Source: Rhodobacterales bacterium (lineage in GTDB: Bacteria > Pseudomonadota > Alphaproteobacteria > Rhodobacterales > Rhodobacteraceae). From it: a stretch of DNA of 64,000 nucleotides. Below the pieces are notes generated by a model. It made no database searches, had not been told where the DNA came from, and worked only from the letters and a program-made list of their open reading frames with translations. Shown here in pieces: positions 1 through 64,000 of this stretch; position 1 is the stretch's first letter, and each line of letters begins with the position of its first letter. A program made the translations under genes and the position numbers. The DNA is taken from contig JAACUH010000067.1 in NCBI GenBank assembly GCA_009993005.1, positions 6,848 to 70,847 on the forward strand, written 5' to 3'.

Positions 1-811
1 CGACGCGCAGGGCGTGGGGGGTGGTGAACACCTCTTCGGTCGGGATGTTGGCGTTGCAAACGATACCGTTTGAGGCAGGCGAGGACCCGCCCATCCAGGC
101 GTGACCATCGGCCAGGCCCACGGTCAGGTCGGTGCCCGGACCGGTAAAATGCAGCGCATGGAAGCGGTGGCCGTTGAGCCAGGCGGCGCGGTCATGCAGA
201 TGCGCGTTATGCGCGGCCCAGTTGGCGACGGGGTCGGGCTGATCGACGCGCGAGGCGGCAAAGATCGCGCGGGCGAGGGCGGCGATGGCCTCGCGTTCGC
301 TCAGGTCGGGAAAGACCTGTTTCGCCCAGGCGGGGTGCGGATAAGAACAGAGCGACCAGTTGATGTCGAAATTGCTGATGTAGGTCAGCGCCGGGCGATA
401 GGCCACCGCATTGGCCCTGGCCGCGCGGGCGACCTTGTCGGGGTCCTGGCCCGACAGCAGCATCGGGTTGTCGCCGACAACGGCCATGCGCGCGCAATTG
501 GCGGAAAATGCGGCGCCCATCCCGTCGTAAAGCCAGCCCGGCGCGCGGTCAAAGCTCAGGTCATGCGCATGGCCGTAGCGGGCGAGCGTGATCTCGTCAT
601 CGTTGAACAGCGGCGTGATCGTGGCGGCGCCGGCCTTGTAGGCATGCACCGCGATGCGCCGCACAAAGGGCAGCGCCGCGGTGGGCGCCGTGAGCAGCAG
701 GTCCTGCCCCGGTTGCAGGTTCAGCCCGACCTTGACCGCAACCTCGGCCATCCGGTCGAGCAGGACGGGGTCGATGGGGTCGGCGGCGGCGATGGGGGTC
801 TGGTCGGTCAT
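1..811 (-). CDS. M29-family aminopeptidase (AmpS/PepS-like), 3' end cut by window edge
   Basis: My own minus-strand translation from ATG at 811 gives MTDQTPIAAADPIDPVLLDRMAEVAVKVGLNLQPGQDLLL...NIPTEEVFTTP. It is absent from the ORF track because there is no stop inside the window. The + ORF 101..832 is its antisense shadow. Confidence 0.7.
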   Translation of the reverse strand, partial: MTDQTPIAAADPIDPVLLDRMAEVAVKVGLNLQPGQDLLLTAPTAALPFVRRIAVHAYKAGAATITPLFNDDEITLARYGHAHDLSFDRAPGWLYDGMGAAFSANCARMAVVGDNPMLLSGQDPDKVARAARANAVAYRPALTYISNFDINWSLCSYPHPAWAKQVFPDLSEREAIAALARAIFAASRVDQPDPVANWAAHNAHLHDRAAWLNGHRFHALHFTGPGTDLTVGLADGHAWMGGSSPASNGIVCNANIPTEEVFTTPHALRV

Positions 812-872
812 GATGCTCTCCTGCGGTTGTGAGGCGCAGGATAGACCCGGGGCGGGCAGCGTCAATCACCGT

Positions 873-1568
873 TCAGAGCGCGCGCAGCCAGCCCATCCGT
901 GCGGCCAGGTCCGGCGCACCAAAGGCGAGCGAGCCGAGCACGACCGTCTCGGCCCCGGCGGCGCGCAATTGCGGCACGGTGGTGTCGCGGATGCCGCCGT
1001 CGGCCGCGAGCACGATCCGCCGGCCGGTGGCGGCGATCAACGCACCGGCAGTGCGCAGCCGGTCGCAGGCGAGCGGGCTCAGCCCCTGCCCCTTGACCCC
1101 GATGGCGGTGCCCAAAAGCGTGAGCATGTCGAGCCGCCCGAGCCAGCGCGCGGCCTGTTCGACCGGCGTTTCCAGCCGCAGCACCATGCCGGCGGCGACA
1201 CCAAGCTGCGCCAGCCGGTCAAAGGCCGCCTCGGCCAGGGCGGCGTTCTCGACATGCAGGCTGATGAGGTCGGCGCCCGCCTCGACAAACTGGTCGATCT
1301 GCGCGAGCAGCACGGCGTCATCGACCATCAGGTGCACATGGATCGGGATCGTGGTCGCCTCGCGCAAGCGGGCGACCTGATCGGGAAAGAACAGGAGCGC
1401 GGGGGCGAAATGCCCGTCGGCCACATCGACATGCAGGATGTCGGCATGGGGCGTGATGCGGTCGAGGTCATCGGCCAGGCGCAAGAGGTCGGCCGACCAC
1501 ATCGAGAATTCGGCGATCAGGTGATCGGTCGGCAGGCGGGTCATCCAGCCGGCGGCGGGTCTGGGCAT
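873..1568 (-). CDS. ribulose-phosphate 3-epimerase family protein
   Basis: ORF track 873..1574 starts at TTG; the first ATG is at 1568. The HVDVADGHFAP and VHLMV motifs are typical of the Rpe/AlsE family. It lies directly downstream of the hydrolase gene stop. Confidence 0.8.
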   Translation of the reverse strand: MPRPAAGWMTRLPTDHLIAEFSMWSADLLRLADDLDRITPHADILHVDVADGHFAPALLFFPDQVARLREATTIPIHVHLMVDDAVLLAQIDQFVEAGADLISLHVENAALAEAAFDRLAQLGVAAGMVLRLETPVEQAARWLGRLDMLTLLGTAIGVKGQGLSPLACDRLRTAGALIAATGRRIVLAADGGIRDTTVPQLRAAGAETVVLGSLAFGAPDLAARMGWLRAL

Positions 1569-1570
1569 GG

Positions 1571-2353
1571 TCAAAGCTCCTCGAGGAAAGCGGTCATTGC
1601 AGCATGGAGAGCGGCAAAATGGCCTTGTTTGTCACTGGATTTTGGCGGCAGTTCGACCAGACGCGCGCCGATCAGCGCGGCCAGCCGCCCGGCATGGGCT
1701 GCCGGGTGGACATGGTCGCGCCCGGTGGCGCAGACGAGCGTCGGCACGGTGATGGCGGCAACCTGCGCGGGCGTCACGCCAGGGCCATCGGCTGAAATCG
1801 CCTGCAACAGCGCGGCGGTTTGCGCCAACGGCTCGCGCGCAAAAAAGCCCGTCAGCGAGCCGAGGTTGTCGGGTGCGGTGCGGGCGAGGTGTTGAGCCAT
1901 ATCAGTCTCTGCAAAGGCAGATGCGCCCTGACCGGCGGCAATCATCCGGCCGACCAGCGCATTTGGCGCCATGTTGTCGGGGGCAGCGTCGGTCACCCAG
2001 GCGGGGCGGATCAGGACCAGTGCGCGCACCAGATCCGGCCGCGTCACGGCGAGCCGCAACGCGATCGCCCCCCCCATGGAGATGCCGCCCAGCACGACCG
2101 GGCCCGGCAGCGTCTCGATCATCGCGGCGACGTCCTCGGCAAATGTCGTGATCGAAAGGTCGCCGCCGCACTCCGACCCACCATGCCCGCGACAGTCGAG
2201 CGTGATGCGCCGAAAGCGGGGGTCTTGCGGCATCGCTTCGGCCGTCTGGCGGGCGTCACCGCAGAGCCCGTGTTGCAGGACAACCGGCATCCCGCCGCCC
2301 CCCGCGTCATGCAGGGCGAGGCGCAGACCGTCGCGCAGGAGCCAGCCGGTCAT
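1571..2353 (-). CDS. alpha/beta-fold hydrolase
   Basis: ORF 1571..2353. It has the nucleophile elbow GISMGG and an alpha/beta hydrolase layout, and overlaps the upstream gene by 4 nt. Confidence 0.75.
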   Translation of the reverse strand: MTGWLLRDGLRLALHDAGGGGMPVVLQHGLCGDARQTAEAMPQDPRFRRITLDCRGHGGSECGGDLSITTFAEDVAAMIETLPGPVVLGGISMGGAIALRLAVTRPDLVRALVLIRPAWVTDAAPDNMAPNALVGRMIAAGQGASAFAETDMAQHLARTAPDNLGSLTGFFAREPLAQTAALLQAISADGPGVTPAQVAAITVPTLVCATGRDHVHPAAHAGRLAALIGARLVELPPKSSDKQGHFAALHAAMTAFLEEL

Positions 2354-3165
2354 GCCAGCGCCTCGGCGAGGACGCGTGCCACGCCGGGGGCCTCTGCGGC
2401 GCTCAGCCCATGTGTGACCAGGTCGCCATCGAACCCCGCCGCGCGCAGGCGGGCGATGAAGGCGGCGAAATCGACCACGCCCTGCCCGGCGGCGACAAAA
2501 CTGCCATCGGGCGCGCGGTCCTTGGCATGGGCCATGACGATGTGGCCTGCGAGCAGGTCAACCGCGCGGGCAATGATCTCGCCATGGTCGGGCGCGGTCT
2601 CGAACAGGTTGGCGGGGTCGAGCACGATGGCCAGCACAGGGCTCTGGAGCGTGTCTAACAGGGCCCGGGCGCGGGCGGCACTGTCCACGACATTGGCGAG
2701 TTCCGGCTCGATGCCGAGCCGGACGCCACGCGCCTCGGCCAGGGTGCAGGCCTTGGCCATCTCGCGCAGCAGATCGTCCCAGGCGGCAGGGCTCTGGTTG
2801 TCGGGGTGGGCGCGCCATTGATCGTCGGGATCGCGGGTGCCGGTGCACAGCGTGACCATCCCGGTGCCAAGGCCCGCGCAGGCGTCGATCAGCACGCCGA
2901 GCCTGCGCAGACCCGTTTCGCGCACCCTCCTGTCGGGGTGGATCATGTTGTAGGTGCCCGAGACGGCCGCGACATGCAGGCCGGTCGCCCGCGTGGCCTC
3001 GGTCACGGCCTGCGCCTGCGCGGTTGTGATCACATCGGGCATGGCAGGCAGTCCAGAGCAGGCCATGTTGTATTGCACGGCGTCGTAGCCCGCAGCGCGC
3101 GCGGCCTGCATCACGGTCAACGGGTCGCTGCCCGCAAAGGTCTTGGCAAAGATACCCAGCCGCAT
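2350..3165 (-). CDS. sugar phosphate isomerase/epimerase (xylose-isomerase-like TIM barrel)
   Basis: ORF 2350..3165. The MRLGIFAKTF N-terminus and overall pattern fit the AP-endonuclease-2/xylose-isomerase-like TIM barrel family. Confidence 0.75.
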   Translation of the reverse strand: MRLGIFAKTFAGSDPLTVMQAARAAGYDAVQYNMACSGLPAMPDVITTAQAQAVTEATRATGLHVAAVSGTYNMIHPDRRVRETGLRRLGVLIDACAGLGTGMVTLCTGTRDPDDQWRAHPDNQSPAAWDDLLREMAKACTLAEARGVRLGIEPELANVVDSAARARALLDTLQSPVLAIVLDPANLFETAPDHGEIIARAVDLLAGHIVMAHAKDRAPDGSFVAAGQGVVDFAAFIARLRAAGFDGDLVTHGLSAAEAPGVARVLAEALA

Positions 3166-4238
3166 CAGAGCGGCCCCGTGACATCGGCAAGCCGCACCGT
3201 CTCGCCTCTGTTGCGCGCCGATTGCGCGATGGCGACCATCGCGCGGACCGAGGCGATGCCATCCTCCAGATCGGCGCCGCCGGTGCGCTGACCGGTGAGC
3301 ACGGTGTCGGCAAAGCCTTCCACCTGGCGGCGGTAGAAATGCCCGTCTGCGCCCAGCACACGGCGCGTGGTGCCGTCGCTTTCGTGAAAGATGTCCACTT
3401 CGGAGGTCTTGTAATACCAGGGATTGTAGGTTTTGGCCAGTATAGAGCCGTTTTCACCGTAAATCTGAAAGCCCTCGTGCCAGTCCATCCGCACCGCGAC
3501 GGTGAGGTCGAGGTGGCCGAGCACGCCATTGGCAAAGGTCACATCGACAAACCAGGTGCGGATGCCCGCGCGGTTCAGGAGACGCGCGGAGACCGCTTCG
3601 ATCTCGCCTCCGAAAAAGCGCGCGGTATCGACAAGGTGGCTGCCATGGGCGAGCATGTAATACCGGTCGAGGTCGGCCTTGGGGTTTTCTGCGGGTTTGC
3701 GGGCCTGGGACGAGGTGACCATCAGCGGCTGCACCGCGTCGGTCATCGGGTAGCGGTGGGTGCTGTCGCAATACCAGGCCTTGAGCGCGACCATTGCGTC
3801 CATTTCAGTCTCTGCAAAGGCCTTGGCGGCCTGAAGCCCGGCGTCGTAACGCTTCATGTGACCGACCTGGAGCACCAGCCTGCCCGCGACGCCGCGCAGG
3901 CTTTCGGCCTCTTCCACGCTGGTGGCGAGGGGTTTCTCGCAGAGCACATGCTTGCCCGCCGCCAGCGCCATGCGCGCGGCGGGGACATGGAAGGCGTCCG
4001 AGGTGGCGATGATCACCGCCTCGAGGTCGGGATCGGCGAGCATCGCGGCATAGTCCGCATAGCTGCGCGCCGGGGCGTGGGTGGCGGCCATCCGGTCGCG
4101 CAGGTCGTCGGCCACGTCGCAGATCGCGTAGAGCGTCGCATTGCGCGCCTTGGTGCAGCTTTCGAAATGGGCGGCCTGGGCGATGGGGCCGCAGCCGAGC
4201 ACGCCGATACGCAAGAGGCGGTCCTGTTTGGGGGGCAT
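3165..4238 (-). CDS. Gfo/Idh/MocA family oxidoreductase
   Basis: ORF track 3165..4475, trimmed to ATG at 4238 (MPPKQDRLLRIGVLGCGPIAQAAH Rossmann start, CEKPLA motif). The upstream 79 codons are low-complexity read-through. Confidence 0.85.
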   Translation of the reverse strand: MPPKQDRLLRIGVLGCGPIAQAAHFESCTKARNATLYAICDVADDLRDRMAATHAPARSYADYAAMLADPDLEAVIIATSDAFHVPAARMALAAGKHVLCEKPLATSVEEAESLRGVAGRLVLQVGHMKRYDAGLQAAKAFAETEMDAMVALKAWYCDSTHRYPMTDAVQPLMVTSSQARKPAENPKADLDRYYMLAHGSHLVDTARFFGGEIEAVSARLLNRAGIRTWFVDVTFANGVLGHLDLTVAVRMDWHEGFQIYGENGSILAKTYNPWYYKTSEVDIFHESDGTTRRVLGADGHFYRRQVEGFADTVLTGQRTGGADLEDGIASVRAMVAIAQSARNRGETVRLADVTGPL

Positions 4239-4265
4239 GGCGCCGGTCCTTTCGGTGAGGGGGGA

Positions 4266-4326
4266 GGGGGCGCTGCCCCCGCGCGCGTGCCGCGCGCCCC
4301 CCGGGATATTTGGGGCAAGATGAAGC
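4266..4326 (+). repeat. short structured repeat, copy 1 (GGGGGC-GCT-GCCCCC hairpin, GCGCGCG-TGC-CGCGCGC hairpin, CCCCCGGGATATTTGGGGCAAGATGAAGC box)
   Basis: Read directly from the sequence. It lies in the 95-nt spacer between the PfkB stop (4334) and the oxidoreductase start (4238). Related copies are at 21506, 41961, 59021(-) and 60382. Confidence 0.8.
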
Positions 4327-4333
4327 GGGGGGG

Positions 4334-5257
4334 TCAGCCCGGCGGCGGGGTCGGAGGGCTGTTGCCCTCCATCGGGCCGCGCACGGTCACGGCGCGGGCG
4401 CCGGCGGCATTGGCCTCGGACAGAGCGCGTGCAAAGGGCGTGCCGAGGGCGGTGAGGGCGATGTAGGTGGCGCAAAAGCAGTCGCCCGCGCCGGTGGGGT
4501 CGATCACGGTGGCGGGATCGGCCGGCAGGGAAATGACCGCGCGGCGGTCAGTGCCGATGCAGCCCGCGTCGCCACGCTTGAGCACGACGCTGTGCGCGTG
4601 GGGAAGGGCGGCGGCGAGGGCGGCGAAATCGGCGCCGGGCCAGAGTGCTGCGGCGTCTGCATCGGAGGGCAGGACGTGGTGCGACAGGGCGATGAGCGCG
4701 CGCAGGGTCTCGATGTAGCCTGCGTCGCGCAGGAGTTCGGGCCTGATGTTCGGGTCGATGGACAGAATGACGCCCTGCGGCACAAGTGAGTCGCAAACCG
4801 TGCGGGCGGTGGCGCGCAGGGCGGGGTCGCCCAGGGTCGAGCCGGAGATATGCAGATGGGTGACGCCGGCGGCGGCGAAACCGGCGACGATGGTCGCGGC
4901 GTCGGGCAGCATCGCGGCGGCGCTGTGGCCGATGTTGAACACGAAAGCGCGGCTGCCGTCGGAGGCATAGGCGACATGGGCGGTGCCTGTCGGCCTGTCT
5001 GTCACCGCGATCAGCCGGTCATCGACGCCATGCGCGCGCAGCCGGTCGAGGATCACGCGGCCGAAGGGATCGTCACCGACGGCCCCGGCAAAGACCGCCT
5101 GCCCGATGATCTGAGCGGCCTGGTCGATGAAGATGCCGGGCGCGCCGCTGGGAAAGGGGCCGATGTAGGGGGCGGGCCGCGCATGTTGCGTATCGGTGTC
5201 GGTGCAGACGAACTCTACCAGCAGCTCACCCAGCGCTGCGATGATCGGGCGGGACAT
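4334..5257 (-). CDS. PfkB-family carbohydrate kinase
   Basis: ORF 4334..5257 with the C-terminal DPTGAGDCF signature of ribokinase/PfkB kinases. Confidence 0.85.
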   Translation of the reverse strand: MSRPIIAALGELLVEFVCTDTDTQHARPAPYIGPFPSGAPGIFIDQAAQIIGQAVFAGAVGDDPFGRVILDRLRAHGVDDRLIAVTDRPTGTAHVAYASDGSRAFVFNIGHSAAAMLPDAATIVAGFAAAGVTHLHISGSTLGDPALRATARTVCDSLVPQGVILSIDPNIRPELLRDAGYIETLRALIALSHHVLPSDADAAALWPGADFAALAAALPHAHSVVLKRGDAGCIGTDRRAVISLPADPATVIDPTGAGDCFCATYIALTALGTPFARALSEANAAGARAVTVRGPMEGNSPPTPPPG

Positions 5258-5260
5258 GGG

Positions 5261-6019
5261 CTAGCCGCCGACCATCAGCTTGACCACCTCGTCATGGGTC
5301 GTCTCGCTGATCCGCCGTTCGCCGGCGCGCACACCGCGGCGCAGCACCACAATGCGGTCGGACACGGCAAAGATGTCCTGCAGGTTATGGCTGATGAAGA
5401 TCACGCCGCGCCCCTGCGCCTTGAGCTGGTGGATGAGCGAGATCACCTTGCGCTGTTCGGGCACGCCCAGCGCCGCGGTGGGTTCGTCCATGATGAGGAT
5501 CTGCGCGTTCCAGTAGACGGCGCGGCCGATCGCCACCGCCTGCCGCTGGCCGCCGGAAAAGTTCGACACCGGCGCTTCCATCCGGTTCACATGGAAGTCG
5601 AGCAGCGCCATCGTGGTCTTGGCGGCTTCGGCCATCCTGGCGCGGTCGATCACCGGCAGAAAGCCGAAGGCGCGGCGCATCGGTTCGCGGCCCAGAAAGA
5701 TATTTGCCCCGATCGACAGGTTGTCGGCCAGCGCGAGGTCCTGGTAGATCGTCTCTATCCCCTTTTCGCGGGCCTCTTGCGGGCTCGCGAATTCGACCTT
5801 TTCGCCGCGCAGCAGGATGTCGCCGCCAGAGGGTTTGTACACGCCCGAGATCGCCTTGATCAGCGTGGTCTTGCCCGCGCCATTGTCGCCGGCCAGCGCC
5901 ACGACCTCGCCGGGGGCGATGGTCATCGACATGTCCTGGAGGGCCTGCACGGCGCCGAAGTTCTTGGACAGGTTGCGGATTTCGAGGAGAGGTTCACTCA
6001 CTTTGCCGGCCTCCGCCAT
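5261..6019 (-). CDS. sugar ABC transporter ATP-binding protein (single-domain, FrcA-like)
   Basis: ORF 5261..6019 with Walker A GDNGAGKTT, signature FSGGQRQ and Walker B ILIMDEPT. An alternative GTG start is at 6001. Confidence 0.9.
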   Translation of the reverse strand: MAEAGKVSEPLLEIRNLSKNFGAVQALQDMSMTIAPGEVVALAGDNGAGKTTLIKAISGVYKPSGGDILLRGEKVEFASPQEAREKGIETIYQDLALADNLSIGANIFLGREPMRRAFGFLPVIDRARMAEAAKTTMALLDFHVNRMEAPVSNFSGGQRQAVAIGRAVYWNAQILIMDEPTAALGVPEQRKVISLIHQLKAQGRGVIFISHNLQDIFAVSDRIVVLRRGVRAGERRISETTHDEVVKLMVGG

Positions 6020-7040
6020 AGTTGCGCTGGGCCTGGTCGATCAGCACCGAGATGATGATGACGACGCCCACGGAAATGAACTGCCAGAAGGGTTTGACGT
6101 TCATGAACACCAGCCCGTACTGGATGACCGCGATCACGAAGGCGCCCGCAAGCGTGCCCAGGATGGTCCCCGAGCCGCCGAAAAGGCTCGCCCCGCCGAT
6201 CACCACGGCCGCGACAGAATCGAGCAGCAGCGGCTCGCCCGCCTGCGCGGCCCCGGCGCTGAACCGCGCGGCATAGAGGAAACCCGCAAGCCCGGCGCAG
6301 ATGGCCGAAAGGATGTAGAGCTTCATCAGGTGGTTCTTCACGTCGATGCCGGCGCGGCGCGCGGCCTGTTCATTGGCGCCGATGGCATAGTTGTGCTGGC
6401 CAAAGCGGGTCTGGCTGAGCAGGTAGTGCATGATCAGCACGAACACCGCGGCGATGATGACGATATAGGGGATGTTCAGGATCTTGCCGTTGCCGATGGT
6501 GGACAGGAAACTGTTGCGCACCGGCACGGTGGTGCCGTTGGCAAGCAGGAAGGCCACGCCGCGCGCCACGCCGAACATGCCCAGCGTGCCGATGAAGGGC
6601 GGGATGCGCAGCCGCGACACCAGAAGGCCGTTGACCAGACCGGGGATGGCCGCGACGCCCACGGCGACCAGCATCCCGGTGAGCACCGCCATCGGCAGCG
6701 ACATGACGCCGCCGGCCCAGTTGATCACATGCGCCGCGACGACGGCCGCCAGCCCCATGATGAAACCCAGCGACAGGTCGATCCCGCCCGAGATGATGAC
6801 AAAGGTCTGCCCGGTCGCCAGCAAGAGCGGGACCACGGCAAAGATCGCGATGGATTGCAGGTTGAACGGGTTGAGGATGAACGAGCCGCCGAAATCGGCC
6901 CGGGCCCAGACCTCGAACCCGATGATGAGGGCGGCAAGGAACAGCCAGGCGCGCAGGTTGGCAATGCGCTGGAGCAGCGTCAGCTGCACATCGGCGTGGT
7001 CGGCCTGCGGCGCGACATGGGTCTCGGGGGCATGGGTCAT
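5994..7040 (-). CDS. sugar ABC transporter permease (CUT2 type)
   Basis: ORF 5994..7040. It is multi-TM, with the GQTFVIISGGIDLSLG motif typical of RbsC/FrcC-like permeases. Confidence 0.9.
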   Translation of the reverse strand: MTHAPETHVAPQADHADVQLTLLQRIANLRAWLFLAALIIGFEVWARADFGGSFILNPFNLQSIAIFAVVPLLLATGQTFVIISGGIDLSLGFIMGLAAVVAAHVINWAGGVMSLPMAVLTGMLVAVGVAAIPGLVNGLLVSRLRIPPFIGTLGMFGVARGVAFLLANGTTVPVRNSFLSTIGNGKILNIPYIVIIAAVFVLIMHYLLSQTRFGQHNYAIGANEQAARRAGIDVKNHLMKLYILSAICAGLAGFLYAARFSAGAAQAGEPLLLDSVAAVVIGGASLFGGSGTILGTLAGAFVIAVIQYGLVFMNVKPFWQFISVGVVIIISVLIDQAQRNYGGGRQSE

Positions 7041-7061
7041 GGATCATCCTGTGCGGCAAGG

Positions 7062-7090
7062 TGCGGCCGGACCGCAGGGGCCCGGCCGCA
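7062..7090 (-). promoter_or_regulatory. intercistronic stem-loop between SBP gene and permease gene
   Basis: TGCGGCCGG ... CCGGCCGCA forms a 9-bp stem in the 75-nt spacer. Its position matches the mRNA-stabilising hairpins often found after binding-protein genes. Confidence 0.45.
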
Positions 7091-7115
7091 GATACTCCGA
7101 CGGTCTAGGGAGAAA

Positions 7116-8102
7116 TCAGTCGGAGTAGATGTATTTGGCCACGTCCGGGTCGCTTACGTTGGACGCGTCGATGATGGTAAAGCCGGTGCCGATCGAGACC
7201 GGGATCGAGTTGCCGGTCAGGTGGGCATAGGCCGACACCACACCGTAATAGCCGATTTCGGCCGGGTGCTGTGCGATGGCCACGTCAACGAGGCCCGAGT
7301 TGATGTTGTCCACGATGCTGGTCGGTGCATCGAAGGCCACAACCTTGATCACGCCCGACTGCCCCGCCTGCTGCACGCCATTGGCGGCGCCCAGAGCCGA
7401 GAACAGGTTGGCGCCGAACACGCCCTTGAGGTCCGGGTTGCGGGCAAAGACGGCCTGCAACTGGCTCGCGGCATTGTTCGCGTCGTTTTCGTTGAACTGC
7501 GTTTCCAGCACTTCGACACCGGGGAAGTTCTCGGCCATTTCGGCCTTGAATCCCGCTTCGCGCTGGTCGGTGGTCGAGATGCCGGGGTTCACGTTCGACA
7601 CATAGACCTTGCCTTCACCGCCGATGGCATTGGCCAGCGCGCGCGCGGCAATGCGACCGCCGAGCACGTTGTCGGACGCGATATAGGCCAGCGGGAAATC
7701 GGCATCACCCGCGCCGGTCTGATAGACGCCGCTGCCGATGAACGTGTCCACCGTGATGACCGGAATGCCCGCTTCATATGCCTTGCGCAGCGGTTCGATC
7801 AGCTGGACGGTGTCGGTCGGCGCGATCAGGATCGCGTCGGGCCCCCGCGCGATGACGGCGTCGAGCACCGGCACCTGCGTCACCGGGTTGAAGTCGGGCG
7901 CGCCCTGAAACACAAGCTCGACCCCCAGTGCATCGGCCGCGGCCTGCGCGCCTTTCTGCATGGTGATGTAGAAGGCGTCGGTGGTCAGGCCGGGCACCAG
8001 CGCGATGGTGAACGAATGGCTCTCTGCCACAGCCGTGACCGGGCTGAAGGCGGTGGTCAGGGCGGCAAGTGCGGCTGCCCCGAGGATTGAACGGCGTTTC
8101 AT
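7116..8102 (-). CDS. sugar ABC transporter periplasmic substrate-binding protein
   Basis: ORF track 7116..8405, trimmed to ATG 8102 (signal peptide MKRRSILGAAALAALTTAFSPVTAVA). A GGAGGAG Shine-Dalgarno lies 5-6 nt upstream. The protein is RbsB/FrcB-like. Confidence 0.88.
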   Translation of the reverse strand: MKRRSILGAAALAALTTAFSPVTAVAESHSFTIALVPGLTTDAFYITMQKGAQAAADALGVELVFQGAPDFNPVTQVPVLDAVIARGPDAILIAPTDTVQLIEPLRKAYEAGIPVITVDTFIGSGVYQTGAGDADFPLAYIASDNVLGGRIAARALANAIGGEGKVYVSNVNPGISTTDQREAGFKAEMAENFPGVEVLETQFNENDANNAASQLQAVFARNPDLKGVFGANLFSALGAANGVQQAGQSGVIKVVAFDAPTSIVDNINSGLVDVAIAQHPAEIGYYGVVSAYAHLTGNSIPVSIGTGFTIIDASNVSDPDVAKYIYSD

Positions 8103-8283
8103 ATGATCTCCTCCCATGAGATGGCCGGGTTCTGCCCTCTGAGGGCCAGTCCCCGGTTCCGAATGAACGGTGTGGCGATAACATTGCCCTTTGACAGACC
8201 CGTCAAGTGCAATTCGTTTCTGCAAGAGATTTCTACCGCAGATTCTTCGCGGCCCCGGCCAGCGCCCTTGCAGCGGTGCTGGC

Positions 8284-9006
8284 TCATGGCGCTGCCTCCG
8301 GGGTGGTGGCCGTGAAAAAGCCAAGCCCCTGATGCAGATGGTCTGCCATGAAATACTGATAGGCGAGCCTGTCGCCCTCGCGCAGCGCGCGGATGATGGC
8401 GGCATGGCTGGCGTGCGCCATGTCGCGGCCGCGCGTTTCCTTGCCTGTCTCCATCAGCCGCAGGATCACCGGCTCCATGATCCGATAGACGTCGCGCAGC
8501 GTTGCATTGCCCGCGATGGCGACCAGCGCGTGGTGAAAGGCATAATCGGCGGCGGCGCAGGCGGCGACATCGGGCGCGGCCAGCATCGCGGCATTTTGCG
8601 CCTCGAGCCGGGCGAGGTCGGCCATGGTCAGGTGCGGCGCGAGCGCATCAAAGAGATTGACCTCGACCAGTTGGCGAAAACCCTGGATGTCGGCGAATGT
8701 CTCGGGCGAAATCGAGAGCTGGAACGAGAACACATCGAGCGCCGCCGACAGGTGCCGGTTGATGAGCACCGCGCCGACCTTTGGCCGCACCTCGATCACG
8801 CCATAGGCGCGCAGCACGCCGATCGCCTCGCGCACCGTGTTGCGCGCCATGCCGAACCTTTCCGACAATTCCCGTTCGGTCGGCAGGCTGTCGCCCGTCA
8901 CCAGACCCTCGGCCGCGATCATCGCGCGCAGCTCGGCCACAAGCGTGTGAACTGCGCCGGAGCGGGCGATGTCGGGGTCGGGCGGCAAAGGTCGGGCAGC
9001 CAGCAT
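8284..9006 (-). CDS. GntR-family (FadR/FCD subfamily) transcriptional regulator
   Basis: ORF 8284..9006 with the winged HTH LPTERELSERFGMARNTVREAI and a C-terminal FCD-like helical domain. It is divergent from uxuA. Confidence 0.85.
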   Translation of the reverse strand: MLAARPLPPDPDIARSGAVHTLVAELRAMIAAEGLVTGDSLPTERELSERFGMARNTVREAIGVLRAYGVIEVRPKVGAVLINRHLSAALDVFSFQLSISPETFADIQGFRQLVEVNLFDALAPHLTMADLARLEAQNAAMLAAPDVAACAAADYAFHHALVAIAGNATLRDVYRIMEPVILRLMETGKETRGRDMAHASHAAIIRALREGDRLAYQYFMADHLHQGLGFFTATTPEAAP

Positions 9007-9020
9007 CGCATCCCCATTCG

Positions 9021-9030
9021 TTGGACCAGA
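9021..9030. promoter_or_regulatory. candidate GntR-type operator half (TTGGACCAGA)
   Basis: It is the exact reverse complement of 9123..9132 and contains the TGG-N-CCA core typical of GntR/FadR operators. It lies in the GntR/uxuA divergent spacer. Confidence 0.3.
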
Positions 9031-9122
9031 ATATGGTTAGGGCGGCATGAGATTCGGTTCAATCCCCAATTTCACGATTTACACAGCCGAGAACTCGGTA
9101 TTTTCTCGCTCCGCAGGCGCAA

Positions 9123-9132
9123 TCTGGTCCAA
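9123..9132. promoter_or_regulatory. candidate GntR-type operator half (TCTGGTCCAA)
   Basis: It is the exact reverse complement of 9021..9030 and lies about 45 nt upstream of the uxuA ATG. Confidence 0.3.
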
Positions 9133-9174
9133 TCTTTGATTCGCGCAGTCCGATCCAGAAGAACGAGGCCCAGG

Positions 9175-10356
9175 ATGGAACAGACATGGCGATGGTTCGG
9201 CCCCGAGGACCCGGTGACGCTGTCCCATGTCCGCCAGGCGGGCGCCACCGGCATCGTGACCGCGCTGCATCAGCATTACCGGGGCGAGGTCTGGCCCGAG
9301 GCGGACATCGCCGCGCGCAAGCAGATGATCGAGGCCGCGGGCCTGCGCTGGTCTGTCGTGGAAAGCATCCCCGTGCCCAACGCGATCAAGCTTGGCGGGC
9401 CGGACGCCGCCCCCGCCATCGCCGCCTTTGCCGAGACGATGCGCAGGCTCGCGGCGGCCGGGGTCGGCACGATCTGCTACAACTTCATGCCGGTGGTGGA
9501 CTGGACCCGCACCGACCTGCGCTACCCGATGCCCTCCGGCGGGCGCGCGCTGCGCTTCGACATGGTGGCCTTCGTCGCCTATGACGTGTTCGTTCTCGCC
9601 CGCCCCTCCGCCGCGGATGACTATCCGCCCGCGCTGGTCGCGCAGGCGCAGGCGCATCGGGCGACGCTCGACGCCGCCGCGATCGACCGGCTCGAGCGCA
9701 CGATCATCGCGGGTCTGCCCGGCGCCGAGGCCTGGCATGACCGCGCGGGGATCGCGGACCTCATCGCGCGCTATGGCGACACCGGGCCGGACCAGTTGCG
9801 CGCCAACCTCACGGCGTTTCACAAGGCGATCATCCCGGTGGCGCGCGCCCATGGGCTGCGCATGTGCATCCACCCCGATGACCCGCCCTTCCCGCTCTTT
9901 GGCCTGCCGCGCGTCGTCTCGACCGGGGCGGATTATCAGGCGCTGTTCGATGCGGTGCCCGAGGTCGAGAATGGCATCACCTTCTGCACCGGCTCGCTGG
10001 GCGCGCGGCGCGACAATGACCTGCCCGCGCTGCTGGCCGCCTGGGCCGAGCGGGTGCATTTCGTCCATCTGCGCAACGTGGCGACCGAGGATGACGGGTC
10101 ATTCACCGAAGTCGGGCATCTCGATGGCGACACCGACATGGTCACGATGCTGCGCCTCTTGCGCGCAGAAGAGGCACGCCGCGCCAGCGCCGGGCGGGCG
10201 GACCATGTGATCCCCTTCCGCCCCGACCACGGGCACCTGCTGCTGGACGATCAGGAGAAGCAGACCCAGCCCGGCTATTCCGCCATCGGCCGGCTCAAGG
10301 GTCTGGCCGAGCTGCGCGGCATCCTCGCGGCGCTCGACCACGCGGCCGTGGCATGA
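9175..10356 (+). CDS. uxuA: mannonate dehydratase
   Basis: ORF track 8191..10356, trimmed to ATG 9175 (MEQTWRWFGPEDPVTLSHVRQAGATGIVTALH, a classic UxuA N-terminus). The protein is 393 aa. Confidence 0.92.
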   Translation: MEQTWRWFGPEDPVTLSHVRQAGATGIVTALHQHYRGEVWPEADIAARKQMIEAAGLRWSVVESIPVPNAIKLGGPDAAPAIAAFAETMRRLAAAGVGTICYNFMPVVDWTRTDLRYPMPSGGRALRFDMVAFVAYDVFVLARPSAADDYPPALVAQAQAHRATLDAAAIDRLERTIIAGLPGAEAWHDRAGIADLIARYGDTGPDQLRANLTAFHKAIIPVARAHGLRMCIHPDDPPFPLFGLPRVVSTGADYQALFDAVPEVENGITFCTGSLGARRDNDLPALLAAWAERVHFVHLRNVATEDDGSFTEVGHLDGDTDMVTMLRLLRAEEARRASAGRADHVIPFRPDHGHLLLDDQEKQTQPGYSAIGRLKGLAELRGILAALDHAAVA

Positions 10357-11138
10357 CCGGCGTGGCGCAGGATTTCGCCGGGCGCGTGGCGCTTGTGACA
10401 GGCACCAGCGGCATGGGTCTGGCGGCTGCGCTGCGGCTGGCGCGCGGCGGGGCGCGTGTGCATCTGTGCGGTGTCGATGCGGCGAGCAATGCGGCGGCGG
10501 CAGAGGCCGCACGCGGTCTGCCCGTTGCCGTGCATCTCTGCGATATCGCCCAGGACGATCAGGTTGCAGGCTGGGTCGATGACGTGATGGTGGATGAGAC
10601 GGGCATCGACATCCTCGTGAACGCCGCCGGCATCCAGACCTATGGCGACCTCGAAACGACAACGATCGCCGACTGGGACCGCGTGATGGGCGTCAACCTG
10701 CGCGGCGCCTTTCTCACCAGCCATTTCTGCTGGCCGCATATGAAAGGGCGGCGCGGCGCGATCATCCACATCAGTTCCGTCCAGGGGCATGCGAACCAGT
10801 TTGGTGTTCTGGGCTATGCGACCACCAAGGGCGCCGTCCATGCGATGACCCGCGCCATGGCTGTCGATTGTGCGAAACATGGGATCCGGGTGAACTCGAT
10901 CAGCCCCGGCTCGGTGCGCACGCCGCTGCTGGAATATGGCGCGGCGCAACTCGCCAAACCGGGCGAGACGATGGAGGACATGATTGCCACCTTCGGTGCG
11001 GCCCACCCCGTCGGCCGCGTCGGAACGGTCGAGGAAGTGGCCGAGATGGTCGCCTATCTCTGTTCCGACGCCGCCGCTTTCGTCACTGGCGCAGATTTCC
11101 GGATCGACGGGGGGCTGACTGCCTGGCTCGGGGTCTGA
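10353..11138 (+). CDS. SDR-family oxidoreductase
   Basis: ORF 10353..11138 with the TGTSGMGLA glycine motif and the YATTK catalytic motif. It has an ATGA overlap with the uxuA stop. Confidence 0.85.
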   Translation: MTGVAQDFAGRVALVTGTSGMGLAAALRLARGGARVHLCGVDAASNAAAAEAARGLPVAVHLCDIAQDDQVAGWVDDVMVDETGIDILVNAAGIQTYGDLETTTIADWDRVMGVNLRGAFLTSHFCWPHMKGRRGAIIHISSVQGHANQFGVLGYATTKGAVHAMTRAMAVDCAKHGIRVNSISPGSVRTPLLEYGAAQLAKPGETMEDMIATFGAAHPVGRVGTVEEVAEMVAYLCSDAAAFVTGADFRIDGGLTAWLGV

Positions 11139-11174
11139 CACACCGGCGTGGTGCGGGCTGGCAGCGGCGCGGAT

Positions 11175-11237
11175 GAGTATTTGGGCACAGAGAAATCCAG
11201 GCGCCGGCGCTCCCGGCTTCTCTGTGCCCAAATACTC
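11175..11237. repeat. perfect 20-bp inverted repeat (GAGTATTTGGGCACAGAGAA / TTCTCTGTGCCCAAATACTC) with 23-nt loop
   Basis: Read directly. It lies between the convergent SDR and ROK genes, and the right arm abuts the ROK stop codon. The arm resembles the GGATATTTGGGGCAAGA box of the repeat family. Confidence 0.85.
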
Positions 11238-12702
11238 AAACGCTGTCGGGGCCAGCCGCACCAAGCCATGACAGGAGCGCCGCGACATCCATGGGCATCG
11301 TCGTCCCGACCTCCCGCACCGGGCCCCGCGCCATCGGCCGCGCCCGGGTGGCGAGCGCGATGAGTTCTGGCACATAGTCCATCCCCGGGTGGCCGGGGTC
11401 GCGGGTGGCCACGCGGGCGGCATAGCGCGCGCCGATCTCTTCTGGCGGGGCATGGCACCAGATCTCGGCGATCTCGGTGATGCCGGCCCGCGCGAGGCCG
11501 GCGTCCAGCACCTCGGCCGGCTGGAAACCGAACCAGGCATCCATGATGAAGGTGCCGCCGGACGCGTCGGCGATCAGGTCAAAGATCGCATCATAGGCCG
11601 CGCGGCCCAGCCTGCGGTTCATCGGCCGGTCCACCGGGGCGAGCGTGGTGAGGAACGGGCCCTTGACGGTGTCGAGGGTCAGGCGCGGCCAGCCGGTCGC
11701 CTCGGCCAGCGCGCGTGCCACAGCACTTTTGCCGCTGGCGGGAACGCCGTTTACCATGATCAGCCGCTTGCGCAGGGGCGCGGGCAGCGCGCGCAGGCCG
11801 GCCAGTGCCGCGCCGATGACGCCCGCGTCGTCGCCGAGACGCGCGGCTGCGAGGGGGGCGTCGAACCAGGAATGCTCTGCGGGCACACGGCCGAGCGCGG
11901 CAACCATGGTCGCGCCCGCGCCGCCGCCGATCACCACAATGTCGGGATTGCAGATCGAAATCAGCGAATCGATGGCCGCCCGCAAGGGCCGGGCCCAGGC
12001 GTCGAGGACAGCGCCGGCGGCCGGGTCTTGACGCGCGAGCAGCGCCTCGGCGCGGGTATCGGCCGGCAGGCCGGCCGCGGCGAGATGGGTGGCAAAGGCG
12101 GTGCCGGAGCTCAGGGTCTCGACACAGCCAGTGCGGCCGCAGACACAGGGGCGACCATCAATATCGACCCTGATATGGCCCAACTGGCCTGCAAGGCCGC
12201 GCCCGCGCAGCACCTCACCGCCTGTGATCACAGCACCACCGATGCCCGTGCCGATGGTCAACAACACCGCGTTCGCCATGCCCTTTGCGGCGCCAAAGGC
12301 AGCTTCGGCCAGCAGAGCCATGGTCGCGTCATTCTCGACGGCGACAGGCAGGCCTGCGCCCGCCTCGACCAGCGCCGCAAAAGGCAGCGCGCTGAGGTCC
12401 ACATAGCCGCCCGACAGCACCCTGCGCGCCGCCGCATCGACCTGGCCGGGGATGCCGATACCGATGGCGGCAACCTGAGGCCTGCGCACCCGTTCGATCA
12501 GGTCAAGGCAGCGCCCCAGCACCACCTGCGGGTCGGGGTCGCTCGGCGCATGGGCGCGGGCGAGGATCTGGCCGTCGTCCGCCACGAGGGCCGCGCGCAT
12601 ATGCGTGCCGCCGATGTCTATGCCGATGGCGGGGCCGATGGCGGGGCCGATAGCGGGGCCGATGGCGGGGCCGATAGCGGGGCCGATGGCGGGGCGGGTC
12701 AT
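11236..12702 (-). CDS. ROK-family sugar kinase fused to a C-terminal P-loop (AAA_33/gluconokinase-like) kinase domain
   Basis: ORF 11236..12702. The ROK part has IDIGGT and the zinc motif CVCGRTGCVE. The C-terminal ~170 aa carry Walker A GVPASGKS. The N-terminus carries a (PAIG)x6 repeat. Confidence 0.8.
   Translation of the reverse strand: MTRPAIGPAIGPAIGPAIGPAIGPAIGIDIGGTHMRAALVADDGQILARAHAPSDPDPQVVLGRCLDLIERVRRPQVAAIGIGIPGQVDAAARRVLSGGYVDLSALPFAALVEAGAGLPVAVENDATMALLAEAAFGAAKGMANAVLLTIGTGIGGAVITGGEVLRGRGLAGQLGHIRVDIDGRPCVCGRTGCVETLSSGTAFATHLAAAGLPADTRAEALLARQDPAAGAVLDAWARPLRAAIDSLISICNPDIVVIGGGAGATMVAALGRVPAEHSWFDAPLAAARLGDDAGVIGAALAGLRALPAPLRKRLIMVNGVPASGKSAVARALAEATGWPRLTLDTVKGPFLTTLAPVDRPMNRRLGRAAYDAIFDLIADASGGTFIMDAWFGFQPAEVLDAGLARAGITEIAEIWCHAPPEEIGARYAARVATRDPGHPGMDYVPELIALATRARPMARGPVREVGTTMPMDVAALLSWLGAAGPDSV
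12622..12693 (-). repeat. 12-bp tandem repeat x6 (GCCGATGGCGGG / GCCGATAGCGGG) encoding (PAIG)6
   Basis: Read directly. The repeat is in-frame at the 5' end of the ROK gene, immediately before the IDIGGT ATP-binding motif. Confidence 0.95.
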
Positions 12703-12703
12703 C

Positions 12704-13603
12704 TCAGCCAGGGAAATGGCGCGCGATCACCGCCTGGATCTCGCGCAGGCGAGGGACGGCGATGTCGGTCAGGCGCTGCTGTGTCACGGCGCGGTCGAGC
12801 GAGATGCAATCTTTCCACAGCGAACGCCCGGCAATCACGCCGCTGGCGCCGTTCTCCATCGCGATCTCGACCTGACCCAGAAATGTCGCGTGATCGACCC
12901 CGGCCGACAGGACCGCCCAGGGCACATCGCCCGCCATCGCCGTGATTGCGGCGCAGGCGGCGGGGGTGCCGGGATAGGGGATCTTGAGCACCTTGGCGCC
13001 GAGGTCGAGGCAGATGCGCGACCCGCCCTCGATCAGCGCGGGGATGCGGGCGGCGTAATCCTCGGGCGCTTCGCCAGGCAGGGCGTAGGTGAGGAATTCG
13101 ACCACCAGCAGCAGGTCCTCGGCGGCATAGTCCGCAATCACGCGGCGCAGCGTCTCGATATTGGCCGCATCGGCCCCGGGCGTGTCGGCGCGCAGATAGA
13201 CCATGACCTTGGCGCCGGTTCCGCCCAGTTCGCGCACACGCCGCGCGGTGATCCCGGGCACCATGTTCGAGATGCGGTAGCCCTCGGGCGTGGTGTCGAA
13301 ACCCGAGGCGTCGATCCCGATCAGCAGGGCGGTGGCGCGGTCAAGCACGCCGTCATCCACGATCGCGGGCACCGCGCAGAGCGGATCGACCAGAACGCAA
13401 CCGGCGTAGCTGGCGAGATAGCGCGCGATATCCATCTTGGTCAGGCCGAGTGTAGTGTCTGATATGGCCTTCTGCTCCTCGGGCGTGCCGGCCAGCACCT
13501 GGCGCATCCCGCCGCGCTGGTCGCAGGCGATGACCATCATCGCGCCGTTCGTGCCGCAGATCTGCTGGTAACCGCGCCGTTCTGCGGTGGTCATGCGTGA
13601 CAT
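12704..13603 (-). CDS. class I aldolase, LacD/YihT (tagatose-bisphosphate / sulfofructose-phosphate aldolase) family
   Basis: ORF 12704..13603. MMVIACDQRGGMRQ, KVLKIPYPG and GASGVIAGRSLW resemble my recollection of E. coli YihT/LacD-type aldolases. Confidence 0.7.
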   Translation of the reverse strand: MSRMTTAERRGYQQICGTNGAMMVIACDQRGGMRQVLAGTPEEQKAISDTTLGLTKMDIARYLASYAGCVLVDPLCAVPAIVDDGVLDRATALLIGIDASGFDTTPEGYRISNMVPGITARRVRELGGTGAKVMVYLRADTPGADAANIETLRRVIADYAAEDLLLVVEFLTYALPGEAPEDYAARIPALIEGGSRICLDLGAKVLKIPYPGTPAACAAITAMAGDVPWAVLSAGVDHATFLGQVEIAMENGASGVIAGRSLWKDCISLDRAVTQQRLTDIAVPRLREIQAVIARHFPG

Positions 13604-13657
13604 GGTCTGTCCTTTGCTGGCCGCCCTGCGGCGTCTGCGCCTTGCCGATTGCCAGAC

Positions 13658-13675
13658 TATCGCGATTGCGCGATA
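13658..13675. promoter_or_regulatory. candidate operator palindrome TATCGCG-ATTG-CGCGATA
   Basis: A 7-bp perfect inverted repeat in the divergent aldolase/SorC-regulator spacer. Confidence 0.25.
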
Positions 13676-13765
13676 ACTCCATCAGCGCGATTGCTGTAAC
13701 ACGTTGCAGAAAGGAATTGCAAGCTGTCCACAGCCCCTCTGTCTGAAACCGGCGCAACCCGGGCT

Positions 13766-14671
13766 TTGCTGCACACCGTGGCGCGGCTGCACTATATCTC
13801 TGACCTCAGCCAGGTGAAGATTGCCAAGCAGCTTGGCGTGTCAACCGCGACGATCTCGCGGCTTCTGGCGCGGGCGCGTGCCGAAGGGATCGTGCGGATC
13901 GAGGTGCGTGACCTTGCCGTGCCCGAGGCGCTGGCGGACAGGCTCGCCGCCGCGCTGGGCCTCGCACAGGTGAGCGTGACCGACATGAACGCGACAGCCC
14001 AGCCCGGAGGGCTGGCGGTGCCGCTGGGGGCGATGCTGGTCGCGCAGGGGCTGGGGGCCGGGGCGGTTGTCGCGATCGGCTGGGGCCGGGCGATCAGGGC
14101 GGTGATCGAGGCCGGGTTGCCGCAGATCGCGGGCGTGCATGTGGTGCCGGCGACGGGCGGCCTGCAACAGCAGGCGCCGCATTTCCAGATCAACGAATTC
14201 GTGCGCATGGCCGCCGACCAGATGGGCGGGCAGCCGCATTTCATCCACGCGCCCTACCTGCCGTCGGCCGAAACCCGCGCGCTGTTCCTCGCCGATCCGG
14301 CAATCGCGGACAGTGTTGCGCTGTGGGACAGGATCGACGTGGCCGTGATGGGCGTCGGCCTGCCGCCCGCGCTGACCCCGCCCGAGGCGAGTGTCGCCAC
14401 GGCGAGCGAGCATGGCCTTGTCAGCGCCGCGGGGGACGTGATCCGCCATTACTACGAGGCCAGTGGCGAGATCATCGGGTGGGAGGGTGAGGGGCGTATG
14501 ATCGCTGTCGCACCTGACCAGTTGCGCCGTGCGCGTCTCTGTATCGGCCTCGCCGCCGGACAGAGCAAGGCCGCCCCGATCATCGGGGCCGCGCGCGCGG
14601 GGCTGATCAACGCGCTGGTCACAGACGTGCCGACCGCCGAGGCGATCCTGGACCTGCTGGGCGCCGCCTGA
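13766..14671 (+). CDS. SorC/DeoR-type sugar-binding transcriptional regulator
   Basis: ORF 13766..14671 (TTG start) with the HTH QVKIAKQLGVSTATISRLL followed by a sugar-phosphate-binding domain pattern. Confidence 0.85.
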   Translation: MLHTVARLHYISDLSQVKIAKQLGVSTATISRLLARARAEGIVRIEVRDLAVPEALADRLAAALGLAQVSVTDMNATAQPGGLAVPLGAMLVAQGLGAGAVVAIGWGRAIRAVIEAGLPQIAGVHVVPATGGLQQQAPHFQINEFVRMAADQMGGQPHFIHAPYLPSAETRALFLADPAIADSVALWDRIDVAVMGVGLPPALTPPEASVATASEHGLVSAAGDVIRHYYEASGEIIGWEGEGRMIAVAPDQLRRARLCIGLAAGQSKAAPIIGAARAGLINALVTDVPTAEAILDLLGAA

Positions 14672-14754
14672 GGCGGATTTTCCGGTCGCGGCGCATTCTT
14701 CTGGACGACTCCCTTGGTCTTGTGTGACGTTACGTCGCAAGAGCGGGGGCAAGG

Positions 14755-15034
14755 ATGAAGCTGGGTATTCTGACCGCAGCCTTTGGCGATGTCCCGCTGA
14801 CGGGCGTTGCTGATTGCGCGGCCTGCGCGGGGTTTGAGGTGCTGGAGGTGGCGTGGTGGCCCGCCGGCGCCGGGCGAGGTCGATTGGCCGGGCTTTTTAG
14901 CCGGGCTCTGGCGTGCAGGCCATCACGGGGCCGTGGTGATCGAACACGAGGACAGGGATTTCGAGGGCAGCGACGAGAAGGTCAAACGCGGCTTTCTGCT
15001 CGCCCGCGATGTGCTGCGCCCTTACGTCAAGTAG
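14755..15034 (+). pseudogene. remnant of a sugar phosphate isomerase/epimerase (TIM barrel) gene with large internal deletion plus frameshift
   Basis: Frame 1 gives a typical N-terminus, MKLGILTAAFGDVPLTGVADCAACAGFEVLEVA. Frame 2 (ORF 14807..15034) gives a typical C-terminus, GEVDWPGFLAGLWRAGHHGAVVIEHEDRDFEG...LRPYVK. Roughly 200 central codons are missing. Confidence 0.7.
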
Positions 15035-15061
15035 CGGCGCATTTGGAGGAGGAGAGATAAA

Positions 15062-16102
15062 ATGGGAGCGAGAACGATGAGGACATTCATGCAGGGCGTG
15101 GCCGGGGCTGCGTTGCTGGCGGGTCTGGCCGGGGCCGCGATGGCCGAGGGCTATACCATCGGCATTTCGAACACCGTGCAGGGCAATGGCTGGCGCGAGG
15201 AAATGGTCTGCGCGATGAAGGCGCAGGCGCTGTCCTCGGGGCTGGTGGACAGCCTGAACATCGCGCATCGCAACACCGACGCGGCCGGGCAACTCGAGGA
15301 TATCCGCAACCTCATCCAGGCGGGTGTGGATGCCATCGTGGTCAACCCGTCCTCGGCCGATGCGATCAATTCGGCGATTGCCGAGGCGACGGCGGCGGGC
15401 ATCGTCGTGGTCGCGGTTGACCAGGCGGTGAGCGAGGCGAGCGCCTACAACATCTCGAACGACCAGGAAGAATACGCCTATCTGGGCGCGAGCTGGCTGT
15501 TCCAGCAGATGGGCGGCGAGGGGCCGGTGGTCTATATGCGCGGCGCTGCCGGCGCGGGCGCCGACAATGACCGCGATACCGGTTTCCAGCGCGCGCTGGC
15601 CGAAAACCCGGGGATCCGCGTGGCACAAGAGGTGTTCACCGGCTGGCAGCAGGATCAGGGCAAACAGCAGATGCTCGACATCCTCGCCTCTGGCATTCCG
15701 GTGGCCGGCGTCTGGACCTCGGGCATCGACAATGTGATCGTCGATGCGTTCATCGAAAGCGACGTGCCGCTGGTGCCGATCGTGGGCGCCGACAATGCGG
15801 GCTTTGTCGGGCAACTGGCCTCGGTCGAGGGGTTTGTGGGCGCGGCGGTGTCGAACCCCGGCTCGATCGGTGGGGCCGGCATGACGCTGGCGCTGCGGAT
15901 TCTCGAAGGGCAGGTGCCCGAGGGTCAAACGCTCTATGTCACGCCGGCGCTGTGGGAAAACGTGACCGAAGAAGGCCGCGCCGTGATCGCCGCTGCGCAG
16001 AACCCGAACCTCGACCCCGAATGGCCGGTGTCGGTCGCGATTGCCGACTGGACGACCTATTCGCTGGACGAGATCATCGCCTGCAAGGGTCCGGGCGAGT
16101 AA
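15062..16102 (+). CDS. sugar ABC transporter periplasmic substrate-binding protein
   Basis: ORF 15062..16102 with signal peptide ...AALLAGLAGAAMA and the periplasmic-binding-protein type I pattern. Confidence 0.88.
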   Translation: MGARTMRTFMQGVAGAALLAGLAGAAMAEGYTIGISNTVQGNGWREEMVCAMKAQALSSGLVDSLNIAHRNTDAAGQLEDIRNLIQAGVDAIVVNPSSADAINSAIAEATAAGIVVVAVDQAVSEASAYNISNDQEEYAYLGASWLFQQMGGEGPVVYMRGAAGAGADNDRDTGFQRALAENPGIRVAQEVFTGWQQDQGKQQMLDILASGIPVAGVWTSGIDNVIVDAFIESDVPLVPIVGADNAGFVGQLASVEGFVGAAVSNPGSIGGAGMTLALRILEGQVPEGQTLYVTPALWENVTEEGRAVIAAAQNPNLDPEWPVSVAIADWTTYSLDEIIACKGPGE

Positions 16103-16115
16103 ACGACCGATGATG

Positions 16116-16144
16116 CCACCCCCGGCCCGCACGGTCGGGGGTGG
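16116..16144 (+). promoter_or_regulatory. intercistronic stem-loop after SBP gene
   Basis: CCACCCCCG ... CGGGGGTGG forms a 9-bp stem in the 75-nt spacer before the ATPase gene. Confidence 0.45.
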
Positions 16145-16177
16145 CGCCCCCCGACCCGCAGCCGTGACAAGAGCCTG

Positions 16178-17665
16178 ATGCAGCCCAATCCGCCCAAAAC
16201 ACCCCGCGCGATCCTCGACGCGCAGGGCGTCACAAAGAGTTTCGGCGCCGTGCAGGCGCTGCGCGGTGCGTCGCTGCGCGTGGGCGCGGGCGAGATCGTG
16301 GCGCTGATGGGGGCCAATGGCGCGGGCAAATCGACGCTGGTCAAGATCCTGACCGGCGCGCTGCGCCATGACGCCGGGACCATCACGATCAAGGATCGGC
16401 CGGTGCGCTTTGCCTCGCCCGCTGCCGCGCGGCGCGCCGGGCTGGTGCCGGTCTATCAAGAGCCCGCGCTGATCCCCGACCTCGATGTCGGCCAGAACCT
16501 GCGGCTGGGCGCGACACCGGTCGCGCCGTTCCGCCACTGGGTCGATGCGCTGGGCGTGACCGGGCTGCGGATGGACGATGCCATCGGGCATTTGCCGCTC
16601 GCCACGCTGCGCATCCTCGACCTCGCCCGCGCGCTGGCGATGGAGCCTGACGTCCTGATGCTCGACGAGATGACCGCCGCGCTGCCGACCGATCTGGTGG
16701 ACAATGTGCTGCGGGTGATGCGCGGCCAGGCCGATGCGGGGCGCGCGGTGATCTATATCTCGCATCGCTTTCCCGAGATCGCGCGCATCTGTGACCGCGC
16801 CACCGTGCTGCGCGACGGGGTGACGGTTGGCGACCTGCCGATCGTGCCGGGGGTCGAGGAGGAGGTGGTGGAGCTGATGCTGGGCCAGCGGATGACGCCC
16901 GCAGTCGCCGCGACCGGCCGCAGCGCCGCCAAAGGCACCGCGCGCCTGTCGGTCGCGGGCCTGTCGTTGGGCAGCAAGCTCGCCGAAGTGTCCTTTGACC
17001 TGCATGCGGGCGAGGTGCTGGGGGTTGTCGCGCTCGAAGGGCAGGGGCAAGACGAGCTGTTCGAGGTGCTCGCGGGCTTTCGGCGGGCCGGATCGGGCCG
17101 GATCAGTGTCGATGGCACGCCAGTCGCCTTTCGCCACCCCGCCGATGCGATTGCCGCAGGGCTGACCTTTGTGCCCGGCAACCGTGCCGATGCGCTGGCG
17201 ATGGGGCGCTCGGTGCGCGAGAATATCGCGCTTCCGGGCTTTGCCGCGCCGCGCCGCTGGGGGCCGATTGCGATGCAGGCCGAGGCGACGCGCATCGGCG
17301 CCGCCATCGACCGGCTCCAGATCGACACGCGCGCGCAGGGTGAGGTGCGGCGCCTGTCGGGCGGTAACCAGCAAAAGGTCACCATCGGCCGCTGGATCGC
17401 GCATGGGGTGCAGACATTGCTGCTGTTCGACCCCACGCGGGGGATCGACGTGCGGACCAAGAGGCAGATCTATGAATTGTGTCGCGACCTGGCCGCGCAG
17501 GGGGCGGCGGTGCTTTACTATACCTCCGAACTGGCCGAGGTGCCGCAGGCCTGCGACCGGGCCATCGTGATCTTTGGCGGGCGCGTGGTGGCCGAAATGC
17601 CGGCGGCAGAGGCGACCGAGGCCGCGCTGTTGCGCGCGGCCTATGGCCTGGCGGTGGCCACGTGA
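16178..17665 (+). CDS. sugar ABC transporter ATP-binding protein (two fused ATPase domains)
   Basis: ORF 16178..17665 with Walker A GANGAGKST, LSGGNQQK in the second domain, and 495 aa, typical of RbsA-like ATPases. Confidence 0.9.
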   Translation: MQPNPPKTPRAILDAQGVTKSFGAVQALRGASLRVGAGEIVALMGANGAGKSTLVKILTGALRHDAGTITIKDRPVRFASPAAARRAGLVPVYQEPALIPDLDVGQNLRLGATPVAPFRHWVDALGVTGLRMDDAIGHLPLATLRILDLARALAMEPDVLMLDEMTAALPTDLVDNVLRVMRGQADAGRAVIYISHRFPEIARICDRATVLRDGVTVGDLPIVPGVEEEVVELMLGQRMTPAVAATGRSAAKGTARLSVAGLSLGSKLAEVSFDLHAGEVLGVVALEGQGQDELFEVLAGFRRAGSGRISVDGTPVAFRHPADAIAAGLTFVPGNRADALAMGRSVRENIALPGFAAPRRWGPIAMQAEATRIGAAIDRLQIDTRAQGEVRRLSGGNQQKVTIGRWIAHGVQTLLLFDPTRGIDVRTKRQIYELCRDLAAQGAAVLYYTSELAEVPQACDRAIVIFGGRVVAEMPAAEATEAALLRAAYGLAVAT

Positions 17666-18621
17666 GCGGCTGGTTGCGGCGCAATGGCTGGGTCGCGGCG
17701 CTGGCCTTTGCCTTTGCCGCGCTGCTGGTCGCGACCAAGATCATCCAGCCGGGCTTTGGCGCCTCGGGTCTCGAATCACTGGCGCGCGCGGCGCTGCCTT
17801 TTGCCTTTGCCACGGCGGCCATGGCGGTGGTGGTGATCGCGGGCGGGATCGACCTGACCGTCGCCGCGGTGATGGCGGTGGCGGGGGTCACGTCCGCCGT
17901 GCTGATGCGCGACTGGGGCGTGGCCGGGACGGTGCCGGCGGTGATCGTGGTGCTGGCGCTGGGCGCGGTGATCGGCGCGATCAATGGTGCCGCCATCGTG
18001 CTGTCGCGCGCGCCCGACATCGTGGTGACGCTGGCGATGATGTATGTCTGGCAGGGCATGGCGCTGCTGATCCTCAACGGCCCCGGCGGCACGGCGACCC
18101 CCTGGCTGCGCGAAGTGATCCTCGGGGGCGTGCCCATTCCGGGCCTGCGCTGGCTGCCGCAGGCGGCGGTGGTGCTGGCCTTCGCGCTCGCGCTGGTCTG
18201 GCTGCCGCTCAAGCGCTCGCGGCCGGGCCTGTCGCTTTATGCCATCGGCAGCGACCAGACCGCCGCCTTCCGCTCGGGCGTCGCCATTGGCCCGACCAAG
18301 GTGTTGGCCTATGCCGTCTCGGGCCTCTTTGCCGCGATGGGCGGGCTGACGCTGACGCTCTCGACCGGCGTGGGCGAGCCGATCCCCGGGCCCTATCTGC
18401 TGGCCGCCGTGGCAGCGGTTGTGCTGGGCGGTGTCGCGCTCACCGGCGGGGTGGGCGGTATCCTCGGGCCGATCATCGCGGTGCTGATCCTGCGGCTGCT
18501 GCGGCTCGACCTGACGCTGCTGTCGGTTGACCCGAACGTGACCACGATCATCGAAGGCACCATCATGGCGGTCGTCGTGATGATCGGCGGTCTGCTCGCC
18601 ATTCGGAGGAAACGGGCATGA
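17662..18621 (+). CDS. sugar ABC transporter permease
   Basis: ORF track 17479..18621, trimmed to GTG 17662, which overlaps the ATPase stop (GTGA). The protein is multi-TM and RbsC-like. Confidence 0.85.
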   Translation: MSGWLRRNGWVAALAFAFAALLVATKIIQPGFGASGLESLARAALPFAFATAAMAVVVIAGGIDLTVAAVMAVAGVTSAVLMRDWGVAGTVPAVIVVLALGAVIGAINGAAIVLSRAPDIVVTLAMMYVWQGMALLILNGPGGTATPWLREVILGGVPIPGLRWLPQAAVVLAFALALVWLPLKRSRPGLSLYAIGSDQTAAFRSGVAIGPTKVLAYAVSGLFAAMGGLTLTLSTGVGEPIPGPYLLAAVAAVVLGGVALTGGVGGILGPIIAVLILRLLRLDLTLLSVDPNVTTIIEGTIMAVVVMIGGLLAIRRKRA

Positions 18622-19592
18622 CAACAGGCACTGTTCAGGCCCCGTTCGCCCGGATCGGCCGCCTGCTGCGCGACTATCCGATCATCGCGCTCTTGGTGCT
18701 GCTGGTGGCGCTGATCGTGCTGTTGCAGATCCTCAACCCCGGTATCATCAACCAGCGCTGGATCGGCAACACCATCAAGTTCGCGATCCCGCTCGCCATG
18801 CTGGCCGCCTGCCAGACCTTTACCATGTATACCGGTGGCATCGACCTTTCGGCGGCGGCAGTCGCCACCATCACCGCCTTTGTCATGGCGACGCAGGTGC
18901 CGCATCTGGGCGATGCGGCGGGGATCGCGCTGGCGCTGGTGCCGGCGGTGCTGATCGGGCTGCTCAACGGTTTTGGGGTGGGCATCTGCCGGGTGCATCC
19001 GCTGATCATGACGCTGGGGTCGGGGCTGATCGGGATCGGCTGTCTGCAGGTCTATCAACGCTCGACCATCGCGACGGGGTCCGCGATCCCGCCGGTTCTC
19101 GAATGGTTGGGGACGGGGCGCACATTCTGGCTGCCCAACGGGCTGTGGCTGTTCGTGCCCTTTGCCGCGCTGATGCTGTTCATCCAGCGGCGCACCGGAT
19201 TCGGGCGGCTCCTCTATGCGGTGGGCGCGAATGAAGGTGCGGCACGGCTGTCGGGGCTGCGGACCTGGCAGCTTTACTTTGCGCTCTACACGCTCTCCGC
19301 GCTGATCGCAGGGCTGACCGGGCTGCTTTATGCCGGGATCATCCGCACGACCTCCCTTTCGCTGGTCGAGCCGCTCTTGCTGCCTTCGGTCGCGGCGGCG
19401 GTGATCGGCGGCACGTCGATCTTTGGCGGGCGGGGGAGCTATGCCGGCACCATCGTCGGTGCGCTGATCCTGACGGTGCTGGGCACGCTGCTTACGCTGT
19501 TGCAGATGCCCGAGGGCGGGCGGCAGATCATCTTTGGCGGGATCATCCTCGCCGTCACGGCGATCTACATGCGCCTGACCGAAACCGGGTAA
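18618..19592 (+). CDS. sugar ABC transporter permease
   Basis: ORF 18618..19592 with an ATGA overlap with the preceding permease. It is multi-TM with a TMYTGGIDLS motif. Confidence 0.88.
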   Translation: MTTGTVQAPFARIGRLLRDYPIIALLVLLVALIVLLQILNPGIINQRWIGNTIKFAIPLAMLAACQTFTMYTGGIDLSAAAVATITAFVMATQVPHLGDAAGIALALVPAVLIGLLNGFGVGICRVHPLIMTLGSGLIGIGCLQVYQRSTIATGSAIPPVLEWLGTGRTFWLPNGLWLFVPFAALMLFIQRRTGFGRLLYAVGANEGAARLSGLRTWQLYFALYTLSALIAGLTGLLYAGIIRTTSLSLVEPLLLPSVAAAVIGGTSIFGGRGSYAGTIVGALILTVLGTLLTLLQMPEGGRQIIFGGIILAVTAIYMRLTETG

Positions 19593-19595
19593 GCG

Positions 19596-20702
19596 TCAGA
19601 GATCGACCCACTGCCCGCGCGCCTGCGAGCGATGCGCGGCGTCGATCACAAGGTTGACGGCATGACCATCGGCAAAGGTAGGCCAGACCGGCGCGCCGGT
19701 CTCGATCGCGCGCAGGAAATCGCGCGCCTCGATGATGATCTGGTCCTGATAGCCGGTGCCATGCCCCGGCCCCTGGCAAAAAGGCAGAAAGTCGGGATGC
19801 TCCGGCCCGGTCAGGATCTTGCGAAAGCCGCGCTGGCCGGGGGTGTCGTCGGCGAGGTAGAGCCAGAGCGCGTTCTGATCCTCTTGATCAAAGCGGATCG
19901 CCCCCTTGGTCCCTGTGATCTCATAGGCATAGCCCATCTTGCGGCCCAGCGCGACACGGCTGAACGACAGGTGCCCGATGGCGCCAGAGGCAAAGCGGCA
20001 CATGAACTGCCCGATGTCATCATTGGTGACGGTCACCGGTCCATCCGGGCCGGGCCGCGTGGCGTGAACGGTGGCGATATCGGCGCTGAGCCGCGCGATG
20101 GGGCCGATCAGCGCCAGCGCGGCGTTGATCATATGCGGGGCGAGGTCGCCCATGGTGCCATTGGCCTGCCCCTGATTGCGCCAGGTGGCGGGGCGGGTGG
20201 GGTCGGCGTCGAAATCCTCGCTATGTTCGCCGCGAAACCAGGTGATCTGGCCCAGCGCGCCGCTCTGCACCAGGTGGCGGACGTATTGCGAGGCGGGCGT
20301 GCGGATATAGTTGAAACCGACCATGTTGATCGCACCGCTGGCCTTTGCCGCGGCGACCATCGCGGCACTGTCGGCGAGCGAGGCGCCGAGCGGCTTTTCG
20401 CAGAACACCGGCTTGCCCAGGGCGCATGCGGCTTCGGCAATCGCGCGGTGCGTTTCCTGCGGCGAGGCGATCACGACGGCCTCGACGCCCGGATCGGCGA
20501 CCAACGCGCGCCAGTCGGCCGTCGCGCGGGCAAAGCCATAGGCGCGGCGGTAGTGCTCGGCCTTGTCCGGGGTTGTGGCGCAGACCATGTCGAGCCGGGG
20601 GCGCAGGGTGGTGTTGAACACCGCCCCGACCGCAGCCATCGCGACCGCATGCGCCTTGCCCATATAGCCACCGCCGACGATCCCGATCCCGATTTCGCGC
20701 AT
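19596..20702 (-). CDS. Gfo/Idh/MocA family oxidoreductase
   Basis: ORF track 19596..20954, trimmed to ATG 20702 (MREIGIGIVGGGYMGKAH Rossmann start, CEKPLG motif). Confidence 0.85.
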   Translation of the reverse strand: MREIGIGIVGGGYMGKAHAVAMAAVGAVFNTTLRPRLDMVCATTPDKAEHYRRAYGFARATADWRALVADPGVEAVVIASPQETHRAIAEAACALGKPVFCEKPLGASLADSAAMVAAAKASGAINMVGFNYIRTPASQYVRHLVQSGALGQITWFRGEHSEDFDADPTRPATWRNQGQANGTMGDLAPHMINAALALIGPIARLSADIATVHATRPGPDGPVTVTNDDIGQFMCRFASGAIGHLSFSRVALGRKMGYAYEITGTKGAIRFDQEDQNALWLYLADDTPGQRGFRKILTGPEHPDFLPFCQGPGHGTGYQDQIIIEARDFLRAIETGAPVWPTFADGHAVNLVIDAAHRSQARGQWVDL

Positions 20703-20817
20703 GGCAGGGCCCTCCTCGGTTTGCAACCGGTTGCAAGGTTGTAGCGTCCCAGCCTCGCGCGGGTCAATGGCCTTGGCCCGTCTCGCCAAATGCGGCGCAA
20801 GTGCTAGGTTTGTCGCC

Positions 20818-21492
20818 ATGATGCTGATCGTGACACCCGATACCGTGCGCAACCCGGAAGCGCTCAAGGTCCGGCAACTCCCACGCCGGTTCTTCAAGCG
20901 CGTGACACTGATCCCGCGCGGACGGGTGAGTGTGGGTCTGGCGCTGCGGATCATGGCCGAATTCCAGGTGCTGCGCTATATGCTGCCGCTCTTGCCGGTG
21001 GTGGCCATCGGGTTGATCTGGACCAATACCGCGCTGGCCCTGTCGCAGGCGCCCCTGCTGATGTTCCTGCTCATCTGGTGGGTAGAGATGCGGCTCTTGC
21101 GGGTGCCGGCAGGGCGGCGTCGGGCCTTGATAGACCCTGATGCGGCCGCGCGCGGGCTCGATCTTCTGGAGGTGCGCGGGCGGGCAGTGCTCGCAAGGGT
21201 GGCCGCCACGCGCGGGATGCGGGTGGGGCAGTTGCATCTGGTGGTCGAGCAGTCCGAACTCGGCCGCTTGCCGCCACTCACCTATGTCTCGGTCCAGTCC
21301 GAAGACGGGCCGGAGGTGGTCGCGCTCGATCCGTCCGAACGCGCGCAGATTGCCGCTGCGCTGTTTCAGCCGCCGCTGGACGAGCGCCTGCTGCACAGGA
21401 TCAATCAGGCCGAGGATGTTTTCCTGCGCGATGTCGTGCTGGATGCGCGGCAGGTGTCGGCCCATGCAAGGCTGGCGGCGGCGCTGGCTTAG
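20818..21492 (+). CDS. hypothetical membrane protein (two predicted TM helices)
   Basis: ORF track 20701..21492, trimmed to ATG 20818. The hydrophobic stretch is YMLPLLPVVAIGLIWTNTALALSQAPLLMFLLIWWV. I recognise no family. Confidence 0.5.
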   Translation: MMLIVTPDTVRNPEALKVRQLPRRFFKRVTLIPRGRVSVGLALRIMAEFQVLRYMLPLLPVVAIGLIWTNTALALSQAPLLMFLLIWWVEMRLLRVPAGRRRALIDPDAAARGLDLLEVRGRAVLARVAATRGMRVGQLHLVVEQSELGRLPPLTYVSVQSEDGPEVVALDPSERAQIAAALFQPPLDERLLHRINQAEDVFLRDVVLDARQVSAHARLAAALA

Positions 21493-21505
21493 CCTGCGGA
21501 AGCCT

Positions 21506-21535
21506 CCGGCGGGGATATTTTTGGCAAGATGAAGC
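21506..21535 (+). repeat. short structured repeat, degenerate copy (3' box only: CCGGCGGGGATATTTTTGGCAAGATGAAGC)
   Basis: Read directly. It lies in a convergent spacer between the hypothetical gene and the VWA gene. Confidence 0.6.
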
Positions 21536-21548
21536 CGGGACCGGCGCG

Positions 21549-22784
21549 TCAGGCGGTGAGGGTGATGACCTTGCCGAAAGATGGGGCTGGCGGGGTTCCG
21601 TCCGGCACGGCCCAGAGGACGGGCAGCGCGCGGGGCGGTGGGCCGGGGTCACCGTCGAGGTCGGTCAGGACCACGAGCGCGGAGGGGCGCAGCGCCTGTG
21701 CGGCTGCAATCACAGGCGCGAACGCGGTGCCGCCGCCGCGTGGCATGTCCGGGCGTGGCATTTCGGCCTGTAAAGGGTCTATTTTCATGTGCAACCTGAC
21801 GGTGTCATCAAACACCAGCAGGTGCAGTTCCGCGCGGCAGCGAAGCGCGACGCCAGTGATCTCGCCCCAGAACAGCGCGAGGCGCGTATCGTCGATTGAC
21901 CCCGAGGCATCGAGCGCCAGCACGACGCGCGGCACGTCGGTCAGCGGGCGCTGGCCGGGCTCGAACCCCGGCGTCGGGGTGTCGGCGGCCAGGGCCTGCG
22001 CTGCGCCCGCGATCCAGCGGCGCGAGGGGCGGCGATGGCTCGGCTGCGGCTGAGCCAGCGCGGCCCGGGTGAGAAAGTGGCGCAGGATCACCTCCCACGG
22101 CGTGCGCGGCGTGGGAATGTCGGCGATGCGGTGGCCGATCAGCCCGATCCCGCGCCCTGCCGCCCGCCCCGCATCGAGGGCGCGGGTCAGGTGCTGGCGC
22201 CAGCGGGCGGCGGCCTCGACATCTCCTTCGGCGTCGGCATCGCCGCTTTCGGGGTCGAGGTCGGGGTCGAAACTGCGCGACCTTGCATAGGCGCGGGCGG
22301 TCTGACCGCCGCCCCCTTTGCCGGCATCGGGGCGCATCAGGCAATGATAGAGCCGTTCGACATCCCATTCCGCCAGCAGCTGTTGGGGCGGCATCTGCTT
22401 TCCGGTTGTCGCGCCGATCAGCTCTGTCGCGGTGACGGCGGGGCGGGGGAGGGCATAGGTGGACAGCAGCAGCGCCTCGTTCACCAGTGCATCGGCGGCG
22501 AGGTTGAAGAGCGCGGCGTCAAAGCCGGGGCCAAAGCGGGTCGCCAGCGCCTGCATCCGGGCGGAATGGCGCAGCGCGACATGCAGGATATGATGCGCGG
22601 CGAGGGCGATCTGTTCGTGCAACGGCCGCGCGGTGAAATCCGGGCCATATGTGATCACAACGCCGCTGCTGCGGGTCGCATCGCCATCCCGGTGGTCGCA
22701 CCAGAGCGAGAGCGCCGCCAAAGCAGGGTCTGTTTCGGCCAAACTCTGCAAGGCTCGACCAGCGCGGGCGCTGTGGCCGGTCAT
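21549..22784 (-). CDS. VWA-domain protein with N-terminal putative metallopeptidase-like domain (DUF2201-type architecture)
   Basis: ORF 21549..22784 with the MIDAS motif VLALDASGS in the C-terminal half. The N-terminal half has HHILHVALRH where relatives, as I recall, carry HExxH. It overlaps the MoxR gene by 4 nt. Confidence 0.7.
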   Translation of the reverse strand: MTGHSARAGRALQSLAETDPALAALSLWCDHRDGDATRSSGVVITYGPDFTARPLHEQIALAAHHILHVALRHSARMQALATRFGPGFDAALFNLAADALVNEALLLSTYALPRPAVTATELIGATTGKQMPPQQLLAEWDVERLYHCLMRPDAGKGGGGQTARAYARSRSFDPDLDPESGDADAEGDVEAAARWRQHLTRALDAGRAAGRGIGLIGHRIADIPTPRTPWEVILRHFLTRAALAQPQPSHRRPSRRWIAGAAQALAADTPTPGFEPGQRPLTDVPRVVLALDASGSIDDTRLALFWGEITGVALRCRAELHLLVFDDTVRLHMKIDPLQAEMPRPDMPRGGGTAFAPVIAAAQALRPSALVVLTDLDGDPGPPPRALPVLWAVPDGTPPAPSFGKVITLTA

Positions 22785-23887
22785 GCGGGGCGCGACGCCG
22801 CATAGGCGGCATAGGCGGCGGAGGTGCGGAACACTTCGGCCAGACCAAGCCCCAGCGCCTTGTCGATCAACAACTCAAAGCCGTAGGTGCAAAGTTCGCC
22901 CAGTGGCAGCCGGGCAAAGGCGGGGTCGTCGCGCTGGTCTGCCAGATGGCGCAGCCCCTCCATCACCTCGATGCTCTGCGGCAGCGTCTCGGCATTGGCG
23001 AGCGTGACGAGCGCATAGACCAGCGCGGTGAGGCCATGCAGGCTCGCCGGATAGAGCGCCCAGCGGTCGGCAGGGCGGGCGGCGAGCATGTCGGCCACCT
23101 GCACGGTCGCGGCGATATCCTCCGCGATCAGGATGAACTCGGCCGCCGCCGCCTCGCCCACCGTCCCGGCGATCAGCACATGGCGCAGCGCGCAATCGGG
23201 CACGGCGTTCAGGATCGTGCTGACGCGGGCCCAGGAGCGCGGCGTGCAGGCGATCATCTGGCCGCGGCGCAGCGCATCCTCGGTCGTGTCCAGCAGGTCG
23301 GGCCGCGTGCGGATGAAGGCGGTGACCGCCGGGTGCAGCCCGCGCGGCACGGCGTAACGGGCGAGCCAGTCGCCCGCCTCGGCGCGCAGCGACAGGTGGA
23401 TCAGCCGGTCAGAGAGCGCGGTGCCCATGTCATAGGCGACCGCGCCATCCTCGACCGCGTTGCCGGCTGCAACGATGAAGGTGCTTGCAGGCAAGAGGTG
23501 CCGCCCGACGCGGCGTTCCTGCAACAGGCCATAGACGGTCGGTTGCAGCGACGGCGCCGCGGCGGTGAGTTCGTCGAGAAACAGGATCGCGGGATGCGCG
23601 GGGTCGTCGGGCAGATCTTCGGGCCGATACCAGACGGTGCGCTGGCGGTCGTGGTCGTAAAAGGGCAGGCCGCGCAGGTCTTGTGGCTCGATCGTGGTCA
23701 GGCGCAGGTCAAAGAGGGTGGAGCCACTCTCGCTTGCCAGTTGTTGCACGATCTCGGTCTTGCCGATGCCGGGGCGACCGTGGAGCATCCATGACGCGGT
23801 CATGGTGCACGCGCGTTGCGCGGCGAGGCCGGCGCGCAGCGCATCGAGCGCCTGCCCCGCGCTGATCGGCGTGGTGTTGACGGCCAT
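22781..23887 (-). CDS. MoxR-like AAA+ ATPase
   Basis: ORF 22781..23887 with Walker A GRPGIGKT and Walker B ILFLDELT. Its size and layout are those of AAA_5/MoxR ATPases. Confidence 0.8.
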   Translation of the reverse strand: MAVNTTPISAGQALDALRAGLAAQRACTMTASWMLHGRPGIGKTEIVQQLASESGSTLFDLRLTTIEPQDLRGLPFYDHDRQRTVWYRPEDLPDDPAHPAILFLDELTAAAPSLQPTVYGLLQERRVGRHLLPASTFIVAAGNAVEDGAVAYDMGTALSDRLIHLSLRAEAGDWLARYAVPRGLHPAVTAFIRTRPDLLDTTEDALRRGQMIACTPRSWARVSTILNAVPDCALRHVLIAGTVGEAAAAEFILIAEDIAATVQVADMLAARPADRWALYPASLHGLTALVYALVTLANAETLPQSIEVMEGLRHLADQRDDPAFARLPLGELCTYGFELLIDKALGLGLAEVFRTSAAYAAYAASRPA

Positions 23888-23890
23888 GCC

Positions 23891-24655
23891 TCAGCCCTTC
23901 CACCGGGCGGCGGCGGCGCGGGCGCCGCGCTGCAACAGGGCGGTGTCGGTATCGACGGCGGTAAAGGTCGTGCCGGCGGCGATGGCGTCGGACAGGAAAC
24001 CGGGGTCGAGCGACAGGATGCCGGCAGGGGTGCCCGCAGCGACAATCCGGCGGATCGCATCGAGGATTGCGGCTTTGACCTCTGGATGGCCTGGGTTGCC
24101 CGGATGCCCCATGGAGGCGGCGAGGTCGGCGGGCCCGATAAAGATGCCATCGACACCATCCACCGCCGCAATAGCCTCGATTTGGGCCAATGCAGAGGCT
24201 GTTTCGACCTGCACCAGCAGGCAGACCTCTGCGTTGGCACGGGCCGTGTAATCGGGGATCGCGCCATAGCGGCTGGCGCGCGACAGGGCCGACACACCGC
24301 GCATGCCATGGGGCGGATAGCGCATGGCGGCGACGGCGCGCGCGGCTTCTTCGGCGGTCTGGACATAGGGCACGAGGATCGTCTGCGCGCTACTGTCGAG
24401 CAGGCGCTTGATCTCGACCGCGTCGTTCCAGCCGGGGCGGACGCCGAAATGCGTCGGATAGGGGGCGGTGGCCTGGAGCATGGCCAAGACGCGGCCCTGG
24501 TCGATCACGCTATGCTCTGTGTCGATCATCACCCAGTCGAACCCGCAATTCGCGAGCACCTCGGCCACGCCCGCGTCGGGCGTCGAACACCAGAGCCCGA
24601 TCTGCTGCTGTCCCGCCTGCAAGGCTGCCTTGAATTGGTTCTTCGGTAGTTCCAT
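23891..24655 (-). CDS. HpcH/HpaI-family 2-keto-3-deoxy-acid aldolase
   Basis: ORF track 23891..24661 (GTG); the first ATG is at 24655. [11 protein letters not shown] and VQVETASAL are typical of this family. Confidence 0.85.
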
Positions 24656-24798
24656 GGTCACGCCCCTCGCCCGTCATTCGATGTGACCAGACCATCCGGG
24701 CGGGCGTTTTGCAACGGCGCCCATGGCCCTTTTGGCTTGACCGCGCCGCGCACGGGTGCACATCGTCGTGGCGTTCATCGTCACGCAGAGGATCCGCC

Positions 24799-26637
24799 AT
24801 GCCCGCCTACCGTTCCCGCACCACCACCCATGGCCGCAACATGGCCGGCGCCCGTGGCCTCTGGCGTGCGACGGGGATGAAGGATGGCGATTTCGGCAAG
24901 CCGATCATCGCCATCGTCAACAGCTTTACCCAATTCGTGCCCGGCCATGTCCACCTCAAGGATCTGGGCCAGCTCGTCGCGCGCGAGGTCGAGGCGGCGG
25001 GCGGCGTGGCGAAAGAGTTCAACACCATCGCGGTGGATGACGGCATCGCCATGGGGCACGACGGGATGCTCTATTCGCTGCCCTCGCGCGAGCTGATCGC
25101 CGACAGTGTCGAATATATGGTGAACGCCCATTGTGCCGATGCCATGGTCTGCATCAGCAATTGCGACAAGATCACGCCGGGGATGCTGATGGCCGCGATG
25201 CGGCTCAACATTCCGGCCGTGTTCGTCTCTGGCGGGCCGATGGAGGCGGGCAAGGTCGTGCTCAAGGGCAAGAATGTCGCGCTCGACCTCGTGGATGCCA
25301 TGGTCGCCGCTGCCGATGATGCGATGACCGACGCCGAGGTCGATGCGATCGAGGCCGCCGCCTGTCCGACCTGCGGGTCATGCTCTGGCATGTTCACCGC
25401 CAATTCGATGAACTGCCTGACCGAGGCGCTGGGCCTGTCGCTGCCCGGCAATGGCTCCACACTCGCCACCCATGCCGACCGCAAGCGGCTTTTCGTCGAG
25501 GCGGGGCACACCATCGTCGATATCACCAAGCGCTATTACGAGCAGGACGACACCACAGTGCTGCCGCGCAACATCGCCACCAAGGCGGCGTTCGAGAATG
25601 CCATGGCGCTGGACATCGCGATGGGCGGGTCCACCAATACCGTGCTGCACATCCTCGCGACAGCGCATGAAGGTGGCGTCGATTTCACCATGGCGGATAT
25701 CGACCGGTTGTCACGGCAGATCCCCGTGCTGTGCAAGGTCGCCCCGGCCAAATCCGACGTGCATATGGAGGATGTCCACCGCGCCGGCGGGATCATGGCG
25801 ATCCTCGGTCAGCTTGATGCGGCGGGGCTGCTGCACCGTGACACCTATACCGTGCACGCGCCGACGCTGGGCGCAGCTATCGACCATTGGGACATCAGCC
25901 GCAGCAACCAGCAATCGGTGCGCGACTTTTTCATGGCCGCCCCCGGTGGCGTGCCGACGCAGACCGCCTTCAGCCAGTCCGAGCGGTGGGATGACCTCGA
26001 CCTCGACCGCGAACATGGGGTGATCCGGTCGGCCAAGACCCCGTTCTCGCGCGATGGCGGGCTGGCGGTGCTGTCAGGCAACCTCGCGCCCGAGGGCTGC
26101 ATCGTGAAAACAGCGGGGGTGGATGACAGTATCCTCGTCTTTACCGGCCCCGCCCGCGTGTTCGAGAGCCAGAATGACGCCGTCGCCGCGATCCTGTCGA
26201 ACAAGATCCGCGAAGGCGATGTGCTGGTGATCCGCTACGAGGGGCCCAAGGGCGGGCCGGGGATGCAGGAAATGCTTTACCCCACCAGCTACCTCAAGTC
26301 GCGGGGGCTGGGCAAAGCCTGCGCTCTCATCACTGACGGGCGGTTTTCGGGGGGCACGTCGGGCCTCTCCATCGGCCATGTCTCGCCCGAGGCGGCGTCG
26401 GGCGGGATGATCGGGCTGGTGGCCGAGGGCGACCGGATCGAGATCGACATTCCCGCGCGCAGCATCACGCTTGCCGTGCCCGAGGCCGAGCTGGCTGCGC
26501 GCCGCGCCGCGCAAGAGGCCGCCGGGTGGAAGCCCGCGAAGGTCCGCCCGCGCAAGATCACGCAGGCGCTGCGGGCCTATGGGCTGTTTGCGACCTCGGC
26601 CGCGACAGGTGCCGTGCGCAAGCTGCCGGAGGAATAG
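24799..26637 (+). CDS. ilvD: dihydroxy-acid dehydratase
   Basis: ORF track 24709..26637, trimmed to ATG 24799 ([26 protein letters not shown]...). The CDKITPGM motif is present and the protein is 612 aa. Confidence 0.92.
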
Positions 26638-27486
26638 TCACAGCGCGTCGCGGATCAGCCCGGCGACGACCTCTGGCGCCTCCTCATGCGCGAGATGGCC
26701 GAGGCCGGGCAGGTCGATCACCGTCGCATCCGCGAACCGCGCCGCTGCGTCGTGACTGGTGCGCGGCGGCACGGCGCGGTCGCCCGCCGCCGCGATCAGC
26801 GTGACCCGGGCCCGCAAGTCGGGCAGGCGGGCGAGCAGCCCATCGAGCCGCCATTGCGCCATCATCGCCAGCGTGCCGTCCACATGCGCCCGGTCCTGCG
26901 CGAGCCGCAGGTAAAGCGCGCGCCCCTCGGGGTCGAGCGTGGAGCCCGTCCCCGCGATCAGGCTCCGCACCGTCGCCTCGGTCGCGGTCGCGGCAAAGGC
27001 GCCGGCGGTAAAGGGCGCCAGCGCCAGCACCTTGGCCAGGGCGGGAAACAGCCAGCCCGCCACGCCCTTGAAATTCGCGAGTGCCGCGTTGAGGCCGATC
27101 ACCTGCCCGTCCGGACAGGTGCCGATCTCGGCCAGCCGAAGCGCCACCGCAGCACCCGCCGAATGCCCGATGATCGCGCGCGGCTGCCAGCCCTGTGCGG
27201 TTGCAAGTGACGCGATATCTTCGGCCATATGGTCGAGCCCGCAGCGTTGCCGCGCGCCAAGTTGGGTAAATCCCTGCCCCGGCAGGTCGATCGCCACGAC
27301 ATGATGGGTCTGCACCAGCAGCGGAAACAGCCCGCGCCAGCTTTGCGTGGCGCCGCCTGCGCCGTGGATGAGCAGCAGCGTGTCGCCTTGGCCCGCCTCC
27401 TGCACATGCCAGCGGTGCGGACGGTGCAGCACAATGCGGGAATGTTCGGCCATCGGCCAGCCTTGCGCGTCCTGCGGCCAGCGCAT
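26638..27486 (-). CDS. bchO: magnesium chelatase accessory protein BchO (alpha/beta hydrolase)
   Basis: ORF 26638..27486 with the GHSAGA nucleophile elbow. It lies directly downstream of bchD, as in Rhodobacter PGCs. Confidence 0.85.
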   Translation of the reverse strand: MRWPQDAQGWPMAEHSRIVLHRPHRWHVQEAGQGDTLLLIHGAGGATQSWRGLFPLLVQTHHVVAIDLPGQGFTQLGARQRCGLDHMAEDIASLATAQGWQPRAIIGHSAGAAVALRLAEIGTCPDGQVIGLNAALANFKGVAGWLFPALAKVLALAPFTAGAFAATATEATVRSLIAGTGSTLDPEGRALYLRLAQDRAHVDGTLAMMAQWRLDGLLARLPDLRARVTLIAAAGDRAVPPRTSHDAAARFADATVIDLPGLGHLAHEEAPEVVAGLIRDAL

Positions 27487-27489
27487 GAC

Positions 27490-29157
27490 CTAGCCCAGCG
27501 CGGCGGAAACGGCCGCCGAGAGCCGTTCGGCATTCGCGCGCGGCAGCGGCAGGTAGAGCGCGCCCATCGTCTCTGCCAGGCGCTTCAGAGCCTGTTCCGG
27601 CCGGTTGCCGGTGTCGATCACGACCCCGTCCATCCCCGCCGCGCGCAAGAGGCGGGCCAGCAGCAGCGCGTCCTCGGCCGCGCGCGGGCGGTCGGGCAGC
27701 CCATCGAGGGCGATATTGGCCCGCCCGTCGGTCAGCAGCGCCAGCGTTGGCGTCAGACCGCGCCGTTTGGCGAGGGCAGCCAGATCATGCGCCGCGCGCA
27801 GACCGGCGGCAAGCGGCGTGCCTCCGCCACCCGGCAGCGCCGCAAGCCGCCGTTTGGTCTGCACCAGACTCCGCGTCGGCGGCAGCAGCACCTCGGCCGC
27901 GGTCCCGCGAAACGCGATCAGCGCCACATGGTCGCGCCGTGCATAGGCCTGCGCGAGAAGCAGTTCGACCGCGCCCTTGGCCTCGGCCAGCCGCGCCAGC
28001 GCGGCAGAGCCGGAGGCATCCACGGCAAAGATCAAGAGCCGGTCGGATTTGTCCTCGAACCGCTTGAGCCGGATGTCACCCGCGCGCACCAGCACGCCCG
28101 CGCCGCGCGGCGCGCCGTTTGCGCGGATCACCTGCCAGGGGGCCGCGGCGCGCAGCGTCGCCACGATGTCGATGCGCGCGCCATTGCCCAGCCGTCCGGC
28201 GCGCGGTGGCAGCGGACGACCGCGCCGGTTGCCCTTGCGCGCCGCCCCCGTGCCGCTACCGGTGCCGCCGCGCGCGGCCTTGGCGGCGAGCCGGGCGAGC
28301 AGGTCGGGTGGCAGCAGCGCGCGCACGGCCTCGAGCAGCAGCTCGTCAGGCAGGGTCAGGTCGTCGCTTTGTTGCTCTTCGCCGTCGCCGTCGTTTTCGG
28401 GCGGGGTATCCTCTTTGGCGGGGGGCTCCGGCGCCTCGGGCACTTGCGTCGCGCGATGGGCGAGCGTCAGGGCGCAGGCGGCGGTCAGGTCGTCGTCATC
28501 GACACTGTCATGGCCCAAAAGCGCCGCATGGGCCCGCGCGGCGCGCAGCGCAAAGAGCGGCGCGCGCAGGCTGTCGATGCCCAGCGCGGCACAGATACCG
28601 ATGATCCGCTCGGCCAGGTCGTCGCCTGTGATCACATGGGAGAGAGCGGTGCGCGCGCTGGCCATCTCATCCGGTTCGGGCGGAAAGCCGGTGATGTCGC
28701 CCATCGCCACATCGCCCAGGTCGATGTCAAAGGCGAGCCGCTCCGCCAGCACCTGCGGCGCGCGTTCATCCTCGGCCGCGCCTTCGTCGAGCGCGATCAG
28801 GCAATGCCCGGCGTCCCTGTCCAGCGCCATCGCCAGCCGCGCGGCAAGCTGCTGCGGGCAGCGTTCCGCCATCGTCAGCACAAGCGCGGCGGGGCGTGCC
28901 AGCAGACCCTGTTCCTGCACGATCCGCCCCTTGGCCAGCGTCGCCGACAGGTCGAGCCCGCCAAAGAGCGCCTCATCCGTGACCTGCGGATGCAGCCGGA
29001 CCTGCGGCAGCGGCAGCGCCGGCAGCAGCGCCGTCACCGCGTCGCGCACCGGGCCTGACCGCGCGCGCAGGACCATGCCACCGAGGCCGGCGGGGTCGAT
29101 GGCCAGCAGCGCCAGCGCCAGCGTGGCGCGGCCAAAGGGGGTGTCCTGCTCAGGCAA
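27490..29157 (-). CDS. bchD: magnesium chelatase subunit D
   Basis: ORF track 27490..29382, trimmed to TTG 29157 (MPEQDTPFGRATLALALLAIDPAGLGG). It has an acidic linker and a C-terminal VWA domain with MIDAS FAVDASGS. It overlaps the bchI stop by 8 nt. The start is uncertain. Confidence 0.9.
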   Translation of the reverse strand: MPEQDTPFGRATLALALLAIDPAGLGGMVLRARSGPVRDAVTALLPALPLPQVRLHPQVTDEALFGGLDLSATLAKGRIVQEQGLLARPAALVLTMAERCPQQLAARLAMALDRDAGHCLIALDEGAAEDERAPQVLAERLAFDIDLGDVAMGDITGFPPEPDEMASARTALSHVITGDDLAERIIGICAALGIDSLRAPLFALRAARAHAALLGHDSVDDDDLTAACALTLAHRATQVPEAPEPPAKEDTPPENDGDGEEQQSDDLTLPDELLLEAVRALLPPDLLARLAAKAARGGTGSGTGAARKGNRRGRPLPPRAGRLGNGARIDIVATLRAAAPWQVIRANGAPRGAGVLVRAGDIRLKRFEDKSDRLLIFAVDASGSAALARLAEAKGAVELLLAQAYARRDHVALIAFRGTAAEVLLPPTRSLVQTKRRLAALPGGGGTPLAAGLRAAHDLAALAKRRGLTPTLALLTDGRANIALDGLPDRPRAAEDALLLARLLRAAGMDGVVIDTGNRPEQALKRLAETMGALYLPLPRANAERLSAAVSAALG

Positions 29158-30154
29158 GCACCGTCTCCACCACCCGGGCCACGCGCGCGCCGCTGCCCGC
29201 CTCGTCCAGCGGGTCGCGCCGCAGCCGGTGGCGCAGCGCCATCGCCGCCACGTCGCGCACATGCGCGCGCGTGAGCGCGGTATCGTCGCGCCAGGCGGCA
29301 TAGGCCCGCGCCGCGCGCAAGAGCGTGAGTTCGCCGCGCAGCCCGTCGGACCCGAGCGCAAGGCAGAGCTCGGCCACGTCATGCAGGGTCTTTTCGGGCG
29401 TCTTGAGCAGTTTGAGCGCCTTGCGCGCGGTCAGGATGCGGTCGCGGATCGCGGCATCCTCGGCCTGCCAGCGCAGCATGAAGGCGGCGTTGTCATTGTC
29501 ATAGGCATCGCGTCGGCGGATCACCTCGACCCGCGTTTCGATGTCCTTGGGCGATGTCACCTCGACCGAGAGGCCGAACCGGTCGAGCAATTGCGGCCGC
29601 AACTCGCCCTCCTCGGGGTTGCCGGACCCCACCAGCACGAAACGCGCGGCGTGGCGGATGCTCAGCCCTTCGCGCTCCACCACATTCTCGCCCGAAGCGG
29701 CGACGTCGAGCAGCAGATCCACGATGTGATCCTCGAGCAGGTTGACCTCGTCGATATAGAGGTAGCCGCGGTTCGCCCGTGCGAGCAGGCCGGGCTGAAA
29801 CGCCTTTTCGCCCCGCGTCAGCGCCTTTTCGATGTCGAGCGCGCCAGTCACGCGATCCTCGGTCGCGCCGAGCGGCAGATCGACGACAGGGGTCGGGATG
29901 CTATGGGTGATTTTCGTCTCTATCCCGGCCCAATCGGGCACATCTGCCGCCGTTTCACCGTTGACCGGGCAGCCCTTGACCACCGTGATCGGTGGCAACA
30001 GTGCCGCCAGCGCGCGCACGGCAGTCGATTTTCCGGTGCCGCGGTCGCCAAAGACCAGCACGCCGCCGATGCCGGGGTCGATCGCGGTCAGGATCATCGA
30101 CAATTTCATCTCTTCCTGGCCGACGATGGCGGAAAAGGGAAAAGGGTGTTTCAT
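29150..30154 (-). CDS. bchI: magnesium chelatase ATPase subunit I
   Basis: ORF track 29150..30202, trimmed to ATG 30154 (MKHPFPFSAIVGQEEMK). It has Walker A GDRGTGKST and Walker B YIDEVNLL, and an ATGA overlap with the crtA stop. Confidence 0.95.
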   Translation of the reverse strand: MKHPFPFSAIVGQEEMKLSMILTAIDPGIGGVLVFGDRGTGKSTAVRALAALLPPITVVKGCPVNGETAADVPDWAGIETKITHSIPTPVVDLPLGATEDRVTGALDIEKALTRGEKAFQPGLLARANRGYLYIDEVNLLEDHIVDLLLDVAASGENVVEREGLSIRHAARFVLVGSGNPEEGELRPQLLDRFGLSVEVTSPKDIETRVEVIRRRDAYDNDNAAFMLRWQAEDAAIRDRILTARKALKLLKTPEKTLHDVAELCLALGSDGLRGELTLLRAARAYAAWRDDTALTRAHVRDVAAMALRHRLRRDPLDEAGSGARVARVVETVLA

Positions 30155-30861
30155 GCGGGCTCCAGTATCGGCAAGTGGGCGAGGGGCGAGGCCCCGTTCC
30201 ATGTCCCGCTATCAGACTGCACGCTGAAGCGGGCGTAAAGCTCTTCGCTGAACCAGGCGCCGTCGCGCACGGCGCGGATCGCGGCGGCATGCGGGCCTGT
30301 GCGGGCGAAACCGGCCATCGCCTGCTCGTCCGGCCAGATCGAAAAGGTGACCTGATGCAAGAGCGGCACCTCGCCGATCCCAATCTTGAAAGCCACGTTG
30401 AGATCAGAGCCTATCATGGCGGAAATGTCGGGCACCCGGCGCCAGAATTGCAGCGCGATGCGCGGCTTTACGGTGGCACGGGTCAGCGCGGCGATGGGGC
30501 CGGGCATCGCGGGTCCGGGCGTAAAGGGCGCGCGCCCGGACCAGGCGCCGCGCGCCTGTGTCGGGCTGAGAAACACGGTCCAGCTTTCCGTGGCGCGCGC
30601 GCGGTAGCGACGAAAGATGCCGGCCTGCGCGACCTGAGCGCGCGCGACCTCATGCGAGGGCCAGGTGGCAAGGATCGCATAGACGGCCGTGTTGGGCAGC
30701 GGGGTGAAGCCCACGCCGGTGCCCGAGCCGCAAAGCTTCCAGAAGCCGATCTGCGGCACGCGTGCGAGCGGCCCGCGCGCCGCGCCCATCATGCCCAGCG
30801 CCCAGAGCCGCGCCAGCGGCCCGGCAAAGCGGAAAAAGGACAGGCTGACGGTCTGGGTCAC
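30151..30861 (-). CDS. crtA: spheroidene monooxygenase
   Basis: ORF 30151..30861. MTQTVSLSFFRFAG...GFWKLCGSGTG matches my recollection of Rhodobacter CrtA. Confidence 0.9.
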   Translation of the reverse strand: MTQTVSLSFFRFAGPLARLWALGMMGAARGPLARVPQIGFWKLCGSGTGVGFTPLPNTAVYAILATWPSHEVARAQVAQAGIFRRYRARATESWTVFLSPTQARGAWSGRAPFTPGPAMPGPIAALTRATVKPRIALQFWRRVPDISAMIGSDLNVAFKIGIGEVPLLHQVTFSIWPDEQAMAGFARTGPHAAAIRAVRDGAWFSEELYARFSVQSDSGTWNGASPLAHLPILEPA

Positions 30862-30877
30862 GGGGGCCTCGGGTAAG

Positions 30878-30895
30878 TGTCAACTTATCCTGACA
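30878..30895. promoter_or_regulatory. PpsR/CrtJ palindrome TGTCAACTTATCCTGACA
   Basis: A perfect TGT-N12-ACA site, 17 nt upstream of the crtA start in the crtA/crtI divergent spacer. Confidence 0.8.
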
Positions 30896-30988
30896 GACCG
30901 CGGGTGCTTTGGAAAGGTCATGCGACACTTTGCGTGGCGCGCAAATCGTTGCAAGCGATGGATTGTCAGACTCGCCAGCCCGAGCTAC

Positions 30989-31006
30989 TGTAAGTCTATG
31001 TTGACA
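30989..31006. promoter_or_regulatory. PpsR/CrtJ palindrome TGTAAGTCTATGTTGACA
   Basis: A perfect TGT-N12-ACA site that contains the only plausible crtI start codons (ATG 30998, TTG 31001). Confidence 0.8.
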
Positions 31007-32614
31007 CATCCCCCCGCCAATCTCGCCCCCGGTCTCGCGCCAGATCTCGCGCCCGACCCCGCCCTCGCCAACCGCGCCATCGTCATCGGCGCGGGCCTCG
31101 GCGGGCTTGCCGCCGCGATGCGCCTTGGCGCCAAGGGCTACCGCGTCACCGTGCTCGACCGGCTCGACCGGGCGGGCGGGCGCGGGTCGTCGATCACGCA
31201 GGACGGGCACCGATTCGACCTCGGGCCGACCATCGTGACCGTGCCGCAGGTGTTCGAGAGCCTCTGGGCCGCCTGCGGGCGCGATTTCCGCGCCGATGTG
31301 GACCTGCGCCCGCTCGACCCGTTTTACCGGATCGCCTTTGCCGATGGGTCGCATTTCGACGCGACCGGCGACACCGACCGCATGGTGGCCGAGGTCGCGC
31401 GGCTGAGCCCCGGCGATGTGGCGGGCTACAAGCGGTTTCTCAAGGATAGCCAGCGCCGATTCGTCGTGGGCTATGAGGGGATGGTCGCCAAGCCGATGCA
31501 CCGGTTCTGGGAGACGCTCAAGGTCATCCCCGAGTTTGCCCGCCTGCGCGCCGACCGCTCGATATTCGGCCTGGCAAAGCGGCGTGTGGCGGACCCGCGG
31601 CTGCGCATGGCGCTGTCCTTCCATCCGCTCTTTATCGGTGGCGACCCGATGCATGTCACCTCGATCTATGCGCTGGTGAGCCATCTGGAGAAGGAATACG
31701 GCGTCCATTACGCGATGGGCGGTGTGCAGGCGATTGCCGACGCGATGGTGGATGTGATCACAGCGCAGGGCGGCGAGGTGCGGCTGAATTGCGAGGCGGA
31801 CGAGATCCTGTTCAACGGCGATGCCGCGACCGGCGTGCGGATGGCGGATGGCACCAGCCTGCTCGCGCCCTTGGTGGTGAGCAATGCTGACGCCGGGCAC
31901 ACCTATACGCGGCTGTTGCGCAACCGCACGCGGCGGGTGTGGAGCGACCGCAAGGTGGCCGCGCGGCGCTGGTCGATGGGGCTATATGTCTGGTATTTCG
32001 GCACCAAGGTCACGCGCGGCATGTGGCCGGATCTGGGCCATCACACGATCCTGAGCGGGCCGCGCTATGAGGGCCTGCTGCGCGACATCTTCATCAAGGG
32101 TCGCCTCGCCGATGACATGAGCCTGTATATCCACCGGCCGACCGTGACCGACCCCTCGGCCGCGCCGGCGGGCGATGATACGTTCTATGTGCTCTCGCCG
32201 GTGCCGCATCTGGGCCATGAAAACCCGGTGGATTGGCAGACGGAAGAGCCGATCTATCGCGAAAAGGTCGCGGCAGAGCTGGAAAAGGTCATGCCCGGCT
32301 TTCGCGATCACCTCTCCACCAGCCTGGTGTTCACGCCCGAGACCTTTCGCGACCGCTATCTGTCGCCGCATGGCGCGGGCTTTTCGATCGAACCCCGCAT
32401 CCTGCAAAGCGCCTGGTTCCGCCCGCATAACGTGAGCGAAGAGGCGCGCGGGCTCTACCTCGTGGGTGCGGGCACGCATCCCGGCGCGGGCCTGCCCGGC
32501 GTGGTGTCGAGCGCGGAGGTGCTGGGCAAGCTGGTGCCCGATGCGCCCGAAGTGCCTGAACAGAGCCTGAAACGGGGTCTGAAACGGGGCCTCCCGCGGA
32601 TGGCGGCCGAATGA
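30998..32614 (+). CDS. crtI: phytoene desaturase
   Basis: ORF track 30689..32614, trimmed to ATG 30998. IVIGAGLGGLAAAMRLGAKGYRVTVLD is the FAD fold, and there is strong CrtI-like sequence throughout. Confidence 0.93.
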   Translation: MLTHPPANLAPGLAPDLAPDPALANRAIVIGAGLGGLAAAMRLGAKGYRVTVLDRLDRAGGRGSSITQDGHRFDLGPTIVTVPQVFESLWAACGRDFRADVDLRPLDPFYRIAFADGSHFDATGDTDRMVAEVARLSPGDVAGYKRFLKDSQRRFVVGYEGMVAKPMHRFWETLKVIPEFARLRADRSIFGLAKRRVADPRLRMALSFHPLFIGGDPMHVTSIYALVSHLEKEYGVHYAMGGVQAIADAMVDVITAQGGEVRLNCEADEILFNGDAATGVRMADGTSLLAPLVVSNADAGHTYTRLLRNRTRRVWSDRKVAARRWSMGLYVWYFGTKVTRGMWPDLGHHTILSGPRYEGLLRDIFIKGRLADDMSLYIHRPTVTDPSAAPAGDDTFYVLSPVPHLGHENPVDWQTEEPIYREKVAAELEKVMPGFRDHLSTSLVFTPETFRDRYLSPHGAGFSIEPRILQSAWFRPHNVSEEARGLYLVGAGTHPGAGLPGVVSSAEVLGKLVPDAPEVPEQSLKRGLKRGLPRMAAE

Positions 32615-33633
32615 CCCGGGCCGACGACCTCGCCCATTGCCGCGCGGCGATCCGTACCGGGTCGCTGTCGTTTCATGCCGCGTCACGGCTGTTGCCCGCA
32701 CGGGTGCGTGACCCGGCGCTGGTGCTCTATGCCTTTTGTCGGCTGGCCGATGACGAGGTCGATGAAGGGACGGACAAGGCCAGCGCCGTGCTGCGCCTGC
32801 GCGACAGGCTCGACCTTGCCTATGCAGGCCGGCCGCGCAATGCGCCCGAGGATCGTGCCTTTGCCGCCATTGTAGAGACGTTCGAGATGCCGCGCGCATT
32901 GCCCGAGGCGCTGCTCGAAGGGCTCGCCTGGGATGCGGTCGGGCGGCGCTATGCCACGCTGTCGGGCGTGCGCGACTATTCCGCCCGCGTGGCCGCGGCG
33001 GTGGGCGCGATGATGTGCGTGCTGATGCGGGTGCGCGACCCGCATGCGCTGGCGCGGGCCTGTGATCTGGGCGTGGCGATGCAACTGACCAATATCGCGC
33101 GCGACATCGGCGAGGATGCGCGCGCCGGGCGGCTCTATCTGCCGACCGGCTGGCTGGCCGAGGCCGGGATCGACGCCGGGGATTTCCTGCGCGCCCCCGC
33201 CGCGACGCCCGCGATCCGGCGGATGGCCGGGCGGCTCCTGGCCGAGGCGGACAGGCTTTATCTGAGGTCCGAGGCCGGGATCGGCGCGCTGCCGCGCGAT
33301 GCGCGGATGGGGATCTGGGCCGCGCGGCTGATCTATGCCGGGATCGGGCGCGAGGTCCGTCGCCAGGGTTGCGACAGCATCACCCGGCGCGCGCATACCT
33401 CTGCCGCGCAAAAGATCGGCTGGATGGCACAGGCCTGCGCGCGGGCGGCGGGTGGCAGCCTCATGCCGCGCTCTGCCGTGATCTATGCGCCCCCGCTGGC
33501 CGAGACGGCCTATCTGGTCGATGCCGCAGGCCGCGCCGTGGCCGACCGGGGCCGCACCCATGCGCTGCTCGACGTGCTCGCGCAATTGAAAGCGCGCGAA
33601 ATAAGGGTTGGAACCCGGGGGCAGGGCGCTTAG
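32611..33633 (+). CDS. crtB: phytoene synthase
   Basis: ORF 32611..33633 with an ATGA overlap with crtI. The pattern is the squalene/phytoene synthase one (YAFCRLADDEVDE). Confidence 0.93.
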   Translation: MTRADDLAHCRAAIRTGSLSFHAASRLLPARVRDPALVLYAFCRLADDEVDEGTDKASAVLRLRDRLDLAYAGRPRNAPEDRAFAAIVETFEMPRALPEALLEGLAWDAVGRRYATLSGVRDYSARVAAAVGAMMCVLMRVRDPHALARACDLGVAMQLTNIARDIGEDARAGRLYLPTGWLAEAGIDAGDFLRAPAATPAIRRMAGRLLAEADRLYLRSEAGIGALPRDARMGIWAARLIYAGIGREVRRQGCDSITRRAHTSAAQKIGWMAQACARAAGGSLMPRSAVIYAPPLAETAYLVDAAGRAVADRGRTHALLDVLAQLKAREIRVGTRGQGA

Positions 33634-33669
33634 TTACCATAGCGACACCCATGAAAGGGGCGCCGCGCC

Positions 33670-34149
33670 ATGGATCTGATGTTTTTCGCGATCTTTCTCG
33701 TGGCGACCTTCGCCGCAGGGGCAACCGGGGCGATGTTCCCGACCGGTGAGTGGTACAAAAGGCTCAACAAACCATCCTGGACGCCGCCCAACTGGGTGTT
33801 TCCTGTGGCCTGGACCTCGATCTACCTGCTGATCGCCTTTGCCGGCGCGCGTGTCGCGCCGCTAAATGGCAATGGCTATGCGATGGCCTTCTGGGCGTTG
33901 CAGATCGCGTTCAATACGCTGTGGACGCCGATTTTCTTTGGCCTGCGGCGGCTCAAGGGGTCGCTGCCGGTGATGGCGGGGCTCTGGCTGGCGGTCGCGG
34001 GGGCGACCGTGACGCATATGCAGCTCGACCTTTGGGCGGGGCTCGCCTTTGTGCCCTATCTGGCCTGGGTGACGGTGGCGGCCGCGCTCAACATCGAAAT
34101 GGCGCGGCTGAACCCGGACGCCGTGCCGCTCGAACCCGCCAAGCTCTGA
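33670..34149 (+). CDS. tspO: tryptophan-rich sensory protein TspO (CrtK)
   Basis: ORF 33670..34149. It is a five-TM Trp-rich protein (NKPSWTPPNWVFPVAWTSIY) at the canonical position after crtB. Confidence 0.92.
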   Translation: MDLMFFAIFLVATFAAGATGAMFPTGEWYKRLNKPSWTPPNWVFPVAWTSIYLLIAFAGARVAPLNGNGYAMAFWALQIAFNTLWTPIFFGLRRLKGSLPVMAGLWLAVAGATVTHMQLDLWAGLAFVPYLAWVTVAAALNIEMARLNPDAVPLEPAKL

Positions 34150-34153
34150 GGCG

Positions 34154-35224
34154 TTACGCGCCCCAGGTCCGGCGCAGCACGCCGATCCAGTTTTCGTGGC
34201 AGAGCTTGCGCAAGAGCGCATCATCATAGCCATGCGCGCGCAGCGCCTCCTGAAACGCCGGCAGGCCGGTGACATCGCCGATCGGCGCAGGGATCTCGGC
34301 GCCGTCGAAGTCCGAGCCAAAGCCGACATGGTCCTCGCCCAGATGCGCGATCAGATGGTCGAGGTGGCGCAGCATCACGTCGTGCCCGAAATCCGGGTCG
34401 CGCCGCCCGTCGGGCCGCAGGAATGCGGTGGCAAAGTTCAGCCCGACCATGCCGCCGCTGTCGCGAATCATGGCAAGCTGCCGGTCGGTGAGGTTGCGCG
34501 CCGAAGGGCAGATGGCATGCGCGTTGGAATGGGTGGCGACCAGGGGCGCGTCGCTGATCGCGGCCACGTCCTCGACCCCCTTGGCATTCATGTGCGACAG
34601 GTCGATCATGATCCGCAGGCGATTGCATTCGCGCACCAGCCGCGTGCCCGCCTCGGTCAGGCCCGGGCCGGTGTCGGGGCTCGATGGATAGCGGAACGGC
34701 ACGCCATGGCCGAATGCGGTGGGCCTGCTCCACACCGGGCCAAGCGACCGCAGACCCATCGCGTGAAACACATGCAGCGCGTCGAGGTCGGGGTCGATCG
34801 CCTCGGCGCCCTCCATATGCATGACGGCAAAGATGATGCCGCGCGCCAGGCAGTGCTCGATCTCGGCCACCGTGCGGCAGATGCGAAAGTCATCGGGCGT
34901 GAGCCGTTCGAGCCCCAGCAGATGCCCCGCTTGCAAGAGCGCCACGGGCTGCGCCTCGGCCAGTGACAGCGCCGGCGGCAAGGGTAGCGCATAGGGCGGA
35001 TGCGCCATCATCTCGTTCATGGCGGCGAGGCCGGGTGCGTCGCTGTCGGGCCGCACGGGAATGTAGATGGCAAAGAACCCGCCCGCGAAATGCCCCTTGC
35101 GCATCCGCGGCAGGTCAAGATGCCCACCGCCCGCCTGCCCGCTCCAGATCGCCTCGCGCCCGGCGGGGTCGGTCATCAGCCGCAGGAGAAGGTCGTTATG
35201 GCCGTCAAGGATGGGAATGGTCAT
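34154..35224 (-). CDS. membrane dipeptidase (peptidase M19 family)
   Basis: ORF 34154..35224 with the ILDGHNDL metal-binding start and the THSNA, GLNF and GSDFDG motifs of renal-dipeptidase-like enzymes. Confidence 0.8.
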   Translation of the reverse strand: MTIPILDGHNDLLLRLMTDPAGREAIWSGQAGGGHLDLPRMRKGHFAGGFFAIYIPVRPDSDAPGLAAMNEMMAHPPYALPLPPALSLAEAQPVALLQAGHLLGLERLTPDDFRICRTVAEIEHCLARGIIFAVMHMEGAEAIDPDLDALHVFHAMGLRSLGPVWSRPTAFGHGVPFRYPSSPDTGPGLTEAGTRLVRECNRLRIMIDLSHMNAKGVEDVAAISDAPLVATHSNAHAICPSARNLTDRQLAMIRDSGGMVGLNFATAFLRPDGRRDPDFGHDVMLRHLDHLIAHLGEDHVGFGSDFDGAEIPAPIGDVTGLPAFQEALRAHGYDDALLRKLCHENWIGVLRRTWGA

Positions 35225-35290
35225 GGGGGGTCCGGGCGTAAGTGTTTCGCGCAGGATAGGGTGTCGCCGGGCCGCGTCCAGCCCTTGTCG

Positions 35291-36130
35291 TCAGAACCGC
35301 CAGCCCGCCCGGCGCGGCACCCGCATGGCCAACATCGGCTTGAGCCAGGGCGAGGCAAAGCGGTCGAGGTCGAGCGCCTCGTGCACGCCGGTTACCACCT
35401 CACCGCCGATCTGCGTGCGCACGGAGGACCGCGAATAGAACGGTGCGTCGAGCATCCCGAGCACCTGCCGCGGCACCACGCCCGGGTCGGCGCGCGTCTC
35501 GCGCCGCACCTGCCAGAGCGAACGGCGGAAGGGCGTGCGCGGCGGCGCCGTCACCATCTGCGCATCGCCTTGCCCGTCAAAGCGGATCGCGGCGTCGAGC
35601 GTGCTGCCGTCACGGCGCACGGCGTCATAGAAACAGATCGCGCCGTCGCGCGTCGGGTAGCGCCCCCAGGTCCAGAAGCTGAAATCCTTCTCCAGCGCGC
35701 GCGTCCCGAAATTGGCGTCGAAATAGCCGTGCCCCTGCCAGTTCCAGCCTTTCGCCTCGAGCGCGACCTCGATCCGGGCCGAGGGCGCAAAGGGCCGCCA
35801 GACATGCGCGCCATCCGGCGTCAGCGGCAGCTCGACCCCGGTGAGCGCGTCGGGGATCAGCGTGATGGTGCCGCGCACGCGGCTGATGAGGGGCGGGCTG
35901 CTGATTTCGTCGATCCCGATCACCAGCCGGTCGCCCTGCCAGCGCATTGCCGAGGGGCCGACCGTCAGCGCGTCGGATTCGGCGCGCAGCGCGGCGCGGC
36001 CCCGGTCGGTCATGGTGAACCGGCCTCCGGGACCATAGGTCGCCACGTTGATGCAGCAATGGTTGGCAGGCTCTCGCCGGCCCGACCAGGCATACCAGGG
36101 CGAAAAGACCGACCCTATGAACCCGATGAC
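35291..36130 (-). CDS. crtC: hydroxyneurosporene synthase (acyclic carotenoid 1,2-hydratase); start codon unresolved
   Basis: Frame of ORF 35291..36619. CrtC-like sequence starts at the latest at VIGFIGSVFSPWYAWSGRREPANHCC (36130) and continues upstream to about 36211. The first canonical in-frame starts are GTG 36046 and ATG 36013. Confidence 0.8.
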   Translation of the reverse strand, partial: VIGFIGSVFSPWYAWSGRREPANHCCINVATYGPGGRFTMTDRGRAALRAESDALTVGPSAMRWQGDRLVIGIDEISSPPLISRVRGTITLIPDALTGVELPLTPDGAHVWRPFAPSARIEVALEAKGWNWQGHGYFDANFGTRALEKDFSFWTWGRYPTRDGAICFYDAVRRDGSTLDAAIRFDGQGDAQMVTAPPRTPFRRSLWQVRRETRADPGVVPRQVLGMLDAPFYSRSSVRTQIGGEVVTGVHEALDLDRFASPWLKPMLAMRVPRRAGWRF

Positions 36131-37677
36131 CGAGACGGCGCGCTGGCCGTCGTCGCTGATCCCGTCAACATACCACCAGGCGTAGCCGTCGGGCGGGACG
36201 TCGAGCGCAAAGCAAGGTCTTGCGTGATCGCCGCGGCCGCGTGCCGGGCGGAGAGCACCGCCATCGGCACCCCCGCCCCCGGATGCGCCCCGCCCCCCGT
36301 CAGGTAGAGCCCCGCGAGCGCCGTGCGCGCCCGTGGCCGTGCCAGCCCCGCCGTCAGCCCATGCGGGCTCTGCCCGTAAAGCGAACCGCGGCTGCCCGGA
36401 AACATCCGCGCAAAGCCCTGCGGCGTGGTCAGGCTCTCGGGCCCCGGGGCGGGGGTAAAGGTCAGGCCGAACCGCTCCAGCCGGGAAAACACCTGTGTCT
36501 GGCATTGGCGGATCTCCTCTTGCGTCTCGGGTGTCTCGCCCGCAGGCGCGCCGTTCAATATGATCTCGAACCGCTCCGGCCCCCCGGGCGCAGCACCTGC
36601 GCCCCGGTCCTGTGCACAAAGGTAGAGCGTGGCGTCGGTCGGGCGCGCTCCCTGGTCCAGTGCCGCGAATTCTGCGCGCGGGTCGTCGCCGAAAAACACC
36701 GTGTGATGGGCGAGCGGCGGGCCGCTGACCGTCGCCGCAAAGGCATGGACATAGGCCGAGAGGCTGCGCGCCTCGAGCGGGCGCGCCTTGACCGCCTTTG
36801 TCACGCCTGGCCCCAGGAGGCCGGTGGCCAGCGCGCGCGGGTCGCCGTTGAACAGCACCGCGTCTGCGGCGATCCGGCCTTGCGGCGTGACCACGGCCGA
36901 GGCGCGGCCGCCCTGCACCTCTACCCTATGCGCGGGCGTGGTGTAGAGAAAGGTCGCGCCGCGCGCGCGGGCCAGCGCCTCGAGCGTTTGCGCGAGCCGG
37001 TGCATCCCGCCTGTCACCGCCCAGACGCCGCGCGCCTCGGAATGCGCGATCAGCGCGAGCAGCGCGGGCGACAGATATGGCGAACCGCCGACATAGGTCG
37101 CATAGCGCGCGAAAAGCTGCGCGAGGCGCGGGTCGCTGAAAGCGCCGCGCAGCATGGCGGCGAGACTGCAGTGTGGGGCCATGTCGGCGATCAGCCGGGG
37201 CCTGCGGGCGACGGTCGCCACGAGCACGCGTTGCGATGGCGCGGCGGTCTGCATCATCGGCGCGTCAAAGGCCTCGTAGAGGCGCGCCGCACGGGCGGCA
37301 AAGCTGCGGAACTCGGCCGCAGCCCTGGGGCCAAAGGCGGTCGCGACATTCGCCGCACTCGCCTCCGTGTCGGCCATCAGGTCGAGCGTCGCGCCATCGG
37401 CCCAGTAATGGCGCGCAAGCACCGGCAGCGGCGCGAGCGTGAGGTGGTCCTCGAGCGTTTCACCCAGATCGGCGAACAGCGCCTCGAACACCGGCCGCAT
37501 GGTCAGCACGGTCGGCCCGGCATCGACCGGCCCCGCGACCGAGGGCACCTGCCGCATCTTGCCACCCGGCGTCGCCATTGCCTCGATCACCGTGACAGCA
37601 TGGCCCGCATGGGCCAGCCGCGCAGCGGCGGCGAGCCCGCCAATTCCGGCGCCGATGATGACAACGTGGTTTTTCAA
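36115..37677 (-). CDS. crtD: methoxyneurosporene/hydroxyneurosporene desaturase
   Basis: ORF track 36115..37827, trimmed to TTG 37677 (KNHVVIIGAGIGGLAAAARLA FAD fold) with an AGGAGGG Shine-Dalgarno 5 nt upstream. The C-terminal GGGAHPGAGVPMA motif is present. Confidence 0.9.
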   Translation of the reverse strand: MKNHVVIIGAGIGGLAAAARLAHAGHAVTVIEAMATPGGKMRQVPSVAGPVDAGPTVLTMRPVFEALFADLGETLEDHLTLAPLPVLARHYWADGATLDLMADTEASAANVATAFGPRAAAEFRSFAARAARLYEAFDAPMMQTAAPSQRVLVATVARRPRLIADMAPHCSLAAMLRGAFSDPRLAQLFARYATYVGGSPYLSPALLALIAHSEARGVWAVTGGMHRLAQTLEALARARGATFLYTTPAHRVEVQGGRASAVVTPQGRIAADAVLFNGDPRALATGLLGPGVTKAVKARPLEARSLSAYVHAFAATVSGPPLAHHTVFFGDDPRAEFAALDQGARPTDATLYLCAQDRGAGAAPGGPERFEIILNGAPAGETPETQEEIRQCQTQVFSRLERFGLTFTPAPGPESLTTPQGFARMFPGSRGSLYGQSPHGLTAGLARPRARTALAGLYLTGGGAHPGAGVPMAVLSARHAAAAITQDLALRSTSRPTATPGGMLTGSATTASAPSRSSGS

Positions 37678-37717
37678 GGTCCCTCCTGCCCGCGATAGTT
37701 GACTCGCGCGCGGAAAC

Positions 37718-37735
37718 TGTCCAGTCTGATTGACA
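37718..37735. promoter_or_regulatory. PpsR/CrtJ palindrome TGTCCAGTCTGATTGACA
   Basis: A perfect TGT-N12-ACA site in the crtD/crtE divergent spacer. Confidence 0.85.
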
Positions 37736-37742
37736 CATAGAC

Positions 37743-37760
37743 TGTCTGATTTGTCTGACA
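37743..37760. promoter_or_regulatory. PpsR/CrtJ palindrome TGTCTGATTTGTCTGACA
   Basis: A perfect TGT-N12-ACA site, 7 bp from the previous palindrome (tandem pair). Confidence 0.85.
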
Positions 37761-37783
37761 GTTGCCGGTCGAGGGAGACCAGA

Positions 37784-38665
37784 ATGGGCATTTCGAGCCG
37801 GATCGACGCGGCGATGGCCGCCGCCATCCGCAGCGGGCAGGGCGCGCAGGCGCCCGCGCGGCTCGCCGCGGCGCTGGGCTATGCGGTGACGCCGGGCGGC
37901 GCGCGGATCAGGCCGACGATCCTGATGTCGGTGGCGCTCGCCTGTGGCGACGACCGGCCCGCGCTGTCGGATGCGGCGGCGGCGGCGCTCGAACTCATCC
38001 ATTGCGCGAGCCTCGTGCATGACGATCTGCCCTGTTTTGACGATGCCGACATGCGGCGCGGCAAGCCCGCGGTGCACCGCGCATTCTCGCAGCCGCTCGC
38101 CGTGCTTGCAGGTGACAGCCTGATCGTGAAGGCGTTCGAGGTGCTGGCGCGGGCGGCGGGACATGATCCTGCGCGCGCGGTGGCGCTGATCGACGTGCTG
38201 GCGGTGCGCACGGGCATGCCCTATGGCATCTGCGCCGGGCAGGGATGGGAAAGCGAGAGCCAGATCGACCTGTCCGCCTACCATCAGGCCAAGACCGGCG
38301 CGCTGTTCATCGCGGCCACGCAGATGGGCGCGATCGCCGCCGGGCAGGACGGGGCAGAGTGGGAAGAGCTGGGCGCGCGCATCGGTGAGGCGTTCCAGGT
38401 CGCCGACGACCTGCGCGATGCGCTGTGTGACGAGGCGACGCTGGGCAAGCCCGCGGGCCAGGACGACCTGCATGGCCGCCCCAATGCGGTGCGCCAACTC
38501 GGCCTGCACGGCGCGTTGGCGCGGCTTGACGATATCCTCGCCGGTGCCATCGCCTCGATCCCCGCCTGCCGGGGCGAGGCGGCGCTCGCGCAGATGGTCC
38601 ATGCCTATGCCGACCGACTGGTGCCCGCCACAGCGCGCAACCGGCCGACGGTTCCCGGGGAATAG
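37784..38665 (+). CDS. crtE: geranylgeranyl diphosphate synthase
   Basis: ORF track 37730..38665, trimmed to ATG 37784. It has the polyprenyl synthase motifs LVHDDLPCFDDADMRRG and FQVADDL. Confidence 0.92.
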   Translation: MGISSRIDAAMAAAIRSGQGAQAPARLAAALGYAVTPGGARIRPTILMSVALACGDDRPALSDAAAAALELIHCASLVHDDLPCFDDADMRRGKPAVHRAFSQPLAVLAGDSLIVKAFEVLARAAGHDPARAVALIDVLAVRTGMPYGICAGQGWESESQIDLSAYHQAKTGALFIAATQMGAIAAGQDGAEWEELGARIGEAFQVADDLRDALCDEATLGKPAGQDDLHGRPNAVRQLGLHGALARLDDILAGAIASIPACRGEAALAQMVHAYADRLVPATARNRPTVPGE

Positions 38666-38684
38666 CGACAGTGCCGCTGCGACC

Positions 38685-38707
38685 AAAAATTTTCGTAGAA
38701 AATTTTT
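38685..38707. promoter_or_regulatory. AT-rich perfect palindrome AAAAATTTTC-GTA-GAAAATTTTT
   Basis: Read directly. It is a sharp AT island in the 75-nt crtE/crtF spacer of an otherwise GC-rich cluster. Confidence 0.4.
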
Positions 38708-38740
38708 CCCTCCCGGTTCCCCGGTTCCCCCGGTGCCGCC

Positions 38741-39874
38741 GTGGCTGAGGTCGGACTGCCTGCCGCCGCTGGGCCTGCCGCACCGCGCGCCGGGCTCGTC
38801 AACCGCCTGGCCGCCTCGCGTGGCTTCCAGTCCTGGGCGGCGCGCTTTGCGTTGACCCGCCGCCTTGTGCGGCGCGAGGGCGAGGCGATGTTCGACCTTG
38901 TCGCCGGCTTTTGCCATTCGCAGATCCTGCTCGCGCTGGTCGAGCTCGACATCCCCGCCACGCTGCTCGCCGCCCCTGCCACGGCCGAGGCTCTGGCCCG
39001 GCGCGCGGCTGTCCCGCCCGAGCGGATGCGCATTCTGCTGCGCGGTGGCATCGCCATCGGCCTCCTGCGTGAGAGGCGCGGCCTTTATGGCCTCACCCGG
39101 CGCGGCGCGGCGCTGACCGGGGTGCCGGGGCTTGCCGGGATGATCGCGCATCACCGGGTGCTCTACCGCGACCTCGCCGACCCCGTTGCCTTTTTCCGCG
39201 GTGAAACAGAGACTGAACTGGCCGCATTCTGGCCCTATGTCTTTGGCGCCGGCGCCGCGCAGGACCCCGAGACCGCGCAGACCTATTCGCGCCTCATGGC
39301 CGACAGTCAGGTGCTGGTGGCCGAGGATACGCTCGCCGCTGTGCCGCTTGCGGGGATCACGCGGCTGATGGATGTTGGCGGCGGAACCGGCGCGTTTCTC
39401 GCGGCCGTCGCCGTGCGCTGGCCGGAGGTGGCTCTGTCGCTCTTCGACCTGCCTGCGGTGGTCCCTGCCGCGCGCGCGCGGTTCGACCTTGCGGGGCTGG
39501 GCGACCGGCTCATGATCCATCCCGGCTCGTTCCGCGACGACCCGCTGCCTGCGGGTGCCGATGCGATCAGCCTGGTGCGGGTGCTCTATGACCATTCCGA
39601 CGACACCGTGCGCGCGCTGCTGCGTGCGGTGCATGCCGCGCTGCCGCCCGGCGGGCGGCTGATCGTGTCCGAGCCGATGACAGGTGGTGCCGATCCGCAA
39701 CGCGCGGGTGACGCCTATTTCGCGCTCTACTGTCTGGCGATGCGCACGGGCCGCGCGCGCTCGGCAGTTGAAATCTCCGAATTGCTGCGCGCGGCGGGCT
39801 TTTGCGCCATCGCCACGCCGCGCCCGGCGCGCCCCTTCATCACCAGCGTGGTGACAGCCGTCAAATCTGATTGA
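38741..39874 (+). CDS. crtF: demethylspheroidene O-methyltransferase
   Basis: ORF 38741..39874 (GTG start). The SAM-MT motif is [11 protein letters not shown], and the position after crtE fits. Confidence 0.9.
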
Positions 39875-39883
39875 CAGGACAAC

Positions 39884-39901
39884 TGTCTAAACAGATTGAC
39901 A
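39884..39901. promoter_or_regulatory. PpsR/CrtJ palindrome TGTCTAAACAGATTGACA (contains -35-like TTGACA)
   Basis: A perfect TGT-N12-ACA site upstream of bchC. Confidence 0.88.
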
Positions 39902-39909
39902 GATCAAAC

Positions 39910-39927
39910 TGTAAGGCTAGACTTACA
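39910..39927. promoter_or_regulatory. PpsR/CrtJ palindrome TGTAAGGCTAGACTTACA (contains -10-like TAGACT)
   Basis: A perfect TGT-N12-ACA site, 8 bp after the previous palindrome. This matches the two-palindrome bchC promoter layout known from Rhodobacter capsulatus. Confidence 0.88.
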
Positions 39928-39996
39928 CCAAGGGACAATGTTCCCACCGAATCCTGTCACTCATGACCGGACCGGCAAAGAGGGGGACCAGCGATC

Positions 39997-40938
39997 GTGC
40001 AGACGCAAGCCGTCATACTGACCGCGCCAGAGCAGCTCGAGCTCGGCACGCTGGGTCTCACCCCGCCTGCGGCGGATGACCTTGTCGTCGCGATCTCGCA
40101 TTCCGGCATTTCCACCGGCACCGAAAAACTGTTCTGGTCGGGCCAGATGCCGCCCTTTCCCGGCATGGGTTATCCGCTTGTCCCCGGTTACGAATCGGCG
40201 GGCGAAGTGGTCGAGGCCGGGGCGGATACCGGGTTTCGCGTGGGCGAGCGGGTCTTTGTGCCCGGCGCGTCCTGCTATGTCGGCGCCTTCGGGCTTTTTG
40301 GCGGGGCTGCGGCCTGTGTCGTGACCAAGGCGTCGCGCGTGACCCGCATCGACGCTGGCCTTGGCGCCGAGGGCGCGCTTCTGGCGCTCGCCGCCACCGC
40401 GCGGCATGCGATGGCGGGGCCGGGCAAGGCCGTGCCGGACCTGATCGTGGGGCATGGCGTGCTGGGCCGGCTGCTGGCGCGGCTGACGATTGCCGCGGGC
40501 GCCCCTGCGCCGACCGTCTGGGACATCAACCCCGACCGCATGACCGGCGCGCAGGGCTATGAGGTGATCGCGCCCGAGGCCGACACGCGCCGCGACTACC
40601 GGTCGATCTATGATGCCTCGGGCCGCGCCGATCTGCTCAACGACCTGATCCCGCGCCTGGCCAGGGGTGGCGAGATCGTGCTGGCGGGGTTCTATACCCA
40701 GCCGCTGAGTTTCGCCTTTCCGCCCGCCTTCATGAAGGAAGCGCGGCTGCGCATCGCGGCGGAATGGGCGCCCGACGACATGGTGGCGACACGCTCGCTG
40801 GTGGAAAGCGGCGCGCTGTCGCTGGGCGGGCTCATCACCCATACCGCCCGCGCGACCGACGCATCCGCCGCCTACAGGACCGCGTTCAGCGACCCGTCCT
40901 GCCTCAAGATGATCCTCGACTGGAAAGGCCGGGCATGA
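39997..40938 (+). CDS. bchC: bacteriochlorophyllide a dehydrogenase (3-hydroxyethyl)
   Basis: ORF 39997..40938 (GTG start with a GAGGGGGA Shine-Dalgarno). It has the MDR/zinc-ADH-like fold pattern and lies upstream of bchXYZ. Confidence 0.92.
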
Positions 40939-41939
40939 CCCTCGATATCCCCAATCTCAAGGACTTCGACCAGCGCCTGCGCGACGAAGCGCATGAAGAG
41001 CCGACGCTCGAGGTGCCGCAGGGCGAGCCCACGAAGCATACCCAGATCATCGCGATCTATGGCAAGGGCGGTATCGGCAAATCCTTTACGCTCGCCAATC
41101 TCAGCCACATGATGGCCGAAATGGGCAAGCGGGTGCTGCTGATCGGCTGCGACCCCAAGTCCGACACCACGAGCCTCCTGTTCGGCGGCAAGGCCTGCCC
41201 GACGATCATCGAAACCTCGAGCCGCAAGAAGCTTGCCGGCGAAGAGGTTGCCATCGGTGACGTATGCTTCAAGCGCGGCGGTGTCTTTGCGATGGAGCTT
41301 GGCGGGCCCGAGGTCGGGCGCGGCTGCGGCGGGCGCGGGATCATCCACGGCTTTGAGCTGCTGGAGAAGCTGGGCTTTCATGACTGGGATTTCGACTATG
41401 TGCTGCTCGATTTTCTGGGCGACGTGGTCTGCGGCGGCTTTGGCCTGCCGATCGCGCGGGACATGGCGCAAAAGGTGATCCTGGTCGGGTCGAACGATCT
41501 GCAATCGCTTTATGTCGCCAACAACGTCTGTTCGGCGGTGGAGTATTTCCGCAAGCTCGGCGGCAATGTCGGCGTGGCGGGGCTCGTGATCAACAAGGAT
41601 GACGGCACCGGCGAGGCGCAGGCCTTTGCCAGGGCTGTCGGTATCCCGGTGCTGGCCGCGATCCCGCAGGACGACGATCTGCGCAAGAAATCCGCCAATT
41701 ACCAGATCGTCGGCACGATGCAGAGCCAATGGGGCCCGATGTTCGTGGGTCTGGCCGAGGCGGTGGGCCTTGCCCCGCCGGTGCGGCCCAAGGCGCTCAA
41801 CCAGGACGGGCTGCTCGCGCTGTTCGATGCCAAGGATACCGGCGGCGACTATCAACTTGTGCCTGCCAGTGACGCCGACATGCGCGGCAAGTTCGCGGTC
41901 GTGCGGGAAAGCCTCGAGGTCATCTATGACGATGCGTGA
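40935..41939 (+). CDS. bchX: chlorophyllide a reductase iron protein subunit X
   Basis: ORF track 40764..41939, trimmed to ATG 40935 (ATGA overlap with bchC). It has the NifH-like P-loop YGKGGIGKS and CGGFG. Confidence 0.95.
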
Positions 41940-41960
41940 TCTCATGGACGGCGCCGGCGC

Positions 41961-42023
41961 GGGGGCTCTGCCCCCCGTCCCCGATGGGGACGTCCCCCGG
42001 GATATTTCGGGCCAAAAGATGGA
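41961..42023 (+). repeat. short structured repeat, copy in bchX/bchY junction
   Basis: The sequence is GGGGGCTCTGCCCCCCG + GTCCCC-GAT-GGGGAC hairpin + GACGTCCCCCGGGATATTTCGGGCCAAAAGATGGA. The 17-nt and 35-nt modules are identical to copy 60382. Confidence 0.85.
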
Positions 42024-43515
42024 TGCGGGTCTGCCTGTGGATGGCATGGGCTGTCATGCCGGGGCGGGTGCGCTGCAGGCGGCGGCGCGGGCGGCGGGCA
42101 AGTCCGAGATCCTGGATCAATATGCGCGGGACTATCCGCAAGGGCCGCATGACCAGCCACAGTCGATGTGCCCGGCCTTTGGGTCCTTGCGTGTGGGTCT
42201 GCGGATGCGGCGGGTGGCAACGGTGCTGTCGGGCTCGGCCTGCTGTGTCTATGGGCTGACCTTTGTCAGCCATTTCTACGGGGCGCGGCGGTCGGTCGGT
42301 TATGTGCCGTTCAACTCCGAGACGCTGGTCACGGGCAAGCTCTTTGAGGATATCCGCGAGGCGGTGCATGATATCGCGGACCCCGCGAATTATGACGCCA
42401 TCGTGGTGACGAACCTCTGTGTGCCGACTGCCTCGGGCGTGCCGCTGCGGCTTTTGCCGGATGAGATCAACGGCGTGCGGATCGTGGGGATCGACGTGCC
42501 GGGCTTTGGCATTCCGACCCATGCCGAGGCCAAGGATGTGCTGGCGGGCGCGATGCTGGCCTATGCGCGCAAGGAAATCATGGCGGGGCCGGTGGCGGCG
42601 CCTGTGGGCGGCAAGTCGGACCGGCCGACCGTGAGCCTTTTGGGCGAGATGTTTCCCGCCGATCCGGTGATGATCGGCGCGATGCTGGCGCCGCTGGGGC
42701 TGGCCGTGGGGCCGGTTGTGCCGGCGCGCGAATGGCGCGAGCTTTATGCCGCGCTTGACTGCGGGGCGGTGGCGGCGATCCATCCGTTCTATACGGCGGC
42801 TGTGCGTGAGTTCGAGGCGGCAGGGCGGCCCGTGGTCGGCTCGGCGCCGGTGGGCCATGACGGCACGGCGGCCTGGCTGGCCGCGATCGGCGACGCGTTC
42901 GGTCTGCCGGCTGACCGCGTCGCGGCAGCGCAGAACGCATTCCTGCCAGCGATCAGGGGCGCGCTGGCGGCGGCGCCGATCAAGGGGACGATCACGCTGT
43001 CGGGCTATGAGGGGTCGGAACTGCTGGTCGCGCGGCTGCTGATCGAGAGTGGCGCGGATGTGCCCTATGTCGGCACCGCCTGTCCGAAAACCCGCTGGTC
43101 CGCCGATGACGCCGCATGGCTCGAGGCGCGCGGCGTCAAGGTCAAGTATCGCGCCAGTCTTCAGGATGACCTGTCGGCGATGGAGGCGATCCGCCCCGAC
43201 CTCGCCATCGGCACGACGCCTGTCGTGCAGAAGGCCAAGGAGATGGGCGTGCCGGGGCTCTATTTCACCAACCTCATCTCTGCCCGGCCGCTGATGGGGC
43301 CGGCGGGGGCGGGTTCGCTCGGCCAGGTGATCAATGCCGCGATTGCGGGCAAGGATCGCATGGACAAGATGAAGGCGTTCTTTGCCGGTGTGGGCGAAGG
43401 CGACACCGCCGGGATCTGGGAGGGCAGCCCCAACCTGCGCCCCGATTTCCGTGCGCAGCATCAGAAGAAGCTCGACAAACTGGCGCGCGCGGCCAAGGCC
43501 GAGGAGATGATCTGA
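42019..43515 (+). CDS. bchY: chlorophyllide a reductase subunit Y
   Basis: Frame of ORF 41599..43515. ATG 42019 ([18 protein letters not shown]...) is the start closest to the conserved BchY N-terminus. In-frame ATGs at 41926, 41932 and 41944 would add a repeat-encoded extension. [17 protein letters not shown] is present. Confidence 0.9.
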
Positions 43516-44978
43516 TGCTCGTCATGGATCATGATCGCGCGGGCGGCTACTGGGGGGCGGTTTACGCCTTTTGCGCCGTCAAGGGCTTGCAGGTGGTGAT
43601 CGACGGCCCGGTGGGCTGCGAGAATCTGCCGGTGACCTCCGTGCTGCATTACACCGACGGCCTGCCGCCGCATGAGTTGCCCATTGTCGTCACCGGCCTG
43701 GGCGAGAGCGAGATGGGCGCGGGCACCGAGGAGGCGATGAAACGCGCCTGGCAGACGCTCGACCCGGCGCTGCCGGCGGTCGTGGTGACGGGCTCCATCG
43801 CCGAGATGATCGGGGGCGGCGTGACGCCGCAGGGCACCAATATCCAGCGCTTTCTGCCGCGCACCATCGACGAGGACCAGTGGCAGAGCGCGGACCGTGC
43901 GATGACCTGGATCTTTACCGAATTCGGCATGACCAAGGGCCGCATGCCGCCGGAGAAAAAGCGCGAGGCGGGCGATGCGCCGCGCGTCAATATCCTCGGG
44001 CCGATGTATGGCACGTTCAACATGCCGTCCGACCTGCACGAGATCCGCAGGCTGGTCGAAGGGATCGGCGCGCAGGTCAACATGGTGATGCCGCTGGGCG
44101 CGCATGTGGCCGAGATGCGCAATCTGGTGAATGCGGATGTCAACATCTGCATGTATCGCGAGTTTGGCCGGGGGCTCGCCGAGGTGCTGGGCAAGCCCTA
44201 TCTGCAAGCGCCCTTTGGCATCGAGAGCACGACACTGTTCCTGCGCAAGCTGGGCGAGATGCTGGGGCTCGATCCCGAGCCGTTCATCGAGCGGGAAAAG
44301 CATTCCACGATCAAGCCGGTCTGGGATCTGTGGCGGTCCGTCACGCAGGATTTCTATGCCACGGCCGAATTCGCCATCGTCGCGAACGAGACCTATACGC
44401 GCGGCGTGCGCAACTACCTCGAAGGCGATCTGGGCTTTCCCTGCGCCTTTGCCGTGGCGCGCAGGCGCGGCGCCAAGACCGACAATGACGAAGTGCGCCG
44501 CCTGATGCGGACCAAGCGCCCGCTCATCGTCATGGGGTCGATCAACGAAAAGATGTATCTGGCCGAGATGAAGGGCGGGCATGGGCCGCAGCCTGTGTTC
44601 ATCCCCGCGTCCTTTCCGGGTGCCGCGATCCGGCGGGCCACAGGGACCCCATTTATGGGATATGCGGGTGCCACCTACATGTTGCAAGAGGTCTGCAACG
44701 GCCTCTTTGACGCACTCTTTCACATTCTGCCGCTGGCGACCGAGATGGACGCCGCGCAGGCCACGCTGACGCCGTTGCGCCGCGACTTCCCCTGGGATGC
44801 CGATGCGCAGCGCCGCCTGGACGAGATTGTCGCCAGTCATCCGATCCTCACCCGCATTTCGGCGGCCAAGTCCCTGCGCGATGCCGCAGAGCGGGCCGCG
44901 CTGGATGCGGGGGCAGAGCGGGTCGTGCTGGAGACCGTCGAAATGCTTGAACCCAATCTGGGAGGATCAGGGACATGA
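43515..44978 (+). CDS. bchZ: chlorophyllide a reductase subunit Z
   Basis: ORF 43515..44978 with a 1-nt overlap with the bchY stop (TGATG). The N-terminus is [39 protein letters not shown]. Confidence 0.95.
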
Positions 44979-45199
44979 CCGACTTCACTTCGGATACGCC
45001 GGTTCTGCGGGCGCGTTCTGCGCCCCCCAAACGGGAATACTACGCCTATTTCGCGATCATCTTTCTGGCAGCCCTGCCGCTGGCGACCCTGACCTGGGCG
45101 CTGGGCGCGGCGCGCCGGTTCGAGATGCCGGAAAAAGGCCCCCTTGCGCGCGCCTGGACCCAGGCCCGCATCATCACGCCGCAGATCTTTTCGGCGTGA
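44975..45199 (+). CDS. pufQ: PufQ
   Basis: ORF 44975..45199, 74 aa, with an ATGA overlap with bchZ. It has a central TM segment and the C-terminal [17 protein letters not shown], resembling my recollection of Rhodobacter PufQ. Confidence 0.85.
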
Positions 45200-45281
45200 C
45201 ACCCCATTGGTGCCGGCCCCCCGGGCCAGGCACCTGCGACTTCGCCTCCCCCACAAAGGGGGGCGATCACAAGGGCAGGAG

Positions 45282-45356
45282 ATGACCTCCTGTCGAGACC
45301 CGGCCGCGGGGGACGTGCGGTGTCAGTACAATTTTTCGGAGGAAAAACATGGCTGA
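45282..45356 (+). CDS. pufK: pufK-like upstream small ORF (24 codons) overlapping the pufB start
   Basis: ATG 45282 is preceded by GGCAGGAG. The peptide is [24 protein letters not shown], and its stop TGA (45354-45356) overlaps the pufB ATG region. It sits at the position of R. sphaeroides pufK. Confidence 0.4.
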
Positions 45357-45504
45357 TAAATCCGACCTGTCGTTCACAGGTCTCACTGACGAGCAGGCAC
45401 AGGAGCTGCACTCGGTGTACATGAGCGGGCTGTGGATCTTCACGATCATCGCAGTCGTCGCGCATGTCCTGACGTACATCAAACTGCCCTGGTTCAGCTG
45501 GTAA
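45349..45504 (+). CDS. pufB: light-harvesting 1 beta polypeptide
   Basis: My own translation gives [51 protein letters not shown]. The ORF is too short for the track and has a GGAGGAAAAAC Shine-Dalgarno. Confidence 0.95.
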
Positions 45505-45519
45505 GGAAGGACACACACA

Positions 45520-45672
45520 ATGGCACAGTTCTACAAGATCTGGCTCATCTTCGACCCCCGCCGCGTGTTCGTGGCGCAGGGCGTGTTCCTTTTCCTGCTG
45601 GCAGCGATGATTCACCTCGTCCTGCTGAGCAACGAAAAGACCAACTGGCTCACGCTGGCTTTCGGCCAGTAA
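45520..45672 (+). CDS. pufA: light-harvesting 1 alpha polypeptide
   Basis: My own translation gives [50 protein letters not shown]. Confidence 0.95.
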
Positions 45673-45692
45673 GCCGTTCGGCCAAGACAAGG

Positions 45693-45764
45693 CTGCGGGC
45701 GGGGCCAAGCGTCCGCCCGCGGCAAACCCGACAGTCTGAGACGGTCCCGCATCAGGATGCGGGA
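45693..45764 (+). promoter_or_regulatory. pufA-pufL intercistronic hairpins (mRNA stabiliser/partial terminator region)
   Basis: There are two stems: CTGCGGGCGG...CCGCCCGCGG (45693-45722) and TCCCGCAT-CAGG-ATGCGGGA (45745-45764). They correspond to the known puf intercistronic stem-loops that give pufBA mRNA its long half-life. Confidence 0.7.
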
Positions 45765-45789
45765 TGACGCTCGTTAATGGAGACGGAAG

Positions 45790-46620
45790 ATGGCTCAGCT
45801 CAGCTTCGAAAGAAAATACCGCGTCCGAGGCGGGACGCTGGTCGGCGGGGATTTGTTCGATTTCTGGGTGGGCCCGTTCTATGTGGGCTTCTTCGGGGTC
45901 ACGACGATCTTTTTCGCCGTCCTGGGGACGATCCTTATATTTTACGGGGCTTCGCAGGGGCCGACATGGAATCCCTGGCTGATCTCGATCAACCCGCCGT
46001 CGCTTGAATACGGCCTTGGTGCAGCACCCCTGTTGCAAGGCGGCCTGTGGCAGATCATCACGATCTGTGCCATCGGCGCCTTTGTCAGCTGGATGATGCG
46101 CGAGGTCGAGATCTGCCGCAAGCTCGGCATCGGCTACCACGTGCCCTTTGCCTTTGGCATCGCGATCCTGGCCTATGTGACGCTCGTCGTCATCCGCCCG
46201 GTCCTGATGGGGGCCTGGGGTTATGCGTTTCCCTACGGGATCTTCAGTCACCTCGACTGGGTGAACAACACCGGCTACGCCTACGGCAACTTTCACTACA
46301 ATCCCGCGCATATGATCGCGATCAGCTTCTTCTTCATCAATGCTGTCGCGCTTGCCCTGCACGGGTCGCTCGTTCTGTCCGCGGTGAACCCCGCCAAGGG
46401 CCAGACCGTGCGCACGCCGGACCACGAGGACACCTATTTCCGCGACCTGATCGGCTATTCGATCGGGCCCTTGGGCATTCACCGTCTGGGCCTGTTCCTG
46501 GCGCTGAGCGCCGTGTTCTGGAGCGCGGTCTGTATCGTGATTTCGGGCACCATCTGGTTCGACGAATGGATCGTGTGGTGGGATTGGTATGCAGAATTGC
46601 CCTGGTGGGCGGACCTGTAA
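45790..46620 (+). CDS. pufL: photosynthetic reaction centre L subunit
   Basis: ORF 45790..46620, beginning [36 protein letters not shown]. Confidence 0.97.
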
Positions 46621-46634
46621 GGAGGACCTGACAA

Positions 46635-47561
46635 ATGGCTGAATATCAGAACATTTTTACCCAGGTTCAGATTCAGGGCCCCGCCGAAATGGGCATGGCC
46701 GGCGATCTGGACACCAACCGCGAGCGTACGACGAACACGCGGTTCTCGACCCTGCTGGGGTCATTCGGCAACGCCCAGATCGGGCCCGTTCATCTGGGCT
46801 CCTACGGGCTGGTGTCGGTGATCAGCTTTGCCGCCTGGTTTTTCATCATCGGGATGAACTTCTGGGCGCAGGTTGACTACAGCCCCGCGCTGTTCCTGCG
46901 CGAGCTGTTCTGGCTCTCGCTCGAGCCGCCTTCGCCGTCCTACGGCCTGGGCTTTGCGCCGCTCGATGAAGGCGGATGGTGGCTGATCGCCAGCTTCTTC
47001 TTCCTCGTCGGTTGCTGGACATGGTGGATCCGCACCTATCGGCGGGCAGAAGCGCTGGGCATGGGTCACCATGTCACCTGGGCCTTCACCTCGCTGCTGT
47101 GGCTCATCATGGTGCTTGGCCTTATCCGGCCGATCCTGATGGGAAGCTGGTCCGAGGCGGTGCCCTATGGCATCTTCTCGCACCTCGACTGGACCAACCT
47201 GTTCTCGATCACCTACGGCAACCTGTTCTACAACCCGTTCCACGCGCTCTCGATCGCCTTCCTCTATGGCTCGGCCCTGCTGTTTGCCATGCATGGGGCG
47301 ACGATCCTCGCGGTCAGCCGCTTTGGCGGTGAACGCGAGATCGAACAGATCGTGGATCGTGGCACGGCGTCCGAACGTGCGGCGCTGTTCTGGCGCTGGA
47401 CCATGGGCTTCAACGCCACGATGGAGGGTATCCACCGCTGGGCCTGGTGGTTCGCAGTCCTCACGCCGCTTGCGGGCGGCATCGGGATCCTGCTGACCGG
47501 GACTGTCGTGGACAACTGGTATGTCTGGGCGCAAGTCCATGGCTATGCCCCGCCGAACTGA
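46635..47561 (+). CDS. pufM: photosynthetic reaction centre M subunit
   Basis: ORF 46635..47561, beginning [16 protein letters not shown] and containing [22 protein letters not shown]. Confidence 0.97.
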
Positions 47562-47573
47562 GGAGAGTGAGAA

Positions 47574-47942
47574 ATGAGCAACAACGACTCCATGGTCGGC
47601 ATGTCCCCACGGACACGGCTCAAGGCAGAGGTCACCTACCTCATGCTCAAGGGGGCCGGCTACGCCGCTGTCCTTGTGCTGGGGATCTGGCTGGTGATCG
47701 CGGTCATCGCGGGGATCGGCCGGGCCCTGCCGGAACAAAGCCGCATGGCGCCTGATCCGGCCCCGCAGGCCTTTATCGAGTTTGCCGCCCGCGAAGCCGC
47801 GCCGGCCATGGTAGAGGAACCCGCAGCCGAAGAGGCGGCACCTGCCGCCGCAGAGGACGCAGCCGCTGCCGAGGCACCCGCCGAGGCTGCCGCGACCGAA
47901 GAGGCTGCGCCCGCCGCAGAAGAGACCGCCCCGGCGGAATAA
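47574..47942 (+). CDS. pufX: PufX homologue with extended Ala/Glu/Pro-rich C-terminal tail
   Basis: ORF 47574..47942 with a GAGGAGAG Shine-Dalgarno. LMLKGAGYAAVLVLGIWLVIAVIAGIGRALPEQSRMAPDPAP aligns by eye with R. sphaeroides PufX [39 protein letters not shown]. It lies directly after pufM, and no pufC is present. Confidence 0.75.
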   Translation: MSNNDSMVGMSPRTRLKAEVTYLMLKGAGYAAVLVLGIWLVIAVIAGIGRALPEQSRMAPDPAPQAFIEFAAREAAPAMVEEPAAEEAAPAAAEDAAAAEAPAEAAATEEAAPAAEETAPAE

Positions 47943-47948
47943 AGCATC

Positions 47949-47980
47949 AGGGGCGGACCGGCTGCAACCGGGCCGCCCCT
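47949..47980 (+). terminator. GC-rich stem-loop just after pufX stop
   Basis: AGGGGCGGACCGG-CTGCAA-CCGGGCCGCCCCT pairs at 12 of 13 positions. There is no T tract. Confidence 0.5.
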
Positions 47981-48062
47981 TCAGTCGTCGGACCCGCCCT
48001 CCCGGAACGGTCCTTCATTGGGGCCTTGGCCCCAGTTCCCTTCCTGTTGGCTACAGGAGACT

Positions 48063-48101
48063 GGCGTCACGAAGGGCAATACCCATCGTGACGCCTTTTT
48101 T
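48063..48101 (+). terminator. Rho-independent terminator (puf operon 3' end)
   Basis: GGCGTCACGA-(13 nt)-TCGTGACGCC is a perfect 10-bp stem followed by TTTTTT. It lies 19 nt upstream of the dxs ATG. Confidence 0.75.
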
Positions 48102-48119
48102 GCCACAAGGATAGCCCCC

Positions 48120-50060
48120 ATGACCCAGCCCCGATTTCCCGAAGATCGCCCCGCCACCCCGACGCTCGACCGCGTGACCGGCCCCGCCGATCTGCGGCAG
48201 ATGTCGGATGCCACGCTGACCGCCCTGGCGACCGAGGTCCGCAACGAGGTGATCTCGGCCGTGTCTGTCACCGGCGGGCATCTGGGGTCGTCGCTGGGCG
48301 TGGTCGAACTGGCCGTGGCGATCCATGCCGTGTTCGACACCCCGCATGACAAGCTGATCTGGGACGTGGGCCACCAGTGCTATCCGCACAAGATCCTGAC
48401 CGGCCGGCGCGACCGCATCCGCACCCTGAGGCAAGAAGGCGGGCTGTCGGGTTTCACCAAGCGTGCCGAGAGCGACTATGACCCTTTCGGCGCCGCGCAT
48501 AGCTCGACCTCCATTTCTGCCGCGCTGGGCTTCACCATCGGGCGCGACATGGGGATGGCGACGGGTGATGCGATTGCCGTGATCGGCGATGGCTCGATTT
48601 CCGCCGGCATGGCCTATGAGGCGCTCAACAACGCCGGGACCGAGGGGCGGCGGCTGTTCGTGATCCTCAACGACAACGAGATGTCCATCGCACCGCCGGT
48701 GGGCGCGATGTCGAAATACCTCTCGGGCCTCTATGGCTCGACCCCCTTTGGCGCGATCACCAAGATGGCCGAGGGGTTCGAGGCGGCACTCCCCGGCCCG
48801 ATCCGCGACCACGCGCGCCGCGCACGGCAGATGGTGACAGGGATCCCGGGCGGGCAGGGCACGCTGTTCGAAGAGCTGGGGTTCACCTATGTCGGCCCGA
48901 TCGACGGGCATGACATGGCGCAACTGTTGCCCGTCCTGCGCGCCGCGCGGGCGCGTGCGACAGGGCCGGTGCTGATCCATGTCTGCACGGTCAAGGGCAA
49001 GGGCTATGCGCCCGCAGAAACCAGCGCCGACAAATATCACGGCGTGAACCGGTTCAACGTCGGCACCGGCGAGCAGGCCAAATCGCGCCCCAATGCGCCG
49101 AGCTATACCAAGGTCTTTGGCGATGCGCTGACGTGCGAGGCGACGCATGACCCGCGTATCGTCGGGATCACGGCGGCGATGCCGTCCGGCACCGGACTCG
49201 ACATTCTGGGCAAGCGGTTTCCGGGCCGGGTGTTCGACGTGGGCATTGCCGAACAGCACGGCGTCACCTTTGCCGCCGCGATGGCGGCGAGCGGGCTGAA
49301 GCCGTTCTGCGCGATCTATTCGACCTTTCTGCAACGCGGCTACGATCAGGTCGTGCATGACGTGGCCTTGCAAAACCTGCCGGTGCGCTTTGCCATCGAC
49401 CGGGCGGGGCTGGTCGGCGCCGATGGGCCGACCCATGCGGGGTCGTTCGACATCGGCTATATGGCGGCGCTGCCCAATATGGTGGTGATGGCGGCGGGCG
49501 ACGAGGTCGAGCTCATGCATATGGTGGCGACTGCCGCCGCCCATGATGCCGGGCCCATCGCGTTCCGCTATCCGCGCGGCGAAGGCGAGGGGCTGGAGAT
49601 GCCCGCACGCGGCGCGGTGCTCGAGATCGGCAAGGGGCGCGTGGTGCAGGAAGGCAGCGACATCGCGCTCTTGTCCTTTGGCGCGCATCTGGGCGAAAGC
49701 CGGCGCGCGGCGCGGATCATGGAGGAGCAGGGCGCGAGCGTCACCATCGCCGACGCCCGCTTTGCCAAGCCGCTGGACCAGGCGCTGATCCGCCAGCTCT
49801 TGCGTCATCACAAGGCGCTGGTCACGGTCGAGCAGGGCGCGCAGGGGGGATTTGGCGCGATGGTGCTGCATATGCTGGCCAATGAGGGCTTGCTCGACGG
49901 GCGCTGTGCGGTCCGCACCATGACGCTGCCCGACCGGTTCATCGACCAGGCCGCGCCGGATGCGATGTATGCCGATGCGGGGCTCACGGCGGTGGACATT
50001 GCGGCAACGGCGCTGCAAGCGGCGGGGATGCAGGCCAACCGGGCCGGTGTCGTGGTCTGA
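48120..50060 (+). CDS. dxs: 1-deoxy-D-xylulose-5-phosphate synthase
   Basis: ORF track 48018..50060, trimmed to ATG 48120 ([19 protein letters not shown]...[13 protein letters not shown]...[13 protein letters not shown]). Confidence 0.95.
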
Positions 50061-50062
50061 CA

Positions 50063-50147
50063 GGCAAAGAGGGTGGCAAAGAGGGTGGCAAAGAGGGTGG
50101 CAAAGAGGGTGGCAAAGAGGGTGGCGGAGGAGGGTGGCGGACGGCGC
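50063..50147. repeat. 12-bp tandem repeat GGCAAAGAGGGT x5 plus two degenerate units
   Basis: Read directly. It fills essentially the whole 87-nt spacer between the dxs stop (50060) and the convergent hypothetical gene stop (50148). Confidence 0.95.
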
Positions 50148-50567
50148 TCAGCCCGCCCCTTCACGCACATGGACGCGCGTCACGCGGTCGCCTGACCCGT
50201 AGATCGTGACATTCATATACATCGGCTCTTGCTGCTGGACAGACCGCCGGATGTAATCCCGCAACGCTGGCGCCACGTCGCAATTGGTCGAGATGCGCGC
50301 CCTGTTGGCGGCATCGGCAAAGAAATAGTCATAGCCGTCTAACCTGTCCTGCCGGCCAAAGCGGTGCAGGTTCGCGCGGTCCTGCTGGACCATGGCGCAG
50401 AAGTCGGTCAGTGGCACACCCTGGGAATTGCGCATGTCCTGTGCCGTGATCCAGGTGTTGTAGCTCCCGATCACATGGTCGCTCTGCGCATGGGCCAGCG
50501 AAGCAAGCGTCAACCCGGCCAAGACCGCAGCAATCCGTGTGACCATCATCCGCGCGCCCCTTCGCAT
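50148..50567 (-). CDS. hypothetical secreted protein (signal peptide, two Cys)
   Basis: ORF 50148..50567. The likely start is the MM at 50549/50546, giving MMVTRIAAVLAGLTLASLAHA|QSD. I recognise no family. It lies 57 nt downstream of idi on the same strand. Confidence 0.55.
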   Translation of the reverse strand: MRRGARMMVTRIAAVLAGLTLASLAHAQSDHVIGSYNTWITAQDMRNSQGVPLTDFCAMVQQDRANLHRFGRQDRLDGYDYFFADAANRARISTNCDVAPALRDYIRRSVQQQEPMYMNVTIYGSGDRVTRVHVREGAG

Positions 50568-50624
50568 CTGCCAACACCGACAGTTAGACCGCGATTCGGC
50601 AGGTGTGGCAACGCAAGGCTGGCC

Positions 50625-51155
50625 TCAAACCGGTGCCAGAGCCCCGAAGATGCGCGCCTTGTGCTCTGCCAGATAGATCCGCAGCCATGGCGTGAATTCG
50701 AACGGGCGGCGCAGGCATTGCGCGGCGAGGTCGTGGAAATCGACCCAGCGCGTGGCCATCACCTCGGCCGGATTGGGCCGCAGCGGCAGTGCCTCGGTCG
50801 CCTGCGCGACAAAGACATCGACCACCTCATGTTCCGTCAACCCGCCACCGACCTCGGCGCGGTATTCGACGGTGTCGCGGAAGGACGGGTAGATGCCGGT
50901 GATCCCCAATTCCTCCTCCAGCCGCCGGATCGCGCAAACGGCGCTGTCCTCGTCCCAGGCGGGATGGGTGCAGCAGGTATTGGCCCAGAGGCCGGGCGTG
51001 TGGTATTTTCCCATCGCGCGCTGCTGGATCAGCACCTTGGTCCCCGCCATGACAAACACGCTCACCGCCTTGTGGCGCAGGCCCTGGCGGTGCACGGCAA
51101 GCTTTTCGACCGGGGTCAGGGTGCCATCGACCCAGGCGGGGATCATGTCCGTCAT
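50625..51155 (-). CDS. idi: isopentenyl-diphosphate delta-isomerase, type 1 (Nudix)
   Basis: ORF track 50625..51296, trimmed to ATG 51155 (ATGA overlap with the bchP stop). The protein is 176 aa and contains TNTCCTHP and the Nudix-type EHE. Confidence 0.9.
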   Translation of the reverse strand: MTDMIPAWVDGTLTPVEKLAVHRQGLRHKAVSVFVMAGTKVLIQQRAMGKYHTPGLWANTCCTHPAWDEDSAVCAIRRLEEELGITGIYPSFRDTVEYRAEVGGGLTEHEVVDVFVAQATEALPLRPNPAEVMATRWVDFHDLAAQCLRRPFEFTPWLRIYLAEHKARIFGALAPV

Positions 51156-52339
51156 ATACGCTCTGCCGATACAAGGCCCGTGAGATGGGCGAGGTTCTTG
51201 ATCCCGATCTTGATGTGCGCCATCGGGCGGGCCTTGACCAGTTCCTTGTTCATATAGGCCTCGAAGGTCAGCTTTTGAACATCGACATCGTGGCACAGCG
51301 ACACGAAGCGTTCACGCCGCATGTCGCTGCGGTAATAGGCGTTCTGCATCGCGCCCAGCACCCGGAACACCGACCCGTGGTCGCGCAGAAAGAGCTTGCG
51401 CGCGAGTTGCAGGTCCTTGATGCGGCCGGTTTTCAGCTTGGCCGCGACGGCCGTCGCGGCAACGCGGCCGCCGACCATCGCGTAGAATATCCCCTCACCG
51501 GAGGACGGCGCCACCACGCCCGCCGCATCGCCCGCGAGCACGATGTCGCGCCCATTGTCCCAGCGGTCCAGCGGCTTGAGCGGGATCGGCGCGCCTTCGC
51601 GGCGGATCGTCTTGCAATCCGTCAGCCCCGATTGCGCCCGCAACCGCGCGGTCGCGTCCTTGAGGTCCACGCCATCGACCATGGTGCCCATGCCGATGCT
51701 GGCCTGCTTGCCATGCGGAAAGACCCAGCCATAGAAATCTGGCGAAATCGCGCCGTCATAGATCACGTCGCAGCGCACCGGGTCATAGAGGTCGCTGGCG
51801 GCGGGCGCCTCGACGATTTCGTGGTAGGCAATCACATAGGGGATCTTGCTCGCGCCGGGGATATAGTCGCGCGCGATGTTGGACCGCGCGCCATCGGCGC
51901 CGATGATCATGCGGGTGGCAAGCCGCATCTCTTCTCCGCTGGCCTTGTCGCGGTAGATGACATGGCTGCCGTCCGCGTCCCGTTCGATCCGCAGGAAGGT
52001 GCCGGTGAGACGGTGCGCCCCGGCCTCTGCCGCGCGATTGCGCAGGAATTCGTCGAAATGCTCGCGGTCCACCATGCCGACATAGCCGCCCTCGATGGGG
52101 ATATCGACGCGCCGCCCGGTGGGCGAGATCATCCGCGCGGTGGTGATTTTCGCGACGATCTGGTCGTCTGGGATAAAGAAATCGCGGATCAGCCTGGGCG
52201 GGATCGCGCCGCCGCAGGGCTTGATCCGCCCCGCACGGTCCAATAGCGCGACCTTGTGGCCCGAACGCACGAGATCCTCGGCCGCGGTTGCACCAGAGGG
52301 GCCACCGCCCACCACGACGACATCGTATTTCATGCTCAT
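51152..52339 (-). CDS. bchP: geranylgeranyl diphosphate/bacteriochlorophyll reductase
   Basis: ORF 51152..52339, with MSMKYDVVVVGGGPSGATAAEDL as the FAD fold. Confidence 0.95.
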   Translation of the reverse strand: MSMKYDVVVVGGGPSGATAAEDLVRSGHKVALLDRAGRIKPCGGAIPPRLIRDFFIPDDQIVAKITTARMISPTGRRVDIPIEGGYVGMVDREHFDEFLRNRAAEAGAHRLTGTFLRIERDADGSHVIYRDKASGEEMRLATRMIIGADGARSNIARDYIPGASKIPYVIAYHEIVEAPAASDLYDPVRCDVIYDGAISPDFYGWVFPHGKQASIGMGTMVDGVDLKDATARLRAQSGLTDCKTIRREGAPIPLKPLDRWDNGRDIVLAGDAAGVVAPSSGEGIFYAMVGGRVAATAVAAKLKTGRIKDLQLARKLFLRDHGSVFRVLGAMQNAYYRSDMRRERFVSLCHDVDVQKLTFEAYMNKELVKARPMAHIKIGIKNLAHLTGLVSAERI

Positions 52340-53616
52340 TCTCCCGGAACCATCGTGGCAACCGGCATCCGCCGGTCCATGACCTTGGCCGCCATCAGCG
52401 CGGCGGCGACAAAAACGACGGCTTCGATCAGGAACACCGCGCCGAACGCCTCGGCATCAGGCAGGCCCATCCGCAGCATATCGACCAGTGCTGCGCCCAT
52501 AAGCCCGCCAAAGCCTGCGGCGACGGCCTGCGCCGCGCCCCACAGGCCCATCCGCGTGCCTTCGCGCCGGCCGCGCCCTTCGCCCGCCAGCGCCATCATG
52601 GAGCCGATGGCGGCGACCGCGAACATGCCGTTGAAGAACCCGAGCGCCACCACCGCAGGCACCAGCGGCGCGCCCGCGCCGATCGGCCCGATCATGGTGA
52701 TGACAGCGAGCGCCGCCGCCGAGCCCAGACAGCCCGCCACGACCCAGGTGCGCAACTGGCCGAGGCCAAAGCCCGTCGCCGCGATGCCCACCGTCAGCAT
52801 CCCGACGAACACGCCGCCGTTCTGCGCGCCCGACAGGCTGGTCGATTGGCCCGGCGTAAAGCCAAAGACAAGGCCAGCGTAGGGTTCGAGGATCAGTTCC
52901 TGCATGAAATAGGCGGTCATCGACAGGAACACGAAGATGGTGAAGTTGCGCGCGCGGCGCTCGGCCCAGATCTCGGCAATGCCTTCGCGAAAGGTGCCGG
53001 TGTCGGGCTCGCGCTCGGCCTTGACGCGCCGTTCGATCCCCCAGACGGCCAGCGTCGTCAGCCCCAGCGCGCCGGTCACGACCACGGCCACAACCCGCAG
53101 CAGCAGCGCGTCGGAATAGGGGTGCAGCATCGCGCCCACGGTGCCCGCAGTGACGGCAATGCCAAAGATCATCATCAGCCAGGTGATCGTCGCCGCCGCC
53201 GCGCGCCGCTTGGGCGCGGTGGCGGTGGCGAGCAGCGCGAGCAGCGAGGTGCCCGAGGCCCCCACGCCCATGCCGATCATCGCATAGGCCAGGACCGACA
53301 GCGCCAGCCCCCAGCCAAAGGAGGTATCCAGCACGACCACCGCCAGCGTGGCGAGCATCGCGCCTGCCGCCAGCATCGCCATGCCGCCGATGATCCAGCG
53401 CGTCCGCTTGCCACCGGCATCCGAGACAAAGCCCCAATGCGGCCGCGTCATCTGGATCCCGTAATGCAGCGCGACAAGCGCCGCCGGCAGCACCGCGGGA
53501 AGCGCCAGTTCGACCACCATCAGCCGATTGAGCGTCGATGTGGTCAGCACCACGATCGACCCCAGTGCCATCTGCACCAGCCCCAGCCGCACGATCTGTG
53601 CCCAGGTCAATGTCAT
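52336..53616 (-). CDS. PucC/LhaA-family (BCD) MFS protein at the orf428 position
   Basis: ORF track 52336..53646, trimmed to ATG 53616 (MTLTWAQIVRLGLVQMALG). It is a 12-TM protein between bchG and bchP, as in Rhodobacter. Confidence 0.88.
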   Translation of the reverse strand: MTLTWAQIVRLGLVQMALGSIVVLTTSTLNRLMVVELALPAVLPAALVALHYGIQMTRPHWGFVSDAGGKRTRWIIGGMAMLAAGAMLATLAVVVLDTSFGWGLALSVLAYAMIGMGVGASGTSLLALLATATAPKRRAAAATITWLMMIFGIAVTAGTVGAMLHPYSDALLLRVVAVVVTGALGLTTLAVWGIERRVKAEREPDTGTFREGIAEIWAERRARNFTIFVFLSMTAYFMQELILEPYAGLVFGFTPGQSTSLSGAQNGGVFVGMLTVGIAATGFGLGQLRTWVVAGCLGSAAALAVITMIGPIGAGAPLVPAVVALGFFNGMFAVAAIGSMMALAGEGRGRREGTRMGLWGAAQAVAAGFGGLMGAALVDMLRMGLPDAEAFGAVFLIEAVVFVAAALMAAKVMDRRMPVATMVPGE

Positions 53617-53617
53617 C

Positions 53618-54535
53618 TTACAGCCCTCCGACGCTGCGCAGCGCAAAGGCCGCGATCATCATGCCACTGATGTAAAGGACGATTCCCGTCCCGTTGTACC
53701 AGGGCGCCTTGCCCTTGGGGTCGCGCAGCAGCACCCGCATCGCGGCAAACTGCGCCAGCAGCAGCGCGCCGATGGCCGCCGCATGCAGCGGCTTGCCCCA
53801 GCCGAGCAGCAGCGCGACAACCGCGACCTGCGGCACCGCCATCACCCAGCAGGCCAGCCGCGCCGCGCGCGCGGGCCCCAGCGTCACGGGCAGCGAGGCG
53901 AGGCCCATCTGCCTGTCACCCTCGAGCGCCTTGAAATCGTTGAGCGTCATGATCCCGTGCGCGCCGATCCCGTAAAGCAGAGCCACGAGGATGTTTGGCC
54001 AGGTTGGCGCGCCCTGGGCGAGCACGGCGGCGCCGGTGAGCCAGGGCAGCGTCTCATAGGACAGCCCGCACAGGCCCGGCCCCCACCAGCCCGACCGTTT
54101 GGCGCGGATCGGTTCGGCCGAATAGGCCCAGGCGGCGATGACCGCGACCACCGTCGCGCCAAAACCCCAGGGGCCGAGCAGCCAGCCCACGGCCAGCGAC
54201 AGCACCGTCATGGCGAGCGCGATCCAGAGGCCCCAGCGGCCGGGGATCCGGCCCGAGGGAATCGGCCGGTCGGGTTCGTTGATCGCATCGACATGGCGGT
54301 CGCACCAGTCGTTCGCGGCCTGGCTCATCCCGCAGACGACCGGACCCGCCAGCACGACGCCCAGCGCCACCAGCCCCCAATTCCCGCCAAAGGCCACGCC
54401 CGACGACACCGCGCCGCACAGAAAGGCCCACATCGGCGGGAACCATGTCACCGGCTTGATCAGCCGCAGCATGGCGCGCGGCTCGGGCCAGCGGCGCAGG
54501 ACGGCAGAAGGGGCAAGATCGGATGTCACGCTCAT
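53618..54535 (-). CDS. bchG: bacteriochlorophyll a synthase
   Basis: ORF 53618..54535. It is a UbiA-type prenyltransferase (NDWCDRHVDAINEPDRPIPSG). Confidence 0.95.
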   Translation of the reverse strand: MSVTSDLAPSAVLRRWPEPRAMLRLIKPVTWFPPMWAFLCGAVSSGVAFGGNWGLVALGVVLAGPVVCGMSQAANDWCDRHVDAINEPDRPIPSGRIPGRWGLWIALAMTVLSLAVGWLLGPWGFGATVVAVIAAWAYSAEPIRAKRSGWWGPGLCGLSYETLPWLTGAAVLAQGAPTWPNILVALLYGIGAHGIMTLNDFKALEGDRQMGLASLPVTLGPARAARLACWVMAVPQVAVVALLLGWGKPLHAAAIGALLLAQFAAMRVLLRDPKGKAPWYNGTGIVLYISGMMIAAFALRSVGGL

Positions 54536-54537
54536 AC

Positions 54538-54555
54538 TGTCAGTCTAGAGTGACA
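54538..54555. promoter_or_regulatory. PpsR/CrtJ palindrome TGTCAGTCTAGAGTGACA
   Basis: A perfect TGT-N12-ACA site that ends 2 nt upstream of the bchG start codon. On the gene strand it contains TAGACT. Confidence 0.8.
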
Positions 54556-54572
54556 GCTTGTCGCTCGGCAAG

Positions 54573-54590
54573 TGTAAACTTCACTAGACA
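54573..54590. promoter_or_regulatory. PpsR/CrtJ palindrome TGTAAACTTCACTAGACA
   Basis: A perfect TGT-N12-ACA site, 17 bp from the previous palindrome. Confidence 0.8.
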
Positions 54591-54626
54591 GCTCTGCCAG
54601 AATGCCGCGCCCGGCTCCTGTGCCGG

Positions 54627-56045
54627 CTAGTCCTGCCCTTTATGAAGCAGATCGTATTTGCGCAGCTTCACATAGAGCGACTGGCGCGACAGACCCAGCA
54701 TTTCGGCCGCCGCCACGCGGTTGTTCATGGTGAGTTCGACCGCCGTCTCGATGCACATCCGCTCGATCACGTCGGTCGTCTCGGCCACGATATCCTTGAG
54801 CGTCGCGGACCCCACAAGCTCCATCACCGAGCGCACATTCTCGTCCGACCCCGGCGTGCCGGCGGGGCGCAGGCTGTCGGACCGGCTCGCGTCGCGAACG
54901 ACATAGCCAAAGACATCGCCCTGATCCGAGGGCAGCAGCGTCACCGCGATCTCGACCGCGCGCGGCTCTGCGAATTCGCCGGCGATGCGCGTGGGGAACA
55001 TCCGCAGCCGCCCGGCGCGGCTGGCATTGTCGATCATCACCCGCAGGTCCACCGACCCGCGCGACAGGAAATCGGCGAGGCTGCGCCCCCTGACCTTGCG
55101 GTCATGTGCCGCGTCGATCAGGTCGAGCAGGCTTTCGTTGGCCCACAGGATGGTCCCGTCCTGATCGGTAAAGAGAATCGCATCAGGCCCGCGCTGGTAA
55201 AGTGACCCCAGCAATTGCGTCAGGCTGTCGATCTCGACCTTGACGGCCTCTTCGGCCTCGATCCGGCACAGCAGGAAACGTTCGCCCGCCGCGCGGAACA
55301 GGGTCGGCGTGATGTCCACCGCCTCGCCCGTCCTGCGCTGCAAGGCGCGCACCGCCACAGGCCGGTCGGCAAGCGCCTGTTCGGCGAGGTCCACGATCAG
55401 CTCGCCCTTGCGGCTGTCCGAAAAGCTGTCGGCCAGCGGGCTTCCGACAAGCTCCTCGCGCGGGCGGCCCAGTTGCGTGGCGGCGATGCTGTTGAGGTCG
55501 GTGATATTGCCGGTATGGACCGAGACAAAGACCAGCGCCTCGCGCGTGGCCTCCATCATCACGCGAAACCGGGTGTCGAACTCGCGCTGCGCCTCGTAGT
55601 CGCGTTCCAGCGCGATCTGCGCCTTGACCAACTGGCGCTGCATCTCGGCGATCGGGCGCAGGTCACGGCCCAGCAGCAGGATCGCGCCTTCCGGCCCGAT
55701 CCGGTGCAGCGTGTAGCGGACCGGAAACTCCCACCGCCCCGCCTCATCGCTATGGTTCAACTCGACCGGCCGGCTCGCCGTCTGCCCGCCCAGGAACTCT
55801 GCCAGCCGCCGGTCGAACTTTTCGATGCTCTCGCTCGCCAGGACCTTGCGGAAATCAAGCGTTTCCCACTTCTCCATCCGGCGGAAGAAATCATTGCCGG
55901 CGTTTACCAGAACCGAAAGCACAACCCCCGCATCGTTGATCACGACCGCCAGATCGGCCAAATCGGCGATGATGTCGCCCAGGATTTCCGGAGCGATCAG
56001 GGGGATCGCGCCGCTGTTCCAGTATTTGGTCCCGCGCGAACTCAC
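54627..56045 (-). CDS. ppsR: photopigment suppressor PpsR (CrtJ), PAS-domain repressor
   Basis: ORF track 54627..56162. The start was placed at GTG 56045, because ATG 56162 would overlap ppaA by 55 nt. The C-terminal HTH is RVAAAEMLGLSRQSLYVKLRKYDLL. LLGRDLRPIAEMQRQLV resembles my recollection of R. sphaeroides PpsR. The start is uncertain. Confidence 0.9.
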   Translation of the reverse strand: MSSRGTKYWNSGAIPLIAPEILGDIIADLADLAVVINDAGVVLSVLVNAGNDFFRRMEKWETLDFRKVLASESIEKFDRRLAEFLGGQTASRPVELNHSDEAGRWEFPVRYTLHRIGPEGAILLLGRDLRPIAEMQRQLVKAQIALERDYEAQREFDTRFRVMMEATREALVFVSVHTGNITDLNSIAATQLGRPREELVGSPLADSFSDSRKGELIVDLAEQALADRPVAVRALQRRTGEAVDITPTLFRAAGERFLLCRIEAEEAVKVEIDSLTQLLGSLYQRGPDAILFTDQDGTILWANESLLDLIDAAHDRKVRGRSLADFLSRGSVDLRVMIDNASRAGRLRMFPTRIAGEFAEPRAVEIAVTLLPSDQGDVFGYVVRDASRSDSLRPAGTPGSDENVRSVMELVGSATLKDIVAETTDVIERMCIETAVELTMNNRVAAAEMLGLSRQSLYVKLRKYDLLHKGQD

Positions 56046-56107
56046 GTGCGCGGCTTTCGCCGGATGCCTCTGGGTGTCGCGCGAAAGGGTGCCTGCCGGT
56101 CCATCCG

Positions 56108-56914
56108 TCAGTTCCTTCGAACTGAATGGGGGGCGGACCGAAATCCTGTTCTTATGCCGCAATGGTCCAGCGCTTCCGACGCCACATTTGTTGCCATGGT
56201 CGCGCCGGTGATCCGCAAGATATCGTTCACATCCACATGCCGCGACCCGAGGATGCTTCCTCCGATGACGACAGGCGGCACAGGGGCCGGCGCGCGACGA
56301 ACAGTAGCGACCAATTTGCGGGCAACTTCAAGAGGATCACCCGCCGCAACCGAGATCAAAACGCCATCGAAATGGGCCTTGCGCAGAACCTCGGCAACAT
56401 CGCTGCCTTGCGCGTCCACAAGGATCCGCACCGACAGCCCCCGCCGGCGCAACTGCCCCGTCAGCAGCGTCGCGCCGAGCGTATGCTGCGCGTCCGCACA
56501 GGCGAGCACCAGAACCGAAGGCGCATTGGCCGGCGCCATGCTGTCGGCCCGCCATTCCGGCCCGAGATCGCGCAGCAGCGCATGCAGCCGCGAGCAGCCG
56601 ATGGTGACCATCGCAAACCCCATGCCATCATCGACCCAGGCCTCGCCCAGCGCACGCGCCACCGCCGGCACATAGAGATCGGCAATCTCCTCGCAGCGAA
56701 TCCCCTGCCGCTGGATCTCGGCCACGGCCGGCCCGAAACCGGCCCGCTCGCGGCTTGTCGCAACGGCCACAAGCCGCGCCACGATCTTCGGGTCGGCCAG
56801 GCGCGGCCCCTTGTGCGTCGCAACAACCTTGAGCGCGCGCTCTGCCAGGGTCTCGACCAGGTCGTCAGGGTTGTTACCCGACTCCTTGAGGCCGACATGG
56901 GGACTTTCCGACAT
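56108..56914 (-). CDS. ppaA: cobalamin-binding antirepressor PpaA/AerR
   Basis: ORF 56108..56914 with a B12-binding-domain pattern (VLACADAQHTLGATLL). It is at the canonical position upstream of ppsR and divergent from bchF. Confidence 0.85.
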   Translation of the reverse strand: MSESPHVGLKESGNNPDDLVETLAERALKVVATHKGPRLADPKIVARLVAVATSRERAGFGPAVAEIQRQGIRCEEIADLYVPAVARALGEAWVDDGMGFAMVTIGCSRLHALLRDLGPEWRADSMAPANAPSVLVLACADAQHTLGATLLTGQLRRRGLSVRILVDAQGSDVAEVLRKAHFDGVLISVAAGDPLEVARKLVATVRRAPAPVPPVVIGGSILGSRHVDVNDILRITGATMATNVASEALDHCGIRTGFRSAPHSVRRN

Positions 56915-57005
56915 CGCTCAACTCCAGCCGTGCGCGCCTCGCTTCTCGCCGCACGGCTTTCTGGACACCACGTGTTCCAAACATTGTCAATGACAGGTCA
57001 GCCAA

Positions 57006-57023
57006 TGTCAAAGTAAATTGACA
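57006..57023. promoter_or_regulatory. PpsR/CrtJ palindrome TGTCAAAGTAAATTGACA
   Basis: A perfect TGT-N12-ACA site in the ppaA/bchF divergent spacer. Confidence 0.8.
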
Positions 57024-57129
57024 GAGCCAGGGGCGCCAGACCGCATAAGGCCCGTTTTCTGCATCTATTTTGAATGTTTACAGTTATAATCGCGCCGATG
57101 CACCCTCTGCAAGTTTTGCGGCATAAAGT

Positions 57130-57147
57130 GTAAGTTAAAGTTGACAC
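57130..57147. promoter_or_regulatory. PpsR/CrtJ palindrome TGTAAGTTAAAGTTGACA (TTGACA -35-like; TAAAGT 18 nt downstream)
   Basis: A perfect TGT-N12-ACA site 55 nt upstream of the bchF ATG. Confidence 0.8.
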
Positions 57148-57201
57148 TCAGGCGTTGCAAACCCTAAAGTTTCCATAAAGCCGGGAACGAGAGGGCGCAA
57201 A

Positions 57202-59015
<1,814 letters not shown>

Positions 59016-59020
59016 CCCCG

Positions 59021-59071
59021 TTCATCTTTTGGCCAGAAATATCCTCGGGGGTCCGGGGGCAGACAGCCCCC
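59021..59071 (-). repeat. short structured repeat, inverted copy in bchN/bchB spacer
   Basis: The reverse complement reads GGGGGC-TGTCT-GCCCCC GGACCCCCGAGGATATTTCTGGCCAAAAGATGAA. It lacks the second hairpin. Confidence 0.8.
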
Positions 59072-59082
59072 GGCGGCCAGCC

Positions 59083-60648
59083 ATGAAGCTCACCGTCTGG
59101 ACATACGAGGGCCCGCCCCATGTCGGCGCCATGCGCGTCGCCACCGCGATGAAGGGGCTGCATTACGTCCTGCACGCGCCGCAGGGCGACACCTATGCCG
59201 ACCTCCTGTTCACCATGATCGAGCGGCGCAACCACCGCCCGCCCGTCACCTACACCACCTTCCAGGCGCGCGACCTCGGCGCCGACACGGCGCTCTTGTT
59301 CAAGGAGGCCTGCCGCGACGCGGTCGAACGCTTCGCCCCGCAGGCGATCATCGTGGGCGCCTCCTGCACGGCGGAACTGATCCAGGACGATCCCGCAGGT
59401 CTGGCCGAAACCATGGGCCTGTCGATCCCGGTGATCCCGCTCGAGCTTCCCTCCTACCAGCGCAAGGAAAACTACGGCGCGGACGAGACCTTCCTGCAGA
59501 TCGTGCGCCACCTTTCGCGCCCGCAGAACCGCACCGCGCGCGTGACCTGCAACATCCTCGGCGCCACCGCGCTGGGGTTCCGCCATCGCGACGATGTCGA
59601 GGAAATCACCGGCCTGCTGTCCGACCTCGGTGTCGAGGTGAATGTGGTGGCGCCGCTCGGGGCCACGCCAGCCGACATCGCCCGCCTGCCCGCGGCGCAT
59701 TTCAATGTGCTCCTTTACCCCGAGACCGCGGAAGCCGCCGCGCGCTGGCTGGAAAAGACCCATGGCCAGCCCTGGACGAAAACCGTCCCGCTCGGCGTCG
59801 GCGCGACCCGCGATTTCATTGCCGAAGTGCAGGCGATCACCGGGCTTGCGGCCACGGCCGATGAAGGCCGCCTGCGCCAGCCCTGGTGGAGCCGGTCGGT
59901 GGACAGCACCTATCTGACCGGCAAGCGGGTGTTCCTCTTTGGCGACGGCACCCATGTCATCGCCGCCGCGCGGATCGCGCGCGACGAGATGGGCTTCGAG
60001 GTCGCGGGGCTGGGCTGCTACAACCGCGAGATGGCGCGGCCGGTGCGGGCCCTGGCCAAGGCGATGGGCCTCGAGGCGCTGATCACCGACGACTACCTGG
60101 AGGTCGAGGCGGCGATTGCCGCTCTTGCCCCGGAGATGATCCTCGGCACCCAGATGGAGCGGCATATCGGCAAGCGGCTGGGCATCCCCTGTGCCGTGAT
60201 CTCTGCTCCGGTGCATGTGCAGGATTTCCCCGCGCGCTACAGCCCGCAGATGGGGTTCGAAGGCGCGAATGTGATCTTTGACACCTGGATCCATCCGCTG
60301 GTGATGGGGCTCGAGGAACATCTGCTGACCATGTTCCGCGACGATTTCGAGTTCCACGACGAGGCGGGTGCGTCGCATCACGGGGGCTCTGCCCCCCGCC
60401 GGCCTGCGGCCGACGTCCCCCGGGATATTTCGGGCCAAAAGATGGACGCGCCGGAGCCTGCGGTCGTGGCCGTTGCGACAGCAGACAATATCGTCTGGCT
60501 GGGCGATGCAGAGCGCGAGTTGAAGAAGATCCCGTTCTTTGTGCGCGGCAAGGCGCGGCGCAATACCGAAAGCTATGCGGCGGCGAAAGGGCTGAGCCAG
60601 ATCAGCATCGACACGCTTTACGAGGCAAAGGCCCATTATGCGCGATAG
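59083..60648 (+). CDS. bchB: light-independent protochlorophyllide reductase subunit B
   Basis: ORF track 58858..60648, trimmed to ATG 59083 ([43 protein letters not shown]). The C-terminal [14 protein letters not shown] domain is in the same frame. Confidence 0.95.
60382..60446 (+). repeat. short structured repeat, copy embedded in-frame in bchB
   Basis: The sequence is GGGGGCTCTGCCCCCCG + CGGCC-TGC-GGCCG hairpin + GACGTCCCCCGGGATATTTCGGGCCAAAAGATGGA. It is translated as ...[23 protein letters not shown]... within the BchB linker. Confidence 0.85.
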
Positions 60649-63600
60649 CAGCGATCAGGGCGCGTTCCGTTTCGTGGTGATCACGCTGGACAGCCATGCG
60701 GCCGGCCCGGCGCTGCGGGTGCGGGCGCGGCTGGCGGCGGATTATCCGGGGCTCGAGGTGGCGATCCATGCGGCGGCGGAATGGGGCGAGAACCCGGCCG
60801 CGCTGGCCAACGCGCGCCAGGATATCGCGCGGGCCAATATCATCGTCACCAACCTGCTGTTCCTCGAAGAGCATACCGCCGCGATCATGCCGGACCTGCT
60901 GGCGCGGCGCGATCATTGCGATGCGATGGTCAACCTGATTTCGGACCAGTCCATCGTGCGGCTCACCCGGATGGGCGATCTCGACATGACGCGGCCGGCG
61001 TCGGGGGCGATGAAGCTCCTGAAATCGCTCAAGCCGTCCAAGGGCAGTTCGGCGAGTGGTGCCAAGACGATGAAGGCGCTGCGCACGCTGCCCAAGCTGT
61101 TGCGGCTCATTCCCGGCAAGGCGCAGGATCTGCGCGCCTGGTTCCTGTCGATGCAATACTGGCTGGGCGGGTCGGACGACAATATCGAACAGATGATCCG
61201 GTTCCTGCTGGCGCGCTATGCAGAGCGCCCGGACTGGGCGCTGGTCAAGGCGAATGCGCCGATCGAATATCCCGAGGTGGGCGTCTATCACCCCGATCTG
61301 CCCGGCCATCACATCACCACCGACATTGCCGCGCTGCCGTCGCCTGTGGCACCTGTCGCGACGGTTGGTCTGTTGATGCTGCGGTCCTACATCCTGTCGT
61401 CGGACAATGCGCATTACAACGCGGTCATCCGCGCCTTTGAGGCCAAGGGGATGCGGGTCATTGCGGCCTTTGCCGGTGGGCTCGACGGGCGGCCGGCGGT
61501 GGAGGCCTATTTCAAGGGGCGGGTCGATGCGCTGGTGTCGCTGACCGGGTTCTCTCTGGTCGGCGGGCCGGCCTATAACGACAGTGAGGCGGCGGTGGCG
61601 ATGCTTGCGGACCTCGACGTGCCCTATATCGCCGCACATCCGCTCGAGTTCCAGACGCTGGGGCAATGGGCGGGGGCGGCGCAGGGGCTGGGGCCGATCG
61701 AGACGACGATGCTCGTGGCGCTGCCCGAGATCGACGGTGCGACCAACCCGACCGTCTATGCCGGGCGTCATGGGCCCGATGGCTGCACGGGCTGTGCTGC
61801 CGGATGTGCCGCGCAATCGGATTGCAAGGCGATGGCGCCCTGCCACGAGCGCATCGCGGTGCTGGCGGAAAAGACGCTGCGCCTCGCGCGGTTGCGGCAG
61901 TTGGGCAATGCCGACAAGAAGGTCGCGGTGGTGCTCTTCGGATTTCCGCCCAATGCGGGCGCGGTGGGCACGGCCGCCTATCTGAGCGTGTTCGAGAGCC
62001 TGCACAACACGCTGCGGCGGATGGCGGATGATGGCTACCGCGTCGATGTGCCCGCCACGGTCGATGATCTGCGCGCGGCGATCCTGCATGGCAATGCGCG
62101 CACCTATGGGCAGGAGGCCAATGTCGCGGCCCATGTCGATGCCGACACGATCGTGCGCGCCACGCCGCATCTGGCCGAGGTCGAGGCTGTCTGGGGCCCG
62201 GCGCCCGGCAAGATCCAGTCGGACGGGCGCGGCGTCTTTGTCCTGGGCCAGCAGTTCGGCAATGTGTTCGTGGGGGTGCAGCCGACCTTTGGCTATGAGG
62301 GCGACCCGATGCGCCTGCTATTCGAGCGCGGCTTTGCGCCGACGCATGCCTTTGTGCAGTTCTACCTGTGGCTGCGCAACAGCTTTGCCGCCGATGTGGT
62401 GCTGCATTTCGGGATGCATGGCGCGCTCGAGTTCATGCCGGGCAAGCAGGCGGGGATGGGGGCGGCGGACTGGCCGGACCGGCTGATCGGCGAGATGCCC
62501 AATGTCTATCTCTACGCCGCCAACAACCCCTCCGAGGCGTCGCTGGCCAAGCGGCGCAGCAATGCGGTGACGGTGACGCATCTGACGCCGCCGCTGGCTG
62601 CGGCCGGGCTCTACAAGGGGCTGGCGGACCTCAAGGACAGTCTGTCGCGCTGGCGGGTGATGGAGGCGGATGCGCATGGGCGCGCCGATCTGCTCGCGCT
62701 GATCCGCGATCAGGCGGCGGCGGTCGATCTGGCGGCGACCGACCCGGACAGGCTCTGGCTGGCCGTGCTCGAGACCGAAGGCTCGCTGATCCCCGATGGG
62801 CTGCATATCGTGGGGCGCCCGATGGCGGCGCAGGCGCGGGCCGAGATGCTGGCGCTGATGCCGCAGGCGAGCGATGCCGAGATGGCGCGGCTCGATGCGC
62901 TGCTGTCGCAGGATCATGAGCTTCCCGCGCTGATGCGGGCGCTGGGCGCGCGGTTCATCGCGCCAGTGCCGGGGGGCGACCTGATCCGGTCGCCGCAGAT
63001 CATGCCGACGGGGCGCAATATCCATGCCTTCGATCCGTTCCGCATGCCCACCGCGCATGCGCTGGCCGAGGGGATGCGGCAGGCCGATCTGCTGATCGCC
63101 ACGCATCAGAGCCTGCCGCGGTCGGTCGCGCTGGTGCTCTGGGGGTCGGACAACATCAAGTCGGACGGCACGCCGATTGCGCAGGCGCTGGCGCTGATGG
63201 GCGCGCGCCCGCGGTTTGACGGCTATGGAAGGCTCTCGGGCGCGGATCTGATCCCGCTGGCAGAGCTTGGCCGGCCGCGGGTCGATGTGGTGATGACGCT
63301 CTCGGGGATCTTTCGAGACCTGCTGCCGCTGCAAAGCCGGATGCTGGCCGAGGCCGCGCTGAAATGCGCGATGGCCGATGAGCCGGTCGCGCAGAACTTT
63401 GTGCGGGCCCATGCGCTCGCGCATATGGAGGCGATGGGCTGCGACATCGAGACGGCCGCGCTGCGGGTGTTCTCGAACGCCGAGGGTGCCTATGGCGCGA
63501 ATGTGAACGCGCTGGTGGACAGCTCTGCCTTTGGCGACGAGGACGAGCTCGCCGATGCCTATGAGGCGCGCAAGAGCTTTGCCTATGGCGTGAACGGCAA

Positions 63601-64000
63601 GGCGGTGGCGAGCCACGCGCTGTTGCAGCGCACGCTGGCGGATGTGGAGCTGGCCTATCAGAACCTCGAATCGGTCGAGCTGGGCGTGACCACGGTGGAC
63701 CATTACTTTGACACGCTCGGCGGGATCGCGCGGGCGGTGAAGCGGGCCAAGGGCGGCGTCGCGGCGCCTGTCTATATCGGCGACCAGACGCGCGGCGCGG
63801 CCAAGGTGCGCACGTTGCAGGCGCAGGTCGCTCTCGAGACGCGGGCGCGCAGCCTGAACCCCAAGTTCTATGAAGGGCTGCTGCGGCACGGCCATGAGGG
63901 CGTGCGCCAGATCGAGGCGCAGATCACCAATACGATGGGCTGGTCGGCCACGACCGGCGTGGTCGAGCCCTGGGTCTATCAGCGGCTGTCGGAGACCTTT
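60638..64000 (+). CDS. bchH: magnesium chelatase subunit H, 3' end beyond window
   Basis: My own translation from ATG 60638 gives [56 protein letters not shown]... The frame is open to the window end, so it is absent from the ORF track. It overlaps bchB by 11 nt. Confidence 0.93.

Follow-up and report, generated by a model that had tools for sequence, protein, structure and literature searches.

A mosaic interspersed repeat of Rhodobacterales read in-frame within the interdomain linker of BchB

Background

Why should a palindrome-bearing repeat of a non-coding type stand inside the reading frame of an enzyme gene? The question is raised by 65 nt of bchB, the gene for subunit B of DPOR, in a stretch of 64,000 nt of DNA which we call the window and which is part of the photosynthesis gene cluster of an uncultured Rhodobacterales bacterium. 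Most of what is known about in-frame "selfish DNA in proteins" comes from Rickettsia. An earlier note on this DNA had proposed that bchB reads straight through a complete copy of a structured repeat, that the insertion may be tolerated because it falls in a flexible linker, and that a GC-rich double hairpin in the mRNA could create a translational pause or an RNase site. Here we report what a computational analysis makes of this copy, of its relatives in other genomes and of the ways in which it could have come to be, and to stay, in the gene.

Results

A complete repeat copy in an intact bchB gene

All three modules of a dispersed repeat are present at 60382-60446, the letters of which are GGGGGCTCTGCCCCCC / GCCGGCCTGCGGCCGACG / TCCCCCG GGATATTTCGGGCCAAAAGATG GA. 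The bchB reading frame passes through it without a stop, at the coordinates which the earlier note had given; upon inspection of the sequence, all six frames of the copy are open. The features discussed below are collected in Table 1.

Table 1. Positions in the window of bchB, of its linker and of the repeat copies
Feature	Position	Strand	Description
bchB CDS (DPOR subunit B)	59083..60648	+	521 aa, translation without internal stop
Hypervariable interdomain linker, codons 425-470	60355..60492	+	sole length-variable segment in the 36-orthologue alignment
Element copy in bchB	60382..60446	+	encodes residues 434-455, 22 hydrophilic aa
Module 1, hairpin GGGGGC-TCT-GCCCCC(C)	60382..60397	+	predicted hairpin; read G G S A P
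Module 2, variable palindrome GCCGGCC-TGC-GGCCGAC(G)	60398..60415	+	read R R P A A D
Module 3, TCCCCCG + box GGATATTTCGGGCCAAAAGATG(GA)	60416..60446	+	read (V)PRDISGQKM(D); box profile E = 8e-8
Two-module copy filling the bchN-bchB spacer	59016..59071	-	reaches from one base past the bchN stop (59013-59015) up to 11 nt short of the bchB ATG
Three-module copy, bchX stop / bchY 5' end	41961..42023	+	box ATG at 42017
Three-module copy with generic box (GGATATTTGGGGCAAGATGAAG)	4266..4325	+	between PfkB kinase and GFO/IDH/MocA oxidoreductase genes
Type B copy (GCCTCCGGCGG + box)	21502..21534	+	14 nt from the stop of a convergent DUF2201 gene

Modules 1 and 3 of this copy recur unchanged in the one at the bchX/bchY junction. 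The identity of the 3' modules of the two copies, which had been noticed before, is indeed complete over 35 nt (60412-60446 and 41989-42023, 100%), and a further 18 nt are identical at the other end (60381-60398 and 41960-41977), so that module 1 is the same in both (41961-41976). A 29-nt core pattern has two matches in the window while 0.00 are expected from 100 shuffles. With a profile of the box, exactly five copies are found in the 64 kb at E <= 2e-7, and the next match has E = 0.66.

The host gene is still intact despite the insert. Its product scores 607.5 bits against the NCBIfam model TIGR01278 (cut-off 490.35), with residues 1-519 aligned, which makes it a full-length equivalog and a member of the DPOR subunit B family; the BchB chains of the PDB match it with a best E value of 7e-274. 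The 521-aa protein is 100% identical to GenBank NCO86634.1, a protein of a Rhodobacterales MAG, and records from NCBI, JGI and ENA have exactly this protein on 11 contigs. Hence an assembly artefact is unlikely.

The copy lies in a linker predicted to be disordered

In an alignment of 36 orthologues, the length of BchB ranges from 507 to 540 aa and essentially all of the variation falls inside the linker, which is bounded by FEFHDxAGxSHHGG on the N-terminal side and by a conserved block starting with V or I on the C-terminal side. AlphaFold2, run with this alignment, assigns residues 409-466 a pLDDT below 50 and predicts no secondary structure between residues 418 and 470; the C-terminal domain after the linker reaches about 90, in a model whose mean pLDDT is a moderate 70. 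The solved Rhodobacter BchB structures match the whole protein, and the alignment is gapped exactly at the linker. The low pLDDT, the length variation and these gaps together point to a permissive linker, predicted to be disordered, in front of the C-terminal helical domain. The variable, flexible linker of which the earlier note had spoken is thus borne out by the alignment and by the prediction. For work on the structure and function of DPOR, this flags residues 434-455 as a dispensable-looking linker whose origin is non-protein.

The repeat family is spread over Rhodobacterales

The 65 nt of bchB belong to a family of mosaic interspersed repeats which is spread over Rhodobacterales. The family is recognised by its consensus box, GGATATTTnnGGC(..)AAGA(T/A)G, which is not palindromic and ends in AAGATG in the bchB copy of the window. 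In what we call type A the order of the parts is a G4-7/C4-7 hairpin, a variable slot, (A/T)CCCCCG and the box; we compared 38 such copies from many genera, which have the three-module build of the bchB copy and a first hairpin of the same G5-loop-C5 kind. Their variable slot is non-palindromic when it measures 2-8 nt; when it measures 9 nt or more it is almost always a palindrome, of unrelated sequence from copy to copy, and 18 of the 22 spacers of that length fold better than 95% of their shuffles. In type B, GCCTCCGGCGG precedes the box, as at 21502. A conserved AT-rich box joined to a slot for a hypervariable palindrome is an unusual build for a repeat family.

The genomes, one per species, were scanned with the pattern GGATATTTN{1,4}GGCN{0,2}AAGAWG, which yielded at least 119 loci, a sample rather than a census. 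About half of the loci listed belong to Rhodobacterales, in many genera (among the matches listed, Paracoccus, Rhodobacter, Phaeovulum, Tabrizicola, Cypionkella, Roseovarius, Thalassobius, Seohaeicola, Shimia, Litoreibacter and Aliiroseovarius). The other matches listed are chance ones in unrelated taxa, mostly of lower G+C and devoid of flanking modules. There are 81 pattern matches in G+C-rich loci among those listed, some of them due to chance, which leaves roughly 60 family copies. Among these, about 95% are intergenic and just three, the bchB copy included, lie in a plausible ORF, a copy being assigned to an ORF by a simple composition-based filter which asks for coding-type composition on both sides. 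Many copies either end at 1-30 nt from an opposite-strand gene's stop codon or take up an intercistronic spacer. The plasmid records which match the copy at 4262-4335 all come from Rhodobacterales (11 of 11); non-phototrophs have the family too, as do plasmids with no relation to photosynthesis.

The family appears to be undescribed. The Rfam covariance models give no match at the gathering score in the whole window and none at E <= 10 in 60200-60650, and we found no description of a Rhodobacterales repeat of this sequence in the searchable literature. A search of protein databases with concatenated repeat peptides returned 15 word candidates, none of which scored. Two candidate features were tried and rejected. 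A closing stem around the box can be drawn in some copies, CCCCG...CGGGG at 59016 and CCGGC...GCCGG at 21513, yet it is inconsistent across the family. A long variant of the box (..CCAAAAGA..) had seemed specific to the photosynthesis cluster, but long variants like it, ..CCAGAAGAAG and ..GGGCAGAAGAAG, occur in the unrelated loci L078 and L113.

Neighbouring copies in the photosynthesis cluster

The copy which fills the bchN-bchB spacer has counterparts in L201 and L207, which agree with it in position, orientation and hairpin (GGGGGCAGACAGCCCCC); with L207 it shares about 35 identical nucleotides (GGGGGCTGTCTGCCCCCGGACCCCCGAGGATATTT). L202 and L206 have a variant form of it, and it is absent from L208. 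Another spacer of the operon, bchH-bchL, before which the window stops short, is occupied in L201, L206 and L207 and, by a copy in the inverse orientation, in L208. That the copies of these two spacers are kept nearly base for base across genera is more suggestive of maintenance than of junk.

The situation is less clear at the bchX/bchY junction. The start of bchY has been called in three ways, giving proteins of 529, 523 and 498 aa. The ATG of the 529-aa form overlaps the bchX stop, and the element is then translated in the same phase as in bchB; the ATG of the 498-aa form lies inside the box. As the gene callers differ, the translation of this copy is uncertain; its 3' module, said earlier to be in the same phase as in bchB, is so within the ORF which some of them take as bchY. 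The NCBIfam model of BchY begins only at residue 67 of the ORF and so does not discriminate between the three starts. The copy replaces an N-terminal motif which is common to nearly all of 120 BchY relatives, and the repeat peptide is found at the N-terminus of none of these relatives.

The linker is occupied again and again

We then compared 169 distinct BchB linkers, taken from relatives which are about 76% identical or more. About 69 of them (roughly 35-40%) contain an element or a relic: sorted by regular expression, so that the counts are estimates, 30 are of type A, 28 of type B (..ASGGDIS..K..), 11 are relic-like and 100 have none. At the DNA level, complete type A elements are seen in the linkers of L123, L140, L144, L146, L174, L185, L201 and L202, and type B elements in those of L121, L130, L204, L207 and L208. 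Hairpin 2 is different in each type A linker (GTCGCCGCGAGCGGCGAC in L174, GCTGATCGTGCCGATCAGC in L185, a 40-nt hairpin in L140), and in every lineage examined it is a near-perfect palindrome even though it lies in coding sequence. The relic-like motifs SLEGKMKPE and LSISGKKK are found clade-wide. Every bchB copy has the same orientation and the same frame.

The comparison of presence and absence which the earlier note had called for gives a patchy picture. The sister L120, 89% identical, has no element and reads KAVEREAEVV at that place; in a neighbouring clade (P0003-P0006, L204) a type B element stands between KAVERE and AEV; P0011 equals P0012 plus a 30-residue insert; and related clades have type B in place of type A. 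This means that the copy of the window is not the one-off insertion it had been taken for. The unusual feature here is a recurrent or persistent occupancy, in many genera, of one linker and of two neighbouring spacers.

It had also been argued that the intergenic copies would be the derived ones if the same peptide occurred in distant BchB proteins whose genomes have no repeat family. The peptide does occur in distant BchB proteins, but their genomes also carry intergenic copies. Since the carriers have the intergenic family, which non-phototrophs and plasmids possess as well, we concluded that the direction was from the element into bchB.

The element is conserved as DNA

We compared five type B carriers from different clades. 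Inside the element, the same codon is used in 46 of 46 pairwise comparisons of identical residues, while in the flanking blocks, which are conserved as protein, the codon identity is 49% and 55%. Likewise, six type A carriers all have CCC CGG GAT ATT, the last two codons of which are in the minority in bchB, where 8 of 30 Asp codons are GAT (22 GAC) and 3 of 27 Ile codons are ATT (24 ATC). The right half of the box varies from genome to genome (for instance GGCCAAAAG, GGACAGAAA and GAACAAAAG), and where neighbouring DNA could be compared, the bchB copy varies with the intergenic copies of its own genome. In the three genomes compared in this way, the bchB copy and intergenic copies share the box variant GGCCAAAAGATG in the window (three copies), GAACAAAAGAAG in L201 (three copies) and GGCCAAAAGAAT in L204 (two copies).

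Judging from these sequence comparisons, the conservation is at the level of nucleotides; the codon invariance and the genome-specific box variants argue against a neutral relic of vertical descent and against selection on the peptide alone. The pattern fits a re-insertion from the pool of copies of the genome, gene conversion with this pool, or copies which co-evolve with a trans-acting factor.

Folding and signals

The region of the bchB element does not fold any better than its dinucleotide shuffles (z = -1.0, -0.2 and -1.0), and we rejected the description of an unusually strong hairpin. A scan revealed neither promoter-like nor terminator-like sites, the latter (a GC-rich hairpin followed by a T-run) being absent from both strands of 58900-60750. 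With such folding energies and no such site, the suggested translational pause or RNase site has no computational support. Neither terminal inverted repeats nor target-site duplications are visible in the five copies of the window or upon comparison of the window with L120, on inspection of boundaries which are not sharp, so that the negative carries little weight for the duplications.

Discussion

We favour, with a probability of roughly 60%, the reading in which the bchB copy is a tolerated, translated passenger, kept similar to its family by turnover at the DNA level. The element has either entered or persisted in the reading frame, in a linker of BchB which varies in length and is predicted to be disordered, presumably as a passenger devoid of any required role in the enzyme. 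That its sequence has not decayed would reflect repeated insertion from the other copies of the genome, or gene conversion with them, rather than selection on the peptide. The native codons of HHGGHAP (GGCGGCCATGCCCC) resemble module 1, and the element of the window starts exactly there, abutting the HHGG codons. This resemblance suggests a homology-assisted deletion or replacement, which may have removed the ancestral KAVEREAEVV segment. Several observations count against a passenger. The palindrome of hairpin 2 is kept within coding sequence, the orthologous spacer copies are hardly changed across genera, and no hallmarks of transposition were seen. Moreover, the single orientation and the single frame of all the bchB copies, despite six open frames, speak against independent neutral insertions, unless a strong filter acted on them.

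In the main rival reading the element would be a selected cis-acting module of the bchFNBHLM operon, for example a binding site of a conserved factor or a determinant of RNA stability or processing, with three sites (the linker of bchB and the two spacers bchN-bchB and bchH-bchL) and a bchB copy under dual constraint, coding and non-coding. We regard this as possible, on the unlikely side. It would account for the invariant synonymous sites inside the bchB element, for the orthology of the spacer copies (between the window and L207, with L201, L202 and L206 for the first spacer, and among L201, L206, L207 and L208 for bchH-bchL), for a second hairpin which is always palindromic while its sequence differs, and for a box kept across the whole order. 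It accounts poorly for the 100 or so linkers out of 169 which do without the element and for the decayed relics, such as GGGAGTTTACAGGGCAAGATG, of some clades; the right half of the box, too, drifts between genomes, the folding is no more stable than that of shuffles, and no promoter or terminator consensus is present. Gene conversion alone can account for the homogeneity of the nucleotides. The more general proposal that box and hairpin form a functional cis-acting signal of Rhodobacterales operons, maintained at these three places, strikes us, from the sequences at hand, as doubtful. Were it true, the BchB linker would be an overlapping code in which a constraint on nucleotides dictates 22 residues of an enzyme. 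A related reading, just as doubtful, would have a sequence-directed mechanism bring the element to this site of bchB. Copies at fixed positions in a photosynthesis operon provide a testable handle on the long-standing question of junk versus regulatory parts at the operon level.

The uniformity of site, orientation and frame could also be due to descent, from a single ancient insertion in the bchB gene of an ancestral member of Rhodobacterales which was inherited vertically and then decayed neutrally, its likeness to other copies being what is left of that event, and the relic-like motifs shared by whole clades are what such a decay would leave behind. We find this improbable. The bchB copy has the box variant of its own genome, two subtypes and unrelated hairpin 2 sequences occur at the site, and the copy of the window is identical over 35/35 nt to a copy 18 kb away, as against a codon identity of about 50-68% at flanking synonymous sites between lineages.

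One can wonder whether the constant frame rather reveals a peptide (..PRDISGQKM..) which BchB has domesticated as a functional part of its linker, serving for instance docking or regulation. The G/E-Q-K of type A elements does persist with different codons (GGC/GGA, CAA/CAG, AAG/AAA), and in the sister pair P0044/P0056 the part of the linker derived from the element is more conserved than the rest. However, the left half keeps the rare GAT and ATT without any synonymous change, the codon differences follow the intergenic copies of each genome, and the same DNA is found in intergenic copies in both orientations; most relatives, moreover, have no such motif, in a segment which is predicted to be disordered. 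A domesticated peptide is, in our opinion, quite improbable. Finally, we give hardly any credence to a chance similarity, an assembly artefact or a family derived from bchB, in favour of which we found no evidence, given that shuffles are expected to yield no match, that the protein is on 11 contigs and that the family lives in non-phototrophic genera and on plasmids foreign to photosynthesis.

As a passenger, the bchB copy behaves like the RPEs, palindrome-containing dispersed repeats of about 100-150 bp, specific to Rickettsia, which are found in-frame in ORFs at positions compatible with the fold and the function of the host protein, nearly half of the copies of some families being in ORFs (PMC10969869). 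The likeness is one of behaviour only, namely an in-frame, translated copy at a structurally permissive position. The present repeats measure about 40-70 nt, are specific to Rhodobacterales, have about 5% of their copies in ORFs and bear no sequence similarity to RPEs; here, in addition, one site of one gene is occupied repeatedly across many genera. The phenomenon thus extends to a free-living, high-GC and ecologically dominant order, in a well-studied enzyme.

As a family, the repeats compare with the REPs of enterobacteria, which are defined as extragenic, palindromic sequences with a unit of 14-40 nt, a common consensus motif and many copies per genome (PMC12306157). Like REPs and BIMEs, they are abundant, GC-rich, mostly extragenic and near gene ends, whether 3'-terminal or between the cistrons of an operon, and are mosaics of conserved and variable modules, with predicted hairpins in part of them. 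The bchB copy is the exception to their extragenic position. Five copies in 64 kb, with a consensus across many genera, make them a multi-copy family with a common motif. Modules 1 and 2 are palindromic while the conserved box is not, and the folding energies are those of shuffles; with two or three modules and about 40-70 nt, the mosaic goes beyond the size of a REP unit and comes closer to a BIME-type composite. It differs from REPs in that its most conserved part is a non-palindromic, AT-rich box (GGATATTTnnGGCAAGATGAA) and not a stem, as well as by its slot for a hypervariable palindrome and its conservation across a whole order; REPs, besides, seldom overlap coding regions. The RIME elements of rhizobia are another REP/BIME-like repeat of the same kind.

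In-frame fusions are also made by MITEs, small non-autonomous elements occasionally found in ORFs, such as ERIC, BOX, the QMITE of Coxiella and those of cyanobacteria (PMC10969869). The five copies of the window differ from them in having no visible terminal inverted repeat or target-site duplication, and the native sequence of bchB and bchY has been replaced by the element, not simply lengthened by it. The family has a practical consequence for annotation, as it gives rise to spurious "hypothetical protein" calls and to ambiguous start codons.

The palindrome slot

Two three-module copies of the window, 60382-60446 within the bchB frame and 41961-42023, are identical in modules 1 and 3 (18 and 35 nt), while the palindromes lying between these modules are unrelated, GCCGGCCTGCGGCCGAC in the former versus GTCCCCGATGGGGAC in the latter. 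The module 2 slot behaves throughout the family like a hypervariable palindromic cassette.

Copies at gene junctions

At the bchX/bchY junction (41928-42060), a copy of the element stands in place of the conserved N-terminal motif of BchY (M..EVTYD..VI..). The repeat is absent from this position in all of 120 BchY relatives. Public gene calls place the start of the window's bchY at three different sites, giving proteins of 529, 523 or 498 aa, the shortest of which begins at an ATG within the box (42017).

The bchN-bchB spacer is filled by another copy, whose position and hairpin (GGGGGCAGACAGCCCCC) are common to several genera (see the table, where the L numbers designate loci of relatives' DNA). 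About 35 nt of this non-coding spacer are identical between the window and L207. The ATG of bchB lies 11 nt beyond the end of the hairpin, and these 11 nt contain no obvious Shine-Dalgarno sequence. The bchH-bchL spacer of relatives, which in the source DNA lies beyond the end of the window, also carries a copy; this is forward in L201, L206 and L207, whereas L208 has it inverted.

Spacer copies of the element and 12-nt tandem arrays
Feature	DNA	Position	Strand	Repeat units
bchN-bchB spacer copy	window	59016-59082	minus	
bchN-bchB spacer copy	L201	8989-9064	minus	
bchN-bchB spacer copy	L207	9934-10000	minus	
bchN-bchB spacer copy	L202		minus	
bchN-bchB spacer copy	L206		minus	
bchH-bchL spacer copy	L201	14226-14334		
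bchH-bchL spacer copy	L206	15126-15228		
bchH-bchL spacer copy	L207	15090-15195		
bchH-bchL spacer copy	L208	15069-15132		
12-nt tandem array	window	12610-12701		~7 of GCCGATGGCGGG
12-nt tandem array	window	50063-50137		~6 of GGCAAAGAGGGT

Inverted and paired forms

Copies of type B, in which a different leader precedes the box, often have the inverse complement of this leader upstream (CCGCCGGAGGC ... GCCTCCGGCGG), as in the genome-scan loci L021, L029 and L020, the last of which also contains a partial box in inverted orientation. This arrangement suggests that the element may take the form of a long hairpin or of an inverted dimer. Tail-to-tail pairs of boxes occur in L049 and L082. The window itself contains, at 11174-11239, a perfect 21-nt inverted repeat (TGAGTATTTGGGCACAGAGAA ... 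TTCTCTGTGCCCAAATACTCA) with arms 24 nt apart; given the likeness of these arms to a diverged box, the repeat may represent two copies of a related element in inverted orientation.

Other observations

Two 12-nt tandem repeat arrays are also present in the window (see the table). On the Roseobacter litoralis plasmid pROLI83 (NZ_CP143425.1), a "hypothetical protein" of 60 aa is annotated directly over a copy of the element (L205, 2485-2667), which is probably a spurious ORF call due to the repeat.
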